Positions 1 to 64,000 of a DNA stretch of 64,000 nucleotides are shown here, in pieces. Location of the stretch: assembly GCA_030583825.1 (NCBI GenBank), contig CP129477.1, forward strand, positions 247,252 through 311,251, in the 5' to 3' direction. Source of the DNA: Candidatus Dojkabacteria bacterium. GTDB lineage: Bacteria; Patescibacteriota; Dojkabacteria; GCA-002793355. The first letter of the stretch is position 1. Each line of letters opens with the position of its first letter. Made by a program: the position numbers and the translations under genes. The notes beneath the pieces were generated by a model that ran no database searches, was not told the origin of the DNA, and saw nothing but the letters and a program-made list of their open reading frames with translations.

Positions 1-1292
1 TGCTCTGCGACAACGTATGAGCCAACTCCAGATTTCAAAATTACCTGATACGCGGCATATCCACCATCCTGCGATGCAGCTTTTACAATATACATACCTA
101 ATCCAAGCTCATTCGCTGTATATGCATGTGCGCCACTTGATGGAGTTGCAGTATATGTACGGGCGACTTCTGCATCTTTTGTAAATAACCCCCAGTTAAC
201 CTGTCCTTCCTTTGCGTACTGTTCCATAATTCCTTGGATTCTGTCGCTACTTACCTTGTAAAATGTCATAACAATGCGTGACATTCCAGATGCCTCGACA
301 ACACTCACCTGGTTTTGATTCATATTCTGAACTTTTACAGGAAAATGTAGCTTTGGCCCTTGATACGCAACAGCTGTTCCGTCTGGGTTTTGAATATTTT
401 GAGCAACAGAAAAAGTTGATTCAGCTCCCTGCGATAATGTTTCGCCGCTTTCAGACGTTAACGACTGAGCAACTGTTACCGTGTATGTACCATTTGCCAT
501 TAACTGCTTTTCGGGGATAAATACAAACATTCCGTTCCTTTTTTCGATTTTTCCTGAAACGGAAGGAGCGATTGAAAACGCGGACTGAAACGCTTCGACA
601 GAAATATTGTCACGGTTTACCAACACTTCAATTGCTGTTGTAAATGGAGCAATGCTGCCTCCGGCAGGGGTAATACCTGTAACAGCAAACTTGGAACGTA
701 CCGGAATTACCCAAGATTGGCCAGATGCAAGATATGAGCCATCCTGAAATACAATACCCGGCTTTAACTCTAATTCATATACTGTTCCTTCCTGAAGATG
801 CTCTTTTGGTGTCACAATAATATTTTTCTTGTCCGGAGATAATTCAGTTGTAAGTTCAACTACCGGCGTTATCTTTACTGCAGACGCAATAAACCTTTCG
901 TTCATTTCTTTGCCTACCTGCAATGCAAACGATGGGACATTCGGATCAACGCCATACTCAGTAAACTGAATACCCTGCATTTGCACGGCTGCAACCTGTG
1001 GAGTCGCAATAAGGCGGATAACAGGAAGATACAAGTCAGGGCGAAACATCCATACACTAACAAGAAACACTGTCAGTAATGCAAACCCCGCTCCAAATAA
1101 TGCTGTAAGACGAAGGCGCATTGCTTTTGCCGTAGGAATTCGGAGCTTCTCTTTTGCTGCCTTTTTGGCAAACGCCGCATCAATACGGGATGAAACATCC
1201 TTTTTGGGAGGCATTTGCTTCTCAAGAAATGACGACAACGCATTGTAGTATTTCTCTTCTGTTACTTGTTCTTTCTTTTTAAACCAGTTCAT
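1..1292 (-). CDS. Membrane-anchored anti-sigma-factor-like protein with one TM helix and a long extracellular Ig-like/beta-rich region. It is partial, with its 3' end off the window.
   Basis: Manual translation of the minus strand from the ATG at 1292-1290 gives an uninterrupted frame to the window edge (MNWFKKKEQVTEEKYY...TM helix LRLTALFGAGFALLTVFLV...). It overlaps the stop of the upstream sigma gene by 14 nt. The ORF track omits it because it runs off the window. Confidence 0.45.
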   Translation of the reverse strand, partial: MNWFKKKEQVTEEKYYNALSSFLEKQMPPKKDVSSRIDAAFAKKAAKEKLRIPTAKAMRLRLTALFGAGFALLTVFLVSVWMFRPDLYLPVIRLIATPQVAAVQMQGIQFTEYGVDPNVPSFALQVGKEMNERFIASAVKITPVVELTTELSPDKKNIIVTPKEHLQEGTVYELELKPGIVFQDGSYLASGQSWVIPVRSKFAVTGITPAGGSIAPFTTAIEVLVNRDNISVEAFQSAFSIAPSVSGKIEKRNGMFVFIPEKQLMANGTYTVTVAQSLTSESGETLSQGAESTFSVAQNIQNPDGTAVAYQGPKLHFPVKVQNMNQNQVSVVEASGMSRIVMTFYKVSSDRIQGIMEQYAKEGQVNWGLFTKDAEVARTYTATPSSGAHAYTANELGLGMYIVKAASQDGGYAAYQVILKSGVGSYVVAE

Positions 1293-1878
1293 CACGTTTC
1301 TTCTTACTTTTTGGGTTATCTGCTTTATGTTTTTCTTTCTGCGACGATACAATAAATCCTAATTTATCAATTGACCGCTTGTATCGCATTTTGGCAGCCC
1401 CTTCAGCGATATCTAAAATAACGGCAATTTCAGCAAAAGGTAACTCTTGGAATATGCGTAATTCTATAATTTCGCGCTCAATTTGTTTTAAGTCGGCGAG
1501 CGCTTCATGAAGCTGACTGATTTGCTCATCTTTAATTTCGTTTTCGAGATAGTCTTTGATTTTGTCATCGGCGAAATCCACTTCGAATGATTCATCATCC
1601 GTTTTATCGGCATTTTTCTTTTCAATTTCAGACATTGTTTTGGATTTTTTGTAGTGAGCACTGCGAACATGGTCAATAATCAAGTTGTATGCAGTGCGGT
1701 ACGCCCAGGCTTGGGCATAATCTGCAACTTCTTTGCTTTCTTTCCACGCTTTGAACAATCGGAGAAATGCCTCACTGGTAATATCTTCTGCAACAGAGGC
1801 ATTACGGACTTTAAAATACACATATGTGTACAATTTCACTTTCAGTTTTTCGTACAGTTTTACAAACGGGGCATCCAT
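1279..1878 (-). CDS. ECF-type RNA polymerase sigma factor (sigma-70 family, regions 2 and 4)
   Basis: A 199-aa protein with a region-2-like segment (AYRTAYNLIIDHVRS) and a region-4 HTH (FAEIAVILDIAEGAAKMRYKRSIDKL). Gene order is sigma followed by an overlapping membrane partner. Confidence 0.8.
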   Translation of the reverse strand: MDAPFVKLYEKLKVKLYTYVYFKVRNASVAEDITSEAFLRLFKAWKESKEVADYAQAWAYRTAYNLIIDHVRSAHYKKSKTMSEIEKKNADKTDDESFEVDFADDKIKDYLENEIKDEQISQLHEALADLKQIEREIIELRIFQELPFAEIAVILDIAEGAAKMRYKRSIDKLGFIVSSQKEKHKADNPKSKKKRDELV

Positions 1879-1880
1879 AC

Positions 1881-2594
1881 CTATAAAATTTCTACTTGAA
1901 CTGCAGGGAGCTCTTCTGCCATTTTCTGCTTAAATACTTCTCCCATCTCCGGATCTCCAACAACAACTCCATAATGCACTGGAATGACAATTTGCGGCAA
2001 AATTGTTTTAGCAGCCGCAACAGCTTCGTCATCAGTCATTACATATGTTCCTGAAATTGGAAGAACTGCTACATCTACCATTCCTGTAAGCGCATCCATT
2101 TCCGGAATTTTATCAGTATCGCCGGCAATATAAATTGAGGCACCGGCGAATTCAATTAAAAAACCAACATATTCTTTCGACTTAGGATGATACGGATTTC
2201 CCTGTGGAGAGAGTTTATCAATATTGTACGCAGGCAGTGCCATAAATCTCACGAGTTCGCCATTGATTTCTACGGTATATTCTTCTAATGGAATAACCGA
2301 AACTAAATGCTCATCAGATTGCGTCAAAAATGTTTTGCTTTTATCCAAAATTGACGCAGGAAATACGTAGATTGTCTCTTTACGGGCAATAAATCCAACA
2401 TCTTTTGGTGAAAAATGATCAAAGTGATCATGAGTAAGAAAGATAGAATGCACAACTCCCAAATCTTTCATGATATCTGCCTCTATCATATACGGATCAA
2501 TCACAATCATTGTACCTGTCTCAGCATTTTTCAAAACTATCGTACTATGCTGAAGCTTTACTACTTCTAGTTTTTCGTACTGGAGTTTTAGCAT
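1881..2594 (-). CDS. MBL-fold metallo-hydrolase
   Basis: The HxHxDH motif (LTHDHFDHF) and overall beta-lactamase-fold pattern. It ends 3 nt before the sigma gene. Confidence 0.75.
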   Translation of the reverse strand: MLKLQYEKLEVVKLQHSTIVLKNAETGTMIVIDPYMIEADIMKDLGVVHSIFLTHDHFDHFSPKDVGFIARKETIYVFPASILDKSKTFLTQSDEHLVSVIPLEEYTVEINGELVRFMALPAYNIDKLSPQGNPYHPKSKEYVGFLIEFAGASIYIAGDTDKIPEMDALTGMVDVAVLPISGTYVMTDDEAVAAAKTILPQIVIPVHYGVVVGDPEMGEVFKQKMAEELPAVQVEIL

Positions 2595-3270
2595 CTACAA
2601 TTGCACTTGATTTAACCTCTTTTGCTTTCTCTTCTTGAGACTTCTGCATTTCCTGGGCAATAATAACATCTTGAATTGTCACCGTTCTAAAGAATTCATC
2701 GGGTTGAACGTATGTACCGTCGAATAGTCGTTCAAAATATCCTTGCGGTTGGAGTAATGGCATGTACGGAGCATAATCAACCGACGTTGAAACAATTTTC
2801 TGCGTATCTTTAAATGAATCTGCGAGCAAAATAACTCGTGTTGGGAAATTCAATCGCGTTGTAAAGTAAAGAACTGTTCTGCCATCGCGCTCTGCAACCC
2901 AAAAGTTAATAATATCATCCCAAAGGTACAACCTTCCGGCTGTTCTTATTCCTGCCTTTTCGATTGCATTATTAATCCGTGCCGCAGGAACTGTAAACAA
3001 AACATATAAAAGGAAAAATACTGCACCCGCTGTAATAGTGATAATCGGTTGTCCTACCCAAATAAAGTAGAGACCGATTAAAAGAACAAAAAGTGCGTAT
3101 GAGGATTTTTGTCCTCCGGAAAATGAGTATGAGAGACGATCGTCAGCTTCCCATTCAAATAACACTTCATTCACTTGAAACTTGCTCGGTATTTTTGCTT
3201 TCTCTTCTTCTATCGCTTTTTGAAATGTATTTGTAGAGACGGCGTTTTCTTCTGTATTGGACATAGCCAA
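2545..3270 (-). CDS. Membrane protein with a PH-like/DUF-type domain. Function unknown.
   Basis: Two hydrophobic helices (YALFVLLIGLYFIWV, AGAVFFLLYVLFTV) followed by a soluble region. The start overlaps the upstream ORF by about 100 nt. Confidence 0.4.
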   Translation of the reverse strand: MAMSNTEENAVSTNTFQKAIEEEKAKIPSKFQVNEVLFEWEADDRLSYSFSGGQKSSYALFVLLIGLYFIWVGQPIITITAGAVFFLLYVLFTVPAARINNAIEKAGIRTAGRLYLWDDIINFWVAERDGRTVLYFTTRLNFPTRVILLADSFKDTQKIVSTSVDYAPYMPLLQPQGYFERLFDGTYVQPDEFFRTVTIQDVIIAQEMQKSQEEKAKEVKSSAIVDAKTPVRKTRSSKASA

Positions 3271-3709
3271 CTATACCCCAAAAGGCAAGAAATGACAACA
3301 AAGCGAATAGAAAATGGATGATTTTGAAGACATGCAAAAGGAGCGTTACAAACAAATAAAAAACCAAAACCACATACATCGCCAAAATCACTTTGTCATT
3401 AATCTCAATCTCTTTGCGATGAATAAGTCTCCATGCGTTGTACAATACGGTTCCCAACAGTACTAAAAAACCACTGATACTGACAGTAAACAAGAGAACA
3501 AACATAAAAATATTTACAGTTTGAGGGGCACGTGATTCGCCTTGATACGGCAAAAATGATTCTGTTCCAAGAAGTGACCAAAGCACGAACCCTGAAACAA
3601 GAGAAATAAGGAGCATTCCACCAACCATGCCCCCCTTGTACACCTGTGCCTGTGTTATTGCAGACCTGAGAGGTAACTCAGAAGGTGTCTGGGGGACAGG
3701 ATCAGTCAT
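3167..3709 (-). CDS. Polytopic membrane protein of unknown function
   Basis: A 180-aa protein with four predicted TM helices and a basic C-terminal tail. Confidence 0.4.
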   Translation of the reverse strand: MTDPVPQTPSELPLRSAITQAQVYKGGMVGGMLLISLVSGFVLWSLLGTESFLPYQGESRAPQTVNIFMFVLLFTVSISGFLVLLGTVLYNAWRLIHRKEIEINDKVILAMYVVLVFYLFVTLLLHVFKIIHFLFALLSFLAFWGIVGYVQYRRKRRLYKYISKSDRRRESKNTEQVSSE

Positions 3710-3714
3710 AGAGA

Positions 3715-4743
3715 TTACTGTGCGAGATATTCTTCAATAATCGTCTGGAATGCTGAAAATGGATATGCACCACCAATGAATTTTCCTTTTACAGTACCGT
3801 CACTCTGGAGTTTTCCAATAACAAATCCTGGTGTTCCAATGCCACCCATTCCGTTTGCCTGCAACCATGCTGCAAGATTCCCCTGCAATTCAGTTACATC
3901 CTGCACGTCTTCTGCAACGACATTTTGTGTTTCTTTATTCTGAGCACATGAGTTTACTCGTCCGACATCAACTCCTGCTTGAGCAATAATTGAGTTCATA
4001 ACGGTAACATCGAAATCAAGACCGCTTGCTCCAGATTTCTGAAGCTTATCAAGCTGTGCAAATACTTGGTCATGGAAAATCTTATACGCAGAAAATCCTC
4101 CAATTTGGCGAACACATTCTGCACGAAGTGCTGTTTCTGTCGCTGCTGGCTCGTGAATAGACAATGGAAGGTTTTTATACACAAATGCGACCTGACCGTT
4201 ATTAATGTAGTTTGTCTGGATTGATTCATATGTTGCCGTTTCGGTCTTTTGGCCAGTCTGTACGTTAATTCCTGTAGCAAACTGTCGGCAGAATACACAC
4301 ATAAAGTCTGTTAATTCAACGATAACGACTTTTGCTTTATTTAAATCTCCCAATACAGCGCGATCTCGAACACGAATAACTGTTTCAGGAAATTGCTCTC
4401 CCGCCAATGCAGGATCTACAGTTCCGGTTCCTACTGCAGTACCTGTTTTTGCTCCCTGTGCTTTTAAGCCAAAGTACAATCCTCCACCGATACCGACGGC
4501 AAGAATCACTGCTGCAACAATAATTGCAACGGGTGTTGTTAAGGCAATTTGTGGAACTTTGATTGTAATATAGTCACCACCTGCTTTTGCCGACTTTGTA
4601 GTCGAAGAAACTGATTCTGCTGAGGCTTCTACAGCTTTTCGCTTTACAGCGGATGTTTCAGTGGCGTTTTTCTTGCTCACTGCGGAATTTTCTGATTCTT
4701 TCACTGACGGAATTGTAAAGTTATATTTTTTGTACTGTACCAA
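3715..4743 (-). CDS. DsbA-like thiol:disulfide oxidoreductase with an N-terminal membrane anchor
   Basis: A thioredoxin-fold CxxC motif (FMCVFCRQF) and one TM helix near residue 70. Confidence 0.7.
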   Translation of the reverse strand: MVQYKKYNFTIPSVKESENSAVSKKNATETSAVKRKAVEASAESVSSTTKSAKAGGDYITIKVPQIALTTPVAIIVAAVILAVGIGGGLYFGLKAQGAKTGTAVGTGTVDPALAGEQFPETVIRVRDRAVLGDLNKAKVVIVELTDFMCVFCRQFATGINVQTGQKTETATYESIQTNYINNGQVAFVYKNLPLSIHEPAATETALRAECVRQIGGFSAYKIFHDQVFAQLDKLQKSGASGLDFDVTVMNSIIAQAGVDVGRVNSCAQNKETQNVVAEDVQDVTELQGNLAAWLQANGMGGIGTPGFVIGKLQSDGTVKGKFIGGAYPFSAFQTIIEEYLAQ

Positions 4744-4850
4744 TCGGAGAGAGTTTTTGTCAAGGAAATATAAGAGTTTGCGCCATTTGTTTGACCTGCG
4801 AGACTAAATATAAAACATTGAATACGAGTGCGTGGACAGTAGTTACCTTA

Positions 4851-4861
4851 TGGGATATAAT
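4851..4861 (+). promoter_or_regulatory. Candidate promoter -10 region (TGGGATATAAT) for the ncRNA candidate
   Basis: TATAAT at 4856-4861, with a putative transcription start about 6-7 nt downstream at the first base of the closing stem. Confidence 0.35.
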
Positions 4862-4866
4862 TTACT

Positions 4867-5059
4867 AGACTCTATAGATTTGCTCTTTCTTTTAATAAGA
4901 AGAGATTACGGTGGCTTTTACTCAGCGACCAGACAAGACGAAAAAAGAATCCAATGCTCTAAGCAAAGATGGCCCTTCCCCCAAACCATCTTCCCCCGGA
5001 TTTCTTTATCGTTGTTTATGTCTGTTGCCGCGCCCACCTCATTTCTATAGAGTCTTTTT
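4867..5059 (+). ncRNA. Candidate structured non-coding RNA of about 193 nt, class unknown. Possibly a 6S-like rod architecture or a C-rich SD-targeting sRNA.
   Basis: A perfect 12-bp terminal inverted repeat, AGACTCTATAGA (4867-4878) and TCTATAGAGTCT (5044-5055), is followed directly by TTTTT. Internal stems are GGTGG/CCACC and AGATGG/CCATCT. The motif CTTCCCCC is duplicated. The element has its own -10 box and lies in a 530-bp gene-free interval. Confidence 0.4.
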
Positions 5060-5194
5060 CCCCTTTATTTTCTTTCTCGAGAAAGAGAAAAATGTAACAG
5101 TTACGCGAGTTTAGTAGCTATTTATTAATGAGTTTTGAAGAGCAAGATCCTTTATTTTTAGCCTGGACAGATACCTCAAGCTATAGGTCAAAAG

Positions 5195-5203
5195 TGGTAT
5201 AAT
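5195..5203 (+). promoter_or_regulatory. Extended -10 promoter TGGTATAAT
   Basis: A TGnTATAAT match, with a consensus SD (GGAGG at 5263-5267) seven nt before the ATG at 5275. Confidence 0.45.
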
Positions 5204-5274
5204 ACACTTAACCTGCAAGGGAGGTTGCACTAAAGGATACGCGGGAAATCCTATAAAAGAAAGGAGGTGATTAA

Positions 5275-5565
5275 ATGACCGACATGAGTGGAGTTGAGCT
5301 GTATCGCAGGAACGGACTCAATAACGTAGAAAACAACTTCAACGTTGACGAAATCTACGAAGCCGCAGTCCAGTCGCGTGAGCCAGATGTTCTTTCTATA
5401 TGGCAAAAGCCTAAAGAAACTGGTCATGGAACTGACACAATTCTCGCTCTCACACCTCTTCTCCATCTACCTGCGAAGCTGAAAGAGCTTTACGCTGCCT
5501 GCGGAAAGCCGCTATATGTTATCGCAGTCGATTCGGAAGAGTTCCCGCCCAACACGTATCCTTAA
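5275..5565 (+). CDS. Hypothetical small protein (96 aa)
   Basis: The best SD in the window (AAAGGAGGTGATTAAATG) and its own extended -10 promoter. No recognisable domain. Confidence 0.5.
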   Translation: MTDMSGVELYRRNGLNNVENNFNVDEIYEAAVQSREPDVLSIWQKPKETGHGTDTILALTPLLHLPAKLKELYAACGKPLYVIAVDSEEFPPNTYP

Positions 5566-5765
5566 ACGATCCCCCTTGCAGGCCTCTTCCCTATTTACCG
5601 TCACTCCTAAACAACCTCCAACTCATTGTGTTTTCTTTTGTTATACGCTACAATACTATTGTTATTATTGTGAAAGCAATATAACACTCGCAGGCAAAGA
5701 TCTGTGCAACTCAAGTTGTATCAGCGCTAGCTAGAGGGTTCTATTTATATTTTGTTCGGTTTGTT

Positions 5766-6023
5766 ATGAATAAATTGTTCGTGGGAAGCTTGCCTTTCCG
5801 AATGACCGATGAAGAGTTACACCAGCTCTTCGCTCAAGTAGGTCCAGTCGTATCTGCAAAAATCATCATTGATCGTGCAACCGGTCGCTCAAAAGGCTTC
5901 GGTTTTGTCGAAATGGAAAATGAATCAGACGTTGCGAAAGCAATTGAACAGCTTAATGGATCAGAAGTTGATGGAAGAACTATCGTTGTAAACGAAGCTC
6001 GACCAGAAGCACCAAGAAGATAA
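5766..6023 (+). CDS. RNA-binding protein with a single RRM domain
   Basis: RNP-2 (LFVGSL) and RNP-1 (KGFGFVEM) motifs. An 85-aa glycine-free short form. Confidence 0.85.
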   Translation: MNKLFVGSLPFRMTDEELHQLFAQVGPVVSAKIIIDRATGRSKGFGFVEMENESDVAKAIEQLNGSEVDGRTIVVNEARPEAPRR

Positions 6024-6044
6024 TCATTTTTTGATTTTTCAAAG

Positions 6045-6079
6045 CAGGCATGTTCTTTCGGGGGCGTGCCTGTTTTTTT
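6045..6079 (+). terminator. Rho-independent terminator downstream of the RRM gene
   Basis: Stem CAGGCATG/CGTGCCTG followed by TTTTTTT. Confidence 0.6.
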
Positions 6080-6166
6080 ATTTCCACACTCTCGGCCAAT
6101 ACACCCATAACGCACAATACCAATCGCAATAAGCAATAATCTGAATTACTAAAACATTGAGAATAG

Positions 6167-6823
6167 TTATGCGTGACCGTTCATTTTGTTCTCAAGGAAC
6201 ATGTTGATCAGGTTTTTGAAAAGGTTCTTTCGATTCAAATACTGGTCAAAAATGATAAAGTCAATATCAGCATTTTGGGCAAACTCTGAATCAACTTCAG
6301 AATCTCCAAAGTAAATAAACTCTTCTTTGGAAGAACCGGACTTCTCTATTAGATCCAGTAAACACTTAGGGTTTGGCTTTTTGTATCCTTCGTCAATGCA
6401 CGAAATTACTGTATCAAAGTATCCAAGAATACCGTTTGCTTCAAGGATCGGGATCATTAATTCTTTGTAACGGTTTGTACAGATATGTAGTTGCTTGCCA
6501 TTTGACTTTAGAAATTCGAAGATATTCACAACTCCTTCGAAAATTTTCATTTTATCAATATTTTCTTTTTGGATTTGCTTGTCTAAGTCTAACAGCTTTT
6601 GTACGTCAAGATCGCGATTAATTTCTTTTAGCGTGGTGCGATACAGGTCTTCAATGATCATTCCGCGGATAGAATCATGAATTTTCACAATGAGGTCAAA
6701 GTTTACATCAGGTGCAAGTTGCGTAATTGCTCGGGCCATAGTTTCGCCACAGAACTGGCGTCCATCCACGAGAGTGTCATCGAGATCGAAGACAAAGTGT
6801 TGTTTAAAAGTTTGTTTTTCCAT
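6167..6823 (-). CDS. HAD-superfamily hydrolase
   Basis: The N-terminal DxD motif (FDLDDTLVDG) and conserved downstream motifs (K...GDSEVD). Confidence 0.7.
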   Translation of the reverse strand: MEKQTFKQHFVFDLDDTLVDGRQFCGETMARAITQLAPDVNFDLIVKIHDSIRGMIIEDLYRTTLKEINRDLDVQKLLDLDKQIQKENIDKMKIFEGVVNIFEFLKSNGKQLHICTNRYKELMIPILEANGILGYFDTVISCIDEGYKKPNPKCLLDLIEKSGSSKEEFIYFGDSEVDSEFAQNADIDFIIFDQYLNRKNLFKNLINMFLENKMNGHA

Positions 6824-6943
6824 ACCGCGCTAATTATACCACTTGTAGAATTGCCATTGGTAGGCGATGTTTGAATCGGCTAACTTATCTCTATTCAGAG
6901 AAAATGATACGCACAGGAAACAGTACCGGAACAACCTGAAGTA

Positions 6944-6952
6944 TGGTAAAAT
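6944..6952 (+). promoter_or_regulatory. Extended -10 promoter TGGTAAAAT for the tRNA-His gene
   Basis: A TGn(-10) element 9 nt upstream of the tRNA 5' end. Confidence 0.4.
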
Positions 6953-6960
6953 TCGGATGT

Positions 6961-7033
6961 GGTGGCTGTAGCTCAGGGGTAGAGCACCTGTCTGTGGAAC
7001 AGGATGTCGTGGGTTCGAAACCCATCAGCCACC
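6961..7033 (+). tRNA. tRNA-His (anticodon GTG) with a genome-encoded G-1
   Basis: Cloverleaf folded by hand. Acceptor GTGGCTG/CAGCCAC, with an extra 5' G pairing discriminator C73. D stem GCTC/GAGC. Anticodon stem CCTGT/ACAGG with loop CTGTGGA (U33, anticodon GUG). T arm GTGGG-TTCGAAA-CCCAT. CCA is not fully encoded. Confidence 0.85.
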
Positions 7034-7386
7034 CATTTTGGGATTTTTAGACAACAAAATTGTCATTTCTTCTTTACTGGTCGGTATTTTCTGAGGTTCT
7101 AAGGTTTGTATAGCCTTCTCAAATTTAGGTTTTGCTTTCTTAATTATTTCAAGCGGTTTATCAACTTCTATTTGAATTTGTAAATCCTTAATAACAATAT
7201 TTGCTCCAAGTTGTAACAGTATCTCATTCTTAATAGGTAAATCTCCCTTTTCAAATCTGTCTTTAGCTTCTTTTGCAAACTTAAATGACTTCTTAGCTTT
7301 CTCAGTCCATTCTGAATCGTCAGCTTCTTACTAACTTTATCCAATTTGTCTTTTTGTTGTTCAGCTTTAACCTTCTTAACACTCAT
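7025..7386 (-). pseudogene. Frameshifted small gene relic. A Lys/Glu-rich helical protein of about 125 aa if one frameshift is repaired.
   Basis: The ATG frame (MSVKKVKAEQQKDKLDKVSKKL) continues in another frame (ADDSEWTEKAKKSFKFAKEAKDRFEKGDLPIKNEILLQLGANIVIKDLQIQIEVDKPLEIIKK...) that has no start of its own. The stop codon lies inside the tRNA-His 3' end. Confidence 0.35.
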
Positions 7387-7411
7387 ATTTATACTTATAT
7401 ATTTTTTACAA

Positions 7412-10400
7412 TTATTGTGATTTTTCTATAATTGCTATCTCCTCGGGTGTTAGTTCATAAATCTTATAAACTCTTTGGTCAATTTGCTTACCTAAATTAC
7501 TAATTTGACTCTGTAAATTCCTCAATTCATTCTGTTTTGACTTAAACCAATTGAAAAGTTCTTCTGTCTTATCAAGTGTCATTTTTATTTTCTTTTGTTC
7601 TATAATCTCAACCAATTCATTCCAACCCATATCAATCAATTCACCTTTGATGGAAAACTTCCCATCAAAATGTAAATAGTTATTAAGAAACGATAATGAT
7701 TGAATATTTAACCCCTCATACAGCTCAATAGCTTTTTCTATTTGTTTATAAAGTAATGCTAAGTCTTGCTGTATATCTTTTGTAGGAATATTTATAGGTA
7801 TCTTTGAAAGGTTAACACTTTTGACCTCTGGGAAGACTCTTCCTTTTTCAGGAACTAAAAATCTATAAACAAAACCTATCAAGGTTGAATTTAATATTGT
7901 GGCTAATGATTCTAGGCTGATGCCTTCAGTTTTTAGGGTTAAATTATAAACATTGTTTAAGTTTAATCTACCTTGTACATCTACGGCACAAATAATCCTA
8001 TCCGCTGTTTGTCTAATTACTATCTTTTTCTGAGAGAAATCAAGGGAATTTCTCGGTTCAGCAAGCCATTCACCATAAGCAAGCCATCTACTGGAATCAG
8101 ATATGAAAAACTGCTTAATATCTCCGCCAATTATATACTTTTGGTAAGAGTCATCTTTTTTATCAATCCCATCGTAAATTCTCTTTCTTACAATGTCCTC
8201 ATCTTGAGCTGGTTTACCTTTTCCTTTCTGGTAGGGTTTTATTCCTACTGTTGGCTTTGCGACTTCATCTAATCTAACTGCTTTTGAAAAAATTTTATCA
8301 ATTATCTTTATTGAATTTTCATCATAGTCTAGATTAAACCCATTTGATATATTTTTCCTCCATGTATCCGAATTAGCTATACTTCTTTCTTGATTTATAA
8401 ATGATTCTAATTGTTTAATACTTCTAGTCTGTATTTCATAATGTTTTATAACTGATGACTTTTGACATACAAGAATTGATGTTTCTGCTGTTACTTCTTG
8501 AAATGCTTGATATTTTAGTAACTCAACTATAATAAGCTTGTTTTCAAGTAGAAGTTGTCGGATTTTTTCAAAATAGTGCATTGCAAGCCATGTTGAGGGA
8601 ACTATGAAACCAATGTATCCATTCTCCTTCACTAACATTAGTGACTTCTCAATGAATGCTATGTATGTTTCAAATTGATACTCTGTATGTTTATAATTCT
8701 CAGATATATACTTCTTCTCATTTGGTTTTAATTCAGCTCCCCATGGAGGGTTTCCAATAATTACATCAAACCCGCCGTCCTGCATAATATCCTTAAATTC
8801 AGCATTCCAGTTGAAAGCCTTGTTACCAGCAATTTCAGGGTCATCAATTAGTGAGTTACCACACTTAATATTCTTATCTAAATTCTGCAAAGGCTCACTG
8901 CTTCTAGCTGTCTTTAACCATAGTGCTAACTTAGTTATTTCAACACTTTCTTGATTCAGGTCAACACCGTATAGATTATTCAAAAGAATAGATTTATTGT
9001 TTTCAGCAGGGTTATAGTCAAAGAGGGTTTGTGACTCTCCTTTTGCCTGTTTCTCCGCAATTAAAGCGTCATACCTTGCTTTATACTCGTTTCTAAGAAA
9101 TGAATGGGCTTGATTTAAGAAAGCACCGCTACCACAAGCAGGGTCAAGTATCTTAATTGTGCTTAATTTGTCAGGGTATTCTTCTAAATATTTGCCTACA
9201 GTATTTTCTACAATGTATCGGGTTATGTATTCAGGAGTGTAGAATATCCCATCCTTTTTTCTTCTACCTTTCTTTTCAACTGATTTATCTACAGTTCCAA
9301 TAACAACTTTATCTCCTGATTCTGTAAGCAAGTTCCCACCTTGTTCAAGCTCAAGATGGATATTCTCTTTAATAGTCTCTAAATCGCTAATACTTTGCTC
9401 AAAAATATGACCTAAAATGTTTACATTCAAATCGGTTTCAAAGTCATACTCTGCAAGGTGCATTAAATGACTCCAAAAATCATCTTTAATTGATAGATTA
9501 TCCAGTAAATCATCAAAGGCAAATAACCCTCCATTGTAAGCATTTATAGGCGGTTTAACTCTGTTGTTTCCTTTATCAATTGCAATGAATAAACCCTTAA
9601 ATTCAGTCCATACTCTTTCGTCACTTGGAGAAAGTGAATTGATGGCTCTATCGTAGGTATTCTTAACGATATTTAGGGGGAGTAACGAGCTTGTATCTTC
9701 ACAAAACAAAGTGAATATAAATCTATCAAGTAACTTCTGGGTTTTCTCAAGTAATAATACTTTGTTTACAGTTGGGTTGTTTTGAGATAAATGATTAAGC
9801 AATCCCAAACGAACCTCTTTATATTCAGAATAGAACTTTTTAGTGATGTCTTGTTCTGCCTCAGTCGTGTCTTTGGCTAAAACATCAATAATGCTTTCCT
9901 TCTCTTTAGATATAAGGTTTTCTTGTGAGAGTAGGAAATAAAATCTTTTTAGTTCGTTTTCTTGAATTAAATCAATAACATCAAATTTTTCATAATACTC
10001 TTGAGTTTTATGCTTGTTATAAAGTCTAATCTCTTTGAAATTTGAAACTATAATCCAATTACAACCATCGTATTTAGTAGCGTATAAATAAGCCTGTTCA
10101 ATTGGTGTTAGCTTCTCAGAACCTCTATTTTGCCTTTTATCAAGCTGAGTTTTTGCATCTTTTAACTCAATTACCGCTTTAGTTAATTTTGTTTCTTTAC
10201 TAAACCAACCTAAGCTACCATCAGGCTCTTTACTATCGTTTTCAATTCTAGGGTGCTGTATGAGGGTCCATTCTTCATTCCCTGTGGTTACATCGCTATA
10301 ACCTAAAATAGCCTCAAAAAAGGTGCTTAAAAACTTCCCTTGCACACTTTTTTCCTTTGTCTTTTCAAGGTCACTATCTTTAAGGGCTTTTTGCCAACCT

Positions 10401-10495
10401 TCAAGAAGTTTCTTTGCAATTTCTAGCCTTTCAGCGTTAGGAAACTCAAAAGAGTGCATCTTTTGCTGTAGTAGCTTTTTGTTTATTAAATTCAT
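7412..10495 (-). CDS. Type IIG restriction-modification enzyme (MmeI/Eco57I-like): a fused PD-(D/E)xK endonuclease, gamma-class N6-adenine methyltransferase and target-recognition domain.
   Basis: The N-terminal nuclease motif EPDGSLGW...IELKDAK. MTase motif I (ILDPACGSGAFL) and motif IV (IIGNPPWG). A C-terminal TaqI-like specificity region. 1027 aa. Confidence 0.75.
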   Translation of the reverse strand: MNLINKKLLQQKMHSFEFPNAERLEIAKKLLEGWQKALKDSDLEKTKEKSVQGKFLSTFFEAILGYSDVTTGNEEWTLIQHPRIENDSKEPDGSLGWFSKETKLTKAVIELKDAKTQLDKRQNRGSEKLTPIEQAYLYATKYDGCNWIIVSNFKEIRLYNKHKTQEYYEKFDVIDLIQENELKRFYFLLSQENLISKEKESIIDVLAKDTTEAEQDITKKFYSEYKEVRLGLLNHLSQNNPTVNKVLLLEKTQKLLDRFIFTLFCEDTSSLLPLNIVKNTYDRAINSLSPSDERVWTEFKGLFIAIDKGNNRVKPPINAYNGGLFAFDDLLDNLSIKDDFWSHLMHLAEYDFETDLNVNILGHIFEQSISDLETIKENIHLELEQGGNLLTESGDKVVIGTVDKSVEKKGRRKKDGIFYTPEYITRYIVENTVGKYLEEYPDKLSTIKILDPACGSGAFLNQAHSFLRNEYKARYDALIAEKQAKGESQTLFDYNPAENNKSILLNNLYGVDLNQESVEITKLALWLKTARSSEPLQNLDKNIKCGNSLIDDPEIAGNKAFNWNAEFKDIMQDGGFDVIIGNPPWGAELKPNEKKYISENYKHTEYQFETYIAFIEKSLMLVKENGYIGFIVPSTWLAMHYFEKIRQLLLENKLIIVELLKYQAFQEVTAETSILVCQKSSVIKHYEIQTRSIKQLESFINQERSIANSDTWRKNISNGFNLDYDENSIKIIDKIFSKAVRLDEVAKPTVGIKPYQKGKGKPAQDEDIVRKRIYDGIDKKDDSYQKYIIGGDIKQFFISDSSRWLAYGEWLAEPRNSLDFSQKKIVIRQTADRIICAVDVQGRLNLNNVYNLTLKTEGISLESLATILNSTLIGFVYRFLVPEKGRVFPEVKSVNLSKIPINIPTKDIQQDLALLYKQIEKAIELYEGLNIQSLSFLNNYLHFDGKFSIKGELIDMGWNELVEIIEQKKIKMTLDKTEELFNWFKSKQNELRNLQSQISNLGKQIDQRVYKIYELTPEEIAIIEKSQ

Positions 10496-10517
10496 GTTCT
10501 AATCCTTATATTTATTG

Positions 10518-12269
10518 TTAAATACTCTCAAAGTAATTCCTTATACTTTGTGATAATAGCTTTTTTCTTTGAGTTAAAAATTCTGAATAGTTTAACTCGT
10601 AAAACTTATACGGTAGGGCATGATTCTTTAATACAGTTTCTAAATCAGTCCTACTGTATTGTTCAAATTCCTTAAAGTAATCCATTGGTGAGTTATCAGA
10701 AATTACAATGTTTGTTTTGTAGTCAAGATAAAGATAGTTCGCTACTTGATTCTGTTCTGTCTGTTCAACAATACCGATACCATTCAAATAATTCTTTGGG
10801 AATATATGGTGTTTATCCAAGCGAGCTTTCTTAACTGTAATTACAGGGTCAAACAGGTCTGATATTTTCTTAGTAGAAAATAGTAGGTCGACATTATTTC
10901 TAATCTGTGAAGCTATAAATACCAGCCATTGAGGATTCTTTGAATAAGATGATGTCAGCAATGCAGGCATCGTAATTTCCCAAAAGTCATTTGTTATTTC
11001 TGATTGTATTCTGCTATCCAATAGAGAAATAAACTCATCACCATTTTTTGCGTTTCTAATTAAAGCTAAATCGCTTTCAAAGTAGCTTTCTGATGAACCT
11101 GAATATCTTGATTTTAATGCTGACATTAAAAACCATCTTGAAACTATTCTTTCAAGCTTATGAAATTCAATATTAAACCTGTATTTGCCAATTAAGTAGA
11201 AGGCGTAAGAATAGAAGAAATTTGTTCTTGAGGTAATTAAATCACTATGCTTAAACCCTAACGACTGAATAAGATTTATATAATCGTGCCAAGTAGTATT
11301 ATCAAGTCCATTGGAGACATACTCTTCAAGCTCATTAAATCGCTTTTGTTTTAGTTCTTCAATAAATTCTCTTGTTTCAAAATCTCTACCTCGTAGAAGC
11401 GAGTAAACATCGCTCATTCTACCTCTGTTAAAACCATATCCAACTATAGCTCTAAGTATTTCTCCTGGTTTAACATCAATGAGATGATTAAATGATGAGT
11501 ACTGTAAACCCTGAGAATTTGGATTATTGCTTTGCATTGAGAAGTCCTCAATCTTCTTGCGTCCACTTTCCCAAAATACAGATAATAGGGTCAAAACAAA
11601 ATCAGATTGTTTTAGTACAACTCCTTTGCTGTTCACCCGAACAAAGATACTAGCAACCGTTTCTTCATCAACATTTTCTGCTATCTCTAAAATCGTAAAA
11701 TCATAAGACAGAATTGACCTTAAATGTGTAATGTTTTGAGAGATTATTTCTTCTTGTTCTTGTGTAGTGTCCTTATTAGCTTTTAACCTTTGAATAAACT
11801 CATTTATAAAGCGATACTCGCTAAAATCATTTTGAAACAAAAGGCTAATATCTGTAATGTATTCAACATCTCTATCAGTTGCGACATTGGAAACTTCAAA
11901 CTTCTCTAATAATGGATTAAAAGCTATTTTAATACGCTTTTCTTTATAATTTGCATCAATAATCGGAATCCCTTTTATTGTGGCAAATAGAGCGGTAAGT
12001 CTTTGTTGACCATCAATAATCAAGCTTTTTGCGTTACTTTCCTTTTTATCAGTGCCAATATCTTTTCTGTTATTGTCATTCACGTTCTCCCAAAAGAGAA
12101 GATAACCAACGGGATAACCTCTATAGATTGAGTCAAACAAATCTCTAACCTTGGTTGTATCCCACACGAAAGGACGTTGAATATCAGGTAAGGCTATCTT
12201 ACCGTGGTCAATATCGTTTATCAGTGTTTGAATCGGATATTGCGTAGTCTTAAAAATTGTTTTACTCAT
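10518..12269 (-). CDS. GmrSD-family type IV (modification-dependent) restriction endonuclease-like protein with DUF262 and DUF1524 domains
   Basis: DUF262 motifs (IQRPFVWD, IIDGQQRLTALF) and the DUF1524 His-Me finger (DKHHIFPKNYL). It lies 22 bp upstream of the type IIG gene on the same strand. Confidence 0.75.
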   Translation of the reverse strand: MSKTIFKTTQYPIQTLINDIDHGKIALPDIQRPFVWDTTKVRDLFDSIYRGYPVGYLLFWENVNDNNRKDIGTDKKESNAKSLIIDGQQRLTALFATIKGIPIIDANYKEKRIKIAFNPLLEKFEVSNVATDRDVEYITDISLLFQNDFSEYRFINEFIQRLKANKDTTQEQEEIISQNITHLRSILSYDFTILEIAENVDEETVASIFVRVNSKGVVLKQSDFVLTLLSVFWESGRKKIEDFSMQSNNPNSQGLQYSSFNHLIDVKPGEILRAIVGYGFNRGRMSDVYSLLRGRDFETREFIEELKQKRFNELEEYVSNGLDNTTWHDYINLIQSLGFKHSDLITSRTNFFYSYAFYLIGKYRFNIEFHKLERIVSRWFLMSALKSRYSGSSESYFESDLALIRNAKNGDEFISLLDSRIQSEITNDFWEITMPALLTSSYSKNPQWLVFIASQIRNNVDLLFSTKKISDLFDPVITVKKARLDKHHIFPKNYLNGIGIVEQTEQNQVANYLYLDYKTNIVISDNSPMDYFKEFEQYSRTDLETVLKNHALPYKFYELNYSEFLTQRKKLLSQSIRNYFESI

Positions 12270-12303
12270 AGTGTCTTATACTTATTTTGGTTCTAATTAG
12301 TTA

Positions 12304-12477
12304 CTATACCTTTGATTTTTCAATCAAAGCTTCAATATCTGATTTTTTAATCATATATTTTTTCCCAACTCTAAAGGCTTTAAGCTTTCCCTGTTTAATC
12401 CAACGGTAAATAGTCATATAAACGACTTTCAGCATTTCCGCCACTTCCTCAATTGTGTAGTATTTTTCTTCTTCCAT
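12304..12477 (-). CDS. Excisionase/AlpA-family helix-turn-helix DNA-binding protein (57 aa). Not in the ORF track.
   Basis: Manual translation gives MEEEKYYTIEEVAEMLKVVYMTIYRWIKQGKLKAFRVGKKYMIKKSDIEALIEKSKV. The pattern is the classic Xis/MerR-superfamily HTH. It lies 34 bp upstream of the DUF262 gene on the same strand. Confidence 0.65.
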   Translation of the reverse strand: MEEEKYYTIEEVAEMLKVVYMTIYRWIKQGKLKAFRVGKKYMIKKSDIEALIEKSKV

Positions 12478-12562
12478 TATTTATATTGTTTTGATTTGTT
12501 TAACATTATTTTACTTTTCAAGTATAATTCATTGTAAATAAAAATTAAAGATAAGTATAAAT

Positions 12563-13369
12563 ATGAGAAAAATATCTGAATTTATAACTAGTCCACTGGT
12601 GTTCAAAATCCTCATTGTATTAGTAATTATCCTAGCAGTAATAGCCTCTATATTCATTTATGAAAATCCAATTCATCCCTTAACTAGTCTGCTCAATTCA
12701 AACTATTTTGTCGCTTTAGTAACTGGTATTGCTGGAGCTGTAGCATTTTTAATATATTTTAAGCAGAAAGCTGACACTAAGCGTGATGCGGCTAAAACTA
12801 TCCTTGCTGAAATTACTAATTCAGAAAAAACAATCCAAGAAGTTAAGAATATTAAGAAGTTCTCAGGATATATGAATTTAGACCCTGACCCTTTGAAGTT
12901 TTACTTAGGCAATTTTAGCTGGAATCAGTATAAGTACCTTTTTATTGGAGATTTTGATTCGTACGAGTGGGAAAAGATAAACCAATATTTCTCACAGTGT
13001 GGTACTTTCAATGAAGCCATCAAAAATATTGCTAATTTATTGCCACAAAACATTGAATATAGGATGCAATTTCTTCAACAAGAACTAGCCAAAATAGCAA
13101 GTGAACAAGCAGATGAGGTAGCAAAACTTGAGAAACCTGATGGCAAAAATGATAAAACAAGACAAGAAAAAATCAAAGAGATAAGTGAAAAGTATGAGCA
13201 AAAGGGTAAGGATTTTGTTTTTGGATATATAGAAGCAGAAAAGACATCTCTAAAGTATGTGTATACACCTGCCAATGCATATGAACCATTGAATAGGGAA
13301 CTTGATAAAATTGATACTGAAATTAGTAAATCAAGTATTGGGAAAAAACTAGTTAAATTAGCTCGCTAG
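12563..13369 (+). CDS. Membrane protein with two N-terminal TM helices and a C-terminal coiled-coil domain. Unknown function.
   Basis: TM1 near residues 12-33 and TM2 near 49-67, followed by a charged helical region (QFLQQELAKIASEQADEVAKLEK...). It is transcribed divergently from the HTH-GmrSD-IIG operon and has its own TATAAT box. Confidence 0.5.
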   Translation: MRKISEFITSPLVFKILIVLVIILAVIASIFIYENPIHPLTSLLNSNYFVALVTGIAGAVAFLIYFKQKADTKRDAAKTILAEITNSEKTIQEVKNIKKFSGYMNLDPDPLKFYLGNFSWNQYKYLFIGDFDSYEWEKINQYFSQCGTFNEAIKNIANLLPQNIEYRMQFLQQELAKIASEQADEVAKLEKPDGKNDKTRQEKIKEISEKYEQKGKDFVFGYIEAEKTSLKYVYTPANAYEPLNRELDKIDTEISKSSIGKKLVKLAR

Positions 13370-13425
13370 ATTAAGGTAGTGGGTCATCATTGCGTTTCTA
13401 ATTTCACGCCACAATCCACCCCAAT

Positions 13426-13804
13426 TTAGTCTTTCTGCCGATTGAATATACTATCAAAGGGTTTCATTAGGGAATATTGGAGCATTCCATCTCTCAAAAA
13501 GAGGTTCTGACGTGTCAGTTTTATAATCTCTCTTTTTTCATCATGTTCAGAACCTAGAAAAAGCTCATACGAACGTGAAGCGAGCTCTAATAGCGTAGAT
13601 GCCGTTATATAATAGTCTTCATCTGCTTGCTCTAAGCGAGAAAGCTTATCTCTAAAATCCTGTTGTTCTGCTCTATATTTTTTATTAAATTTGTCATATT
13701 CTTCCTGAGTAATCCCCTATAAAACGTGCAAGTTCATGCCCACTGGCTTCAGTTTTTTCAACTATATAATCAAGAATTTTTCCAGATGTCTTTTCAATAG
13801 CCAT
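13426..13804 (-). pseudogene. Frameshifted gene relic. It encodes an HTH-like N-terminus plus a coiled-coil domain, about 125 aa if repaired.
   Basis: Frame 1 reads MAIEKTSGKILDYIVEKTEASGHELARFIGDYSGRI*. The continuation in another frame reads TQEEYDKFNKKYRAEQQDFRDKLSRLEQADEDYYITASTLLELASRSYELFLGSEHDEKREIIKLTRQNLFLRDGMLQYSLMKPFD. A single indel is implied. Confidence 0.35.
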
Positions 13805-13963
13805 AAGTAATTGTAGCAAATAAAGTTCCTAGTTAATTAGGAACCATACGGTGAATTCATTTTTTATTAAGATAGTATTAGTTCTTTGCATTTCTTAAAA
13901 ATTTTATTTAATATTCTTAACACATACAAAAAATAATTAACCTCAAACGCATTACTTCATTAA

Positions 13964-14308
13964 ATGAAAGACTACTCAAAATATCTGAATAATAAATCTC
14001 CAGACGTTGCTTATATTTTGAATGAGCTTTTTGTAATTCTTGATAAGATTACAGCTAAAGACTACGAAGTAGAGGAAAAGCAAACCTCGCTGCATATCGT
14101 AAAAAGCTCTGCTTTTCTCGGTGTTCATTTTCTCAAAGACAAACTACGATTAAATATAGTGCTTAACCACGTAGCTACCTCGGATAAATTGCATAAATCT
14201 GAGCAGGTCTCTAAAAACCGATTTCATAACGAAATTGACTTGAGAACAGTCAAAGATTTATCTGATATAGAGATGCTCATTAAAGAAGCATATTTTCTAA
14301 AGACTTAG
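13964..14308 (+). CDS. Hypothetical protein (114 aa). Faint resemblance to a DUF5655-type small domain.
   Basis: ORF with normal composition. The family assignment is from memory only and weak. Confidence 0.4.
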   Translation: MKDYSKYLNNKSPDVAYILNELFVILDKITAKDYEVEEKQTSLHIVKSSAFLGVHFLKDKLRLNIVLNHVATSDKLHKSEQVSKNRFHNEIDLRTVKDLSDIEMLIKEAYFLKT

Positions 14309-14399
14309 ACAGATGTTTTCAAGTTTATTCATGTTTATTTTTAGCTCTATTCTTCGGTTCAGGAACTGGTCTAATAAGTGACCCCATACAAAGATTTCA

Positions 14400-15959
14400 T
14401 CACTTTTCAACAACCCTCACAACCTCAAACACTGCCTGATCTCCCTGCATCACCACCTCTTCTTCAGAATACGTATAACCGTACTTTTCTAACGACCTCA
14501 AAACCCTCATCGCAGTAGAATTAGGGTTTGCCCGTGAGGCACTATGAAAAACAAAAACCATTCCCTCTTCGGTCAAATAATGCGCTTGAATATACGCATC
14601 AAACTCCTCATCGGAAAGATGATCAATTGTCCAGAATTCTTCGGAATATTTATGCGGCGTATAGTCAAAAATAATTAATTGATTATATATTCCCCAATCG
14701 AGGACATTAACTCGCTCGGACGAAGACTTAGTAAATGTGGCAAGCGTATCTATTGCCGGAGCCCAAATAAAGAGTTTCGGATTATTAAAATGATACAGCG
14801 TAGAAGCAGAGAGTACGCTCCACACTATCCCCAGTGAAACCAAGCTTAGCACTACTCCTTGCCAGGATATCTTCATCACGCGTACAAAAAGTAAAGAAAG
14901 GGAAAAATTCCAGAATACCAAAAGCTGTGCCGTATGCCACGTCGCTATTGCCTGCGTCGTGATAATAATTTGGGCAAACACAAGCAGTAATATCAACCCC
15001 ACAGAAAATAAAATGCCGGGATGCTTTATATGCTGCATCACACGTCGAAGATTGAGCTTTTCATTTTGGCGAAGCAGTATACTAAAAAGCGGTGCAAGAA
15101 GGATTCCTAAAATAAGCACATCTACCCAGAATGGAATATCGAGAAAATGAAACCGTATAAAGCCTGTTCCCGTAATCGTCGTAATGGCATTTTGCACTTT
15201 TAAACCAATCGTTGATACGACAGCAGCAAGCGAATATGTGTTTGAAACATGAAATTTGAGAGATACAAATATAAACAGAAGGTATGGCATAGAGAAGGAG
15301 ACAAAAAACGCGCCAAGTTGACCAAATTTCTTCTCTTTTAAAAAGCTAAGAAAGTTTCTCCAACTCGAAAGGAATATCACTGCAACAAAAGCATTTGCAA
15401 TCCAAATAAAGTTTAGCTTGTTATATGTACCGATCGCCAAAAAGATTGGAAGCACGAGCAGATACATCAACTTTTGCGTTTTTGTATACAGAATAAATAG
15501 TCCAAGAACAATTTGGGTGATAACAAATTCAATAACGCTTGGGCCAATATCTAAGCGACTCTGAAATATGATCGCAGGGTTCAATAGTGACAGGAACAGA
15601 TATACAAATGCGCTCTGCTTGTCATATTGCCTATAGAGAAACCAAGAGAATACCACAACGGAGCTTACTGCCAGTATAACCATTGGAATTCTAATAGTCT
15701 CGTAGCTCACTCCCAGCAAAAAGAATATCGGCATATAGAGCAAGGATTTTAATCCACCGATATATGCCATCAGAAAAAGTGTAATCCTTCCAATTTTGGA
15801 AGCTACAAAGCCGTCTAAGTAACCTCCTCGAGCTGCGTTAACAAATAAGACTTCGTCGTAATGAAAGCCTGGAGTTGAAATATTGAAAAGTGCAAAAAAG
15901 AGAAAAATAGCAACAATAATTAGCGGCATCAGCAGCCACACGGCAGGTTTAAACTTCAT
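14400..15959 (-). CDS. Polytopic membrane protein, probable GT-C fold glycosyltransferase (ArnT/PMT-like)
   Basis: At least 10 TM helices. An acidic first-loop motif (FHYDEVLFVNAARG) typical of GT-C enzymes. A C-terminal soluble domain. Confidence 0.45.
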   Translation of the reverse strand: MKFKPAVWLLMPLIIVAIFLFFALFNISTPGFHYDEVLFVNAARGGYLDGFVASKIGRITLFLMAYIGGLKSLLYMPIFFLLGVSYETIRIPMVILAVSSVVVFSWFLYRQYDKQSAFVYLFLSLLNPAIIFQSRLDIGPSVIEFVITQIVLGLFILYTKTQKLMYLLVLPIFLAIGTYNKLNFIWIANAFVAVIFLSSWRNFLSFLKEKKFGQLGAFFVSFSMPYLLFIFVSLKFHVSNTYSLAAVVSTIGLKVQNAITTITGTGFIRFHFLDIPFWVDVLILGILLAPLFSILLRQNEKLNLRRVMQHIKHPGILFSVGLILLLVFAQIIITTQAIATWHTAQLLVFWNFSLSLLFVRVMKISWQGVVLSLVSLGIVWSVLSASTLYHFNNPKLFIWAPAIDTLATFTKSSSERVNVLDWGIYNQLIIFDYTPHKYSEEFWTIDHLSDEEFDAYIQAHYLTEEGMVFVFHSASRANPNSTAMRVLRSLEKYGYTYSEEEVVMQGDQAVFEVVRVVEK

Positions 15960-15965
15960 TACCTA

Positions 15966-17003
15966 TTATTCATTAAGTTGTTTTTGTATTTCTTGCACAG
16001 TCAGGGTAACAGCTTCTGGCGTCCAGTGAGTATCGTCAGTATGATATAAAAGAATATTCTCTCTCTGCTTTGTGAACAGCTCTACGGTATTGATTGATTT
16101 TACACCTTTTTGCTTGAGCACGTTATCTAGCCTATGCAAAAGTGTCGGTTGGGCTGAGAATGGTACTAAGTCAAAGTATATTGTTTCTTTGTTTGGTGTG
16201 GGAAGAAAAATGAAATCTATACCTTTTGATTCAAGTAAGTCGCGATAACCAACAATAATATCAGCCTGCTCGTTTATGAGTTCATCTGTATAATCTATGC
16301 GAGTACGTGGCCCAGTAAAGAAAAACATATCCTCTTCAATTGGAGATTGTGTTAATTCCGTGGGTTGGCTCATAACAAATTTGTGTAACTTTTTCTGCGC
16401 AGCATCTTTTGCGAGCCTATCTCCATACGTTAATACTTCTGAGAGAATGGGATAATTAGCAAGTAATTGAATATACTGAGACTGTTTATTTTCCGAAAGG
16501 GGCTTTAATGTTTCGATATTTCGCTCGACGATAGAAAAAACAACAACTTTTGGCTTTTTAATTAGTCCGTTATTAAGAACCAAAAAGAATTGATTGAGGT
16601 CTCCGCTAGCAATTTGGTACGTCGTTTTTCCCGTAAGTTTTTGTAATTGAGGTGCAATTGTATCCTCTTGAGTAAGCCCCGTGCCTGCAATAAAAGAGTC
16701 ACCGGAAATGACGATATCAATATTTTCAGGAACTGACTCATTACGAAATCCATACTTATCTGTTTGCCACACAACAGGCTTTGGAACAGAATAATCCGTA
16801 TTATTGGCAAGATCACCCCTTTCAATCATTTCTACGCGTTGATTTGGATAAAAGTACCCAATACTGGTTCTACTCTTAAATCTTGCAAGACTTTCCCATG
16901 TACGAAACGACCAAAAGTTAATGGGTAAAACGAGATTGAGAAAAACTGGCGCGAAAATAACCGGAATGAGGAAGATTATTACTTTTATCAGAAATTGCTT
17001 CAT
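15966..17003 (-). CDS. SGNH/GDSL-like hydrolase with an N-terminal TM anchor. A DltD/AlgJ/AlgX-like partner of the MBOAT protein.
   Basis: A GDS block (VISGDSFIAGTG). It is immediately downstream of the MBOAT gene, with a 3-nt gap. Confidence 0.45.
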   Translation of the reverse strand: MKQFLIKVIIFLIPVIFAPVFLNLVLPINFWSFRTWESLARFKSRTSIGYFYPNQRVEMIERGDLANNTDYSVPKPVVWQTDKYGFRNESVPENIDIVISGDSFIAGTGLTQEDTIAPQLQKLTGKTTYQIASGDLNQFFLVLNNGLIKKPKVVVFSIVERNIETLKPLSENKQSQYIQLLANYPILSEVLTYGDRLAKDAAQKKLHKFVMSQPTELTQSPIEEDMFFFTGPRTRIDYTDELINEQADIIVGYRDLLESKGIDFIFLPTPNKETIYFDLVPFSAQPTLLHRLDNVLKQKGVKSINTVELFTKQRENILLYHTDDTHWTPEAVTLTVQEIQKQLNE

Positions 17004-17006
17004 ACG

Positions 17007-18455
17007 CTAAAACTGAAAATATATAAATTGCTGAGCATTTCCCCAGAAAACAAAAATTAGTAAAAGAAGGAAATAATAAAATCCTATGCGGACAACTTTT
17101 GGCATTCGAAGCGGCAATTTCTCGATAGCATATTCCTGTTCACGGCCGATCCACTCAATAATAAAGAAGAATATTGTCACAATAAAGAGACTAACGGGCA
17201 ATATCTGCGGAATACTAAAGAAATTCGGGCGAAATATTCCTTGAATATATTCAAATGCTTTCGTAATACTTTCTGCTCTAAAAAATATCCATGCAAACAA
17301 TGTCAAAAGAAATGTTACTGTCATGTTGAGAACTTCTTTAGTCGAAGGGAACAATTTTCCTTGCGCAACAATTTCGGGATCTTCTTTGGTCTTCTTGAAG
17401 ATAATGAGTGGCACAATATATATTGCATTGAGCAATCCCCACACAACAAACGTCCAATTTGCGCCGTGCCACAATCCACTGAGCAAAAATACAATAAAAA
17501 TATTTATAACCTGCTTAGGGAGTGACACTCTATTTCCTCCAAGCGGAATATATACATAGTCCCGAAACCAGGAAGACAAAGAAATATGCCACCGGTTCCA
17601 AAACTCTGAGATATTTCGTGAGAAATATGGAAACGCAAAGTTTCGTCTCAGTTCAAAGCCAAAGAGCCTAGCGACACCGAGAGCAATATCTGTATACCCT
17701 GAAAAATCCCCATAAATCTGAAATGCAAATAAGAGCACTCCCAACATAAGCGTACTTCCGGAATAACCTGCGACATCGGCAAAAATCATATTTACGTATA
17801 TAGCGGCAGTATCGGCAATAACTACTTTCTTAAAAAGTCCCCACAAAATCTGACGCAGCCCATTTACTGCCTGTGAATATTCAAATACCCTTTTAGCCTG
17901 AAACTGTGGAAGCAAAGAGACAGCTCTTTCTATCGGGCCCGCCACAAGCTGTGGAAAGAAACTAATAAAAGCAGCAAATGATATCAAGTCTTTAGAAGGG
18001 CTCAGCTTCTTTTTATAAATATCAATCGTATAGCTCAAAGATTGGAAGGTGTAAAAGCTAATACCCACCGGAAGAATAATGTTAAGCGTTCGCGCTTCAA
18101 GCGGGTATCCCAAAAAAGTAAAAGCTGTGACAAAACTATCTATAAAGAAGTTAAAGTATTTAAAGAATCCCAGCAGAGAGAGATTTACTATGACCGACGC
18201 AGCAAGGAATAGCTTTCTTCTCGTAGGATCTTCCTGCTTATCAATGATATTGCCGATGAGATAATCCCATAAGGTGCTAAATCCGATCAGAAAAAGAAAT
18301 TTCCAGTCCCACCAGCCATAGAAAATATAACTGACGACAATCAGAAATACATTCTGCAATCTGAGGTTTCTTTGCATTACAAACCAATATAGGACAAAGA
18401 CAATGGGCAGAAAAATTGCAAACTCTACGGAATTAAACAACATAGTTTCTCGCAA
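17007..18455 (-). CDS. MBOAT-family membrane-bound O-acyltransferase (DltB/AlgI-like)
   Basis: A 482-aa multi-TM protein with the conserved His region (LSGLWHGANWTF) typical of AlgI/DltB. Confidence 0.8.
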   Translation of the reverse strand: MRETMLFNSVEFAIFLPIVFVLYWFVMQRNLRLQNVFLIVVSYIFYGWWDWKFLFLIGFSTLWDYLIGNIIDKQEDPTRRKLFLAASVIVNLSLLGFFKYFNFFIDSFVTAFTFLGYPLEARTLNIILPVGISFYTFQSLSYTIDIYKKKLSPSKDLISFAAFISFFPQLVAGPIERAVSLLPQFQAKRVFEYSQAVNGLRQILWGLFKKVVIADTAAIYVNMIFADVAGYSGSTLMLGVLLFAFQIYGDFSGYTDIALGVARLFGFELRRNFAFPYFSRNISEFWNRWHISLSSWFRDYVYIPLGGNRVSLPKQVINIFIVFLLSGLWHGANWTFVVWGLLNAIYIVPLIIFKKTKEDPEIVAQGKLFPSTKEVLNMTVTFLLTLFAWIFFRAESITKAFEYIQGIFRPNFFSIPQILPVSLFIVTIFFFIIEWIGREQEYAIEKLPLRMPKVVRIGFYYFLLLLIFVFWGNAQQFIYFQF

Positions 18456-18647
18456 GCAGACTCAAATAAACTCCTTGTCACGAGGGTGATAATATGACAA
18501 TACAAATGACAAGAACTCTTCTTTATGATGACCTTATAATAAGTCCCATAAGATACGGATAGTTATATCAGAAAGTTTATATGTGAACAAATACCCTGTG
18601 AGAACACAAAAGGAAGGGAGCTAAGTTTGCTCAGGTAAAAAGCCTAG

Positions 18648-18983
18648 TTAAATGTCTTCGCGGGCAGCTTTTATCATTTTGTTAAGTCTTTTTGAGTCAA
18701 TTACTTCATCATAAAGGTTAATTCCTCTTTTATCTGCTGCATTAAGAAGGGTTAACAATAGCTTAATTGACGCAAATTTCAAGCGTTTTACAGTTATGAA
18801 GTATCGAATAAGTTCTAGTCTAAATACATCTTTTCTTGAGAATAGCCTGCGTCCGGTTTTACTTCTTCTCGTTTCGATGAGTCCGACATTTTCGTAGTTA
18901 ATAAGCGTTTTTGGCTTGATATTGAGGAATTCTGCAACAAGCCCCGTAGGGTACCTTGCGCGATCGTCTAAATCTGTTTTCAT
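18648..18983 (-). CDS. MerR-family transcriptional regulator
   Basis: An N-terminal MerR HTH (YPTGLVAEFLNIKPKTLINYENVGLI...GRRLFSRKDVFRL). Confidence 0.7.
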   Translation of the reverse strand: MKTDLDDRARYPTGLVAEFLNIKPKTLINYENVGLIETRRSKTGRRLFSRKDVFRLELIRYFITVKRLKFASIKLLLTLLNAADKRGINLYDEVIDSKRLNKMIKAAREDI

Positions 18984-19146
18984 TTTGACTTATATATCAT
19001 GTAATTACCATATTATATCACAATTCAAAGACATGAAGTATTGACAAAACATGATTAGATGTATTATATTTGTAATACACTATATAAATTAATAGAAGAA
19101 AGATTATGAAAGATCGGCGTAAGTATCTAAGTTAAGACGCCTCATT

Positions 19147-19395
19147 ATGACATTATTTACTTCTCTTATTGTTGGATTTATTGCTGGGTGGCTAGCAGGC
19201 TTGATTTACAAAGGATCAGGCTTCGGACTAATAGGAAATATCCTTCTTGGACTTGTAGGATCTCTTATCGGAGGGTTCCTTGCAGGAATAGTTGGAATTG
19301 ACTCAGCAAACACAATAGGAACTATTCTCATTTCAACTGTTGGTGCTTTAGTTCTCCTAGGAATAGGAAACTTAGTAAATCCAGCAAGACAATAA
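19147..19395 (+). CDS. GlsB/YeaQ/YmgE-family stress-response membrane protein
   Basis: An 82-aa protein with a Gly-rich transglycosylase-associated pattern (GWLAGLI...GLVGSLIGGFLAG). Confidence 0.75.
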   Translation: MTLFTSLIVGFIAGWLAGLIYKGSGFGLIGNILLGLVGSLIGGFLAGIVGIDSANTIGTILISTVGALVLLGIGNLVNPARQ

Positions 19396-19460
19396 AATAC
19401 CCATGTAATGCGCTGTTAGAATCGAATTCGTACATCAAATAATTTATAACCCTTTTTACA

Positions 19461-19706
19461 ATGACGAACGAACTTATTAAAAAATTACAGGAATCTATAG
19501 ATAATTCCCAAAAGTGGCTAGATGATAGAAAGAAAGACATGAAAAATGCCGCTGAGAATAATACCAAAAAGGTTGAAGAAAAACTCGATGAGATGAAAAA
19601 ACTCATGGAGGAACTCAAAAAAAGCGGCGAAAATAACGCCGAAGGCTTTAGAGACAAAGTTGCAAACGCAATTGAAAATGTCTCGAAAAGTATAAGAGGC
19701 GAATAA
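19461..19706 (+). CDS. Small charged coiled-coil protein, possibly stress-associated
   Basis: An 81-aa Lys/Glu-rich helical ORF followed by an intrinsic terminator. Confidence 0.45.
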   Translation: MTNELIKKLQESIDNSQKWLDDRKKDMKNAAENNTKKVEEKLDEMKKLMEELKKSGENNAEGFRDKVANAIENVSKSIRGE

Positions 19707-19724
19707 CAGCCTTGTGTTAGTTTG

Positions 19725-19760
19725 GGAGGAGGTGTTGAAAAACGCCTCCTTCTTTTTTAT
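19725..19760 (+). terminator. Rho-independent terminator
   Basis: GGAGGAGG...CCTCCTTC stem followed by TTTTTT. Confidence 0.55.
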
Positions 19761-19793
19761 TCTTTGGTCGGGATTAATATGCTGCCCCCTAGT

Positions 19794-20330
19794 CTACGCA
19801 TCCGTTAGAGTACACTGCGTTCTATCAAAACAACATGGTCTTCTCTTGCCTTTTATCAGCATATCGCTCATTGTATGAATACGTCGCGCTCGAGTTTCAG
19901 GATTTTTCGTTGCGCCAATCCAGCGAATCCAATCCCACCGTGCCATTGGCGTAATATCTTTCCAAATTGTATTTACGTCAGCTTTTGCATCAAGCATTTT
20001 CGTTAAATCAACAGGAACTCTGGGCTCGGGCCATTCTTTTGAAGGCTCAATTTCCATAGAAACCGTGTCATCTGCACCTGCTTTTGCCCCATCGAGAATA
20101 CTCTTTTTTACCTGGAACCAGTGACTTCCACTGCTATCAGGTTCGACAACCGCATCAAACGCAAAGCCATTCATTGTGCCTTTTATCATGGTCATACCTC
20201 TCGAAGGTAGCTTTTCACTCGCACTCTTAGGTAAAACAAGAACTGTGGCAGAAATCGGTGCCGAGAGTGTGTTGATTTTCACGTTCTTATCGAGAGTTAA
20301 AAGTTTTGCTGTAAATTTGATTGCGGACAT
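19794..20330 (-). CDS. DUF1905/YdeI (OmpD-associated) family protein
   Basis: A 178-aa protein. The C-terminal motif (ARWDWIRWIGATKNPETRARRI) is typical of the YdeI family. Confidence 0.55.
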   Translation of the reverse strand: MSAIKFTAKLLTLDKNVKINTLSAPISATVLVLPKSASEKLPSRGMTMIKGTMNGFAFDAVVEPDSSGSHWFQVKKSILDGAKAGADDTVSMEIEPSKEWPEPRVPVDLTKMLDAKADVNTIWKDITPMARWDWIRWIGATKNPETRARRIHTMSDMLIKGKRRPCCFDRTQCTLTDA

Positions 20331-20479
20331 ATTCCTTGTACTAAGATTATCCTATACATTATTGTATCAAATTAACACAGTATGAGCTCGCCAAAATCGG
20401 AAAAATACTGTACAATCGTACTCATTTTGACTCCCCGTTCTTCACATATTATCCCTTACATAAATTAGTTGAGATTGTC

Positions 20480-22723
20480 ATGGCAGCAGATTTTATTGAA
20501 ATTGTTGGCGCACGCGAAAACAACCTTAGAAATGTAAACCTGAGTATTCCAAAGCGTAAGATTTCTATTTTTACAGGCGTTTCAGGCTCGGGAAAGTCAT
20601 CTATTGTGTTTGATACGATTGCTCAAGAAGCAGGAAGGCAGCTTAATGAAACATTCAGCAATATGGCACGATTATTTCTTCCGCGTTACAGTCAGCCCGA
20701 AGCAGATTCAATAGAAAACCTTTCTATGGTCATTTCTGTTGACCAAAAACGGCTTGGTGGAAATGCGCGCTCAACGCTGGGAACAATTTCAGACATCAAC
20801 TCATTGCTGAGACTGCTCTTTTCGCGATTTGCAGATCCTCATATTGGCTATGCAAACAGCTATTCTTTTAATGATCCTGCGGGAATGTGTATGGAGTGTC
20901 AGGGAATTGGAAAAATTATCACGCTCGACATAAACGCTGCTGTTGACCAGGAAAAATCTTTAAACGAAGGAGCAATTTTACTTCCAGGATATAAAATTGG
21001 CGGCTGGCCATGGAAAATGATCATTGGAACAGAATTTTTTGACGCAGACAAGAAAATTAAAGACTACTCTGAAGAAGAGCTTCACAAATTGATGTATGCA
21101 AAAGCTGAAAAGATTAAAACAAAGGCTTTGGATTTCAACATGACCTACGAAGGACTTGTTGAGCGTTTCATGCGTTCAAATCTGCGCGCAGAAAAAGATA
21201 CTGACAAAGAGAAAATGGAGAAATATACAATCATGGGGACATGTCCTGTATGTAAAGGAAAACGCTTAAATGAGACCACTCTTAACTCAAAGCTCAATGG
21301 CTATAGCATTCATGACCTTACCGAATTCCAGATTAACGAGTTAATTGCCATTTTGAAAGGTTTTAATGACGAAACTGCGCAGCCAATTGTGAACAGCATT
21401 ATCCAGCGATTACAAAATCTCGTAGATATTGGTTTGGAATATCTTTCTCTCAACAGAGAAACTTCAACGCTTTCGGGTGGAGAATCACAGCGAGTAAAAA
21501 TGGTAAAACATCTTTCCAGTAGCTTGTCAGACGTTTGCTATATTTTCGATGAGCCAAGTATCGGTCTTCACTCTCGCGATATTCACCGTTTAAACGAGCT
21601 TCTCGAAAAGTTGAGAGATAAAGGAAACACAGTCATTGTTGTTGAGCACGATCCAAACGTGATGAGAATCGCCGACGCAGTTTTCGATATCGGGCCAAAA
21701 GCAGGAACTCACGGAGGAGAAGTTGTATATTCAGGAACATTCGCAGGATTGAAGCAGGCAGAAACGCTGACAGGTCAGTGCCTGAGAGAAAAGTTTGCAC
21801 TAAAAAGTGATCCCCGCAAGAGTGATGAGTTTTTTGAAACAGAAAAAAGCTCCCTTCACAATTTAAAGAACGTCAGCTTGCGCATTCCAAAAGGAGTTTT
21901 TACTGTTGTCACAGGAGTCGCAGGTTCGGGAAAAAGTACTCTGGTAAACCATGTATTTGCAACACAGTTTCCGGACGTTATTCGTGTTGATCAAAGTGCT
22001 GTAAATGCAAACATCCGTTCAAATCCTGCAACATATGCGGGAATCATGGATGATATTCGAAAAGCATTTGCTTCAGAAAATAGCGTCAGCGCAGGACTTT
22101 TCAGCTACAACTCCGAAGGAGCCTGTGAAAAATGTAAAGGCATTGGCACAGTGGAAATTAACCTTTCGTTTATGGATAAGGCAGAAGTAACTTGCGATGT
22201 CTGCGGTGGAAAGCGATACAAGCAGGAAGTATTACACCATTTATACCGTGAGAAAAACATTATCGAGGTCATGGACATGACAATCGCAGACGCAGCAGAA
22301 TTCTTCGAGCAGAAGGAAATTGTCAGCAAGTTGCGAGACATGGTAGATGTTGGACTTCACTATATGACGTTAGGTCAGCCATTAAATACCCTTTCCGGTG
22401 GAGAATGTCAGCGATTAAAACTTGCAAAAGAGCTTCGCAAAAAGGGAAATATTTATATTCTCGACGAGCCAACAACAGGACTTCACATGTCTGACATTAA
22501 AAACATTCTTACAATTATTACCAAGCTTGTGGAATCTGGAAACACTGTTGTAACCATTGAACACAACATGGACATTATCAAAAATGCAGATTGGATCATT
22601 GATCTCGGCCCAGAGGGTGGTAATAAAGGTGGAGAAATCCTTTTTGAAGGCACTCCAACAGACTTGTTGAAAAATGAAAGATCTCTCACCGCAGAAGAAT
22701 TGAGAGAAAGTTTGGAAGGATAA
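20480..22723 (+). CDS. UvrA paralog (class II UvrA-like ABC ATPase that appears to lack the UvrB-binding domain)
   Basis: Two ABC ATPase modules with Walker A motifs (GVSGSGKSS, GVAGSGKST), UvrA zinc fingers (CMECQGIGK, CPVCKGKRL, CEKCKGIG, CDVCGGKRY) and two LSGGE signatures. Only 747 aa. Confidence 0.8.
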   Translation: MAADFIEIVGARENNLRNVNLSIPKRKISIFTGVSGSGKSSIVFDTIAQEAGRQLNETFSNMARLFLPRYSQPEADSIENLSMVISVDQKRLGGNARSTLGTISDINSLLRLLFSRFADPHIGYANSYSFNDPAGMCMECQGIGKIITLDINAAVDQEKSLNEGAILLPGYKIGGWPWKMIIGTEFFDADKKIKDYSEEELHKLMYAKAEKIKTKALDFNMTYEGLVERFMRSNLRAEKDTDKEKMEKYTIMGTCPVCKGKRLNETTLNSKLNGYSIHDLTEFQINELIAILKGFNDETAQPIVNSIIQRLQNLVDIGLEYLSLNRETSTLSGGESQRVKMVKHLSSSLSDVCYIFDEPSIGLHSRDIHRLNELLEKLRDKGNTVIVVEHDPNVMRIADAVFDIGPKAGTHGGEVVYSGTFAGLKQAETLTGQCLREKFALKSDPRKSDEFFETEKSSLHNLKNVSLRIPKGVFTVVTGVAGSGKSTLVNHVFATQFPDVIRVDQSAVNANIRSNPATYAGIMDDIRKAFASENSVSAGLFSYNSEGACEKCKGIGTVEINLSFMDKAEVTCDVCGGKRYKQEVLHHLYREKNIIEVMDMTIADAAEFFEQKEIVSKLRDMVDVGLHYMTLGQPLNTLSGGECQRLKLAKELRKKGNIYILDEPTTGLHMSDIKNILTIITKLVESGNTVVTIEHNMDIIKNADWIIDLGPEGGNKGGEILFEGTPTDLLKNERSLTAEELRESLEG

Positions 22724-22729
22724 TTCACA

Positions 22730-23371
22730 ATGACTTACACCATCACAGAAATTGTCCAGGCGAAGAAGAACTCAGAAAGGGTAAATATTTACTTAAATAA
22801 TGTATTTTGGATAGGTTTGAGTAAAAACGCTCTTCTCGAACTGCAGATTATTAAAGGTAAAGTTTTGTCCGATCTCGAAAAGGCAGAAATAGAAAGAACC
22901 TCACTAAACCAAAAGCTGATAGATAGGGCTCTTCGTTACCTGCAAATACGACCTCGTTCTATCGCAGAAATACGAGATTATCTTGTACTGAAAAAAGAAG
23001 TTCCGGAAGAAGATGCAGAAAATGTCATTACGTACTTACAGGAAAATGATCTTCTCTCGGATGAAAAGTTCGCACAGTGGTATGCTGAATACAAATTGCG
23101 ATCCGGCATTAACGGCGTAAATAAAATAACGGCTGAACTTCTAAAAAAGAGAGTTGACCGAAAAATTATTGCGAAAGTCATTGAAAAGCTCTCTGCAAAT
23201 AAAGAATTCCAGTCTGAGCAAAGAGAAAAAATCGAAAACTATGCAAAGCGAGTACTTCCTGGAATAAAGGCAAAAGACGCATATGAGCTCAAAGCAAAAC
23301 TGACGCAAAAATTGCTCGCAAGAGGATTCAAATATGATGAAATTAAAAAGATATTGCCGCAAATAGTATAA
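22730..23371 (+). CDS. recX: RecX-family regulatory protein
   Basis: Three RecX helical repeats (RALRYLQIRPRSIAEIRDYL...EKFAQWYAEYKLRSGINGVNKITAELLKKRV...). It lies 6 nt downstream of the uvrA-like gene. Confidence 0.65.
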   Translation: MTYTITEIVQAKKNSERVNIYLNNVFWIGLSKNALLELQIIKGKVLSDLEKAEIERTSLNQKLIDRALRYLQIRPRSIAEIRDYLVLKKEVPEEDAENVITYLQENDLLSDEKFAQWYAEYKLRSGINGVNKITAELLKKRVDRKIIAKVIEKLSANKEFQSEQREKIENYAKRVLPGIKAKDAYELKAKLTQKLLARGFKYDEIKKILPQIV

Positions 23372-23379
23372 TCACCAGC

Positions 23380-23769
23380 ATGATTACAGATAAAGATAGT
23401 ATCACAAAGTTACAATTTCGTTCTCACCTTCCACGATTTTATAAAGAGCATACATACCTTTTTGCCGTATTTGAACCACATGAGCAGAATTTATCAGCAA
23501 CAGATACTTGCAATATTCTGGCAAAAGAATATATGAATCTTGTTCTCGCAGAAAGAAGTAATGACATCAAATCTTTGGTATACCTCAGGTTTCGAGAGCT
23601 TGAATCTGAAGATAATGATTTTAAAAATGTTGAGCTTGCATTCAAACTAGAAAATGGAAAATTTCTCTGCGGGAAAGTAAAAATCTTCAAAAATACTTTC
23701 TGCTATTTTGAAGATAAGTCTTTATGGATGGATCTCCCGTCTCTTGATCTGAGTAATTTCGCTACGTAA
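23380..23769 (+). CDS. Hypothetical protein (129 aa)
   Basis: ORF with typical composition and no recognisable motif. Convergent with the LUD gene, with a hairpin between them. Confidence 0.4.
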   Translation: MITDKDSITKLQFRSHLPRFYKEHTYLFAVFEPHEQNLSATDTCNILAKEYMNLVLAERSNDIKSLVYLRFRELESEDNDFKNVELAFKLENGKFLCGKVKIFKNTFCYFEDKSLWMDLPSLDLSNFAT

Positions 23770-23832
23770 ATTCAAAACAAAAAGGAGAGATACTGGCGTA
23801 TCCCTCCTTCCGTAAGAAACTTCAGAAATCTT

Positions 23833-24453
23833 TTAGAATCCGAGCTTTTCTTTTACAATAATAACTGTAATTTTTCGTCCCATAAATGGATTCTCCTTAT
23901 GGAGAATTAATGTTTTTGCATGAGTTGTTCCCATTCCATAAACACCCTTCATCCGCTCATCTTCCAAAGGAATGACATGCTCTTCCAATCGCTTAAATGC
24001 CTCTGTAATATTTGCAGTAATTTTCTGTGCTCCTGCGACAATAATCACATTTGGCGAAGTAAATGCAAGATGAGGAAGCTGGCTTCCAGTGTTTGACGCA
24101 ATCATAATTTCACCATTCTCTGTAATAGAGTGCGCACTGCCTGTGTAAAAATCAGACACAACTGACTGACGACGAAGTAACGCCTGTTTTGCCTGATCCT
24201 GTTCTCCTAAAATAGCTTCATGAAGGTTATTCCATTTGTGACCGCCACCCTTTAAATACTCGATAAATCCGATTTCTTCGAGAGTAACTGATGCGCCATT
24301 CATGATAGAAACATCGTCTGGAATAAGCTCGATCATTTTTGACAATGCTTCTGCTTTGTTTTCCACGACAATTGGGTGAAATCCGTTCTCCTTTAATGCT
24401 GCAACTGTTTTATCAATTGAAGATTGAGGCGCTACGGCTGTATATTTGTCCAT
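23833..24453 (-). CDS. LUD-domain (LutC/YkgG-like) protein
   Basis: A 206-aa LUD/DUF162 pattern (ASVTLEEIGFIEYLKGGGH...VIIVAGAQKIT). Confidence 0.6.
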   Translation of the reverse strand: MDKYTAVAPQSSIDKTVAALKENGFHPIVVENKAEALSKMIELIPDDVSIMNGASVTLEEIGFIEYLKGGGHKWNNLHEAILGEQDQAKQALLRRQSVVSDFYTGSAHSITENGEIMIASNTGSQLPHLAFTSPNVIIVAGAQKITANITEAFKRLEEHVIPLEDERMKGVYGMGTTHAKTLILHKENPFMGRKITVIIVKEKLGF

Positions 24454-24515
24454 GATAAAATACTATAAATTATATTGAGGAAGAAAAGGTCTCTGGCTTT
24501 CAGAATAGAGAGATT

Positions 24516-24878
24516 TTGCCCTTCCACTACAAGAACTATAGTACTATAATAGTTATAGCAATGTCAAACACACTGGAAAATAAAAAACATTTATCTGAAG
24601 AGCTAAATAACGCTGCAAGGACAATTGCAGACGAGCATACAATCTGCATTATTGGTACATTACGTGATCATGGACTTCGCTTTAACGAATTGCAGCGTGC
24701 ATTAAACGATATCAATCCAACAACTCTTGCCGACAGACTAAAGAAACTCGAAGACAAAGGAATCGTAAAGCGCGAAGAAGTTGGCAAATTATCTGTTGTT
24801 TATTCACTCACTGAAAAAGGCGAGGCAATTCTGCCTATTATTAAAGAATTGGAAAAGTTTGCACAAAAGTTTCTCTAA
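24516..24878 (+). CDS. HxlR-family winged-helix transcriptional regulator
   Basis: An HxlR pattern (GLRFNELQRALNDINPTTLADRLKKLEDKGIVKRE). Confidence 0.7.
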   Translation: MPFHYKNYSTIIVIAMSNTLENKKHLSEELNNAARTIADEHTICIIGTLRDHGLRFNELQRALNDINPTTLADRLKKLEDKGIVKREEVGKLSVVYSLTEKGEAILPIIKELEKFAQKFL

Positions 24879-24899
24879 TCAAGCCACCATATTTAACAC

Positions 24900-25691
24900 T
24901 TACGTTGAAAGAAATCCTCCATCAACGGGAATAATTGCTCCTTGCACATAGCTTGCTAAATCGCTTGCGAGGAAAAGAGTTACTTTTGCGACATCATCAC
25001 CGTTTCCCCATTTGCCATTTGCAATTCTCTTTTGAAAATCCAAGCCGGTTGAAATAAGCTTCCAATTGAGAGAAAGGAGAGTTTTAATTTTCTTTTTATC
25101 AATGCCTTCTGTAACAATACCACCAGGAGTCAAAACGTTCGCGCGGAAACCTTTTGCTCCATATTCACGTGCAATACCTCGTGTAATTGCGATAACTCCA
25201 GCTTTGCTCGCACCGTATGGAATTAAATCTTTTGTAGATGGCAAAATTGCTTCAATAGACGATGTGTTTACAATAACTCCGCCTCGTTTATCTCTTCGTG
25301 CAATAAATTGCTGGCACATCCAAAACACTGAATCCATATTTACCTGAATGACATTGTTATAGAATTCTTCGTCAATCTCTTTGAACTCCTTCATAGGGTA
25401 GATTCCAGCATTATTTACCAGAACATCGGGAAGCTCTTCATCAGGAATACCCGCCCATAAAGCTTCAATGTCAGGTTTTTGAGAAAGATCCGCTTTGTAC
25501 GAAGAGATTCCACTTGCGCCGACAAATACTTCTGAAAGATCTTCCTCTGGAACAGAGCGATTAACAAGCATTAAATGCGCTCTGGCTTCTGCAAATCGAA
25601 GCGCTGTTGACTTACCAATACCAGAAGATGTACCGGTTATCATGACACGTTTTCCTTCAAAGGAAAGCATTTGTTGTAAAGGCAGTTTCAT
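24900..25691 (-). CDS. SDR-family short-chain dehydrogenase/reductase
   Basis: TGxxxGIG cofactor motif (ITGTSSGIGKS) and a YxxxK active-site region. Confidence 0.8.
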   Translation of the reverse strand: MKLPLQQMLSFEGKRVMITGTSSGIGKSTALRFAEARAHLMLVNRSVPEEDLSEVFVGASGISSYKADLSQKPDIEALWAGIPDEELPDVLVNNAGIYPMKEFKEIDEEFYNNVIQVNMDSVFWMCQQFIARRDKRGGVIVNTSSIEAILPSTKDLIPYGASKAGVIAITRGIAREYGAKGFRANVLTPGGIVTEGIDKKKIKTLLSLNWKLISTGLDFQKRIANGKWGNGDDVAKVTLFLASDLASYVQGAIIPVDGGFLST

Positions 25692-25718
25692 ACATCATTT
25701 AACTTCAAAGTTTATTTC

Positions 25719-26690
25719 TTATAACTCATTTAACTCATTCTTTCCGTTTGGAGCAAGCGAGACATACAATTCGTAATCACTGCCGACTAACCCGTGAATA
25801 AGGTTTTCGCTGGTTGCTGCTTTTCCAATATTACCGTATTTATCAATCATGATAATACCTCCAAGACCGTTTACTACTTTTTTGAGGTATGTCATTGCCT
25901 TTTTAGCTGCTGCAGGGGCTTTTGTGGTGCTATTTACTCCTATTGCTGCATAAAACGATACTACTGTTCTCAAAAACTGTTCTCCGTAACCCGTTGCAGA
26001 TACTCCGGCATATTGGTTATTTGCATAAATTCCAGCGCCAATAATTGGCGAGTCCCCTACTCTGCCTTTTAATTTATTTGCAATACCACCTGTTGAGGTT
26101 GCTGCTGCAATATTTCCATTCATATCAAAAGCGACTGCACCCACTGTTCCCATTTTCTTATTTTTCTTTACATCGCTAACGTCAAGCACAGTTTTCCCGG
26201 CTTTCTTTGCTTCTTCTGCCTGCTTGATTCTAAATTCTGTTTTGAAGTAATCGTTTTCGTAATACTTAAAACCGGCTGATTTGGCGAATTCTTCTGCCCC
26301 ATCACATGCAAGCATGACGTGTTCAGTTTTATCCATAACCTGACGTGCAACAGAAATTGGATTTTTATAGTGCTTTAAGCCAATGACTGATCCGGCTTTT
26401 AAATCAGAGCCGTTCATAATTGCTGAATCCATTTCGACTTCACCTTCAGTATTAATGACACTTCCCTTTCCGGCATTAAACACCTCGTTATTTTCAAGAA
26501 TGTTTACACACGCTTCAACGACATCAATACTTGAAGCTCCTGCTTTAAGCAATTTCTCTCCTGCTTCTAAACACTCGCGAATTCCATTTACGTATGCATC
26601 ATGGCGTTCCTGGGATAATCCGGTTATATTTCCGGCTCCGCCGTGGATAATAAGCGCGTATTTTCCTTGTTTCATAGTTAAGTGTATCAA
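25719..26690 (-). CDS. Isoaspartyl peptidase/L-asparaginase (Ntn hydrolase, plant-type asparaginase family)
   Basis: LIIHGGAGN N-terminus and the autoproteolytic GTVGAVAFD threonine site. Confidence 0.75.
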   Translation of the reverse strand: MIHLTMKQGKYALIIHGGAGNITGLSQERHDAYVNGIRECLEAGEKLLKAGASSIDVVEACVNILENNEVFNAGKGSVINTEGEVEMDSAIMNGSDLKAGSVIGLKHYKNPISVARQVMDKTEHVMLACDGAEEFAKSAGFKYYENDYFKTEFRIKQAEEAKKAGKTVLDVSDVKKNKKMGTVGAVAFDMNGNIAAATSTGGIANKLKGRVGDSPIIGAGIYANNQYAGVSATGYGEQFLRTVVSFYAAIGVNSTTKAPAAAKKAMTYLKKVVNGLGGIIMIDKYGNIGKAATSENLIHGLVGSDYELYVSLAPNGKNELNEL

Positions 26691-26762
26691 ATTACAAATT
26701 ATCTGAACATTACTCCACTCCCCGAGCCAAAGCTCGAGGAATGAAGAATATCTAAACGTTAC

Positions 26763-28238
26763 CTACGCGGCAATTCCATTAAGAATTTGCTCTATTTGTC
26801 TTTCTAACTCCTGACCGGGATCGTTAATAAAGACGAGATTAATAGAATCACCTGCATAACGGGGAGCTCGTGTAACAACGACTGCCGGACGGTTTGGATT
26901 CTCTCCATCATAAAAATACTGTCGCAATTGTTCCATATTTTCAATACCGGTCTCTGTCGGCTTGATGCTGTTATTTGAAACAACCGGAGTTCCTTCTGGA
27001 AGATGGTTGCGGACGACACGCAATGCAGAGTTTCCGTTTAATCGAGGATTTACTTCAATGAATGAAATATCTCCGCTCGCAAGCGCAATGACGTCTATGC
27101 CAATGTGACCGCGAACTCCATTTGCAGCTAACACACGAAAGACTTGCTCTAATTCTGCGCCGTGCTCTTCCAGAAATGCTGCTTCGTATTCAGGATCAAT
27201 AACATTACCAATGTGGTTGACCTTATTTTTGAAGCGCTGAATTGCTACCTGCAAAATATCAACAGTACCATCTTCGGAAATGGTTCCAATAATACATGGC
27301 GATTCAACATCACCATTTTTCATATTGATACCGACTTCACCTACCTGAACGTGAAAGTCCCACTCGGTAGATTCGTTAGCGCGTGCTTCTTGCATTTTGG
27401 TTACCCATTTTGTATATGCTTCTTCAACTTTTTCCATATCAGCAATCGGAACTCTTTCAACACCAAATCCCGCGGCAGAAACATCCTGTTTAAAGAAAAG
27501 CGCATCGCTTCCTGACTGCTGAGCCAATGCTACAAGCGCTTCGGGTGAAGGGTATCCTGTCTCCGGGTAATTTTCCTCATCGAAAAAGACTGTTACAGGC
27601 GTTCGAATACCTGCTTCCTGTAATGCACGAATAAATTCAGGCTTGTTATTAAAACGTGCAGCGGCTTTTGCAGCTTCGTGTTCTTTGCCAAGAGTACGGA
27701 CTGACGGAAACATTGGCGCAACTCTAACCGGGCCTGCTTCCGCAATTTCTGTAATTGCGTCATGCATGTTTGCAACAAATTGTACGTTGACTTGTTTTTC
27801 AACTCCTAACGCTCGCATACTATCCACAGATAATCCGAAGTTTCTACCAGCACGTTCCGTGTCTTCTTCGGTAAGCTTATCTTGAGGCATTTGTACTAAA
27901 ATCATAGAACCATCAGGCGCAAATGCCAACATTTGTGGGCCAGCATCGTATGCATCATATTGGCCGACCTTTTTGTCTTCCCAAATTGTCTGTGCGCCTT
28001 GATCGAGCGCTGCACTTGTGTTCGCGACGACGTATACTGGGCCTTCGTCGCCAAAGACGTGCATTGCCCCTATAATTTCCATTCCACCATTAACCAGTGG
28101 TATGGACTTTTGTTCAATCGAGCCTCCATCTATTTTTCTATCCGGCGGCTCTACCGGCACTGTTGTTTGTACCCCCATATTTTTACTAAAAAAATTATTT
28201 AAACAACATTTCCTGTATCGGTGTCCAGGATCCCTCAC
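26763..28238 (-). CDS. ATP-grasp domain protein, putative amide/peptide ligase. The true start is probably the internal Met at about 28178.
   Basis: A C-terminal ATP-grasp pattern (HIGIDVIALASGDISFIEVNPRLNGNS). The N-terminal 20 aa of the longest ORF is Cys/Arg-rich and atypical. Confidence 0.5.
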   Translation of the reverse strand: MRDPGHRYRKCCLNNFFSKNMGVQTTVPVEPPDRKIDGGSIEQKSIPLVNGGMEIIGAMHVFGDEGPVYVVANTSAALDQGAQTIWEDKKVGQYDAYDAGPQMLAFAPDGSMILVQMPQDKLTEEDTERAGRNFGLSVDSMRALGVEKQVNVQFVANMHDAITEIAEAGPVRVAPMFPSVRTLGKEHEAAKAAARFNNKPEFIRALQEAGIRTPVTVFFDEENYPETGYPSPEALVALAQQSGSDALFFKQDVSAAGFGVERVPIADMEKVEEAYTKWVTKMQEARANESTEWDFHVQVGEVGINMKNGDVESPCIIGTISEDGTVDILQVAIQRFKNKVNHIGNVIDPEYEAAFLEEHGAELEQVFRVLAANGVRGHIGIDVIALASGDISFIEVNPRLNGNSALRVVRNHLPEGTPVVSNNSIKPTETGIENMEQLRQYFYDGENPNRPAVVVTRAPRYAGDSINLVFINDPGQELERQIEQILNGIAA

Positions 28239-28373
28239 TTAATTAATGCGCGCATATTTACCGAATAAAGAGTTCTTTTGCTTTGACAAAAACTCTTCCT
28301 TCAGACGGTTTAATGTATGCCTGCAGTCTCGACTTTTAAGTCGAAAAAGCTTCAAAAAACCGTATATAACAAA

Positions 28374-28408
28374 GAAGCCTCCCTTTCGGGAGGCTTCTCT
28401 TTAATTTT
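28374..28408. terminator. Bidirectional intrinsic terminator hairpin
   Basis: GAAGCCTCCC-TTTC-GGGAGGCTTC perfect 10-bp stem with T-rich flanks. Confidence 0.5.
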
Positions 28409-28620
28409 ACGAGTCTATTATCTTAGAAAAACCTCCCAGCGACTGTTCCAAATCATAAGGGCAATAAGAAGGTGGAAAAATCGTGCGAAATAGGTTTGTC
28501 CAAAACAATAGTTAATCATAAAATTGGAGGTATTGTATTACGGGAATAATGATACGTCAATAGTTTTTTGATTTCTTCGCTACTTCCAAATACAAAAACG
28601 ACTCTAAAAACGGGCAAATA

Positions 28621-29922
28621 TTATTTGTCTTGCAAGTATCTCTTTGATAACCCGCTATACGATTTTGTGCGCATCATTGCCAAAGTGAGAATCAACCCTA
28701 CAAAGCCAGCAACGCTAAATACTAACGCTATACCTCGTGCAGGCCCAGTTCCATACCAGCTACCGATAAGCGATGCGCCAAACCCGGTGGTCATAAGAGG
28801 AATAAAAAAGAATTCGGTAAGAGGGCCGATAAAAAATGCAGTAAATGGAGATGCAATATTTTCGATACTTTGGGCAAAACCAAATACTCTTCCTTGGCGC
28901 TCAACCGGTACAACTTTTTGCAAAATTGTATGCTCTGCGGCTTCAATAAGTGGCATTAGAGAAAGCCAGATAAACATACCGATTATTACCAATAAAATTG
29001 AGGGCTGAATCGTAAAAAACATACTCACAATCCATAACACAATATTTCCAAGGAATAATGTACGAACAGGGTTCTTTCCAACTCCGCGGCGCGCAACAAT
29101 CATGCCTCCAAAGATAAACGAGAAGCTAAGTACTGCCCATAAAACGCTCCACACTTGCAAAGAAACAAGGGATAATCCATACGGATCCATTAATGGCATA
29201 AATATTCCCATTAAAAGGTTATTAAACGTATTAAAGAACATAAGTCCAATTAGCCCTGGAATACCTTTTAGTAACGCGATTGTTCCAGAAATATCGAGCG
29301 TATCTCTTTTCTCTTCTCCTTCAGCAATGGCAATATCTTTTTCGGGAATAGAAATTATGAGTAAATGAAAAAGCCCAATAACACTCAAAATCAGCGACGA
29401 AAGTAGTACCCAAAACATGCCGGCAAAGGCAAGAGTAAAACCGCTGGCAATATTCACAATTGAAAAAATGATGCCGTTAATTGTTCCATACATGCCATTT
29501 GCTTTATCACGATTCTCTTCCGGTACAAGCATTGTAATCAATGGAGGGAGTGCAAGTCCCCGTAAGTTTCCAGCAATAACCCCAAGCAACACAGTAATAA
29601 CGAAAAGCCATAACGGTGCACTGGCAATTGTAGTGAACGCTTCCTTCGGCGAAAATACATATACCAAAAAGCTAATACCGAAAAGTACAAATGTAATAAT
29701 CCCAGAAATCATCATAACTTTCTTTTTCTTGTTGTGATCCACTATCGAACCAAACCAAAATCCTGAAACTGCGGTAAAAATCATGTATGAGCCCGTCATT
29801 ATAGAGGTTGCAAGTACTGAGCTTGTTTGTAAATATACCCAATAAATAACAGCAAACCATACAAAACTTTGCGTTACCCCAACAAGCAGCACATTTCCCA
29901 TTAATTGGTAAAACGTTTTCAT
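28621..29922 (-). CDS. MFS transporter
   Basis: A 433-aa protein with 12 predicted TM helices and an MFS-like loop between TM2 and TM3. Confidence 0.65.
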   Translation of the reverse strand: MKTFYQLMGNVLLVGVTQSFVWFAVIYWVYLQTSSVLATSIMTGSYMIFTAVSGFWFGSIVDHNKKKKVMMISGIITFVLFGISFLVYVFSPKEAFTTIASAPLWLFVITVLLGVIAGNLRGLALPPLITMLVPEENRDKANGMYGTINGIIFSIVNIASGFTLAFAGMFWVLLSSLILSVIGLFHLLIISIPEKDIAIAEGEEKRDTLDISGTIALLKGIPGLIGLMFFNTFNNLLMGIFMPLMDPYGLSLVSLQVWSVLWAVLSFSFIFGGMIVARRGVGKNPVRTLFLGNIVLWIVSMFFTIQPSILLVIIGMFIWLSLMPLIEAAEHTILQKVVPVERQGRVFGFAQSIENIASPFTAFFIGPLTEFFFIPLMTTGFGASLIGSWYGTGPARGIALVFSVAGFVGLILTLAMMRTKSYSGLSKRYLQDK

Positions 29923-30011
29923 AATTGCAAGAAAATATTAAACACGCAGAATACTATTTTACCACACACTTTCAGTATTTATTCCGTCTAAAGAGAAGAA
30001 AAATAAATGTG

Positions 30012-31058
30012 TTACACCATCCAGCGCAGCCACTTTACACTCATAAGGATTTTTACAATTGCATAAGATATAGCAATTGTGGCTAATGTATACAGCGCAA
30101 TATCTACCACAACAAACGAGGTAAGAGAAAAGTTTGTCATTTTCATAATCGTATCAACAATTGCCGCATGAACAAGGTAAACTCCAAAGCTTGTGATTGC
30201 CAACTCATAGACAAGCTTATTTTTTGCAACAGATAATTTCTGCTGTGCAAGTGCGAATAAGCTCACTGTGGGCAATACAATCAGCGGGCTAAGAAAAGAT
30301 GAGAATGGAAATCTTCCTGGGTTAAACAGAGAAAAAGTATACAACGCTGTTGCGAGAACAAAACTACCGGCAATATATCCAACAAACGACCAAGATTTTG
30401 AAACTTTCTTATTCAGTAATACGTCTCCCAGAATAAGATACCCTATGAAATCAACCGGTTCCAAAAAGAACGGCAATCCCTGTCCCGTAATAATTCTTTT
30501 AGCATTGTGAAGTATGCCAAAAAGTAAAAACCCTATACCAAGCCACATCCATTGCCGAGGAGTTACTTTCCTTTTCAAATGACGAAGCAATGGGCCAAGA
30601 AAGAAAAGTCCCGGAAGCATATATAAATACCATAAATGGTAGTATGGAATTCCATTCGTAAGAATACTCCATACATTTTGGCCGGCTTCAACAATGCTAT
30701 TACTTTGCCATACGGAGCTCATTCGCCCGCTAAAAAACCAGTAAAAAATGAACCAAAATGCAATGGGAGGAAGAAATCGTTTAATCTTTCTTGCGTAAAA
30801 TTGGAGTGGCGTCTCATCAATATCTGTATTTAGCGAAAACATAACTGCCCCACTGAGCATTACAAACATTGGAACACAAAAACGTGAGAATGCGTCGTAT
30901 GTGAGCGCTGTTGCAAAGTTTATATCCGGTAATTTATCACCGAGAATAAATGGTGCTGCAGCATGAATAACAACCACAGCAGTCATCGCAAATACGCGGA
31001 GTAAATCAAGATTATGATTGCGCTTGTTGTACGTCTGAGTAGGGCTATCTGAAAGCAT
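30012..31058 (-). CDS. Acyltransferase family 3 (OafA/YrhL-like) membrane O-acyltransferase
   Basis: An N-terminal LDLLRVFAMTAVVVIHA motif and about 10 TM helices. Confidence 0.7.
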   Translation of the reverse strand: MLSDSPTQTYNKRNHNLDLLRVFAMTAVVVIHAAAPFILGDKLPDINFATALTYDAFSRFCVPMFVMLSGAVMFSLNTDIDETPLQFYARKIKRFLPPIAFWFIFYWFFSGRMSSVWQSNSIVEAGQNVWSILTNGIPYYHLWYLYMLPGLFFLGPLLRHLKRKVTPRQWMWLGIGFLLFGILHNAKRIITGQGLPFFLEPVDFIGYLILGDVLLNKKVSKSWSFVGYIAGSFVLATALYTFSLFNPGRFPFSSFLSPLIVLPTVSLFALAQQKLSVAKNKLVYELAITSFGVYLVHAAIVDTIMKMTNFSLTSFVVVDIALYTLATIAISYAIVKILMSVKWLRWMV

Positions 31059-31105
31059 TTATCATTATACACGACCCTACTGATATGAAAAGCACCTCTA
31101 CTCTT

Positions 31106-31624
31106 TTACGGGCCAAGTTGTAAAGATTCATTGGGCCGTATAAACGGATATTTCCGCTTTGTCCAAACATCCATACCTCCTTTTACATACACCGCATTAA
31201 TTCCATGGCCACGCAACACGCCTGCTGCGTATGATCCTCCATTGCTTAACCCGCAGTCAAAGACAACTACTTTCTTTGAACGGTATGGAGCTAAATGCAA
31301 GTTATCTGCACTTTCAATATCGGCAATGTGAACATGCTTAATGCCATTGATTCGAAATTTATCAAAATCACTCTGCTTGCGGACATCTATCGCAATGTGT
31401 TCGTTAGATTGGCCGATACCATCATTTAAAATACGCGAAGAGTTTCCACCAAATAATAATTGGAATGCTGCTTGTACAGAAATTGCTGAAGTTTGAGCCC
31501 TCATCTCAGGGGATACATTTGTTTCTATGCCTTTCTGCAGAAGCGCTCGCAAAAGCTCTGGATTCTGTATTTTTGGAAACAATGATTCGTCAAGCTCTTC
31601 GATATATTCATGAATATTCTGCAT
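31106..31624 (-). CDS. Rhodanese-domain protein (sulfurtransferase-like)
   Basis: A C-terminal rhodanese fold with an active-site Cys loop (VVFDCGLSNGGSYAAG). Confidence 0.65.
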   Translation of the reverse strand: MQNIHEYIEELDESLFPKIQNPELLRALLQKGIETNVSPEMRAQTSAISVQAAFQLLFGGNSSRILNDGIGQSNEHIAIDVRKQSDFDKFRINGIKHVHIADIESADNLHLAPYRSKKVVVFDCGLSNGGSYAAGVLRGHGINAVYVKGGMDVWTKRKYPFIRPNESLQLGP

Positions 31625-31730
31625 CTACAGCAAGCACATTCTTCTTTTCTGACTCCAGCATGTAAAGCACAAACAATGATGCAAGTGTGCTCTTTCCTGC
31701 ACCTCCTTTTCCAACAAACGCGATTTTCAC
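31608..31730 (-). pseudogene. 40-aa remnant of a ParA/MinD/CooC/ArsA-type P-loop ATPase, N-terminus only
   Basis: A GTG-initiated ORF reading VKIAFVGKGGAGKSTLASLFVLYMLESEKKNVLAVDAEYS*. The deviant Walker A (KGGAGKST) is present. The ORF terminates after 40 aa and overlaps the rhodanese start by 17 nt in another frame. Confidence 0.35.
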
Positions 31731-31815
31731 GATATATCTACCTAAATTTATTCTACCTCTTGCTTATTGCAAGTAATTTGCATTAAGACTATATCACAAT
31801 ATGCTATAATTGCAA

Positions 31816-32181
31816 ATGACTGGCATTAGTAAAAAAACAAGATTTAGTCCTAAGCGGCAAGCTGTAATGGATATTTTTGACAATGGAGGTGTCTATACAG
31901 CGCCCGAAATTGCGGAACTTCTTCCCGATATGGATTTAACAACTGTCTATCGAAACCTAAAACACCTCATTACTGCGGGGTACATAAAAGAACTCACCCT
32001 TTCAAACGGAGTCGCAAGCTACGAATCAGCATACGAAAACCACCAGCATGCGGTGTGTAAAAACTGTGGGAAAGTGTATCATTTACATATAGACGAGACT
32101 CAGCTAAAAAAGCTTATTCCTGACATAGATTTTGAAGTGGAAAATGTAGAGATTATTATTAAGGGCCACTGTAAAAACTAA
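31816..32181 (+). CDS. Fur-family metalloregulator (Fur/Zur/PerR-like)
   Basis: A wHTH followed by metal-binding motifs (HQHAVCKNCGKVYH...GHC). TATAAT sits 5 nt upstream of the ATG, suggesting a leaderless transcript. The ORF track starts at a TTG 6 nt earlier. Confidence 0.75.
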   Translation: MTGISKKTRFSPKRQAVMDIFDNGGVYTAPEIAELLPDMDLTTVYRNLKHLITAGYIKELTLSNGVASYESAYENHQHAVCKNCGKVYHLHIDETQLKKLIPDIDFEVENVEIIIKGHCKN

Positions 32182-32242
32182 TTATTGCCACAGTACTCTG
32201 GAGAAATTCCCTAACCCACCGATATTCACAAAAAGAAACGTT

Positions 32243-32815
32243 TTATAGCTTTCTATCAGAAAGCACAGAAGTATTATCTTTCAGAATATCTTCGTCGCTG
32301 ACAAATTCATCTTTATGCTTAATAAGCAGCCAGGTTGTATCGCCTTCTTTCTTGCTGAACCTGTTTTTTATTCTGACCAACACAAAAGAGCCGTTTAACT
32401 TTTTACCATGCAATTGGAATTTCAAGTCACCTTTTTCTAGTCCTTCGTGAAGCGCTTTTATGCTCTCTTCCATATTCTCGATACCATGTGCGTGGTATGT
32501 TCCAGTGTCCCAGACAATAACTTCCCCAGCTCCATAGTTTCCTTCGGGAATTGTGCCTTCAAAATCAATATAGTCTACAGGATGATCCTCAACCTGCATT
32601 GCGAGGCGCTTTACTTTTGGATCAAGAGACGGGCCTTTTGGAACTGCCCAACTGAGCAATACTCCATCAAGCTCAAGGCGAAAATCGTAATGCAACTGAC
32701 TTGCATTATGCTTCTGAACAACAAATCGCAGCGCTTTACCTGTTTCTACTACCTTTCCTTCAGGCTCTGATGTTTCGGCAAAGTTACGCTTTTCGTTGTA
32801 TATTGACAGTGTCAT
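32243..32815 (-). CDS. Standalone LigD-type 3'-phosphoesterase (PE) domain protein
   Basis: Conserved PE-domain blocks ([19 protein letters not shown]...SWAVPKGPS). Confidence 0.7.
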
Positions 32816-32855
32816 AATTGTTAGTTTTGTTAATGTAATGTTGTTGCTTCACCCT

Positions 32856-33347
32856 CTACACAGTAATCTTCTCTACTGACTTACTCTCCGTATCTAAAAT
32901 CATAAAGGTAGAGGTTCCTGTTGCGTATCCTTGAATTTCGCCCGGGTTAAGTAATAATGTATTTCCTACAGTTTCTTCACGATATTCGTGAGTATGGCCG
33001 TGGATACATACATCAAATTCTCCTGATTTTGCCGCAAGCTCCCCAATTCGCGGATAGTGATTCATAAAAATTTTCACACCGCCTAGTTCACCTTCAAAGA
33101 TATCATCGCAGAGTTCTATTTTTTCTGATGCGTCCATTTTGCGGGTCATATTTACTTGCTCCATTTCATTGTTTCCCCATACAAATTTGATTTGACCATC
33201 AAATTGCTCCAAAATCTTTATTCCTGGAGGAGCGATTAAGTCCCCTGCAAACAATAAGTATTCACATCCTTTTTCATTTGCGATAGCTATCGCCTGAGAA
33301 AGTTTTGTCCAGTTTTCGTGGCTATCTGACATGATTGCAATTTTCAT
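32856..33347 (-). CDS. Metallophosphoesterase (YfcE/MJ0936-like)
   Basis: MKIAIMSDSHEN followed by a GDLIAPPG motif series. The start is taken at the internal Met of the track ORF. Confidence 0.7.
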   Translation of the reverse strand: MKIAIMSDSHENWTKLSQAIAIANEKGCEYLLFAGDLIAPPGIKILEQFDGQIKFVWGNNEMEQVNMTRKMDASEKIELCDDIFEGELGGVKIFMNHYPRIGELAAKSGEFDVCIHGHTHEYREETVGNTLLLNPGEIQGYATGTSTFMILDTESKSVEKITV

Positions 33348-33463
33348 TTTAAAATCTTCAAAATTATGCACGACAGTTTCGAGAGAAATAAATAAACTGT
33401 CTGAGTAAATTATACTTCTTCCATACACATTCACACAAACGAGAGGTATGTTACTATAATACT

Positions 33464-34189
33464 ATGAAAAAGCCTTTATATATCTTTATGCATTTAGCAA
33501 AAACAGGAGGAACGACGTTTGTTGGGCATTTATACGAGCATATTGGATTTAATACGGGGTATTTCGATCAAGGCCCACACGGAAATCATTACCGCCAGCA
33601 CAATAGCTTACCCGAGATTCCTGACTTAAGTCAGGCTGAAAAAGACGGCATTTCTGTGATAGGAGGACATCTCGTTTATTGGGGAGTTCATGAACATTTC
33701 CCAAAGAGAGACATACGATATATTACGTTTATCCGTGAGCCGGTTAGCAGAGTTATTTCACATTACACATTTGACTCTTCAGGAAAAGATGTTAGTTTTG
33801 AAGAATGGTATAAGACATGGATTCCAAATCAAATGTGCGTATTCTATTTTGACCATTTAAAGGTAAACACTCCGGAAGATATTCTGAAACGCCTTGAATC
33901 ATTCTGGCATATTGCATTTACTTCTGAGCTAGATTACAGCCTTGAGTATATTCTCAAAGAAATGAATCTTCCATTGGGATATAAAAATCGTCGTGTTGCT
34001 GGAGAAAAAGAAAATAGTACAAAAGATCTTGGATATAGTATTTATCATCCAATCCGCGAAAAGTATATTCCAACCCAGGACGAGATAAAGCTCATTACTG
34101 AAGATCATCAGCAAGATATTTCTCTTTACGAGCATCTTAGAAAGTATGTTGTAAATGGCAAATATATTCCATCTGAACAAAATGAGTAA
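33464..34189 (+). CDS. Sulfotransferase-family protein
   Basis: A 5'-PSB-like motif (HLAKTGGTTF) and a 3'-PB-like motif (IREPVSRVISHY). TATAAT is 3 nt before the ATG, suggesting a leaderless transcript. Confidence 0.6.
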   Translation: MKKPLYIFMHLAKTGGTTFVGHLYEHIGFNTGYFDQGPHGNHYRQHNSLPEIPDLSQAEKDGISVIGGHLVYWGVHEHFPKRDIRYITFIREPVSRVISHYTFDSSGKDVSFEEWYKTWIPNQMCVFYFDHLKVNTPEDILKRLESFWHIAFTSELDYSLEYILKEMNLPLGYKNRRVAGEKENSTKDLGYSIYHPIREKYIPTQDEIKLITEDHQQDISLYEHLRKYVVNGKYIPSEQNE

Positions 34190-35474
34190 TTATTTATCCT
34201 GGATCAATAGTATCCGCGAAAAAACAGTAATGAATGTGACAAATATTCCATTTCGCGAATCGAAAGAATGGAAATTTGACGAAGAGAGTACTCGATTATT
34301 TAGACACCTAGGTGGTTTTTTCTCAATTATTGGAATAAAGGCTTACTATAGCGAATCTATACCAGTGGAAGTTGCACTTATTGATCAACCGGAAATCGGG
34401 ATTTTAGGGTTTATATTACGAGAGAAAAATAATCAGCCGGAAGTACTGTTTCAAGCAAAGTCTGAGCCAGGAAATGTAGGGATTTGTCAGCTTGCTCCAA
34501 CTGTTCAAGCAACAGAAAGTAATTATAAGCAGCTCCATAAAGGAAGTGCACAACCATATGTAGAATACTTTCTTAATCCTGTACAAACAAATATTCTTCA
34601 CAGCTCATTGCAAACTGAGCAAGGGTGGAAGTTTTGGAGAAAGCGAAACCTGAATACGATTATTAAAGGGGACGTTGAAGCGTTGGGTGGATATAAATGG
34701 ATTTCCTTAAAAGATGTTTCAAAGCTTCTTTCTCAACCACATTTGTTGAATAGTGATTCAAGATCAGTACTCTGCTCTCTTTTTCTGACTCACCCACAAT
34801 TTTTTACCGTTGATAAGCAATTTAAAGACTGTATAAACAAGTCAATTGAGGAGGTAAACGAAACTTCTCTTGAGTGGGTTATGAAACAACAACAAAAATT
34901 CAGCAATACTCATATTGTACCATTAAAGGAATTGCAGAATTGGATAATAACAGAAAGTGAGATCTCACAAAATGATTCTCAATTACATCGAATTATTCAG
35001 ATAAAAGTAGAAACAAATGCAAGGGAAATTTCTTCCTGGGATCAACCGATTATTGACACATACGAAGAAGAAGAAATAACACTTGTTGGAAAGATGAGAG
35101 ACGGACAGTTAGAGCTTTTGGTTCAATGCGTTTCTGAGCCAGGGCTATGGTTACAAAAAGGAATATCGGCGACATTTCATCAAAGTCCTGTAAAAACGCT
35201 TAACGATAATTCCACGTATATTAAGGAATGGCTTCATGCTGGAAAAGATCTTTGGGTACGGGAAAAAGTAGTCAAAAATTCTGAAGAAGGAGGGCGTTTT
35301 TATAAAGATGAAAATATTCACTCTCTTATTATTGTTGACGAACACTTTCCCGAGATTACACTGCCAGATAATTACATGTGGATGACACTTGGAGACATTC
35401 GAGCACTGTTAACAAAAGAATATATACTGACAAATGAGCTGAGAAGCGTCTTATGTCTTCTTTTTTCTGAGTAA
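34155..35474 (+). CDS. NDP-hexose 2,3-dehydratase family protein (EvaA/TylX3-like)
   Basis: Two tandem repeats with characteristic blocks (FQAKSEPGNVGICQLAPTVQATESN ... EQGWKFWRKRNLN). Confidence 0.7.
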   Translation: MANIFHLNKMSNYLSWINSIREKTVMNVTNIPFRESKEWKFDEESTRLFRHLGGFFSIIGIKAYYSESIPVEVALIDQPEIGILGFILREKNNQPEVLFQAKSEPGNVGICQLAPTVQATESNYKQLHKGSAQPYVEYFLNPVQTNILHSSLQTEQGWKFWRKRNLNTIIKGDVEALGGYKWISLKDVSKLLSQPHLLNSDSRSVLCSLFLTHPQFFTVDKQFKDCINKSIEEVNETSLEWVMKQQQKFSNTHIVPLKELQNWIITESEISQNDSQLHRIIQIKVETNAREISSWDQPIIDTYEEEEITLVGKMRDGQLELLVQCVSEPGLWLQKGISATFHQSPVKTLNDNSTYIKEWLHAGKDLWVREKVVKNSEEGGRFYKDENIHSLIIVDEHFPEITLPDNYMWMTLGDIRALLTKEYILTNELRSVLCLLFSE

Positions 35475-36908
35475 GAGAGTCGAAAGTTTCAAGAAATCAG
35501 AAAACCTTTTTCGTGGAATTTGTTTCGTTGCTTTCAGTGTAATAACAAGATGTTCAGGAACAAAATTCTTTTCACAAAGAGGGAAACTAAACGAGATTTG
35601 CCCACCTTCTTTTAAACATAATAATCGAGGAATATCATTCACAAAAACCACATCTATAGAATCATTCCAGTTGATTTTTTCCAACAAGGAAGATTGTTCT
35701 AAAAGCTTTATACTTTTGCCCTTCTTTCCTCGAAATACAACAGACTTTATGTTTACTGTGCCTATTATATTTGGAAAACTGACATGAATATCAGCATTAA
35801 CAGAGTTTGGAATAGTGAATTCTGCAACAGTAGATTTATCCCATTCGAAAAGGAGGTGCTCTGTTTTTTCATTTACAGTTACAGTGAGCTCCGGGTAATT
35901 GAAATTTACAATGCGGAGCTTATTGGAATATTTGTAAAATTCACCAAAAAGTTTTTGTCCAAAATACGCTTCAATCTCATTTTTTGTTTTGTCTGTATGA
36001 AGTAGTTTGTACATTCCATGAATGCCAAACTGTTGATGGGGTTGCCATAAATAATCAATACAGTATTTATAGAAATTGTATTCTTTTACAGGCTGTGGAG
36101 CTTGCTTATCTGTTATTTCAAATTGAGGAAATATTTCTGTGAGATCATCAATAACATCTGGAGAAACTACTCGTTGCAAGATTTGTGAAAATTCAAAGAT
36201 TACGCGATTCTGATTTCCCACAGTATTTGCACTCATATTTTTTGACCCTGACAACATTCGCATATTTGTAAGTGGTTCATCAATAATAAACATATTTTTC
36301 TGAAGTAGTAGCCTGATCCACATGTCAAAATCTGACATTAGCGCAAGTAATTGGTTATAACCTACATCTCCAATAAGATCTTTTCGATACATTGCGGAAG
36401 AATGAACAAAACTTCTGCCTCCTTCAATCATGTAGCGAAGCCACTCTATTCGTTCTCTATTTGTATGGTCGAGAGATTGATAGCTTTCATATTTTGGGTC
36501 AGATGCAGAAAGTTGCTCGCCAGCTTCATTAATATACTTTGTACGAGTAAATACTAATCCAATAGAATTGTCTTTTTCTAAAATTTCCACTTGTTTTTGA
36601 ATTTTCCCTAGCTCGAATTCATCATCCGAGTTAATAATTGCAATATACTTCCCTTTTGCGCGGTGAATCCAGTAGTTACGAATATGCTCACTTCTATTTT
36701 TCTCGAATGAAACAAATTGAATTCTTTTATCCTGAGCTGCATATCGTGAAATAATCTCAACGCTATTGTCAGGAGAAGCATCGTCTCCGATAAGAAATTC
36801 AATATTCTGGTACGTTTGATTCAGCACACTTTCAATAGCTTTGCCAACAAATTTTTCGTGGTTATATGATGCCATAATAACCGTTACAAGAGGCTCTTTC
36901 ATGCACAA
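35451..36908 (-). CDS. Family 2 glycosyltransferase with a C-terminal extension
   Basis: A GT2 N-terminus (VTVIMASYNHEKFVGKAIESVLNQTY...IGDDASPD). Confidence 0.75.
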   Translation of the reverse strand: MCMKEPLVTVIMASYNHEKFVGKAIESVLNQTYQNIEFLIGDDASPDNSVEIISRYAAQDKRIQFVSFEKNRSEHIRNYWIHRAKGKYIAIINSDDEFELGKIQKQVEILEKDNSIGLVFTRTKYINEAGEQLSASDPKYESYQSLDHTNRERIEWLRYMIEGGRSFVHSSAMYRKDLIGDVGYNQLLALMSDFDMWIRLLLQKNMFIIDEPLTNMRMLSGSKNMSANTVGNQNRVIFEFSQILQRVVSPDVIDDLTEIFPQFEITDKQAPQPVKEYNFYKYCIDYLWQPHQQFGIHGMYKLLHTDKTKNEIEAYFGQKLFGEFYKYSNKLRIVNFNYPELTVTVNEKTEHLLFEWDKSTVAEFTIPNSVNADIHVSFPNIIGTVNIKSVVFRGKKGKSIKLLEQSSLLEKINWNDSIDVVFVNDIPRLLCLKEGGQISFSFPLCEKNFVPEHLVITLKATKQIPRKRFSDFLKLSTLLLRKKKT

Positions 36909-36945
36909 GTATATCAGTATTACGCACTTTCTGTTATAGTTAAGA

Positions 36946-37890
36946 ATGTTTCAGAGGATAAAACGACTACAAAAGAAGGTTTCTTCTCTTCTTCGCCTGC
37001 CCGAAGAAATTGAGCAGTTAAAAACTGAAATTCGCTCCGATCAAAAACCTTTTGCACCAAACCAGGACAGAATTGCCGAATATATTCAGCGCCATGAAAA
37101 TGACAAACTAACAGCAAGAATTTGCCGCGAAATTGACTTCAAAATGGGCTGGTACAAACGCTGGTGCAAAGAAATCAAAATGGAGCCTCGACTTCATCGA
37201 AAGCAATGGGAATTCATGTTTATTTGTCAGGCACTTTTTGAACGAGGATTATTAGCTCCAGGTAAAAAAGGCTTAGGATTTGCAGTTGGCACAGAACCAT
37301 TACCTGCTCTTTTTACAAAATATGGATGCGAGATACTCGCAACCGATATCAATCCCGATGAGGGAGAAAAAAAAGGCTGGGCAAATGGAGAGCAACTCTG
37401 CTACGGAAAAGATAGCTTAAATACGCTTGGTATTTGTCCACCAGAAGAATTCGACAAACTCGTTTCTTACAGAGAAGTTAATATGAATCATATTCCTGAA
37501 GATTTAAAGGGATTTGATTTTACATGGTCTGCCTGCTCTTTTGAACATCTAGGTTCTATTGAAAAGGGCTTACAGTTTTTCAAAAACCAACTAAAAACAC
37601 TAAAACCTGGCGGTTGGGCAATTCATACTACCGAGTATAACTTAAGCTCAAATACCGACACTTTTGAAGATGAGAACGTGGTTTTATTCCGACAGCAGGA
37701 TATTCTGAAAGTCCTTAAAGAGCTTGAAAGTGAAGGTCATTACGTAGAAATTCCTGACTTTTCGATGGGATGGCTACCAACAGATTACCACGTTGATGTT
37801 CCTCCATTTGCAGAAGCTCCACATACTCGACTAAAATTATTCGACTATGTATCAACGTCTATTGCGTTAATCGTTCAGAAAAAATCATAA
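36946..37890 (+). CDS. Class I SAM-dependent methyltransferase
   Basis: A motif I-like GLGFAVGTEPLPALFTKYGCEILATD. Contains an A8 homopolymer at 37367-37374. Confidence 0.55.
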   Translation: MFQRIKRLQKKVSSLLRLPEEIEQLKTEIRSDQKPFAPNQDRIAEYIQRHENDKLTARICREIDFKMGWYKRWCKEIKMEPRLHRKQWEFMFICQALFERGLLAPGKKGLGFAVGTEPLPALFTKYGCEILATDINPDEGEKKGWANGEQLCYGKDSLNTLGICPPEEFDKLVSYREVNMNHIPEDLKGFDFTWSACSFEHLGSIEKGLQFFKNQLKTLKPGGWAIHTTEYNLSSNTDTFEDENVVLFRQQDILKVLKELESEGHYVEIPDFSMGWLPTDYHVDVPPFAEAPHTRLKLFDYVSTSIALIVQKKS

Positions 37891-37908
37891 TATTTTAGCC
37901 GTGCAACT

Positions 37909-38676
37909 GTGATTACGGGAAACTACTTTGAGCTCCTGCGAGAGTTCTTTATTACAGATTTCAAGCTGCGCTACAAGCACTCTTATTTGGGATTTCTTTG
38001 GGTTGTTTTAAAACCTCTTTCCTACTATGTCGTGCTGTTTGTTATCTGGACGTCTCTTTTAGGTAAAGGCGAAGATTTTGCATCGTATTTAATGCTTGGC
38101 ATTTTAACACTTACTTATTTTGTTGACGGCGTCATTTTCGGTATGCAGTCACTGTACAACAAGGCTCATATTATTTTGAAAGTAAACTTTCCACGTGAAG
38201 TTGTTGTCTTTAGTGCAATTGGGATTGCTGCAACAAACTTTTTTATAAACTTGGGTATTTATTTTCTTGCAAGAATTGTTTCTGGAAAACCTCTTATTTC
38301 TGAATTCTGGTATTGGGGATTATTGGCTATCATTCTTGAAACAATACTCCTACTTGGAATTTCATTTTTCACCAGTATAATTACAGTCACAATGCAGGAT
38401 ATCAAGCACTTGATAGAGCTTGTATTGCAATTAATTTTTTGGGCAACTCCCATCTTTTATTCACTTTCCAGCTTACCTGCATGGCTTGGGCAAACACTTA
38501 CAATTGTTAATCCTTTAGTCATTATTGTTTCATTATTACGTGCAGGACTTATTGGAGAAGCATTGACGATAAACCCATGGCATATTCTTGTATTCTCTGT
38601 AGGAGTTGTTGTCTTCACAGTACTTGGGTACATCTTTTTCAAAGCGAAATTACCTAAAATTGCAGAACGGTTTTAA
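37909..38676 (+). CDS. ABC-2 type polysaccharide/teichoic-acid export permease (Wzm/TagG-like)
   Basis: Six TM helices and an ABC-2 signature. The gene abuts the ATPase gene. Confidence 0.65.
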   Translation: MITGNYFELLREFFITDFKLRYKHSYLGFLWVVLKPLSYYVVLFVIWTSLLGKGEDFASYLMLGILTLTYFVDGVIFGMQSLYNKAHIILKVNFPREVVVFSAIGIAATNFFINLGIYFLARIVSGKPLISEFWYWGLLAIILETILLLGISFFTSIITVTMQDIKHLIELVLQLIFWATPIFYSLSSLPAWLGQTLTIVNPLVIIVSLLRAGLIGEALTINPWHILVFSVGVVVFTVLGYIFFKAKLPKIAERF

Positions 38677-39404
38677 TGAATGCAATTACCGTAGAGAATA
38701 TTTCAAAGAAATTTATTATCCCGCATAGAAAAAAGACCTCAATAGTCGAATGGATTACTCAATTATTTGCTAAAAAAGAAGTTGATACGCTTCATGTGCT
38801 TCAGGATGTTTCTTTCTCAATTGAAAAGGGAAAGACTGTTGGAATTATTGGAACAAATGGATCGGGTAAATCTACACTTTTAAAACTTCTTGCAGGAATT
38901 TATCTTCCTGACGAAGGAACAATCGAAAAAAATGGAAAAGTTGTTCCATTTTTGGAGCTTGGCGTTGGTTTTAACCCTGAACTTACCGGTCGAGAAAATA
39001 TATTTTTGAACGGTGCAATTCTTGGTATGCCACGAGCATATCTTACTGAGAAATTCGACAATATTGTTGCATTTGCAGAGCTTGAACGCTTTATTGATTT
39101 GCCAATTAAAAACTACTCTTCTGGGATGCAGGTACGACTCGCCTTTTCAATTGCATTTATGATCGAAGCCGATATTTACCTTCTCGACGAAGTATTCTCC
39201 GTGGGAGATCAAAAGTTTCAGGCAAAGAGCAAAAAGATTTTTGAGGATTTAAAAAGTAACGGCAAAACGTTACTACTGGTCTCTCACTCGCTGGACACGA
39301 TTCAAAATTACTGTGACCAGATTCTGTTTGTAAATAATGGGCGAGTTACTTTTTACTCAAATGTGAAAGACGGAATAGATGCGTATATTGCATCTTTGTC
39401 ATAA
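38676..39404 (+). CDS. ABC transporter ATP-binding protein (Wzt/TagH-like, short form)
   Basis: Walker A GTNGSGKST, LSGGQ-like SSGMQ signature, and Walker B. Confidence 0.8.
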   Translation: MNAITVENISKKFIIPHRKKTSIVEWITQLFAKKEVDTLHVLQDVSFSIEKGKTVGIIGTNGSGKSTLLKLLAGIYLPDEGTIEKNGKVVPFLELGVGFNPELTGRENIFLNGAILGMPRAYLTEKFDNIVAFAELERFIDLPIKNYSSGMQVRLAFSIAFMIEADIYLLDEVFSVGDQKFQAKSKKIFEDLKSNGKTLLLVSHSLDTIQNYCDQILFVNNGRVTFYSNVKDGIDAYIASLS

Positions 39405-39424
39405 ATCAGCCGTATAAAGAAAAG

Positions 39425-40747
39425 TTACTCAATCTCAGAAAATGCGCGTTGCAATTTCTGCTGCAAGACTGATTCTGTAAATAATGCGGATTGCTTTCTT
39501 CCTTTAATAATAAGCTCTTTTTGCAAAGATTCGTCCGTTATTACCTTGACCATAGCATCAGCAATTGCCGAGATTGAATATGGATTTGCAATAGGGACAA
39601 CCGCGTCTCCAGCGACTTCTTTTGTTGCCCCTACAAGACTTGTCGCAACAGGACAATCAAAGACAAATGCCTCAAGTACCGGAAGGCTAAACCCTTCGTA
39701 CAGTGTTGGGTTAATCAGCGCTGCTGCATTTTGCAGGAGTGAATATTTATCTTCTTCGCTTGCATAGCCTGTAAAAATAATATTGTTTCGAATTCGTCTT
39801 GGTGCGCTTCGCGCTTCATCTTTAATCGCTTTTGCGTGCGCAGTTTTATCATTGCCTAAAATAACGAGCTTCTTCCCTAATTTATCTGCGACTGAAACAT
39901 ATGCTTGAATAAGCCGATGAACATTTTTTCTTCGCTCAACCGATGACATGAATAATAAATATGAACCTTTTTCAAGATTAAACTTTGTGAGGGCGGAATC
40001 AAGTCCTTTAAATGATGCAAGTTCTTCTTCGTATGCAGATACCGCAGCTCCGACATTTACCACATGCGCGTCTTCTTTAATTTCCAAAATTTTCTTCTTG
40101 GAATCTTCAGAAATGGTAAGAATCATATTCGAATTCTTTGTTGCTGTATCAAGCCGCTGTGCAAGCTTTAGCAGCCACTTATTGCCGGCTGATTCTTCAC
40201 TGATTTCAAATGGAATAAGGTCGTAAATAATTTGCGCTACTTTAACATGTTTCATTTTGGGGAGCGCAATTGGATAACTAACGACGACGACGTCAGCGTC
40301 AACTTTTTGTGCAAGTTTTGAAACGAAGTATCCTCGCAAAAATCGGGGCATAACATTTACGAATTTGTAAAATCCGGGAATATTCACTGTCTCATCAATA
40401 TACTGCAATGTGGCAATTCCGGCTGTACTATTTTTTTCAATATGGGTCACCTGAGGACTCGCAAAAAGCCCTGAGAAAAAATCAATAAAGATGCTTAATC
40501 TGCCAGGATAAGTATACATTTCAGACAATAATGTTTTTGCATCGGCAAAATACTTATTCACGTATGTACGAGATACTTTTTTCTTTAGTTCACTTGAACT
40601 CACCTTTACCGAAAGCTGAGGATAGCTTGTAGTAACAGCTATAGAGTTCCCTGCAGTATGCAATGCTTTAATATATTGCTTGATAACAAACTGTACGCCT
40701 CGATACTTTGTGTCTTCAATTTCCGGCGTTATGAAGAGTACTTTCAT
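39425..40747 (-). CDS. GT4-family (GT-B) glycosyltransferase
   Basis: The C-terminal EGFSLPVLEAF motif typical of GT4. Confidence 0.7.
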   Translation of the reverse strand: MKVLFITPEIEDTKYRGVQFVIKQYIKALHTAGNSIAVTTSYPQLSVKVSSSELKKKVSRTYVNKYFADAKTLLSEMYTYPGRLSIFIDFFSGLFASPQVTHIEKNSTAGIATLQYIDETVNIPGFYKFVNVMPRFLRGYFVSKLAQKVDADVVVVSYPIALPKMKHVKVAQIIYDLIPFEISEESAGNKWLLKLAQRLDTATKNSNMILTISEDSKKKILEIKEDAHVVNVGAAVSAYEEELASFKGLDSALTKFNLEKGSYLLFMSSVERRKNVHRLIQAYVSVADKLGKKLVILGNDKTAHAKAIKDEARSAPRRIRNNIIFTGYASEEDKYSLLQNAAALINPTLYEGFSLPVLEAFVFDCPVATSLVGATKEVAGDAVVPIANPYSISAIADAMVKVITDESLQKELIIKGRKQSALFTESVLQQKLQRAFSEIE

Positions 40748-40870
40748 GACTTATTATATATGCCAAGCGGACATAGGGCAAACTTTTTCATATTGCTGTA
40801 GTAAACTTCACTTTACTAGACATGTCCTCTGCTTCGAATAAAATATGAACATAATTTAATTATTTTTACG

Positions 40871-41581
40871 ATGAAAGACTTGCACGAGATACAAAGAAAA
40901 ATTTTAATGAAGCTCTTGTTTGCGAAAGACCTCCGTTATTCCGATATGAAACCCGATGAAAGAATGGAAAACAGCCAATTTGATTTTCACCTCGATACCC
41001 TCATTGGGCAAGGATTTATCTCAAAAGAAAACGATAAATATGCGCTTACTACAAAGGGGAAAGAATTCGCAAATCGCCATGACTCTGACACAACAAAGCT
41101 AAAAGTTCAGGCAAAAATATCGGTCTGGATTGCTGCGTATCGCGATCACGAAGACAAAAGAGAATATCTTATTTACACTCGGTTAAAGAATCCCTTTTAT
41201 GGCGCACAAGGCTTTATTGCAGGAAAACTGGATTATGGAGAAAAAGTATTGGATGGAACAAAACGCGAACTTCTTGAAGAGGCAAACTTAAAAGGAGAAC
41301 CAGAGCTGGTTCACATTCGTCACTACATCAATAAAAACAAAGAGACTAACGAAGTTATTGAAGATAAGTTTTTCTTTCTTTGCGTCGTAAAAAACCCAAC
41401 AGGAGAAATTGTTTCCAGCAACGAAGGTTTATATGAATGGGTTTCAAAAGAGCAGTTCAAAGAAAAAGTTACAAATCACTTTGAAAACTTCGATTCATTT
41501 CTGCGAGATATAGACATAATAGAACAATTCGATGGACAGATAACATTTGATGAGCGAGTTGAGTACCCGGAAAAATTCTAA
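40871..41581 (+). CDS. NUDIX hydrolase with an N-terminal winged-helix-like domain
   Basis: Nudix box GKLDYGEKVLDGTKRELLEEANL. Confidence 0.65.
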   Translation: MKDLHEIQRKILMKLLFAKDLRYSDMKPDERMENSQFDFHLDTLIGQGFISKENDKYALTTKGKEFANRHDSDTTKLKVQAKISVWIAAYRDHEDKREYLIYTRLKNPFYGAQGFIAGKLDYGEKVLDGTKRELLEEANLKGEPELVHIRHYINKNKETNEVIEDKFFFLCVVKNPTGEIVSSNEGLYEWVSKEQFKEKVTNHFENFDSFLRDIDIIEQFDGQITFDERVEYPEKF

Positions 41582-41626
41582 GCTCGCCATTCTTATTGCT
41601 TTCTCTTTGAATACTTAGAACAAGCG

Positions 41627-42310
41627 TTAATTTTGGACAATAATATTCGCAGGCTCAGATGCTGTCAGTGTTGTTCTAATCACTTCATCAAAGGTCATGT
41701 CTTCTGGAAGCACATCACAGGAAACACTACTGATTCGGTATCGCATTCTTACTGAGCTAAGTACATTGGCCATTTTCTGGATATTTCTATCATTTTCTAA
41801 CTTTTCAACAGAGTTTGAAGTAATATTTCCTACAACAAGAAAGCGCGATCTTCTTGACGGGTCAACTCTTGTCATTAAAAGTTGCCCAAATGCCTGACCT
41901 GCAAATTTAATTGCACCAATAGCTCCCATTCTAGGGCGGTCAGCTTGTAAATCATCTTCAAGGTTTAAATTGATATATGCAATTGGTTCATCATCGCCAA
42001 TTTCAATATCATTATCTTTTAGCGGTTGGTTGTGCCGTCCAGCAACTGCGCCGGTCATATAGTCTGTATTTCCTTTAATTACTGCTGCGTCGTTTGCAAC
42101 TTCTGGAGAAAGACGAGTAACAATAACATGCTCAAAAGATTCGCCTGCAATGTCAATGGGACTTGGCATTTTGTAATAAAAACTTCTAAATGAGCCAACT
42201 TGATATGGCATTTCTACGGGAATTACTTCACCGTCCTGGATTTTTTCGTCTAGAAGTTTTTCAAAAGCCTCCTGACCATGAGGGTTTCTTTGTATTTTTA
42301 CATCAACCAT
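41627..42310 (-). CDS. Hypothetical protein (227 aa)
   Basis: An ORF with higher GC than its neighbours and no recognisable motif. Confidence 0.4.
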   Translation of the reverse strand: MVDVKIQRNPHGQEAFEKLLDEKIQDGEVIPVEMPYQVGSFRSFYYKMPSPIDIAGESFEHVIVTRLSPEVANDAAVIKGNTDYMTGAVAGRHNQPLKDNDIEIGDDEPIAYINLNLEDDLQADRPRMGAIGAIKFAGQAFGQLLMTRVDPSRRSRFLVVGNITSNSVEKLENDRNIQKMANVLSSVRMRYRISSVSCDVLPEDMTFDEVIRTTLTASEPANIIVQN

Positions 42311-42332
42311 AGGTATAAATAATGAATTTATA

Positions 42333-43382
42333 TTATGACCGCGCTAACACGATCCTTTTTACATCTTCACCAATTGGAATTGCTTCCGGGCCAACAACCA
42401 AATCATCGTGCCCAATACCATCAACGTGATAAACATTATCTGTCATCCATTGTTCTCCCATAATTACAGTGCTTGGCGCACCTGGAACAACGAGCTCATC
42501 CTCCCCTGCTAAATAAATATGTACCGGCACATCCAAGTACCGCGCCAACTTGCCGGCTTCGACAGAATATTTTCCTAGCATGACCTGACTCAGTGCTTGA
42601 GAAGACTCCGGAAAAAGCAAGTTTTCATCAACAAAACGCGTTACAAATTGAGGATCAGTTTTTTCTGTAAAGAAAATTTCCTGTACAGTCTGCGGCGTTG
42701 TTATAAATTTTTGCTTATTAAGCATTTTTCCTGTTTTTCCAAGAAACGAAGGATCACTCAAAATAGTTCTCCCTACTCCCCATATTCCGCCATTATAAGG
42801 AGGCCCGCCACCCAAAATAACAACATGCGCAAGGTTCGGGCATCGAATTGCATGAGTATCGCCGTTTTGCCGCGCAACTGCGTATGCTGTAACCATCATC
42901 TGGATAATCGTAGATGACATTGAGTGCCCTACAAGGGTTACTCTTCGAGGAACTTCTTCTCCGCGTTCATTTTCGATAAATGCGTACTGCTGCACTACTT
43001 GCATTGCATGATGAGCATACGCATCTACGCCAAAGTCATCCTGCTTTGAGCCTTCTTTTACACGATAATTTACACCAATACATTTGATATTTTTGTCTCG
43101 AAGCCCTTCCACAATTCCACCTTCAAATGCGAGTGCGCGGACATCGTGAAAAGACCCCGGTAATAGTACAACCAACTCTTCTTGGTCATTTCTTTCAGGG
43201 CTTTCGGAAAAATCAACAATTTCTAAATGCGCAGAATGAGTATTATTTTCTGGAATATTAGCGTAAGTATCGGAATTTAGCGCTTCATCTATAAATTTGT
43301 TATATGCTTTTGGGTTCGCTACGCGAACTTCTTCACCATTAAATAACCGCCCTTGGATCTCGACAGTACGTTCTGGAGACAT
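42333..43382 (-). CDS. Alpha/beta-hydrolase, PGAP1/DUF676-like putative esterase/lipase
   Basis: A nucleophile elbow (VTLVGHSMSS) and downstream Asp/His candidates. Confidence 0.55.
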   Translation of the reverse strand: MSPERTVEIQGRLFNGEEVRVANPKAYNKFIDEALNSDTYANIPENNTHSAHLEIVDFSESPERNDQEELVVLLPGSFHDVRALAFEGGIVEGLRDKNIKCIGVNYRVKEGSKQDDFGVDAYAHHAMQVVQQYAFIENERGEEVPRRVTLVGHSMSSTIIQMMVTAYAVARQNGDTHAIRCPNLAHVVILGGGPPYNGGIWGVGRTILSDPSFLGKTGKMLNKQKFITTPQTVQEIFFTEKTDPQFVTRFVDENLLFPESSQALSQVMLGKYSVEAGKLARYLDVPVHIYLAGEDELVVPGAPSTVIMGEQWMTDNVYHVDGIGHDDLVVGPEAIPIGEDVKRIVLARS

Positions 43383-43463
43383 ATAACTTCTTTTATATTA
43401 TGCTTAGACTAGTCTGCCACAAAATAAGAAACCTGTCACGCGAATGCCAATCATAACGGCATA

Positions 43464-44117
43464 TTACTGCTGAAGATAGAGATTGGTGAGGCGTTCTAGT
43501 ATTGTGTTTACTCCTCTGCTTGAGCCGGAAGCTTCGGAAACAATAGCAAGTACATCGTCGAGAGAAGCGTTCATTTGAATATTATATCCATGCGCTGAAT
43601 TCAATTCGCTAATAATACCCGAAAGAGACGACTCAGACGCGCTTCCAACAGGGCGAATATATTCCAGCCCTGGAAAGTTATCATCAAATGTTAAGACATC
43701 AATCATGGTTTCAACTTCACTATTGGGATCTCCTTGCTCTTCCGACATTTTGACTTTGCGGCCGAATTTCCAATTTCTTCCCTGTTGATGATAGTACAGT
43801 TCAAGCTCTCCCTGGTCGTTGAATCTAATAGCATTAGTCTTTCCAGCAATAGAATGCTCATCTTGCATAGGATTTTTAACAAGAAAAACACCTTCATCAG
43901 TTGCAATATATGCTGCGAGCGTTTGATTTTCTGCAGAATCTAAAAAGACGCCAAGGCACCGACCTTCGATGGCTGAATATTTAATACTTTCGCACTCGGA
44001 TTGACCATAATACGTTACAGTAGGACTTTTTAACGTGTTATATCCGGCCTCTGCATCAAAACAAATAGCACGCTTTTCATACCATTCGTGTGACTGTTCA
44101 AACAATTTCTCCCCCAT
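43464..44117 (-). CDS. Hypothetical protein (217 aa)
   Basis: ORF with no recognisable motif. Same strand as the two preceding unknown genes. Confidence 0.4.
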   Translation of the reverse strand: MGEKLFEQSHEWYEKRAICFDAEAGYNTLKSPTVTYYGQSECESIKYSAIEGRCLGVFLDSAENQTLAAYIATDEGVFLVKNPMQDEHSIAGKTNAIRFNDQGELELYYHQQGRNWKFGRKVKMSEEQGDPNSEVETMIDVLTFDDNFPGLEYIRPVGSASESSLSGIISELNSAHGYNIQMNASLDDVLAIVSEASGSSRGVNTILERLTNLYLQQ

Positions 44118-44412
44118 GAAACCAGCTATAAATTTAGCGTTTTGGATTCATAATTCTGTACGCGTATTATACCAAATTTATGACCAAAAGTAAACTTTAA
44201 GCTCCCAAGTTTTGGGGTGAAATGCCAGTAGTTCTAGTTGGCAATGATGGTGATCGTAAAATCGAGGGAATATGTACCGACGACTAATCCTCCCGGCAAG
44301 GTGATCATGGTAGTAATTGCTGATCTTGATAAAGCTCAACAGCGTTCTGTGCTCAGTAAACTTATCGCACCTGAGTAAACATGCTATAGACAAAAGTGAT
44401 AAACTACACAGG

Positions 44413-45369
44413 ATGACAAACAAAGCAATCATAGTAAAAAATCTTGTAAAGCGATATAAAAAAGCCACTGAAAATGCCGTTGACGACATAAGTTTCACAG
44501 TAAAAGAAGGTGAATTTTTTGCATTCTTAGGCCCAAACGGAGCAGGAAAAACAACAGCTATTTCGATTTTAACGACTACTCTATCAAAAACGTCTGGAGA
44601 AGTTACTGTCGCAGGGTTTGATATCGAAAAGCAAAACAACGAAGTACGCAAAAATATCGGTATTATCTTTCAAAATCCAAGCCTTGACCTTAACCTAACT
44701 GCTGAAGAAAATATTCGATTCCACGCCATTTTGTACAATTTGTATCCCTTTTTCCCAAGCTTTGCTCTTATGCCACAGTCGTACAAAGATAAAGTTATGG
44801 AACTTGCCGAGATTATCGGCATAAAGGATGACCTTAACAAGCCGGTAAAATCCTTTTCAGGAGGAATGAAAAGAAAACTCGAAATTGTCAGAAGCCTTAT
44901 TCATAACCCAAAAGTACTCTTTCTTGATGAGCCAACAACAGGGCTTGATCCCGCCAGCAGAAAGAATCTTTGGCAATACTTAAAACAGGTTCGCAAAGAT
45001 TTAGGTACAACTGTTTTCCTTACAACACACTACCTCGACGAAGCAGAAGGCGCGGATAAAGTGGTTATTATCAACAAAGGTAAAATTGTCGCCGAGGGAA
45101 CACCAAAGCAAATTAAAGAAGATCTTGTCGAAAAATATTTAAGAGTCGAGTCAAAAGATATGTCGTCTCTTGAAAAAGAATTACAGCAGCAAAAGCTTGA
45201 ATTTACTAAGGATGGAGATGGATTCCGAGTTCACATCACTCATGGTAGCGAAGAAATTCACCAAATACTCAAGAAAATTACTGCTGAGCTGTCAGACATA
45301 GACATTCACTTGCCTACCTTAGAAGAAGCATATCTCGAAATAATTCAAGGAAAACCGGAAAATGTTTAG
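44413..45369 (+). CDS. ABC transporter ATP-binding protein (ABC-2/DrrA-like)
   Basis: Walker A GPNGAGKTT, signature FSGGMKRKL, Walker B LFLDEPTTGLD. The start is taken at the internal Met. Confidence 0.8.
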   Translation: MTNKAIIVKNLVKRYKKATENAVDDISFTVKEGEFFAFLGPNGAGKTTAISILTTTLSKTSGEVTVAGFDIEKQNNEVRKNIGIIFQNPSLDLNLTAEENIRFHAILYNLYPFFPSFALMPQSYKDKVMELAEIIGIKDDLNKPVKSFSGGMKRKLEIVRSLIHNPKVLFLDEPTTGLDPASRKNLWQYLKQVRKDLGTTVFLTTHYLDEAEGADKVVIINKGKIVAEGTPKQIKEDLVEKYLRVESKDMSSLEKELQQQKLEFTKDGDGFRVHITHGSEEIHQILKKITAELSDIDIHLPTLEEAYLEIIQGKPENV

Positions 45370-46144
45370 CTTTTTTTCAGCAATCGCAACTATCGCCTAC
45401 CGTGATGTTTTAAAGCTGTTTCGTGATATTCCACGATTGATATTCAGCTTTATTTTTCCAATCTTGTTTGTCGGCGTGTTAGGAACAAGCATGCAGGCGA
45501 GTTTTGGGGCAGCTTCCGGTCAGGACTTACTTACATTCACTTTTCTTGGAGTTCTTGCGCAAACGTTATTCCAGTCAACGGCAGCAGGCATTATCTCTCT
45601 TATTGAAGACAGAGAAAACGACTATAGCCAGGAAATTTTTGTCTCTCCGACAAACCGCTATGCAATTCTTTTAGGAAAAATTGTTGGAGAATCCGCAGTA
45701 TCCTTCGTTCAGGTTGTCGGTGTCGTCGCATTTGGATTGCTTATTGGAGTAAATATTTCACTCGTACAGCTTCTCGTGTTAATCCCTGTTGGCATACTCA
45801 TTTGTCTGCTTGGAGGATCCTTCGGAATTCTCGTGCTTGCAAACTTGAACAACCAGCGCACAGCGAATCAAATATTTCCATTTTTGATATTTCCACAACT
45901 GTTCTTAGGCGGAGTTTTTGCTCCTGTCGGAATGCTTCCATTGCCACTATATCTACTTTCGAGAATTGCGCCATTAACTTACGCTGTTGATCTCGTTCGT
46001 GGAGTCTATTTTGCTACTGAGGGTGTCCAGTCCAGTCTGGTGTTACTTAATCCATGGACAAACCTCCTCGTGGTTATTGGCATGTTTCTTGTATTTTTGG
46101 TAATCGGGACGTACGTATTCGTAAGAAATGAAAAAAATAGGTAA
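45362..46144 (+). CDS. ABC-2 family transporter permease
   Basis: Six TM helices. It overlaps the ATPase stop. Confidence 0.65.
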   Translation: MFSFFSAIATIAYRDVLKLFRDIPRLIFSFIFPILFVGVLGTSMQASFGAASGQDLLTFTFLGVLAQTLFQSTAAGIISLIEDRENDYSQEIFVSPTNRYAILLGKIVGESAVSFVQVVGVVAFGLLIGVNISLVQLLVLIPVGILICLLGGSFGILVLANLNNQRTANQIFPFLIFPQLFLGGVFAPVGMLPLPLYLLSRIAPLTYAVDLVRGVYFATEGVQSSLVLLNPWTNLLVVIGMFLVFLVIGTYVFVRNEKNR

Positions 46145-46254
46145 GTTGGAATGAATCCATAAATTTTTTAGTGAACTCAAGCCCGTTTCTATATATAGAT
46201 TTTGTGTGAGATGTTAAGAAAAATTTATGTTTGAGTGACAATTGACCTATTTTT

Positions 46255-46263
46255 TGGTATAAT
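46255..46263 (+). promoter_or_regulatory. Extended -10 promoter TGGTATAAT
   Basis: The same TGGTATAAT element as at 5195. It is followed by a roughly 200-nt leader containing repeated GTGACAATTG motifs. Confidence 0.4.
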
Positions 46264-46479
46264 ACATTAATTTAGTATCAAAATTGATAGCACTTACACT
46301 CAAATACGGAGCAAAAGGAGTTTTTGCAATAAATGAATTTTCTTTTTGAAAGAGCATTCATCCCTTGTAAAAAATATCCTTCTCCATTTTTATACAGTGA
46401 CAATTGTTTTTTGTCGCCCATTTGAGTGAGTTTTGTACGTCAATTAAGAGCTAAAGCATATAACTTATTTTTATTATTT

Positions 46480-47223
46480 ATGTTTAAAGCACTCTTAATG
46501 GATCTTGATGACACACTCATCAAAAGCAGCCAGGTGTATGACCGCGCATTGGAATTTTCTGCCTATTTTCTTGCAGAGAAAAATAAGCTTCCTAAAGACG
46601 AATTCTTTGCAATCGTTCGTAAGAAAGATACACTTATCAGAAAGAACTTTCCTACCGTACATACTCGTCATAGCCGTATTCTTGTGTTTAGGCACGCATT
46701 GGACGAAATTAAAGCGAACTATTCTCTTTCTGACTTACCAGCAGCAGAAGACTTATACTGGACATTTTTTGACCAAAACGTCGAGGTATATCCGGGAGTT
46801 TACGAAGCCTTGGACAAAATCCGTATGGCTGGAATTCAGATTGGTATTATTTCTGACGGTGATCTTCGTGGACGTATTCGAAAGGTCGAAGCAAAAGGTC
46901 TCTTGCCGTATATTGACGAATTGTTTGCATCGGAAGAAACAATCTTCGAAAAGCCATTTTCTGCAATTTTCACATTAGCGTTGTCAAAGTTTGAAGTCAA
47001 AGCTCACGACGCGCTCATGATCGGAAATAACTATAAAAATGACATCCAAGGGGCACAGTTAGTTGGGATTAAAGCCGCGATCTATAACCCTCCGGCAGAT
47101 GGACATGTGGAAGGCCATGACGAAGCAATCATTGCAGATTACGAGTTTACACACTACAACGAATTGCCTGAAATTCTCGGCTTATACCCTGAAGCTTCAA
47201 AAACTACTAAAAAGAAAGCCTAG
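46480..47223 (+). CDS. HAD-superfamily hydrolase
   Basis: MFKALLMDLDDTLI N-terminus (DxD motif). The start is moved to the Met adjacent to the motif. Confidence 0.65.
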   Translation: MFKALLMDLDDTLIKSSQVYDRALEFSAYFLAEKNKLPKDEFFAIVRKKDTLIRKNFPTVHTRHSRILVFRHALDEIKANYSLSDLPAAEDLYWTFFDQNVEVYPGVYEALDKIRMAGIQIGIISDGDLRGRIRKVEAKGLLPYIDELFASEETIFEKPFSAIFTLALSKFEVKAHDALMIGNNYKNDIQGAQLVGIKAAIYNPPADGHVEGHDEAIIADYEFTHYNELPEILGLYPEASKTTKKKA

Positions 47224-47882
47224 TTTTTGATTTCAACGCCACCGAATACGATTGCTCCAGTAATTTTGATTGTTGCTACAGGCTTGTCCGGTACGACTGC
47301 TTTGTTTTCCCAGCCACCGAAAATAACGGTTCCATCACTGATAACTGCAACATCGTGAGGAATAAATACTTCTCCTCCACCAAAAAGACCGTCAAGGACG
47401 ATTTCTGCACCGTCTTCGACCTGAGCATTTCGCAAATCGAGAGTAAAGCCACCAAACATGTAGACAATCTTTCCACCTTTAAAATTTTTGCTGACGACTT
47501 TTTTGGACACTGCACCGAAAAACGCAGTTCCATCAATTACATCTTCAGAGGTTATATTTGATTCGTTTACTCGTCCCGGAAACTTTGGTTTGAATAAGAT
47601 CATTCCTCCAACACCGATAAGCACTAACGGCCATAACAATCCAAAAGCGTTAATGCTAAACAAGCTGGATACAAGAAATACTGCTCCAAATCCAAGCATA
47701 ATTATACCCATTGCAGTGCTCTTTCGTGCAAGCATGTACAATCCTACCGCGAGAATAATGACCGGCCAAAAACGAACTGGACTAAAGCCAATGCTGAATT
47801 GATCAAGTAAAAAGGAAAGTCCAAAAAATATGAGTAAAAAGCCTATCAACATTCGTCCCATCTGATTATTATTCATATACAA
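47220..47882 (-). CDS. LiaF/YvqF-like membrane protein (DUF2154 C-terminal domain)
   Basis: N-terminal TM helices followed by a beta-rich GG-repeat C-terminus (LDGLFGGGEVFIPHDVAVISDGTVIFGG...FGGVEIKN). Confidence 0.45.
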   Translation of the reverse strand: MYMNNNQMGRMLIGFLLIFFGLSFLLDQFSIGFSPVRFWPVIILAVGLYMLARKSTAMGIIMLGFGAVFLVSSLFSINAFGLLWPLVLIGVGGMILFKPKFPGRVNESNITSEDVIDGTAFFGAVSKKVVSKNFKGGKIVYMFGGFTLDLRNAQVEDGAEIVLDGLFGGGEVFIPHDVAVISDGTVIFGGWENKAVVPDKPVATIKITGAIVFGGVEIKN

Positions 47883-47940
47883 GTTTAGATTTAATTAAGC
47901 TTACTTCAATAATACCCGGAAATTGTGAAAAAGCCAATTC

Positions 47941-48423
47941 TCAAACGAGAGTTTCCGTTAATCGGAGCCGCCTTTGCGGCGCATTTGATTCACCTTCAGA
48001 TTGATACTTTTGTGGAATTACTTCTTCTTTGGTACCATCATCGCCTTTAAGAGCATTCCATAGCCGTTTTGCACCAGCAATAACTGCCCTGCCGGTAAGT
48101 TCTACAGTATCAACCGTGATTGCTGCGGCAGTAAGTCCAGTCATCATTGCAACAAGAGCTAACCGACGGACACTCGAGGGATGATCAACATATACTTTTT
48201 CTCCCGCGATACCTCTGGCGATTTGTGAACCAGCACTGCCAATTGCTTCAACAAGCGCAGGAGCGACATCACGCGTATTTCCAAAAATACGGTATTCATC
48301 AGTACTCCCGGAGTTTTCAGCCTGTTGAGAAGGTTGTGTCGTTACTGCAGTAGCCTCGGTTGTATCCGCAATAGGAGACAGTGAATCACTTGAAAAAATA
48401 TCGTCGTCGTATTCGCTTTCCAT
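47941..48423 (-). CDS. Hypothetical protein (160 aa)
   Basis: A higher-GC ORF with an acidic N-terminus. Confidence 0.4.
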   Translation of the reverse strand: MESEYDDDIFSSDSLSPIADTTEATAVTTQPSQQAENSGSTDEYRIFGNTRDVAPALVEAIGSAGSQIARGIAGEKVYVDHPSSVRRLALVAMMTGLTAAAITVDTVELTGRAVIAGAKRLWNALKGDDGTKEEVIPQKYQSEGESNAPQRRLRLTETLV

Positions 48424-48460
48424 GATTCATTATATGAACCCCGGAAGGTTGTGTCAAAAA

Positions 48461-48760
48461 CTATCGTACGCTGCGATAAATCTTGCTTGCAAACTTTTCT
48501 GCTTTTCGTCCTGCCTGAAGTGCTGAGAAAATCCCTCGTACGATAATTCCAACTGCAACAACAAGTATTGCAAGGAGAAAACCGTTAAAAGAGTCATCAT
48601 CTGTGTGAAGTCCAAGCATTTCGCTCATTCCAAAAAATGCGATAGTTCCACTTACAAGAATAACGGCAGCAACCAATGAGCCGATCAGATTGCGTGTTTG
48701 AGCGTGACGATATTTATTTTCCAGATACATTGCGTACTGAATAGCTTTTTCTCTGTCCAT
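48461..48760 (-). CDS. Small membrane protein with 2 TM helices
   Basis: A 99-aa protein with two hydrophobic helices. Confidence 0.4.
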   Translation of the reverse strand: MDREKAIQYAMYLENKYRHAQTRNLIGSLVAAVILVSGTIAFFGMSEMLGLHTDDDSFNGFLLAILVVAVGIIVRGIFSALQAGRKAEKFASKIYRSVR

Positions 48761-48857
48761 GAAACAGAAGCTAAAGTTAGATATGTTCTAATTATACCCT
48801 AAAAAAGAAGTTTATGAGACATTCAACCTTATAGACATTTGCAACTAGAGGAAGTCC

Positions 48858-50390
48858 CTACTTTTTTCGCAGGGAAAGTTTTCTCCTATAGAAAGCTTGA
48901 AGTTCTTCGCTAGGCCCGTTTTGGGGAGGATTCTCATTATTTTGTCTAAAATCACCCCGGATTAATGCAACTAAATCATCGTCTTCGCGCGGAAACCACC
49001 ATGTAAGCGTTCCTCCCCAATCATCAGGCACAAAATGTGGAGGTTTTACAACATCTTTACGGATTTTCACTCTTAATCCAAGTTCTCTTTCAGCTTCGGC
49101 AATTGCGCGACGACTCCATCCTTCATTTACAAAAATATACCCTTCTTCTGCTTGTAATCTATGCCAATGCGTAGGAAATCCCCTCTCTATTGCATGTGCT
49201 TCAGCTTCGCGCACTCTTTGTTCATGCATTGCGGACTGCTCTTCGAATGTTCTTCTTGCATACTCTGAAAGCACAAATTGCTTCAATCGCTGACGAAAAG
49301 GAAATCCTGTAGCATTTTCAACGCTGACGCTTCGAGGATAAATTGTAACAAGTGACGTATGCAATTGTATCTCGCGAAAGAGATCTCTTTGCAGCTGCAT
49401 TCTTTCAAATTTTGTTTTATACCCTCCGGCTTGCACAAGATGGTTTTGCTTTTGTTTAGACGATGGCCGTTCAATACGTCGTTTCCATTCAAGCACTACA
49501 GCATTCACTATGGCACGACCGTTTTCTTCATAAAATGCGCCCTCAATTGAGCTTGCTGATTCCAACAGAGATAAAACATCCACACCTTGCGCGTAGTCAA
49601 TAATTGCATGTACCATATCTACCCGCCGTTGCACTTGTTCTTGTCGTTCATACTCATCTTCTGAAAGTGAGCCCTGCAACAATACTCCCAATACATCAAC
49701 ACGGGCGGCGCCAACAGACGCGCTTACTTCGTTATCATTTGTTGTTGCGATATGGCCAAATTCCGTAGAAGGCATACTTGCGGGGCCAAGATATAAAATA
49801 TGGTCATTTTCCCGTAAGAACATCATAAACTGCCCCAATGTTAGGCAAATATTAAAAGGTGTTGCGTCCGCAACTTGAAATGTAGAGCGCGCATCAGCGT
49901 AGTCTCGACAATCCTGAAAATATCCACGAAGTGTATGAATTGCGTGCTGCGAAGACATTCGACGAACTTCCTGGCCCAATTCTGTAGAGACACTGGATGC
50001 AAGTGAAGCCACTACAATACCGACATCGCGGTTGATCTGACGCTCGTTACGGCCGGAAACGCTGTACATATCCAAAATATCAACAGCCAGTAACATTTCT
50101 TCGGGTGACACATGTGACAATCCTCCCTGCATTGCGAGTTTTTCTCGCGACGGCATGGATAAATAATCTACAATGGTTTGTTCCAATACTTCGCCATGCG
50201 AGCCATACACTTTATGCATAAACTGCTCATTAACTACGGGACTTTCGCAAAGCCTAGACGCAGCGGCATTAACTTCAACAAGTTGAGATGTCTCCTTTTC
50301 AGGAGTTTCTATGTCTTCAAAAATTTGAGGGTTGGGGTCAAATTGCACTACATCCTGAAAATTAACTGGAATATGAGTGCTCCTCCCCAT
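48858..50390 (-). CDS. Hypothetical protein (510 aa)
   Basis: A long higher-GC ORF, Arg/Glu-rich, with no recognisable motif. Confidence 0.45.
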   Translation of the reverse strand: MGRSTHIPVNFQDVVQFDPNPQIFEDIETPEKETSQLVEVNAAASRLCESPVVNEQFMHKVYGSHGEVLEQTIVDYLSMPSREKLAMQGGLSHVSPEEMLLAVDILDMYSVSGRNERQINRDVGIVVASLASSVSTELGQEVRRMSSQHAIHTLRGYFQDCRDYADARSTFQVADATPFNICLTLGQFMMFLRENDHILYLGPASMPSTEFGHIATTNDNEVSASVGAARVDVLGVLLQGSLSEDEYERQEQVQRRVDMVHAIIDYAQGVDVLSLLESASSIEGAFYEENGRAIVNAVVLEWKRRIERPSSKQKQNHLVQAGGYKTKFERMQLQRDLFREIQLHTSLVTIYPRSVSVENATGFPFRQRLKQFVLSEYARRTFEEQSAMHEQRVREAEAHAIERGFPTHWHRLQAEEGYIFVNEGWSRRAIAEAERELGLRVKIRKDVVKPPHFVPDDWGGTLTWWFPREDDDLVALIRGDFRQNNENPPQNGPSEELQAFYRRKLSLRKK

Positions 50391-50501
50391 TCAACATATA
50401 GTATGAATTTACTTTCTAATCTACTACGGATTGTAGTACTCTGTCAATATTCTGACGTAAGAGGATATCTAAGAAAGTACCTCAAAAAGAAATAGTGATT
50501 A

Positions 50502-52082
50502 TTAATTTAACGTTTTTTCCATCCACTCTTTGGCGGCATTAACCTCTTCCTGAGTTACTTCGTGGCCACCATCATGTTGAAAGTACGTAACATTTGCGTG
50601 AGCATTTGCAAATACTTCTTTTAATTTTCCTACTTCTTCAGGAGAAGTTGTTTGGTCTTTTGCTCCGGAAGTAACAAGAATCTGCGTATCTTCCAGTGAT
50701 AATTCGGAATCTATTGAAGAGAGTACGAGCATTGGGTGCATAAGTACCGCATATTTTACTTTGTCAGGATGCAGCAACATATACGATAGAATAAAGTTTG
50801 CACCATTCGAAAAGCCGATAAATACTGTATTCTCAGAAGAGATATTCTGATCTGCTAAAAATGTATCTAATTTTTCAACTTCTGATGTAATATTTTCTAT
50901 ATCAAACGAGCCATCATCATTGCGAATAAAGAATCTGTTCATACCGTGCTGAATGATATTTCCGCGAATGCTTAAAACACTTGCCGTTGGGTATACCTGA
51001 TGGACAAATGGCAAAAGATCATATTCATCGCCACCAGTGCCGTGAAAAAGAGCAAGAGTGTATTTTGACTTTTCTTCAGGGATTGATAAATATTGAAAAA
51101 GCTCGCTTTTTTGAGGCTGTTTGGTTTTTATCTCGTTGGAAGAGTCAGAACTTTCACCTGTGTACAATTCAGGTAGTTGCGTTTCAATAAATTGACGTAA
51201 CTTTTCATACTTTGGAGGAAGTTTTAACGATTCTCCTAAGTGGGCGAGTTCTTCATCAGCCGTAAAGCCAGGATCATCTGTAGCGATTTCGAATAATATG
51301 CCACTCGGTTCGGCAAAATAAATAGATGAGAAGTAAAATCGGTCAATAAGAGGTGTCGGCATGTAATTTTCTGCATTAAGTTTCTCTCGTAGTGCTTCCT
51401 GCTCTTTTTTCGCAGGAACACGAAACGCAATATGATGGTTAGTTCCCGCGGCAACTTTGCCACGTGGCCATTCTTTCATTTGGAAAATATCCAGAAACTT
51501 CGCAGATTCTGCTTGTTTATTTATAAAACGCGTGTGAAATTCTTCGGTACTTACCTTCTCGTAACCTAAAAGCTCAAGCGTTGGAATTGTTTTTTCGGCA
51601 TCATCTACGCATAGTTCGGCACCATAAAATCCTCGAATTGCGTATTCTTCTGAGATATCTTTATACTTCCATGGCTTGATTTTGTCATTTTCGTTTGTAC
51701 TCACCAGCTCAAGCTGCAATCCGTCAGGGTCGTAAAAGGTCAATACACTATTTCCGAGCTTTTTTTTGATTTCTGTATGGCGAGTATTCGTTTGAATAAA
51801 GCGAGATATCCAAAATCCGAGCGATTCAAGAGGAACAGCAAAATAGATTGTACTTATCTGTCCTGGGCCACGAGTTCCGGTGCCAATATTTTCAAAAGGA
51901 AAAAACGTGAGTGCAGTTCCCGGCTCACCTGATTCATTACCAAAGTAAAGATGATAGACATTAGGAGCATCAAAATTTACAGTCTTTTTAATAAAGCGAA
52001 GGCCAAGAATTTTTGTATAGAAATCATAGGTTTTCTGTGCGTTTGAGCTGAGTGCGGTAATGTGGTGAATGCCAAATGTCAT
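50502..52082 (-). CDS. Fusion protein: VOC/glyoxalase-type ring-cleaving dioxygenase-like domains plus a C-terminal alpha/beta-hydrolase (carboxylesterase-like)
   Basis: VOC N-terminus (GIHHITALSSNAQKTYDFYTKILGL). C-terminal serine-hydrolase elbow (VFIGFSNGANF) and a HDGGH region. Confidence 0.6.
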   Translation of the reverse strand: MTFGIHHITALSSNAQKTYDFYTKILGLRFIKKTVNFDAPNVYHLYFGNESGEPGTALTFFPFENIGTGTRGPGQISTIYFAVPLESLGFWISRFIQTNTRHTEIKKKLGNSVLTFYDPDGLQLELVSTNENDKIKPWKYKDISEEYAIRGFYGAELCVDDAEKTIPTLELLGYEKVSTEEFHTRFINKQAESAKFLDIFQMKEWPRGKVAAGTNHHIAFRVPAKKEQEALREKLNAENYMPTPLIDRFYFSSIYFAEPSGILFEIATDDPGFTADEELAHLGESLKLPPKYEKLRQFIETQLPELYTGESSDSSNEIKTKQPQKSELFQYLSIPEEKSKYTLALFHGTGGDEYDLLPFVHQVYPTASVLSIRGNIIQHGMNRFFIRNDDGSFDIENITSEVEKLDTFLADQNISSENTVFIGFSNGANFILSYMLLHPDKVKYAVLMHPMLVLSSIDSELSLEDTQILVTSGAKDQTTSPEEVGKLKEVFANAHANVTYFQHDGGHEVTQEEVNAAKEWMEKTLN

Positions 52083-52173
52083 GAAATATTATACATTGGT
52101 GTTGAAATTTAATAAAAATGTTGCGCCCTGTAAGGAAAGTGTTGAAAAGAATGATTCCTTACAGGGTTTGTAG

Positions 52174-52620
52174 TCAGGGTTTCGGGCGAAAGTGATCTCT
52201 CACAAGTTGATTCCAGTCGGGACGTTCATCACCAACAATGGCGAAAGTGACATGAGACCGGTGGGTCAGAACAGTGACTTCATCACCGTAGTCTAAAAAG
52301 AGTTCACGCAATTCAGCTTCAGTTGGATCTTTCATAACTATTCCATCACAGGAGAGGATTTCTCCGTGAGTGAGAAAAGTTTGAGAGTCGTACAAAAATT
52401 GCGCGCCGATCGCGTTACCGCGTTCCAATTCTTCGATGACATGGCACTCTGTACAGAGCGCACGTCCATTAGCAGGGTTGTTATCCTCTGCCTTCTGGTG
52501 GAGTTCAGGCCAGTGAGCAGCCTGCAGGTTCCATCCCTGAGAACGAGACTTCCCACATGTTTGGCATGTGAACTGATCCCGTTTCAGGATGCGCTTTTTC
52601 GCATCATACGTGAAAGCCAA
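52174..52620 (-). CDS. HNH endonuclease domain protein with a C-terminal domain of unknown function
   Basis: HNH motif (CQTCGKS...AHW...NGRALCTECH). Confidence 0.6.
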   Translation of the reverse strand: MAFTYDAKKRILKRDQFTCQTCGKSRSQGWNLQAAHWPELHQKAEDNNPANGRALCTECHVIEELERGNAIGAQFLYDSQTFLTHGEILSCDGIVMKDPTEAELRELFLDYGDEVTVLTHRSHVTFAIVGDERPDWNQLVRDHFRPKP

Positions 52621-52778
52621 AATCGGCTCCTTTCCTTGTTAAAATACCTGACAATTCAATACATAATTATACCAAAAACTATAGGTCTTGTCCACTGCTA
52701 AAATTTGTAAATGTACCACAGAACCGGGCATTCTGATACAACACGATTTTTTCACGAATACAGTCGTATAGTTTTAGT

Positions 52779-53456
52779 ATGAGTAATTATATTTTGGAGC
52801 TACAGAAGGTATCAAAAGACTACAAAAACGGTGGACATACGACTACCGCAGTCAAAGATATCACGTATCATCTGCCCGCAGGCGAGAGCCTTGCTGTTAT
52901 CGGCCCGTCCGGAAGTGGAAAATCTACACTTCTTAACCTTATTGGCGGACTTGACGTCCCTACAAGGGGGAAAGTTATTATCAACGAGCAGGATATTTCC
53001 AAGCTGAATGATAAAGCACTGTCCCAATTTAGAAACAAAACCATTGGATTTGTGTTTCAGTTCTTTAACCTGCAGGATTACCTTCACGCGTACGAAAATG
53101 TCATGATTCCTATGCTTTTTTCTGGAATCTCACACGTTCAGGCGAAAGAAAAAGCTCACGAACTACTAAAAAGTGTCGGATTGGAAAAACGTGCAAATTA
53201 TTACCCAAAACAGCTTTCCGGCGGAGAGATGCAACGCGTTGCGATTGCACGAAGCCTCGCAAATGATCCAAAAATTCTTCTCGCAGATGAACCTACCGCA
53301 AATTTGGACAAAAAAAGTGCCGAAATGATACTCGAAACTTTCGACACAATCTCAAAGCGAGGAGTAAGTTTGATCGTTATCACTCATGACAATAATGTCA
53401 GTAAAAACTTTAAAAATATCCTTCACATCAGCAATGGTGAATTAGTTAAAGAATAA
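52779..53456 (+). CDS. ABC transporter ATP-binding protein (MacB/LolD/FtsE-like)
   Basis: Walker A GPSGSGKST, signature LSGGEMQRVAIARSL, Walker B LLADEPT. Confidence 0.85.
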   Translation: MSNYILELQKVSKDYKNGGHTTTAVKDITYHLPAGESLAVIGPSGSGKSTLLNLIGGLDVPTRGKVIINEQDISKLNDKALSQFRNKTIGFVFQFFNLQDYLHAYENVMIPMLFSGISHVQAKEKAHELLKSVGLEKRANYYPKQLSGGEMQRVAIARSLANDPKILLADEPTANLDKKSAEMILETFDTISKRGVSLIVITHDNNVSKNFKNILHISNGELVKE

Positions 53457-53461
53457 TAATT

Positions 53462-55411
53462 ATGAATATATTTCAAGCACAAAGCCTTGGATTGAAGAAA
53501 ATCCGCTTTAATAAAGGAAAGTCTCTCTTTGTTATTTTGCCCGTTGCGATACTGTTTGCGATTATTGTGATCGCGTCAAGTGAAGCGCAAAATATTATAA
53601 ATGTTGCTCATAACAACATTTTTAGCCCGATTCAGGGACAAAATGAAGTATTGGAAATAACAAAGAATACGATGCAAATGCCGGGCCTTCAAGATCTTTC
53701 CGATAGCGAAAGTACCGGATTTACTGAAGATGACATTAAAAATATTTCCGCAATCGAAAATGTTGAAAAAGCGAGCCTAATATCCCAATTGCCGATTTCT
53801 CGCATAAAGACTTCAAGCCTTTTTGATAACAAAAAAGTAACAATTAGTGCATTAGCTGGTCTTGATCCTGAGTATGCGAAGCTATATACAGACAAAAGCT
53901 TTGAATATCTCGAAGGTCAGCCAATTCCGATTGTTCTTAATGCGAACGATTTTTACGAAATATACGAAGACTGGCAAGGCCAGACCGAAATTGCGATAAA
54001 CTTTACGCGTGGTGGAGCTAACTCTGAAGCAAGTTCGCAAAGTCCAATTAAAAATCGGGCAATTTCTTACTCTCGTGACGAACTTATCGGGAAAATTATC
54101 ACAATTGAGTTTGGAGGTCTTGCAGACTTACCGACATACACTCAAGAACCATCTAGTACCGGATTTACGTTCAAATTAAAGTCCGCAGAAACGTTGGTTG
54201 CAGAAGAAGAATCCAGAAAAACTGCTATATCGAAATACTGGGAGTATGACAAAATTTCAAAACCACTCTCGTACGAGTTTGTCGTAGTAGGAATTTCCGA
54301 GGGAAGCGACAAAACAATGGCCTATGTTCCTTCTTCTTTCGCAAATAGTCTCATGACAACATATGTTTCAAACGAAATGACTGCACGTAACGGTACAACA
54401 ATGCCTAGCGAAGAATATAACGCAACTTACACGGGATTAGTATATGACGGCGTCACTTTAGGCAGTGACAGCGCGAGCCAAATATTTGCAGGAATTAGAA
54501 ATCAGGTTACAGGACAAGTTCGTAACCAGTTCGCAGAAGTTAATCGGCAAATTGATAGCCAGAACCGTCAAATATCGCGAGCCAACTCACAGAATGCGCA
54601 AGGTGGACAGTTTCAAGCGGCACCAGGGCAGGGAGGAATGCAGCCTATTCGAATTCAAAGAATTTCAGGTATTGGCAATTTGGATCCAGGAGCAATAAGT
54701 ATTACATTTCCAGGAGCAGCAACATCCTACGAAATTCCTGGATTAGTATTTCAGAAAGATAGAACCGCAGGCGGCCTTACTGGTGAATATCGAGACTTCA
54801 ATCTTGAAGAGGAAATTCCTTTAACAAGTAATAAAGTTATTGTGAAAATGAGCAGTGTTACCGCACGTGAGCAGGTTGTTTCAGCACTAAACGATACAGG
54901 CTATACGTATCAGGACTTTAGTATGTACAAAGAGTTTTCAACGTTGGAATCTTACCTTCACCTTGTTCTCAATATTGCATCAGGTATTTTTATGGTCATT
55001 ACGGCGCTCTTTGTGCTTATCAATATGGCAAAGTTTGTATCTGAAAGCAAAAAAGAAATTGGTATCTTTCGTGCGATCGGAGCGAGCAAAATGGACATTC
55101 GCGTCATATTTATTTTGCAGTCACTGCTCTACATCGCACTTTCACTGGTATTAGGAGGTATTCTTGGAGGAATTGGCATACTCGCATTAAGCAATATTAT
55201 GGTCAGCTCCTCTCAAATGTTTATTACAAATACATTAGGAAGCTCAATTACACTTGCACAGACCATATCTGCAGCACAATTTCTGAGCTTGAATTTGCAG
55301 ATGGTTACAATGTATTCAGCGGCTTTGCTGGCAGTGACATTGTTTATATCGCTGATTCCGGCAGAACAAGCAGCAAAAGTCAGCCCAGTTGAGGCAATTA
55401 GAAACAGTTAA
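53462..55411 (+). CDS. FtsX/MacB-like ABC transporter permease with a large extracytoplasmic domain
   Basis: An N-terminal TM helix, a roughly 450-aa extracytoplasmic region and a C-terminal FtsX-type 3-TM bundle. Confidence 0.7.
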   Translation: MNIFQAQSLGLKKIRFNKGKSLFVILPVAILFAIIVIASSEAQNIINVAHNNIFSPIQGQNEVLEITKNTMQMPGLQDLSDSESTGFTEDDIKNISAIENVEKASLISQLPISRIKTSSLFDNKKVTISALAGLDPEYAKLYTDKSFEYLEGQPIPIVLNANDFYEIYEDWQGQTEIAINFTRGGANSEASSQSPIKNRAISYSRDELIGKIITIEFGGLADLPTYTQEPSSTGFTFKLKSAETLVAEEESRKTAISKYWEYDKISKPLSYEFVVVGISEGSDKTMAYVPSSFANSLMTTYVSNEMTARNGTTMPSEEYNATYTGLVYDGVTLGSDSASQIFAGIRNQVTGQVRNQFAEVNRQIDSQNRQISRANSQNAQGGQFQAAPGQGGMQPIRIQRISGIGNLDPGAISITFPGAATSYEIPGLVFQKDRTAGGLTGEYRDFNLEEEIPLTSNKVIVKMSSVTAREQVVSALNDTGYTYQDFSMYKEFSTLESYLHLVLNIASGIFMVITALFVLINMAKFVSESKKEIGIFRAIGASKMDIRVIFILQSLLYIALSLVLGGILGGIGILALSNIMVSSSQMFITNTLGSSITLAQTISAAQFLSLNLQMVTMYSAALLAVTLFISLIPAEQAAKVSPVEAIRNS

Positions 55412-55545
55412 CACTAAGAAACTATCGTAATTCTTACTGCCGTGGAATATATTTAATCTAACCAAGAGGACTGCTTCTTTTTGCAACACGCAGCATAGGG
55501 ACAATGCGGGCAGATCTTGCAGAAGCAGCAGTTCATATATAACAG

Positions 55546-55570
55546 AAAGGGGCGCTTTCGCGCCCCTTTT
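55546..55570. terminator. Bidirectional rho-independent terminator
   Basis: AAAGGGGCGC-TTTC-GCGCCCCTTTT perfect hairpin with a T-run. Confidence 0.65.
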
Positions 55571-55712
55571 CTATTTTGGTACCTAGAGAACCTGACTTAG
55601 AGATTGGAACAACGCTCATATCTGCGCCGTCCGGCCTTGCAACACAATAGCAAATCGTTGCTATTGGTTGCTACGGTTCCGTAAAACTCATTGAAGAATA
55701 AAACAGGGAGTT

Positions 55713-56735
55713 TTACTCACCTAGTTCTTCTTCAAGCAAGCCAGAAGCATCGGTCAATTGCTCAATACCTGAATGTGTTAACTTGTTAGCTAAACATCCT
55801 GAGTATGACAAGCTATCTAAATATGCGGAGGTTTCTTTCAACTGCCATAACGATCGGTATACAACACCGGCAAGTTTGATTGTTCCGGACATTTTTCGTG
55901 ACTTGAACTCAATTTTTGACTCAACTCGTGATTCTGGGCCACCTTTTTTGAAGACCATCGAAATCTGAACATTTTTGCCATCACTGACTGAGCGAACTCT
56001 TTCGGCATTAATGGTAATTTCGTATTCTTCCATTCTTCCTTGAATATATTCTGCGAGAGGAACTCTTTCGAGAACTTTATATTGTCCACCAACGTATCGG
56101 GACAATTCTGCAAAATACTTTCCATTTGGTCTCTGGAACAAAATAACAGCCAAGTTACCTTCTGAAGAATCAGATGACACTAAACGCATTCGGACACCTG
56201 TAATAGTACGGATATCTCGATCTTTTTTATACTTTGGATCAAGCTTTGTTGGAGAGGTGAATGATCGTGTAATAGTTGCTTTCATTGAAAATGGGCCAAC
56301 AAATTCACCTGCTGCATACACTCCAGGCATTTTTGAAAGAATGACTCTCTTTCCATTGTTTGACAATGTATCACCATCTTTAATCATACGAAGTTGGCTA
56401 TTAGCAATTTCGTAACGACCGAAACGTCGAGTAATAAAGTTGCTATCGAGAGTTGCGGTATCGAATGATGTACTTGCGCTGACAGCGTTACAGTTTGGAG
56501 CAATTGTTGATCCACTTGCGAAGATTGAATCGTCTTCTTCCAATACTTCCTCTGCAACGAGGATATTCTCTTCTGGATCGGCAAACACTTCTTCTTCATC
56601 CTGATTCTGTGTTGCGACAAGCTCAGGCTGAGATGTTTTCGCGATGTAAAAGCCGGTTGCACCTGCTGCAGCAATTCCTACTACAAAAAGAGCAAACAAG
56701 GCAATCGCAAAGATTACTCGTTTGGACATAAACAT
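55713..56735 (-). CDS. Secreted or membrane-anchored hypothetical protein (340 aa)
   Basis: An N-terminal signal-anchor (VIFAIALFALFVVGIAAAG) followed by an acidic linker. Confidence 0.45.
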   Translation of the reverse strand: MFMSKRVIFAIALFALFVVGIAAAGATGFYIAKTSQPELVATQNQDEEEVFADPEENILVAEEVLEEDDSIFASGSTIAPNCNAVSASTSFDTATLDSNFITRRFGRYEIANSQLRMIKDGDTLSNNGKRVILSKMPGVYAAGEFVGPFSMKATITRSFTSPTKLDPKYKKDRDIRTITGVRMRLVSSDSSEGNLAVILFQRPNGKYFAELSRYVGGQYKVLERVPLAEYIQGRMEEYEITINAERVRSVSDGKNVQISMVFKKGGPESRVESKIEFKSRKMSGTIKLAGVVYRSLWQLKETSAYLDSLSYSGCLANKLTHSGIEQLTDASGLLEEELGE

Positions 56736-56872
56736 TAGATAATATTAATTAGTTGACCCCAATAATATTGAGGTACTTAATCTATACTATGTACAGGAAA
56801 ATGAGCTATTGGGCAAGGCCACCCCAAAATTGCACATAAGAAAATGTGAAAATATTCATTTATACGTAACCA

Positions 56873-58558
56873 CTATCTCGCGGAGTTGATGGCAGTTTCA
56901 GTTGCTTTCAAGTCTAATACGTATGTCCACCAGTTTCGTTTGACGTTCATGCTTTTCCCACTAAGAGATCTCAATGTTGTTTCGCCTGCCCCATTTGGAA
57001 GAGAGCTTAAGAAATATTCCTGCCATCCATTATCGGTACAACCCCATGCAGTACATGAAATACGTTCCGTTCTATTTGTATAGTTGGGAAAATTCTTCCA
57101 ATCTCCACATGCGCTGTTATACTCCACTCTATCGGAATATCCGTAGTTTGCTTTTGTATTGCCAGGATAATGAGTGTTTCCACAAGTTGGCATTGCGAAG
57201 TTTACTGCTTTGTTAAGGTACGTTGCTCCATACCACTCCATTCGAGCGAATCGTGAAAAGTGTCTTTCTTTGTCTGCACTACTCCAACTATTGGTTAGTG
57301 TTTGAAGAGTACTCTCTGCATGGTGAGAAAAGTGATGTAAAAATGAATAATACGGCTGTGTGTAGTTTCCAATAATAACGATGTAAGGTTTTTGACAGGT
57401 TGGATCAATATAAGTATTTGCACCTACGACTTGAGAAGGAGATAAATAAAAGAATTCCTGTCCTGTTTGGAAGCGAAACGTGTATAACCAAATCATATCG
57501 GCATTATGTTGGTTTGCGATTGAGCAGAGGCGATTGGTTCTAAAGTATTCTGCGTAATCAATTGAATTCATATATGTGGTGCATTCCTGAGTCAGTGCTG
57601 GAGTTAACGTCCTTGCATTTGCACATTCCAACGCTTTCTCAAACGTCATTGTGTTACCTCGTGTATTAGGAAGTGTCGTAAAATCGGTTGTTCCTACATG
57701 CGAAAATTTTACTGAACCACCGGTAAATTTGTTAAATTTATTAACGTAATAGTTAGCAATCTGAGAATCGAACTCGCGCCAGCTTTTCGCACCAAAAGTT
57801 GTGTAGTTGTTCATCGTCTGTTTAAACGATGTGGTTTCGGTGGATGGGTTTAATGATACAAACAATACTCTCTTTTCCAAAACGTTTTGTGGCACAGGTG
57901 TAGTTGTCGGAATCGGTGTCCAGCTTGGTGCGGGAGGCGCTTGTGTTGGTGCAATTGTGGCTGTTGGAGTTGGCATTGGAGTCGCAGCATTCGCGCTTGT
58001 TCCACATACCCATACGCACTGCTCAATTTTCTTAAATACCGGTTGCCCTGCAGACATACATGCTGAACCCGTGTTGTAGCAGGTACTATAGTTATTTCCT
58101 GGATTTTTTAAGCTTTGTACTCCACATGACTCACCTCTTTCAGATAATCCAAAACATTGACCTGTACCATTATTACTACAGTTGGCCTGTTCATTTATTC
58201 TTTTGTACGATTGTGCGCCTGCACATGCAGTTTGATGATAAATATACGACACACTTGATGTCATTTGACCTCCCGGGCCTCCACACGCCTGTTTTGTGGT
58301 TGGAGATACCCAACATGATCCTGTTGCACTTATACCACCTGATGCGAACTGAGTTTCAACAGAGGCTTCTTCAGCCATAAAGTATTCTACGTCTTCTTCG
58401 CGCATATCATCGCGATATGCTAAGTATCCATCTTCACGGGATGCGTTGAAAAAACCGCTAATAAGCATTAAAGCAACAAGAGAAAACGTCATTATGCCGG
58501 CAGCGGCGAGAATTGTGGTGAAAACTTTCTTCATGTCTGTAAATTGGTTCTCACGCAT
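56873..58558 (-). CDS. Membrane-anchored, cysteine-rich secreted protein with a Pro/Thr-rich linker. Unknown function.
   Basis: An N-terminal TM helix, a roughly 130-aa Cys-rich module, a PT linker (PMPTPTATIAPTQAPPAPSWTPIPTTTPVP), then a roughly 350-aa C-terminal domain with further Cys pairs. Confidence 0.45.
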   Translation of the reverse strand: MRENQFTDMKKVFTTILAAAGIMTFSLVALMLISGFFNASREDGYLAYRDDMREEDVEYFMAEEASVETQFASGGISATGSCWVSPTTKQACGGPGGQMTSSVSYIYHQTACAGAQSYKRINEQANCSNNGTGQCFGLSERGESCGVQSLKNPGNNYSTCYNTGSACMSAGQPVFKKIEQCVWVCGTSANAATPMPTPTATIAPTQAPPAPSWTPIPTTTPVPQNVLEKRVLFVSLNPSTETTSFKQTMNNYTTFGAKSWREFDSQIANYYVNKFNKFTGGSVKFSHVGTTDFTTLPNTRGNTMTFEKALECANARTLTPALTQECTTYMNSIDYAEYFRTNRLCSIANQHNADMIWLYTFRFQTGQEFFYLSPSQVVGANTYIDPTCQKPYIVIIGNYTQPYYSFLHHFSHHAESTLQTLTNSWSSADKERHFSRFARMEWYGATYLNKAVNFAMPTCGNTHYPGNTKANYGYSDRVEYNSACGDWKNFPNYTNRTERISCTAWGCTDNGWQEYFLSSLPNGAGETTLRSLSGKSMNVKRNWWTYVLDLKATETAINSAR

Positions 58559-58659
58559 ACGACAACTCTTAAACTTAAGCTATGCCAAGTATACCGCGTA
58601 TGGACAAACCTGCAAATATCACAGACTTTTGCCCGTTCTTATTTTTGCTACAATGAAAT

Positions 58660-59064
58660 ATGAAAATTCTTGAAAAACGTTCACAACTTTGGATATATGC
58701 TGCCGTTTTGATGTCTATCCTCCTCTTTTTCTCTATTGTAGGAAGTCGAATATTGCTTGAACAGCAGCTTTTACTCCGACAAATACTCGCGTTTTTATGT
58801 ATTGCGCTGATTCCCGGATTATTTGCGCTGTTAGGATACTTTGGCGCTAGATTTTTCTCTTTACTGGCGATTATTGGGAATGTTTTAGGATGTGGATATA
58901 TGCTTTTTATCGTATTTATGACAAAAGATGGTGGCTGGGCTGACCTTACAAGCTTCGCGGGATACTTCGTGATCTTTGGATTCTTTACTGTAATCGGCCT
59001 CGTTGTAGAAACTATTTACTTTGGAATAAAAAGACTACGACGGTTTGGACGAAAAAGAAAGTAA
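58660..59064 (+). CDS. Small membrane protein with 4 TM helices
   Basis: A 134-aa hydrophobic ORF. Confidence 0.4.
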   Translation: MKILEKRSQLWIYAAVLMSILLFFSIVGSRILLEQQLLLRQILAFLCIALIPGLFALLGYFGARFFSLLAIIGNVLGCGYMLFIVFMTKDGGWADLTSFAGYFVIFGFFTVIGLVVETIYFGIKRLRRFGRKRK

Positions 59065-59180
59065 TGTAGATTCACGTGCAGAAGTGTTGTACGGGATGTT
59101 TCAAAAAATGTGACAAGCGGAGGAAGTATATGTGTTTGATGTGTATTGTAAATACTCCCCCCGTGTCTGTTAGTTATTGG

Positions 59181-59681
59181 TCAATTGTCTTCCTTGCGTT
59201 GTTTAGCGATTCGTGCGCGTCGTTCAATTTCTTCTTCGACTTTCGCCCAGAAAAGTTCTTCAGCCTCAGTTGCCTGCGTGGATTTACGGATAAATACATC
59301 TGCGCTATTGATATAGTAGACTTTTTTGATGTTTCCGCGTGCCAGCAGTTCCTCTGTATCTCCCATCGTAGAAGACAAGAGCGCGACTTCTCTTTGGTCT
59401 GTAACCATGATTACAGCACGAGTATTCTCAGGCATTCCATTACGAATACGTTCAACATCTTCGGGGACGAACACACACGCAGATGTGATGGACAGCAAAA
59501 CAACCGCACCCTGCGCCGCCATAGTATCGAAAACGAGCTTCAAATTCTCATAAGTCAATTCAACCGCGTCTAGCGTTGCTTTGACCCCAACAGAAGCGGC
59601 TTCTGATTCCTCTGGCAGAACAATCTCTAACGTTCCACCACCAATATTGTGTACTATCGAATCTGCAAACGCCTTTTTCAC
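59181..59681 (-). CDS. Hypothetical protein (166 aa)
   Basis: Protein-like composition. The overlapping plus-strand ORF (59076-59573) is Cys-rich low-complexity and judged spurious. Confidence 0.35.
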   Translation of the reverse strand: MKKAFADSIVHNIGGGTLEIVLPEESEAASVGVKATLDAVELTYENLKLVFDTMAAQGAVVLLSITSACVFVPEDVERIRNGMPENTRAVIMVTDQREVALLSSTMGDTEELLARGNIKKVYYINSADVFIRKSTQATEAEELFWAKVEEEIERRARIAKQRKEDN

Positions 59682-59805
59682 GAACTACTCCTCAATGTGC
59701 TAAAACTAACGGACTCTGAATTATATAGGATATGCCTAAAAACCTCAAGAATTTACAACTATTGCGACAGCTTATAGTAAGACTCCGTGGTATAATACTA
59801 TAAGT

Positions 59806-60486
59806 ATGGATAGAGAATATGAGCTACAAGTCGGAGATATTCCTGTCGCAGTAGAAAGAGCCGAACCCCAGGCGCTTGCACCAGAAGTTCAAGATCCTGC
59901 AATACAGTGGATTACCGAAAAAACGAAGATAGCACTTGGAGATGCTGGCGAATTTATTGACCGTATGGAATTTGCAGACGCGGTCGTATTACCAGACAAA
60001 TCAGGCTTTAATATTCCTCCCGCAATTGTCTACTATAAGCATTTAGATAGATATCTTTGCATGACATTTAGCAATATAAACGTTACAGAAGAAGAGATGA
60101 ACTCTCCACTTGCGTCATTACTACGAGTTAATATGCAATTTATGAGCGAAGAAGCGTACCATAAAGACAAAACGCGCAGAGATGCAATTCTTAGAGGAGA
60201 AATATCCGCACAAGAAAGTGTCGCAACTGCTGATACCTCTTGGTCAACAGAGCTCGTAGATAGTATAGAGACTATGCGATTTGCAAAGGATATGGTTCAT
60301 TTTATGGGCAAAATGCATCCAAGTATTTTAGTATGTGTCACACCGTCCGACGAAAGAAGGCATAGAGTATATAGAGCAGCATTAGACCGTACGGTAGAGC
60401 CCCGCCGACGAGCAATGGCAATGGAGAAAGGATTACCGTATACACCAATTTCAATGCCTCCTATAGCAAAAGAAACAGCGGCATAG
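59806..60486 (+). CDS. Hypothetical protein (226 aa)
   Basis: Higher-GC ORF with no motif. Confidence 0.4.
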   Translation: MDREYELQVGDIPVAVERAEPQALAPEVQDPAIQWITEKTKIALGDAGEFIDRMEFADAVVLPDKSGFNIPPAIVYYKHLDRYLCMTFSNINVTEEEMNSPLASLLRVNMQFMSEEAYHKDKTRRDAILRGEISAQESVATADTSWSTELVDSIETMRFAKDMVHFMGKMHPSILVCVTPSDERRHRVYRAALDRTVEPRRRAMAMEKGLPYTPISMPPIAKETAA

Positions 60487-60521
60487 CCCATTACTGCCAA
60501 CAAAGTGTGCTACTATAACGC

Positions 60522-61100
60522 ATGGCAAAACAAAAACAACATAAAGAACAAATTTCGTTTCCCAAAGATCTAAACAGTAACGACATTCTCATCGCAGAGT
60601 ATCAATATGCCGCACAAAGTGCGTTCCAGGCAAATGAAGATCGCGTCAAAGTGTTTAATTTTGTATTTGCAAACATTCTTACATTGGGAGCATCGTTTAT
60701 TGCGCCGTTTCTCAATATTTCATTTGATTCAAAACTATTCGGCTATTTATTCATCGCACTGGCAGCAATCGGGTTTCTTTCAATCATTCAGCTAGTAAAA
60801 CTTCGCCGCGCGTGGAGAGAAAGCGTAAAAGCAATGAACAAAGTAAAAGAATATTATATTCAGGCGAATCCTCAACTAGAAAGTGCATTTAAGTGGCGTG
60901 CTCAGACGATTCCAACAGCCGCAAAGGTATTCTCGATGTCATTTTTAATGGCATTCATGCTCATGATTCTTAACACACTTGCAATTATTACGGCGATTAC
61001 ACTACTAACACCGCCATCAAGAATGCTTTATCACCTTGTGATTGCAGGATTTCTTATCATCACTCAATTTATTGTTTGGGTATTTGCGTCACGCGACTAA
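60522..61100 (+). CDS. Membrane protein with 4 TM helices. Unknown function.
   Basis: A 192-aa hydrophobic ORF. Confidence 0.4.
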   Translation: MAKQKQHKEQISFPKDLNSNDILIAEYQYAAQSAFQANEDRVKVFNFVFANILTLGASFIAPFLNISFDSKLFGYLFIALAAIGFLSIIQLVKLRRAWRESVKAMNKVKEYYIQANPQLESAFKWRAQTIPTAAKVFSMSFLMAFMLMILNTLAIITAITLLTPPSRMLYHLVIAGFLIITQFIVWVFASRD

Positions 61101-61149
61101 TTAATACCTCTATAATTCCGTTGAGAATGAATAAACTAAGACACGAGTT

Positions 61150-61917
61150 ATGACAATTCCGCTCGGGGAGTTCACTGTTACCTCACCTGCCCTGATAGTT
61201 TCTGACCCATACTACGACTATCCACTCGATAAAGAGTTTCTTCTCTATCTTAACAACGTCAAACCCGGCGATTGGAAAGTATACACGTCGAGATATACTA
61301 TTCAAAACAAGCGCGACATAAATATTTCTCTTACCGCAATTCATGTAGAAAAGGTATTAAGCAATACTTCAAACTTGAAATGGGAAACATTGCCTCAAAA
61401 GGTCTCGTCAGAAGCAGAAAGAATCGGATTTTTCGACGCCGTACGCTTTAAAGGTGGAAGTGATACCTCTTGGTATGAAAAGTGCTGCAATATTACCGAT
61501 GATGCCTACGATGGAGCCTCTGTAATGCCAGGAGGAGCAATTTCTTCCGGTGGATTCGGCAAAGGTTTATATAACGTAGAGGTTTGCAAAGATAACAACG
61601 ATAATATCGTATGTGTACGTGTTATATTTTACACACCGAACGAAACCGAAATTGCAGAACCATTGAGCAAAGCGCAAAAATTAGTTGTAGCGAAAGATTT
61701 GCTGAAGCGAAATCCCTGGCCAGCTGCATTGAGGTTTAAAGAAATTCACGAGTATGAATTTGCTGAAAAGGCAATTACAAAAACTATTCAAAAAGCCGAC
61801 ACCGACGATCCGTTACTCATAAATTACTATACATTTCGTGCGACAATTTATGACAAACTTGGTAAAACCGACTTGGCAATTGAAGATAGGCGAAGTGTAC
61901 AAAAGCTCCGAGAATAG
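61150..61917 (+). CDS. Hypothetical protein, possibly DUF4241-like
   Basis: The N-terminal LIVSDPYY motif is reminiscent of DUF4241. Recalled from memory only. Confidence 0.35.
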   Translation: MTIPLGEFTVTSPALIVSDPYYDYPLDKEFLLYLNNVKPGDWKVYTSRYTIQNKRDINISLTAIHVEKVLSNTSNLKWETLPQKVSSEAERIGFFDAVRFKGGSDTSWYEKCCNITDDAYDGASVMPGGAISSGGFGKGLYNVEVCKDNNDNIVCVRVIFYTPNETEIAEPLSKAQKLVVAKDLLKRNPWPAALRFKEIHEYEFAEKAITKTIQKADTDDPLLINYYTFRATIYDKLGKTDLAIEDRRSVQKLRE

Positions 61918-61958
61918 GTTTATCGTTAAAACTCCCATTATGCTTTATAATAACTGTA

Positions 61959-62588
61959 GTGGAAAAGAAAGACTTTAAAAAGATATACAAAGAACTCTAC
62001 ACTGCGAGTATCACCCCAAAGCTCGTGACTGTTCCTCCTCTGCAATTTATCTCCATAACAGGTGAAGGTAATCCTAATACTTCTAAAATGTTCGCAGATG
62101 CAGTAACAACTCTCTTTCCTGTAGCATATACACTCAAATTCATGATTAAAAAAGGAGAAACACCTTTATCGCCCGCTGATTACAATGTGATGCCTTTGGA
62201 AGCACAATGGTGGGCAGACAACATGGAAGATTTTATTTCTCGCAACAAAGATACATGGAAATGGAAAGTGCAGCTTTTTATGCCTGATTTTGTTACAGAA
62301 GAAATTCTCGCATTGGCTATAGAAAAAGTACGAAAAAAGAAAAGCTTAGCGATGTTGGATTCTTTAAAACTTGAAACAATTTCGGAAGGAACATCTGCAC
62401 AAATTATGCACTTTGGGTCTTACGATACCGAAATGCCGACAATACAAGCACTTCATTCTTTCATTAAAGCAAACGGAGGAAAATTATCTGGTTTACATAG
62501 AGAAATTTATCTCAACGACTTTCGAAAAGTCGCCCCAGAAAAGTTAAAAACGATCATTCGGCAGCCATATATAAATTTAAGTACTTAG
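61959..62588 (+). CDS. GyrI-like small-molecule-binding domain protein
   Basis: A 209-aa protein matching the GyrI-like/effector-binding pattern (ISITGEGNP...AQIMHFGSYD). Confidence 0.55.
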   Translation: MEKKDFKKIYKELYTASITPKLVTVPPLQFISITGEGNPNTSKMFADAVTTLFPVAYTLKFMIKKGETPLSPADYNVMPLEAQWWADNMEDFISRNKDTWKWKVQLFMPDFVTEEILALAIEKVRKKKSLAMLDSLKLETISEGTSAQIMHFGSYDTEMPTIQALHSFIKANGGKLSGLHREIYLNDFRKVAPEKLKTIIRQPYINLST

Positions 62589-62592
62589 TTTT

Positions 62593-63015
62593 ATGGAAAA
62601 ATTTTCAACTCCACAAAAATATATAGATTCGTTGACTCCTGAGCAAAAAGAAGTGATTCAGTTTCTTCACGACAAAATAGCTGCGATGTTTCCGCAATTT
62701 ACGCCATACATGTATGAAACGGTCTTTTGGGGAGGTTCTGAACAACATATTATCTGCTACGGAAAGATGACATATAAAAACTCCGCGGGCAAAGAGGCCG
62801 AGTGGTTTCAAATTGGACTTACTCAACAGAAAAATTATGTAAGCGTTTACCTTACTGCAGTAGAAGACCGCCAATATGTCGCAGAAAAGTATAAGGACAC
62901 GCTCGGAAAAGTAAGTGTTGGGAAAAGCTGTATTCGTTTTAGAAAGCTCGAAAATGTAAACCTCGATGCGCTTTTTGCTCTTATGAAAAAAGCCGTAGCT
63001 CTTGCTCCGAAGTAG
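62593..63015 (+). CDS. DUF1801 (YdhG-like) domain protein
   Basis: A 140-aa protein with a DUF1801-like pattern. Confidence 0.5.
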   Translation: MEKFSTPQKYIDSLTPEQKEVIQFLHDKIAAMFPQFTPYMYETVFWGGSEQHIICYGKMTYKNSAGKEAEWFQIGLTQQKNYVSVYLTAVEDRQYVAEKYKDTLGKVSVGKSCIRFRKLENVNLDALFALMKKAVALAPK

Positions 63016-63129
63016 TAGTTACTTCGCTATTCCCTCATTATTGCTGCTGTACAACAATAGTTCACGTTGACAGAAATCTTTGCTTATAGGATAGTACCCA
63101 TACTAAATTCTTGGTGTATCAGCAGGGGG

Positions 63130-64000
63130 ATGACACAACATCAGGCATTGCCTTATCCAAATGGCCATAAAAGCGAAACTGAGCTAACTGCCAGCACGAC
63201 AATTATTTACGAAAGAGCACAAAATGCGCTCAGTAATCTTCCTACCTATTTGCAACCCCTCGAAATTGCTCCCGCACAAGAATTTGAAGCACTTGCCCCT
63301 GTTATAGCGGAGCTCACAGAATATCACGAGGCAAATTTCGACAGGCTCGAGGCAGAAACTCCAGAGGCACAACATCCCATCAAAAGAAGAAAAAACAAGC
63401 AAGAAGTATACGAGATTCGAGATGTGTATCCTGAAAACGGAGAAACCATCCGCTATAAAAATATCCGCCCGATGGAGAATTCTCACGTACTGAATCTTGC
63501 ATACTCAATTCTTGAAAATGGCCAGCATAGCGAATGTTTAGCGGATCTCGTAGATGATGGGCAAACTGTACGTGTTCTTGCAGGACAGCATCGGTATATG
63601 GCAGTATGGGCCATAAATCAGGCGCGTGCAGAGCTTGGCATGACTCCCTACCCGCTTTCGGTAAAGGTTACACCTCACGAAATGGATGAAAAGGATATTT
63701 TACTCATTCAGGTGCAGGAAAATTTGCAGCATAAAATGCAGTCACACGAAAAAGCCCGTGCAATCATTGATATGTGGCGGGACTATTGCGCGTATTGCGA
63801 TTCTCAGGGAACAAAACCGACCCAAAAAGACTTTATTTCTTTTACAGCTCGTGGATTAGGAACGCGCGAAGTTGCCGCAGCTTTGCAATTTGGAGAACTC
63901 GATGCGCGTGTACAGGCGCTTGTGATTCATGGAGCGCTTGTTTACACCCATTCATTGGTTATTGGTCAATTGGATCAAGACATATTCAAAGATAAAGATT
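63130..64000 (+). CDS. ParB/Sulfiredoxin-fold (ParB N-terminal domain) protein. Partial, continues beyond the window.
   Basis: Manual translation from the ATG at 63130 gives a ParB-like nuclease motif region (IRYKNIRPMENSHVLNLAYSILENGQHSECLADLVDDGQTVRVLAGQHRYMAVWAIN). No stop occurs before the window end. Confidence 0.5.
   Translation, partial: MTQHQALPYPNGHKSETELTASTTIIYERAQNALSNLPTYLQPLEIAPAQEFEALAPVIAELTEYHEANFDRLEAETPEAQHPIKRRKNKQEVYEIRDVYPENGETIRYKNIRPMENSHVLNLAYSILENGQHSECLADLVDDGQTVRVLAGQHRYMAVWAINQARAELGMTPYPLSVKVTPHEMDEKDILLIQVQENLQHKMQSHEKARAIIDMWRDYCAYCDSQGTKPTQKDFISFTARGLGTREVAAALQFGELDARVQALVIHGALVYTHSLVIGQLDQDIFKDKD

Follow-up and report, generated by a model that had tools for sequence, protein, structure and literature searches.

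A two-transmembrane-helix protein encoded in the backbone of serine recombinase islands at tRNA-His in Patescibacteria

Exclusion proteins of the Sie2009 type, which are described as 'small', are encoded in lactococcal P335 prophages between the integrase and the regulator and outside multi-gene defence operons; Orf2/3 of phage TP901-1 belong to this group (PMC7693887). TP901-1 is itself counted among the phages with a serine integrase (PMC1470463). Swappable anti-phage cargo and tandem accretion are attributed to small defence islands mobilised by large serine recombinases (LSRs), such as SCCmec-associated cassettes, and to tRNA-targeting islands (PMC11470126, PMC11551731). Two N-terminal transmembrane (TM) helices and a location in defence islands characterise the SLATT and other 2-TM effectors of CBASS, retron and Pycsar-type systems. 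In addition, membrane proteins that are paired with a protease exist in the form of NfeD-stomatin and gasdermin-protease systems.

The window, i.e. the whole stretch of 64,000 nucleotides that was analysed, contains a gene for a membrane protein with two TM helices (the 2-TM gene) at one end of a mobile element. Islands of this general type, which are integrative, bounded by a recombinase and loaded with defence cargo at a tRNA gene, are known, while a description of a tRNA-His/LSR platform or of an LSR defence element in Patescibacteria (CPR) did not emerge from the literature searches made for it. The element extends over positions ~7035-13423, about 6.4 kb, in the order tRNA-His/attL, LSR remnant, type IIG RM gene, GmrSD gene and HTH_17 gene, followed divergently by the 2-TM gene and attR (core 13416-13423). 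Its features, and the remnant beyond its right end, are:

6962..7034, + strand: tRNA-His (GTG), called by ARAGORN; integration target and attL, whose 3' end, ...GCCACCCA, holds the crossover core
6980..7312, - strand: LSR remnant comprising the 3'-terminal ~105-111 codons; the catalytic N-terminal ~445 aa are deleted
7412..10495, - strand: type IIG (MmeI/Eco57I-like) RM enzyme, 1027 aa; cargo
10518..12269, - strand: GmrSD-family (DUF262) modified-DNA nuclease homologue, 583 aa; cargo
12304..12477, - strand: HTH_17 gene, 57 aa, excisionase/MerR-type; first in the cargo operon and divergent from the 2-TM gene
12478..12562, no strand: divergent regulatory region with -35 TTAACA at 12500-12505 and -10 TATAAT at 12523-12528
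12563..13369, + strand: 2-TM gene, 268 aa, ATG start; last gene of the element, transcribed toward attR
13370..13423, no strand: att arm and attR, conserved in all loci; the core CCACCCCA at 13416-13423 matches the tRNA-His 3' end
13424..13812, - strand: second LSR remnant, the frameshifted and stop-containing C-terminal part of a different LSR, found by six-frame translation and tblastn

With the LSR islands described before, the element shares conserved recombinase and att ends, swappable cargo and tandem accretion at one site; it differs from them in its target, tRNA-His, in its phylum, Patescibacteria, and in a minimal backbone (LSR, HTH_17 and 2-TM) that includes a conserved membrane protein. 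For the 2-TM protein itself, the Sie-type membrane proteins would be the closest analogue, as judged by position: the gene of the window-type element also lies between att/integrase and regulator, in the circular order LSR, att, 2-TM, HTH_17, and its product likewise carries TM segments (12-30 and 48-66). On the other hand, the 2-TM protein is larger (268 aa) and has two TM helices and a large domain predicted to be cytoplasmic, its hosts are Patescibacteria, its carrier is an island of ~6 kb rather than a phage, and no sequence relationship was found to PHROG exclusion families or in the phage collection. The resemblance to SLATT and other CBASS-type effectors is confined to the two N-terminal TM helices and the defence-island location, whereas the protein is without a profile match and the core of its family is predicted to combine a single TM helix with a large conserved helical domain. 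Moreover, no nucleotide-signal or RT/NTase-type partner stands beside the 2-TM gene, whose neighbours are HTH_17, RM enzymes, nucleases and the LSR. Protease-paired systems may be likened to those one-TM relatives that are accompanied by an SDH protease gene; the window element, in contrast, has no protease, and the protein family shows no homology to the SPFH or gasdermin folds.

The left end of the element is marked by the tRNA-His gene, which sits exactly on the left edge of a low-GC block (GC 0.31-0.34 over 7001-14000, as compared to ~0.39-0.44 in the left flanks and 0.36-0.39 over the next 6 kb on the right). Three independent loci, the window and the related loci L001 and L005, have this tRNA gene at their left junction. 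In the latter two, the 3' end of the LSR gene overlaps tRNA-His in antisense orientation, so that the recombinase ends in ...WGGKWDSNPRPP..., the translated T-arm. In the window, this recombinase is recognisable by a segment, preceded by stop codons, that is 64-65% identical to residues 446-556 of the L001 recombinase (tblastn, E 2e-32 to 2e-34), and by 71% identity of the DNA at 7028-7313 to L001 positions 4147-4432. A 72-aa ORF at 7168-7386 lies out of frame inside this remnant and was rejected as a gene.

At the right end, all loci share a block of ~55 bp that begins after the stop codon of the 2-TM gene and terminates in (C)CACCCCA, the sequence of the tRNA-His 3' end. L001 and L003 have an identical 2-TM gene and remain identical through ...CCGACCCCAA, after which they are unrelated; in blastn comparisons of the window with L010, L037 and L039, homology starts at 12295/12332, at the HTH stop codon, and ends at 13423/13424. 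Apart from the stretch at 7028-7313, homology of the window DNA to other elements is confined to 12295/12332-13423. Since long direct tRNA repeats were found as island ends neither in the window nor in the distant loci, the boundary is derived from these homology breakpoints; absence of such repeats is expected for serine recombinases. The att sites of LSRs are typically under 50 bp (PMC1470463). The gene lies inside the island, between tRNA-His/attL at 7034 and the attR core, in agreement with the earlier note, which had placed it in the low-GC island.

In every related locus, the HTH_17 gene, the promoter region, the 2-TM gene and the ~55-bp att arm make up a conserved cassette of ~1.13 kb, which constitutes one end of small integrative elements of Patescibacteria that are mobilised by an LSR and reside at the 3' end of tRNA-His. 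An intact LSR (Resolvase, Recombinase and Zn_ribbon_recom domains) is present in L001, L004/5 and L010, the last of which shows HTH_17, 2-TM, att and an LSR gene converging on the 2-TM gene; this corresponds to the order of a circular form, on a contig that is linear and short. Among the genes of the element, only LSR, HTH_17 and 2-TM are conserved. Because the recombinase of the window is lost except for its 3' end, the element is an immobilised island, in which HTH, 2-TM gene and cargo are intact.

The HTH_17, GmrSD and type IIG genes all run on the minus strand, and the 2-TM gene is indeed divergent from this defence operon, as the earlier note had observed. The type IIG enzyme is identified by Pfam matches to Eco57I (1.4e-41), N6_Mtase, TaqI_C and MmeI_N/hel/Mtase as well as by PADLOC REase_MTase_IIG (1.9e-106), and the GmrSD homologue by Pfam GmrSD_N (4.6e-32) and PADLOC HEC-05 (3.4e-40). 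Behind the HTH gene, where the window carries GmrSD and the type IIG RM enzyme, L001/L002 carry one HNH nuclease together with unknowns, L004/L005 a PDC-S14 fragment, a type III RM system and PDC-S14, L007-L009 and L011 two HNH nucleases, L039 an EcoRI endonuclease, and L037 a truncated version of the type IIG gene in the window. In total, the HTH_17/2-TM/att cassette was found with at least five different cargo sets. Because the cassette recurs with differing cargo, the 2-TM protein goes with the backbone (LSR, HTH_17, 2-TM and att) rather than with the GmrSD and type IIG enzymes, and its gene is tied to no cargo; the partnership with the neighbouring defence module that had been suggested earlier is not supported. 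In L037, a single metagenomic contig, the 2-TM ORF is intact next to an HTH gene that is interrupted by an in-frame stop. Since the 2-TM gene is preserved both in the window, where both recombinases are decayed, and in L037, where cargo and HTH are decayed, the evidence points to a function that is independent of mobility, of cargo and, tentatively, of the HTH protein.

The 2-TM gene is preceded by a sigma-70-like promoter that matches the consensus at 11 of 12 positions with a spacer of 17 nt. Promoter-like sites as such are not more frequent in the scanned region than in shuffled sequence (5 found versus 9.2 expected), and it is the conservation of this one that stands out: the site is invariant over orthologous loci whose proteins are just 44-70% identical, the invariance comprising -35, -10 and an intervening ATTATATTAC block. 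In an alignment of six loci, the control region shows a mean identity of 77%, with TTTA.CA.TAT.TTAC and GTATAAT invariant. The promoter of its own that the earlier note ascribed to the gene is hence corroborated, while its placement of TATAAT was 2 nt too far to the right.

On the opposite side of this region, a gene for an HTH_17 protein of 57-63 aa is found in every close locus with enough flank, separated from the divergent 2-TM gene by a gap of ~82 bp. The HTH_17 proteins are 57-96% identical between loci, and the one in the window matches Pfam HTH_17 (2.5e-19), NCBIfam 'excise' (3.6e-17) and PADLOC mad1 (6e-12). It is the more likely candidate for a regulator and/or a recombination directionality factor (RDF). 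As a partner of the whole 2-TM family, HTH_17 was rejected, its presence being restricted to the close subfamily (1 of 25 genome loci).

The two N-terminal TM helices and the helical domain of roughly 200 aa that had been noticed at first reading agree with both hydropathy and a structural model. According to Kyte-Doolittle values in 19-residue windows, hydrophobic segments lie at ~12-30 (score 3.19) and 48-66 (score 2.14), which gives a layout of TM1, a short external loop, TM2 and a helical domain of ~200 aa that is predicted to be cytoplasmic. An AlphaFold2 model built with ten homologues is all-helical and of moderate confidence (mean pLDDT 77, pTM 0.54), with helices at residues 11-34, 47-100, 120-127, 133-159, 163-187, 197-224, 241-249 and 258-267. 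Therein, helix 47-100 is unbroken and comprises TM2 and a stalk, C-terminal to which five to six helices follow. The description of the domain as a charged coiled coil applies to part of it: only residues ~161-225 are charge-rich and variable, whereas residues 101-160 are rich in aromatics and near-invariant in close homologues (..DP..FYLG.FSWNQYKYLFIGDFDSYEWEKIN.YF..). Within TM2, a face of small residues (T54, G58 and A61) is conserved, which suggests oligomerisation within the membrane. Given 268 codons in DNA of 31% GC and conserved homologues of full length, a chance ORF is far excluded and the gene is real.

No curated family in Pfam, NCBIfam, PADLOC, PHROGs or the PDB sequences matches the 2-TM protein, and in this respect the earlier statement that homology is not recognisable was right; relatives do exist, though, among unannotated metagenomic proteins. 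Membership in the SLATT or Abi families, which had been put forward as a possibility, found no support in Pfam or PADLOC: SLATT_1-6 gave no match at E<=1 for the protein and none at E<=0.01 among 30 diverse relatives, and the Abi families (Abi_2, Abi_C, AbiEii and CAAX/Abi) gave no Pfam match for either. Among the PADLOC membrane effectors, the 2-TM protein matched capH alone (E 0.0026), over the charged helix, and the 30 relatives yielded single marginal matches to ZorA, LeoA and Mem_02, each in 1 of 30 members. Nor did any Pfam, PADLOC or PHROG family recur consistently among these 30, and the matches of the protein and its relatives amounted to sub-threshold noise from TM segments and charged helices (DUF5493, capH, phrog_8321). 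PDB sequence profiles were not matched, fold searches returned generic helical matches and no solved fold that is alike, and homology of the family to SPFH and gasdermin folds was not detected. Exclusion-annotated PHROG families were not matched, 'lysis' PHROGs appeared only at E 0.1-0.49, and the holin families of Pfam and PHROGs gave no match to the 2-TM protein. A family of housekeeping membrane proteins was not matched either. Homology to a characterised exclusion, Abi or effector family was not found in the profile libraries searched.

An indexed protein search retrieved an entry of identical sequence in a Candidatus Dojkabacteria MAG and nine full-length relatives of 44-70% identity, to which a second profile search of the indexed database added only four; the relatives are all labelled 'hypothetical protein'. 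A profile search over 1.84 billion representatives recovered 496 relatives with E<=1e-3, of which 219 reach E<=1e-10; most are of 200-250 aa and align from query position ~40 onward. The family accordingly comprises ~500 unannotated clusters at 50% identity, mostly from Patescibacteria, of which the close subfamily represents ~10. Because most relatives begin near position ~40, the family core is, on the sequence level, one predicted TM helix and a helical domain of ~180 aa, to which the subfamily of the window adds an N-terminal TM helix. Family motifs are NSNFF..T....A...Y.KQK.D.K.DAA..IL.EI.NAE, SW.KYKYLF..DFD..EW..I..FY..C, Y.P.KP..DA and S.SS.G.KLK..A; W120, P236 and G260 are invariant, and no constellation of catalytic-looking residues is conserved in the family. 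Over 26 members, the 15 residues flanking the conserved TM helix contain on average 0.42 K+R before it versus 3.9 after it. The positive-inside rule accordingly assigns the large domain to the cytoplasm and predicts an N-in/C-in topology for the 2-TM form.

Matches in genomes come mostly from Patescibacteria (Saccharibacteria, Staskawicz-, Portnoy- and Moraniibacteria), the others being a few MAGs labelled proteobacterial and one isolate, Lysinibacillus zambalensis. In the phage and plasmid collections, tblastn detected no relative, and IMG/VR contained one locus; in this, the family differs from a typical phage moron. The distant relatives lack an HTH partner and have heterogeneous neighbours. 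In four loci, a gene for a ClpP-like SDH protease of ~340 aa (PF01972) is translationally coupled directly upstream of a one-TM relative, and in two further loci it is nearby, with DUF6941 downstream in two of these protease loci; PADLOC does not recognise the pair, and nothing relevant on PF01972 in defence was found in the literature. A tRNA or tmRNA gene lies within 1.3 kb in 9 of 24 distant loci, and the family gene lies on its 3', i.e. insertion, side in every one of these nine (one-sided binomial p ~0.002, calculated by hand); in 8 of the 9 the distance is within 1 kb (enrichment, Fisher p=0.017). An LSR is nearby in just 2 of ~30 distant loci. One locus, L012, is an LSR-bounded island at tRNA-Gln that carries HerA-like cargo; the family gene occupies one end and the LSR the opposite one. 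Furthermore, L013 is prophage-like and includes a head maturation protease, L036 is an inovirus-like contig with Zot and Rep, in L046 the family member adjoins ThsB_TIR, and in a Lysinibacillus prophage a full-length relative immediately precedes the genes for a Phage_holin_4_1 holin and an M15 endolysin. Some distant members sit among housekeeping genes (FtsX, PBP1, Wzy). What unites the distant members is their place as accessory genes at the termini of unrelated mobile elements.

A protein that is anchored in the membrane with its large domain predicted in the cytoplasm, and that is encoded in the element backbone under a conserved promoter of its own and independently of the cargo, plausibly has a membrane-acting protective role in its own right. 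Judged by position and context, we would give an even chance to the reading that the 2-TM protein, carried by the island, acts on its own at the membrane in superinfection exclusion or abortive infection and works independently of its neighbours. Independence from GmrSD and the type IIG enzyme is inferred because the cassette travels with unrelated cargo and because distant relatives stand alone 3' of tRNA or tmRNA genes, in prophages, on an inovirus-like contig or in SDH operons. The protein would then be an element-borne accessory ('moron'-type) factor, expressed in the integrated state from its own strong promoter, and would most likely serve to protect the cell that carries it, on the inner side of the membrane, through superinfection exclusion or else as a sensor or effector of abortive infection that is anchored there. 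Since no catalytic residue constellation is conserved, its action would be expected to be non-enzymatic, by binding, blocking or pore formation. A wider form of this proposal, which we hold to be unlikely, would make the whole family Patescibacteria-centred, self-contained exclusion or abortive-infection modules with a cytoplasmic helical bundle, fixed att-proximal on LSR islands and elsewhere gated by a coupled SDH protease, without homology to gasdermin or SLATT.

Several alternatives have to be weighed against this stand-alone protective role. An addiction module, in which HTH_17 represses the strong promoter of the 2-TM gene, the product of this gene is a toxin that damages the membrane, and loss of the island de-represses or unbalances the pair and kills the segregant, so that island and cargo stay in the genome, would account for the highly conserved control region shared by the divergent genes and for the intact state of both in the window despite the decay of two recombinases, and the small-residue motif of TM2 is compatible with oligomeric pores. 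We nevertheless deem it unlikely: the L037 contig retains the 2-TM ORF next to a stop-interrupted HTH gene, many one-TM relatives do without an HTH neighbour, which counts against intrinsic toxicity, and the genes are divergent and not co-transcribed, unlike a canonical co-directional TA operon. Alternatively, the cytoplasmic domain might act with the LSR and/or HTH_17 in the biology of the element, as a membrane-tethered RDF or as an excision sensor that sequesters the HTH protein. The restriction of the conserved genes to LSR, HTH_17 and 2-TM argues in this direction, as does the 2-TM gene abutting att and facing the LSR gene in the circular order of L010; RDFs of LSRs are described as structurally diverse, and two of the first described, those of the phiRv1 and TP901-1 LSRs, are small and basic (PMC1470463). 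This reading is nonetheless quite improbable in view of the intact 2-TM gene that the window retains after its recombinase is gone, of the general lack of a nearby LSR in distant loci and of HTH_17 as the more conventional RDF candidate. To our knowledge, a membrane anchor would also be unprecedented for an RDF.

Similarly slight is the probability of a holin-like or lysis-timing protein that makes the membrane permeable, whether to release the DNA of the element or to bring about abortive lysis. While the architecture of an N-terminal TM segment and a charged C-terminal part and the relative that directly precedes holin and endolysin in the Lysinibacillus prophage would fit such a function, the island contains no endolysin, holin families in Pfam and PHROGs are not matched, a strong promoter suits a lethal holin poorly, and 268 aa is larger than expected for a holin. 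The original proposal of a dedicated SLATT- or Abi-like membrane effector that works with the adjacent GmrSD/type IIG operon draws on physical adjacency, the divergent promoter and the defence-island location; already disfavoured by the absence of SLATT, Abi and PADLOC effector matches in 30 family members and by the occurrence of the cassette with type III RM and PDC-S14, HNH nucleases, EcoRI or truncated cargo, it appears most improbable, and we know of no need of RM and GmrSD enzymes for membrane effectors. An ordinary envelope protein of Patescibacteria with a housekeeping role that is found in islands by happenstance is just as hard to credit: although the family is concentrated in one phylum and some members adjoin FtsX, PBP1 or Wzy genes, conserved synteny is absent, placement on the insertion side of tRNA and tmRNA genes is systematic, and members occur in prophages and LSR elements, the window copy being enclosed in precisely bounded mobile DNA.

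Patescibacteria have tiny genomes with few recognised defence systems or mobile elements. In this setting, the tRNA-His/serine recombinase platform is a compact and precisely bounded vehicle that moves restriction and nuclease cargo between CPR genomes, always together with one membrane protein. Should the latter prove to act in exclusion or abortive infection, it would represent a new single-gene defence family in a phylum where such biology is barely explored; should it act for the element instead, a serine recombinase would have an unusual, membrane-tethered partner. Whichever reading holds, an annotation as 'effector of the neighbouring RM/GmrSD system' is corrected. Moreover, exact att sites and recombinase candidates are now given, which are amenable to in vitro work.

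The tRNA-His site itself appears to bear traces of more than one element. The second LSR remnant at 13424-13812, directly beyond attR, was detected with the L010 recombinase and the L005 fragment as tblastn queries and is 38% identical over 89 aa to an unannotated phage contig. Equivalent LSR remnants are present beyond attR in L001, L003 and L039. We read the remnant in the window as the relic of an earlier occupant, and thus as a sign of successive occupancy of one tRNA-His site.

In the window, the large-serine-recombinase island at tRNA-His is flanked by two 3' remnants of serine recombinase genes, one per side, which differ from each other, and a further gene lies just past the second remnant:

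6980-7312, serine-recombinase 3' remnant
13424-13812, second serine-recombinase 3' remnant
13964-14308, gene of a DUF5655 protein (114 aa, E 5e-9)

Comparable recombinase remnants are located beyond attR in three further genomes, which harbor close homologues of the cassette:

L001, 10814-11047
L003, 1272-1574
L039, after 2808

Taken together, the flanking remnants of the window and of these three genomes suggest that tRNA-His has been occupied in tandem repeatedly, and that all but the 3' end of the recombinase gene was lost recurrently. Since low GC continues to about position 14000, the DUF5655 gene may likewise be part of an earlier island's relic.

In integrated copies of the element, the recombinase ORF runs antisense across tRNA-His and features the tail ...WGGKWDSNPRPP... 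(L001 4090-4155; L005 2452-2517), whereas in a copy of circular order (L010 1079-1110) it terminates in the att arm beside the 2-TM gene, ending in ...NGVDCGEK. As judged from this difference between the ORF ends, integration would exchange the C-terminal tail of the enzyme.

The tRNA-His of L001 exhibits another peculiarity: a 22-nt repeat of its 5' end (3774-3795) is present further upstream, about 300 bp away from the intact gene, and the repeat and the intact gene bracket an 87-aa GIY-YIG ORF (3838-4101; bracketed region 3774-4155), which looks like a small separate insertion at the same tRNA. In L004, another cassette locus, the N-terminal part of the PADLOC candidate PDC-S14 is matched both by a 73-aa ORF directly following the HTH gene (7047-7268) and, at the opposite end of the cargo, by a 309-aa gene (1514-2443), a duplicated fragment on both sides of the type III RM genes. 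In L037, a single metagenomic contig in which a sequencing error is possible, the HTH_17 gene (2280-2447) contains an in-frame TAG in place of a tyrosine codon and the type IIG gene is shortened to 69 codons; unlike these two genes, the 2-TM ORF and the att arm are both intact.

Among the distant relatives, which share a 1-TM core, the family gene resides on the 3' (insertion) side in all nine loci with a tRNA or tmRNA within 1.3 kb (L012, L015, L017, L018, L019, L022, L023, L024 and L025), and in four of them it starts 66-131 bp past the tRNA. At four other distant loci, a gene for a ClpP-like SDH protease (PF01972, ~340 aa) is translationally coupled to the 1-TM relative:

L013, 3212-4948, protease/1-TM pair, DUF6941 next
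L027, 6943-8582, protease/1-TM pair, DUF6941 next
L028, 3518-5135, protease/1-TM pair
L030, 6-1736, protease/1-TM pair

Because PADLOC did not recognize this pair, it represents a candidate two-gene system. The sole relative found in an isolate genome, that of Lysinibacillus zambalensis (L035, region 5796-9853), is situated inside a prophage, between tail-fibre-like genes on one side and a pair of Phage_holin_4_1 and M15 endolysin genes on the other, a place that in Bacillus prophages belongs to XhlA-type lysis accessory proteins.
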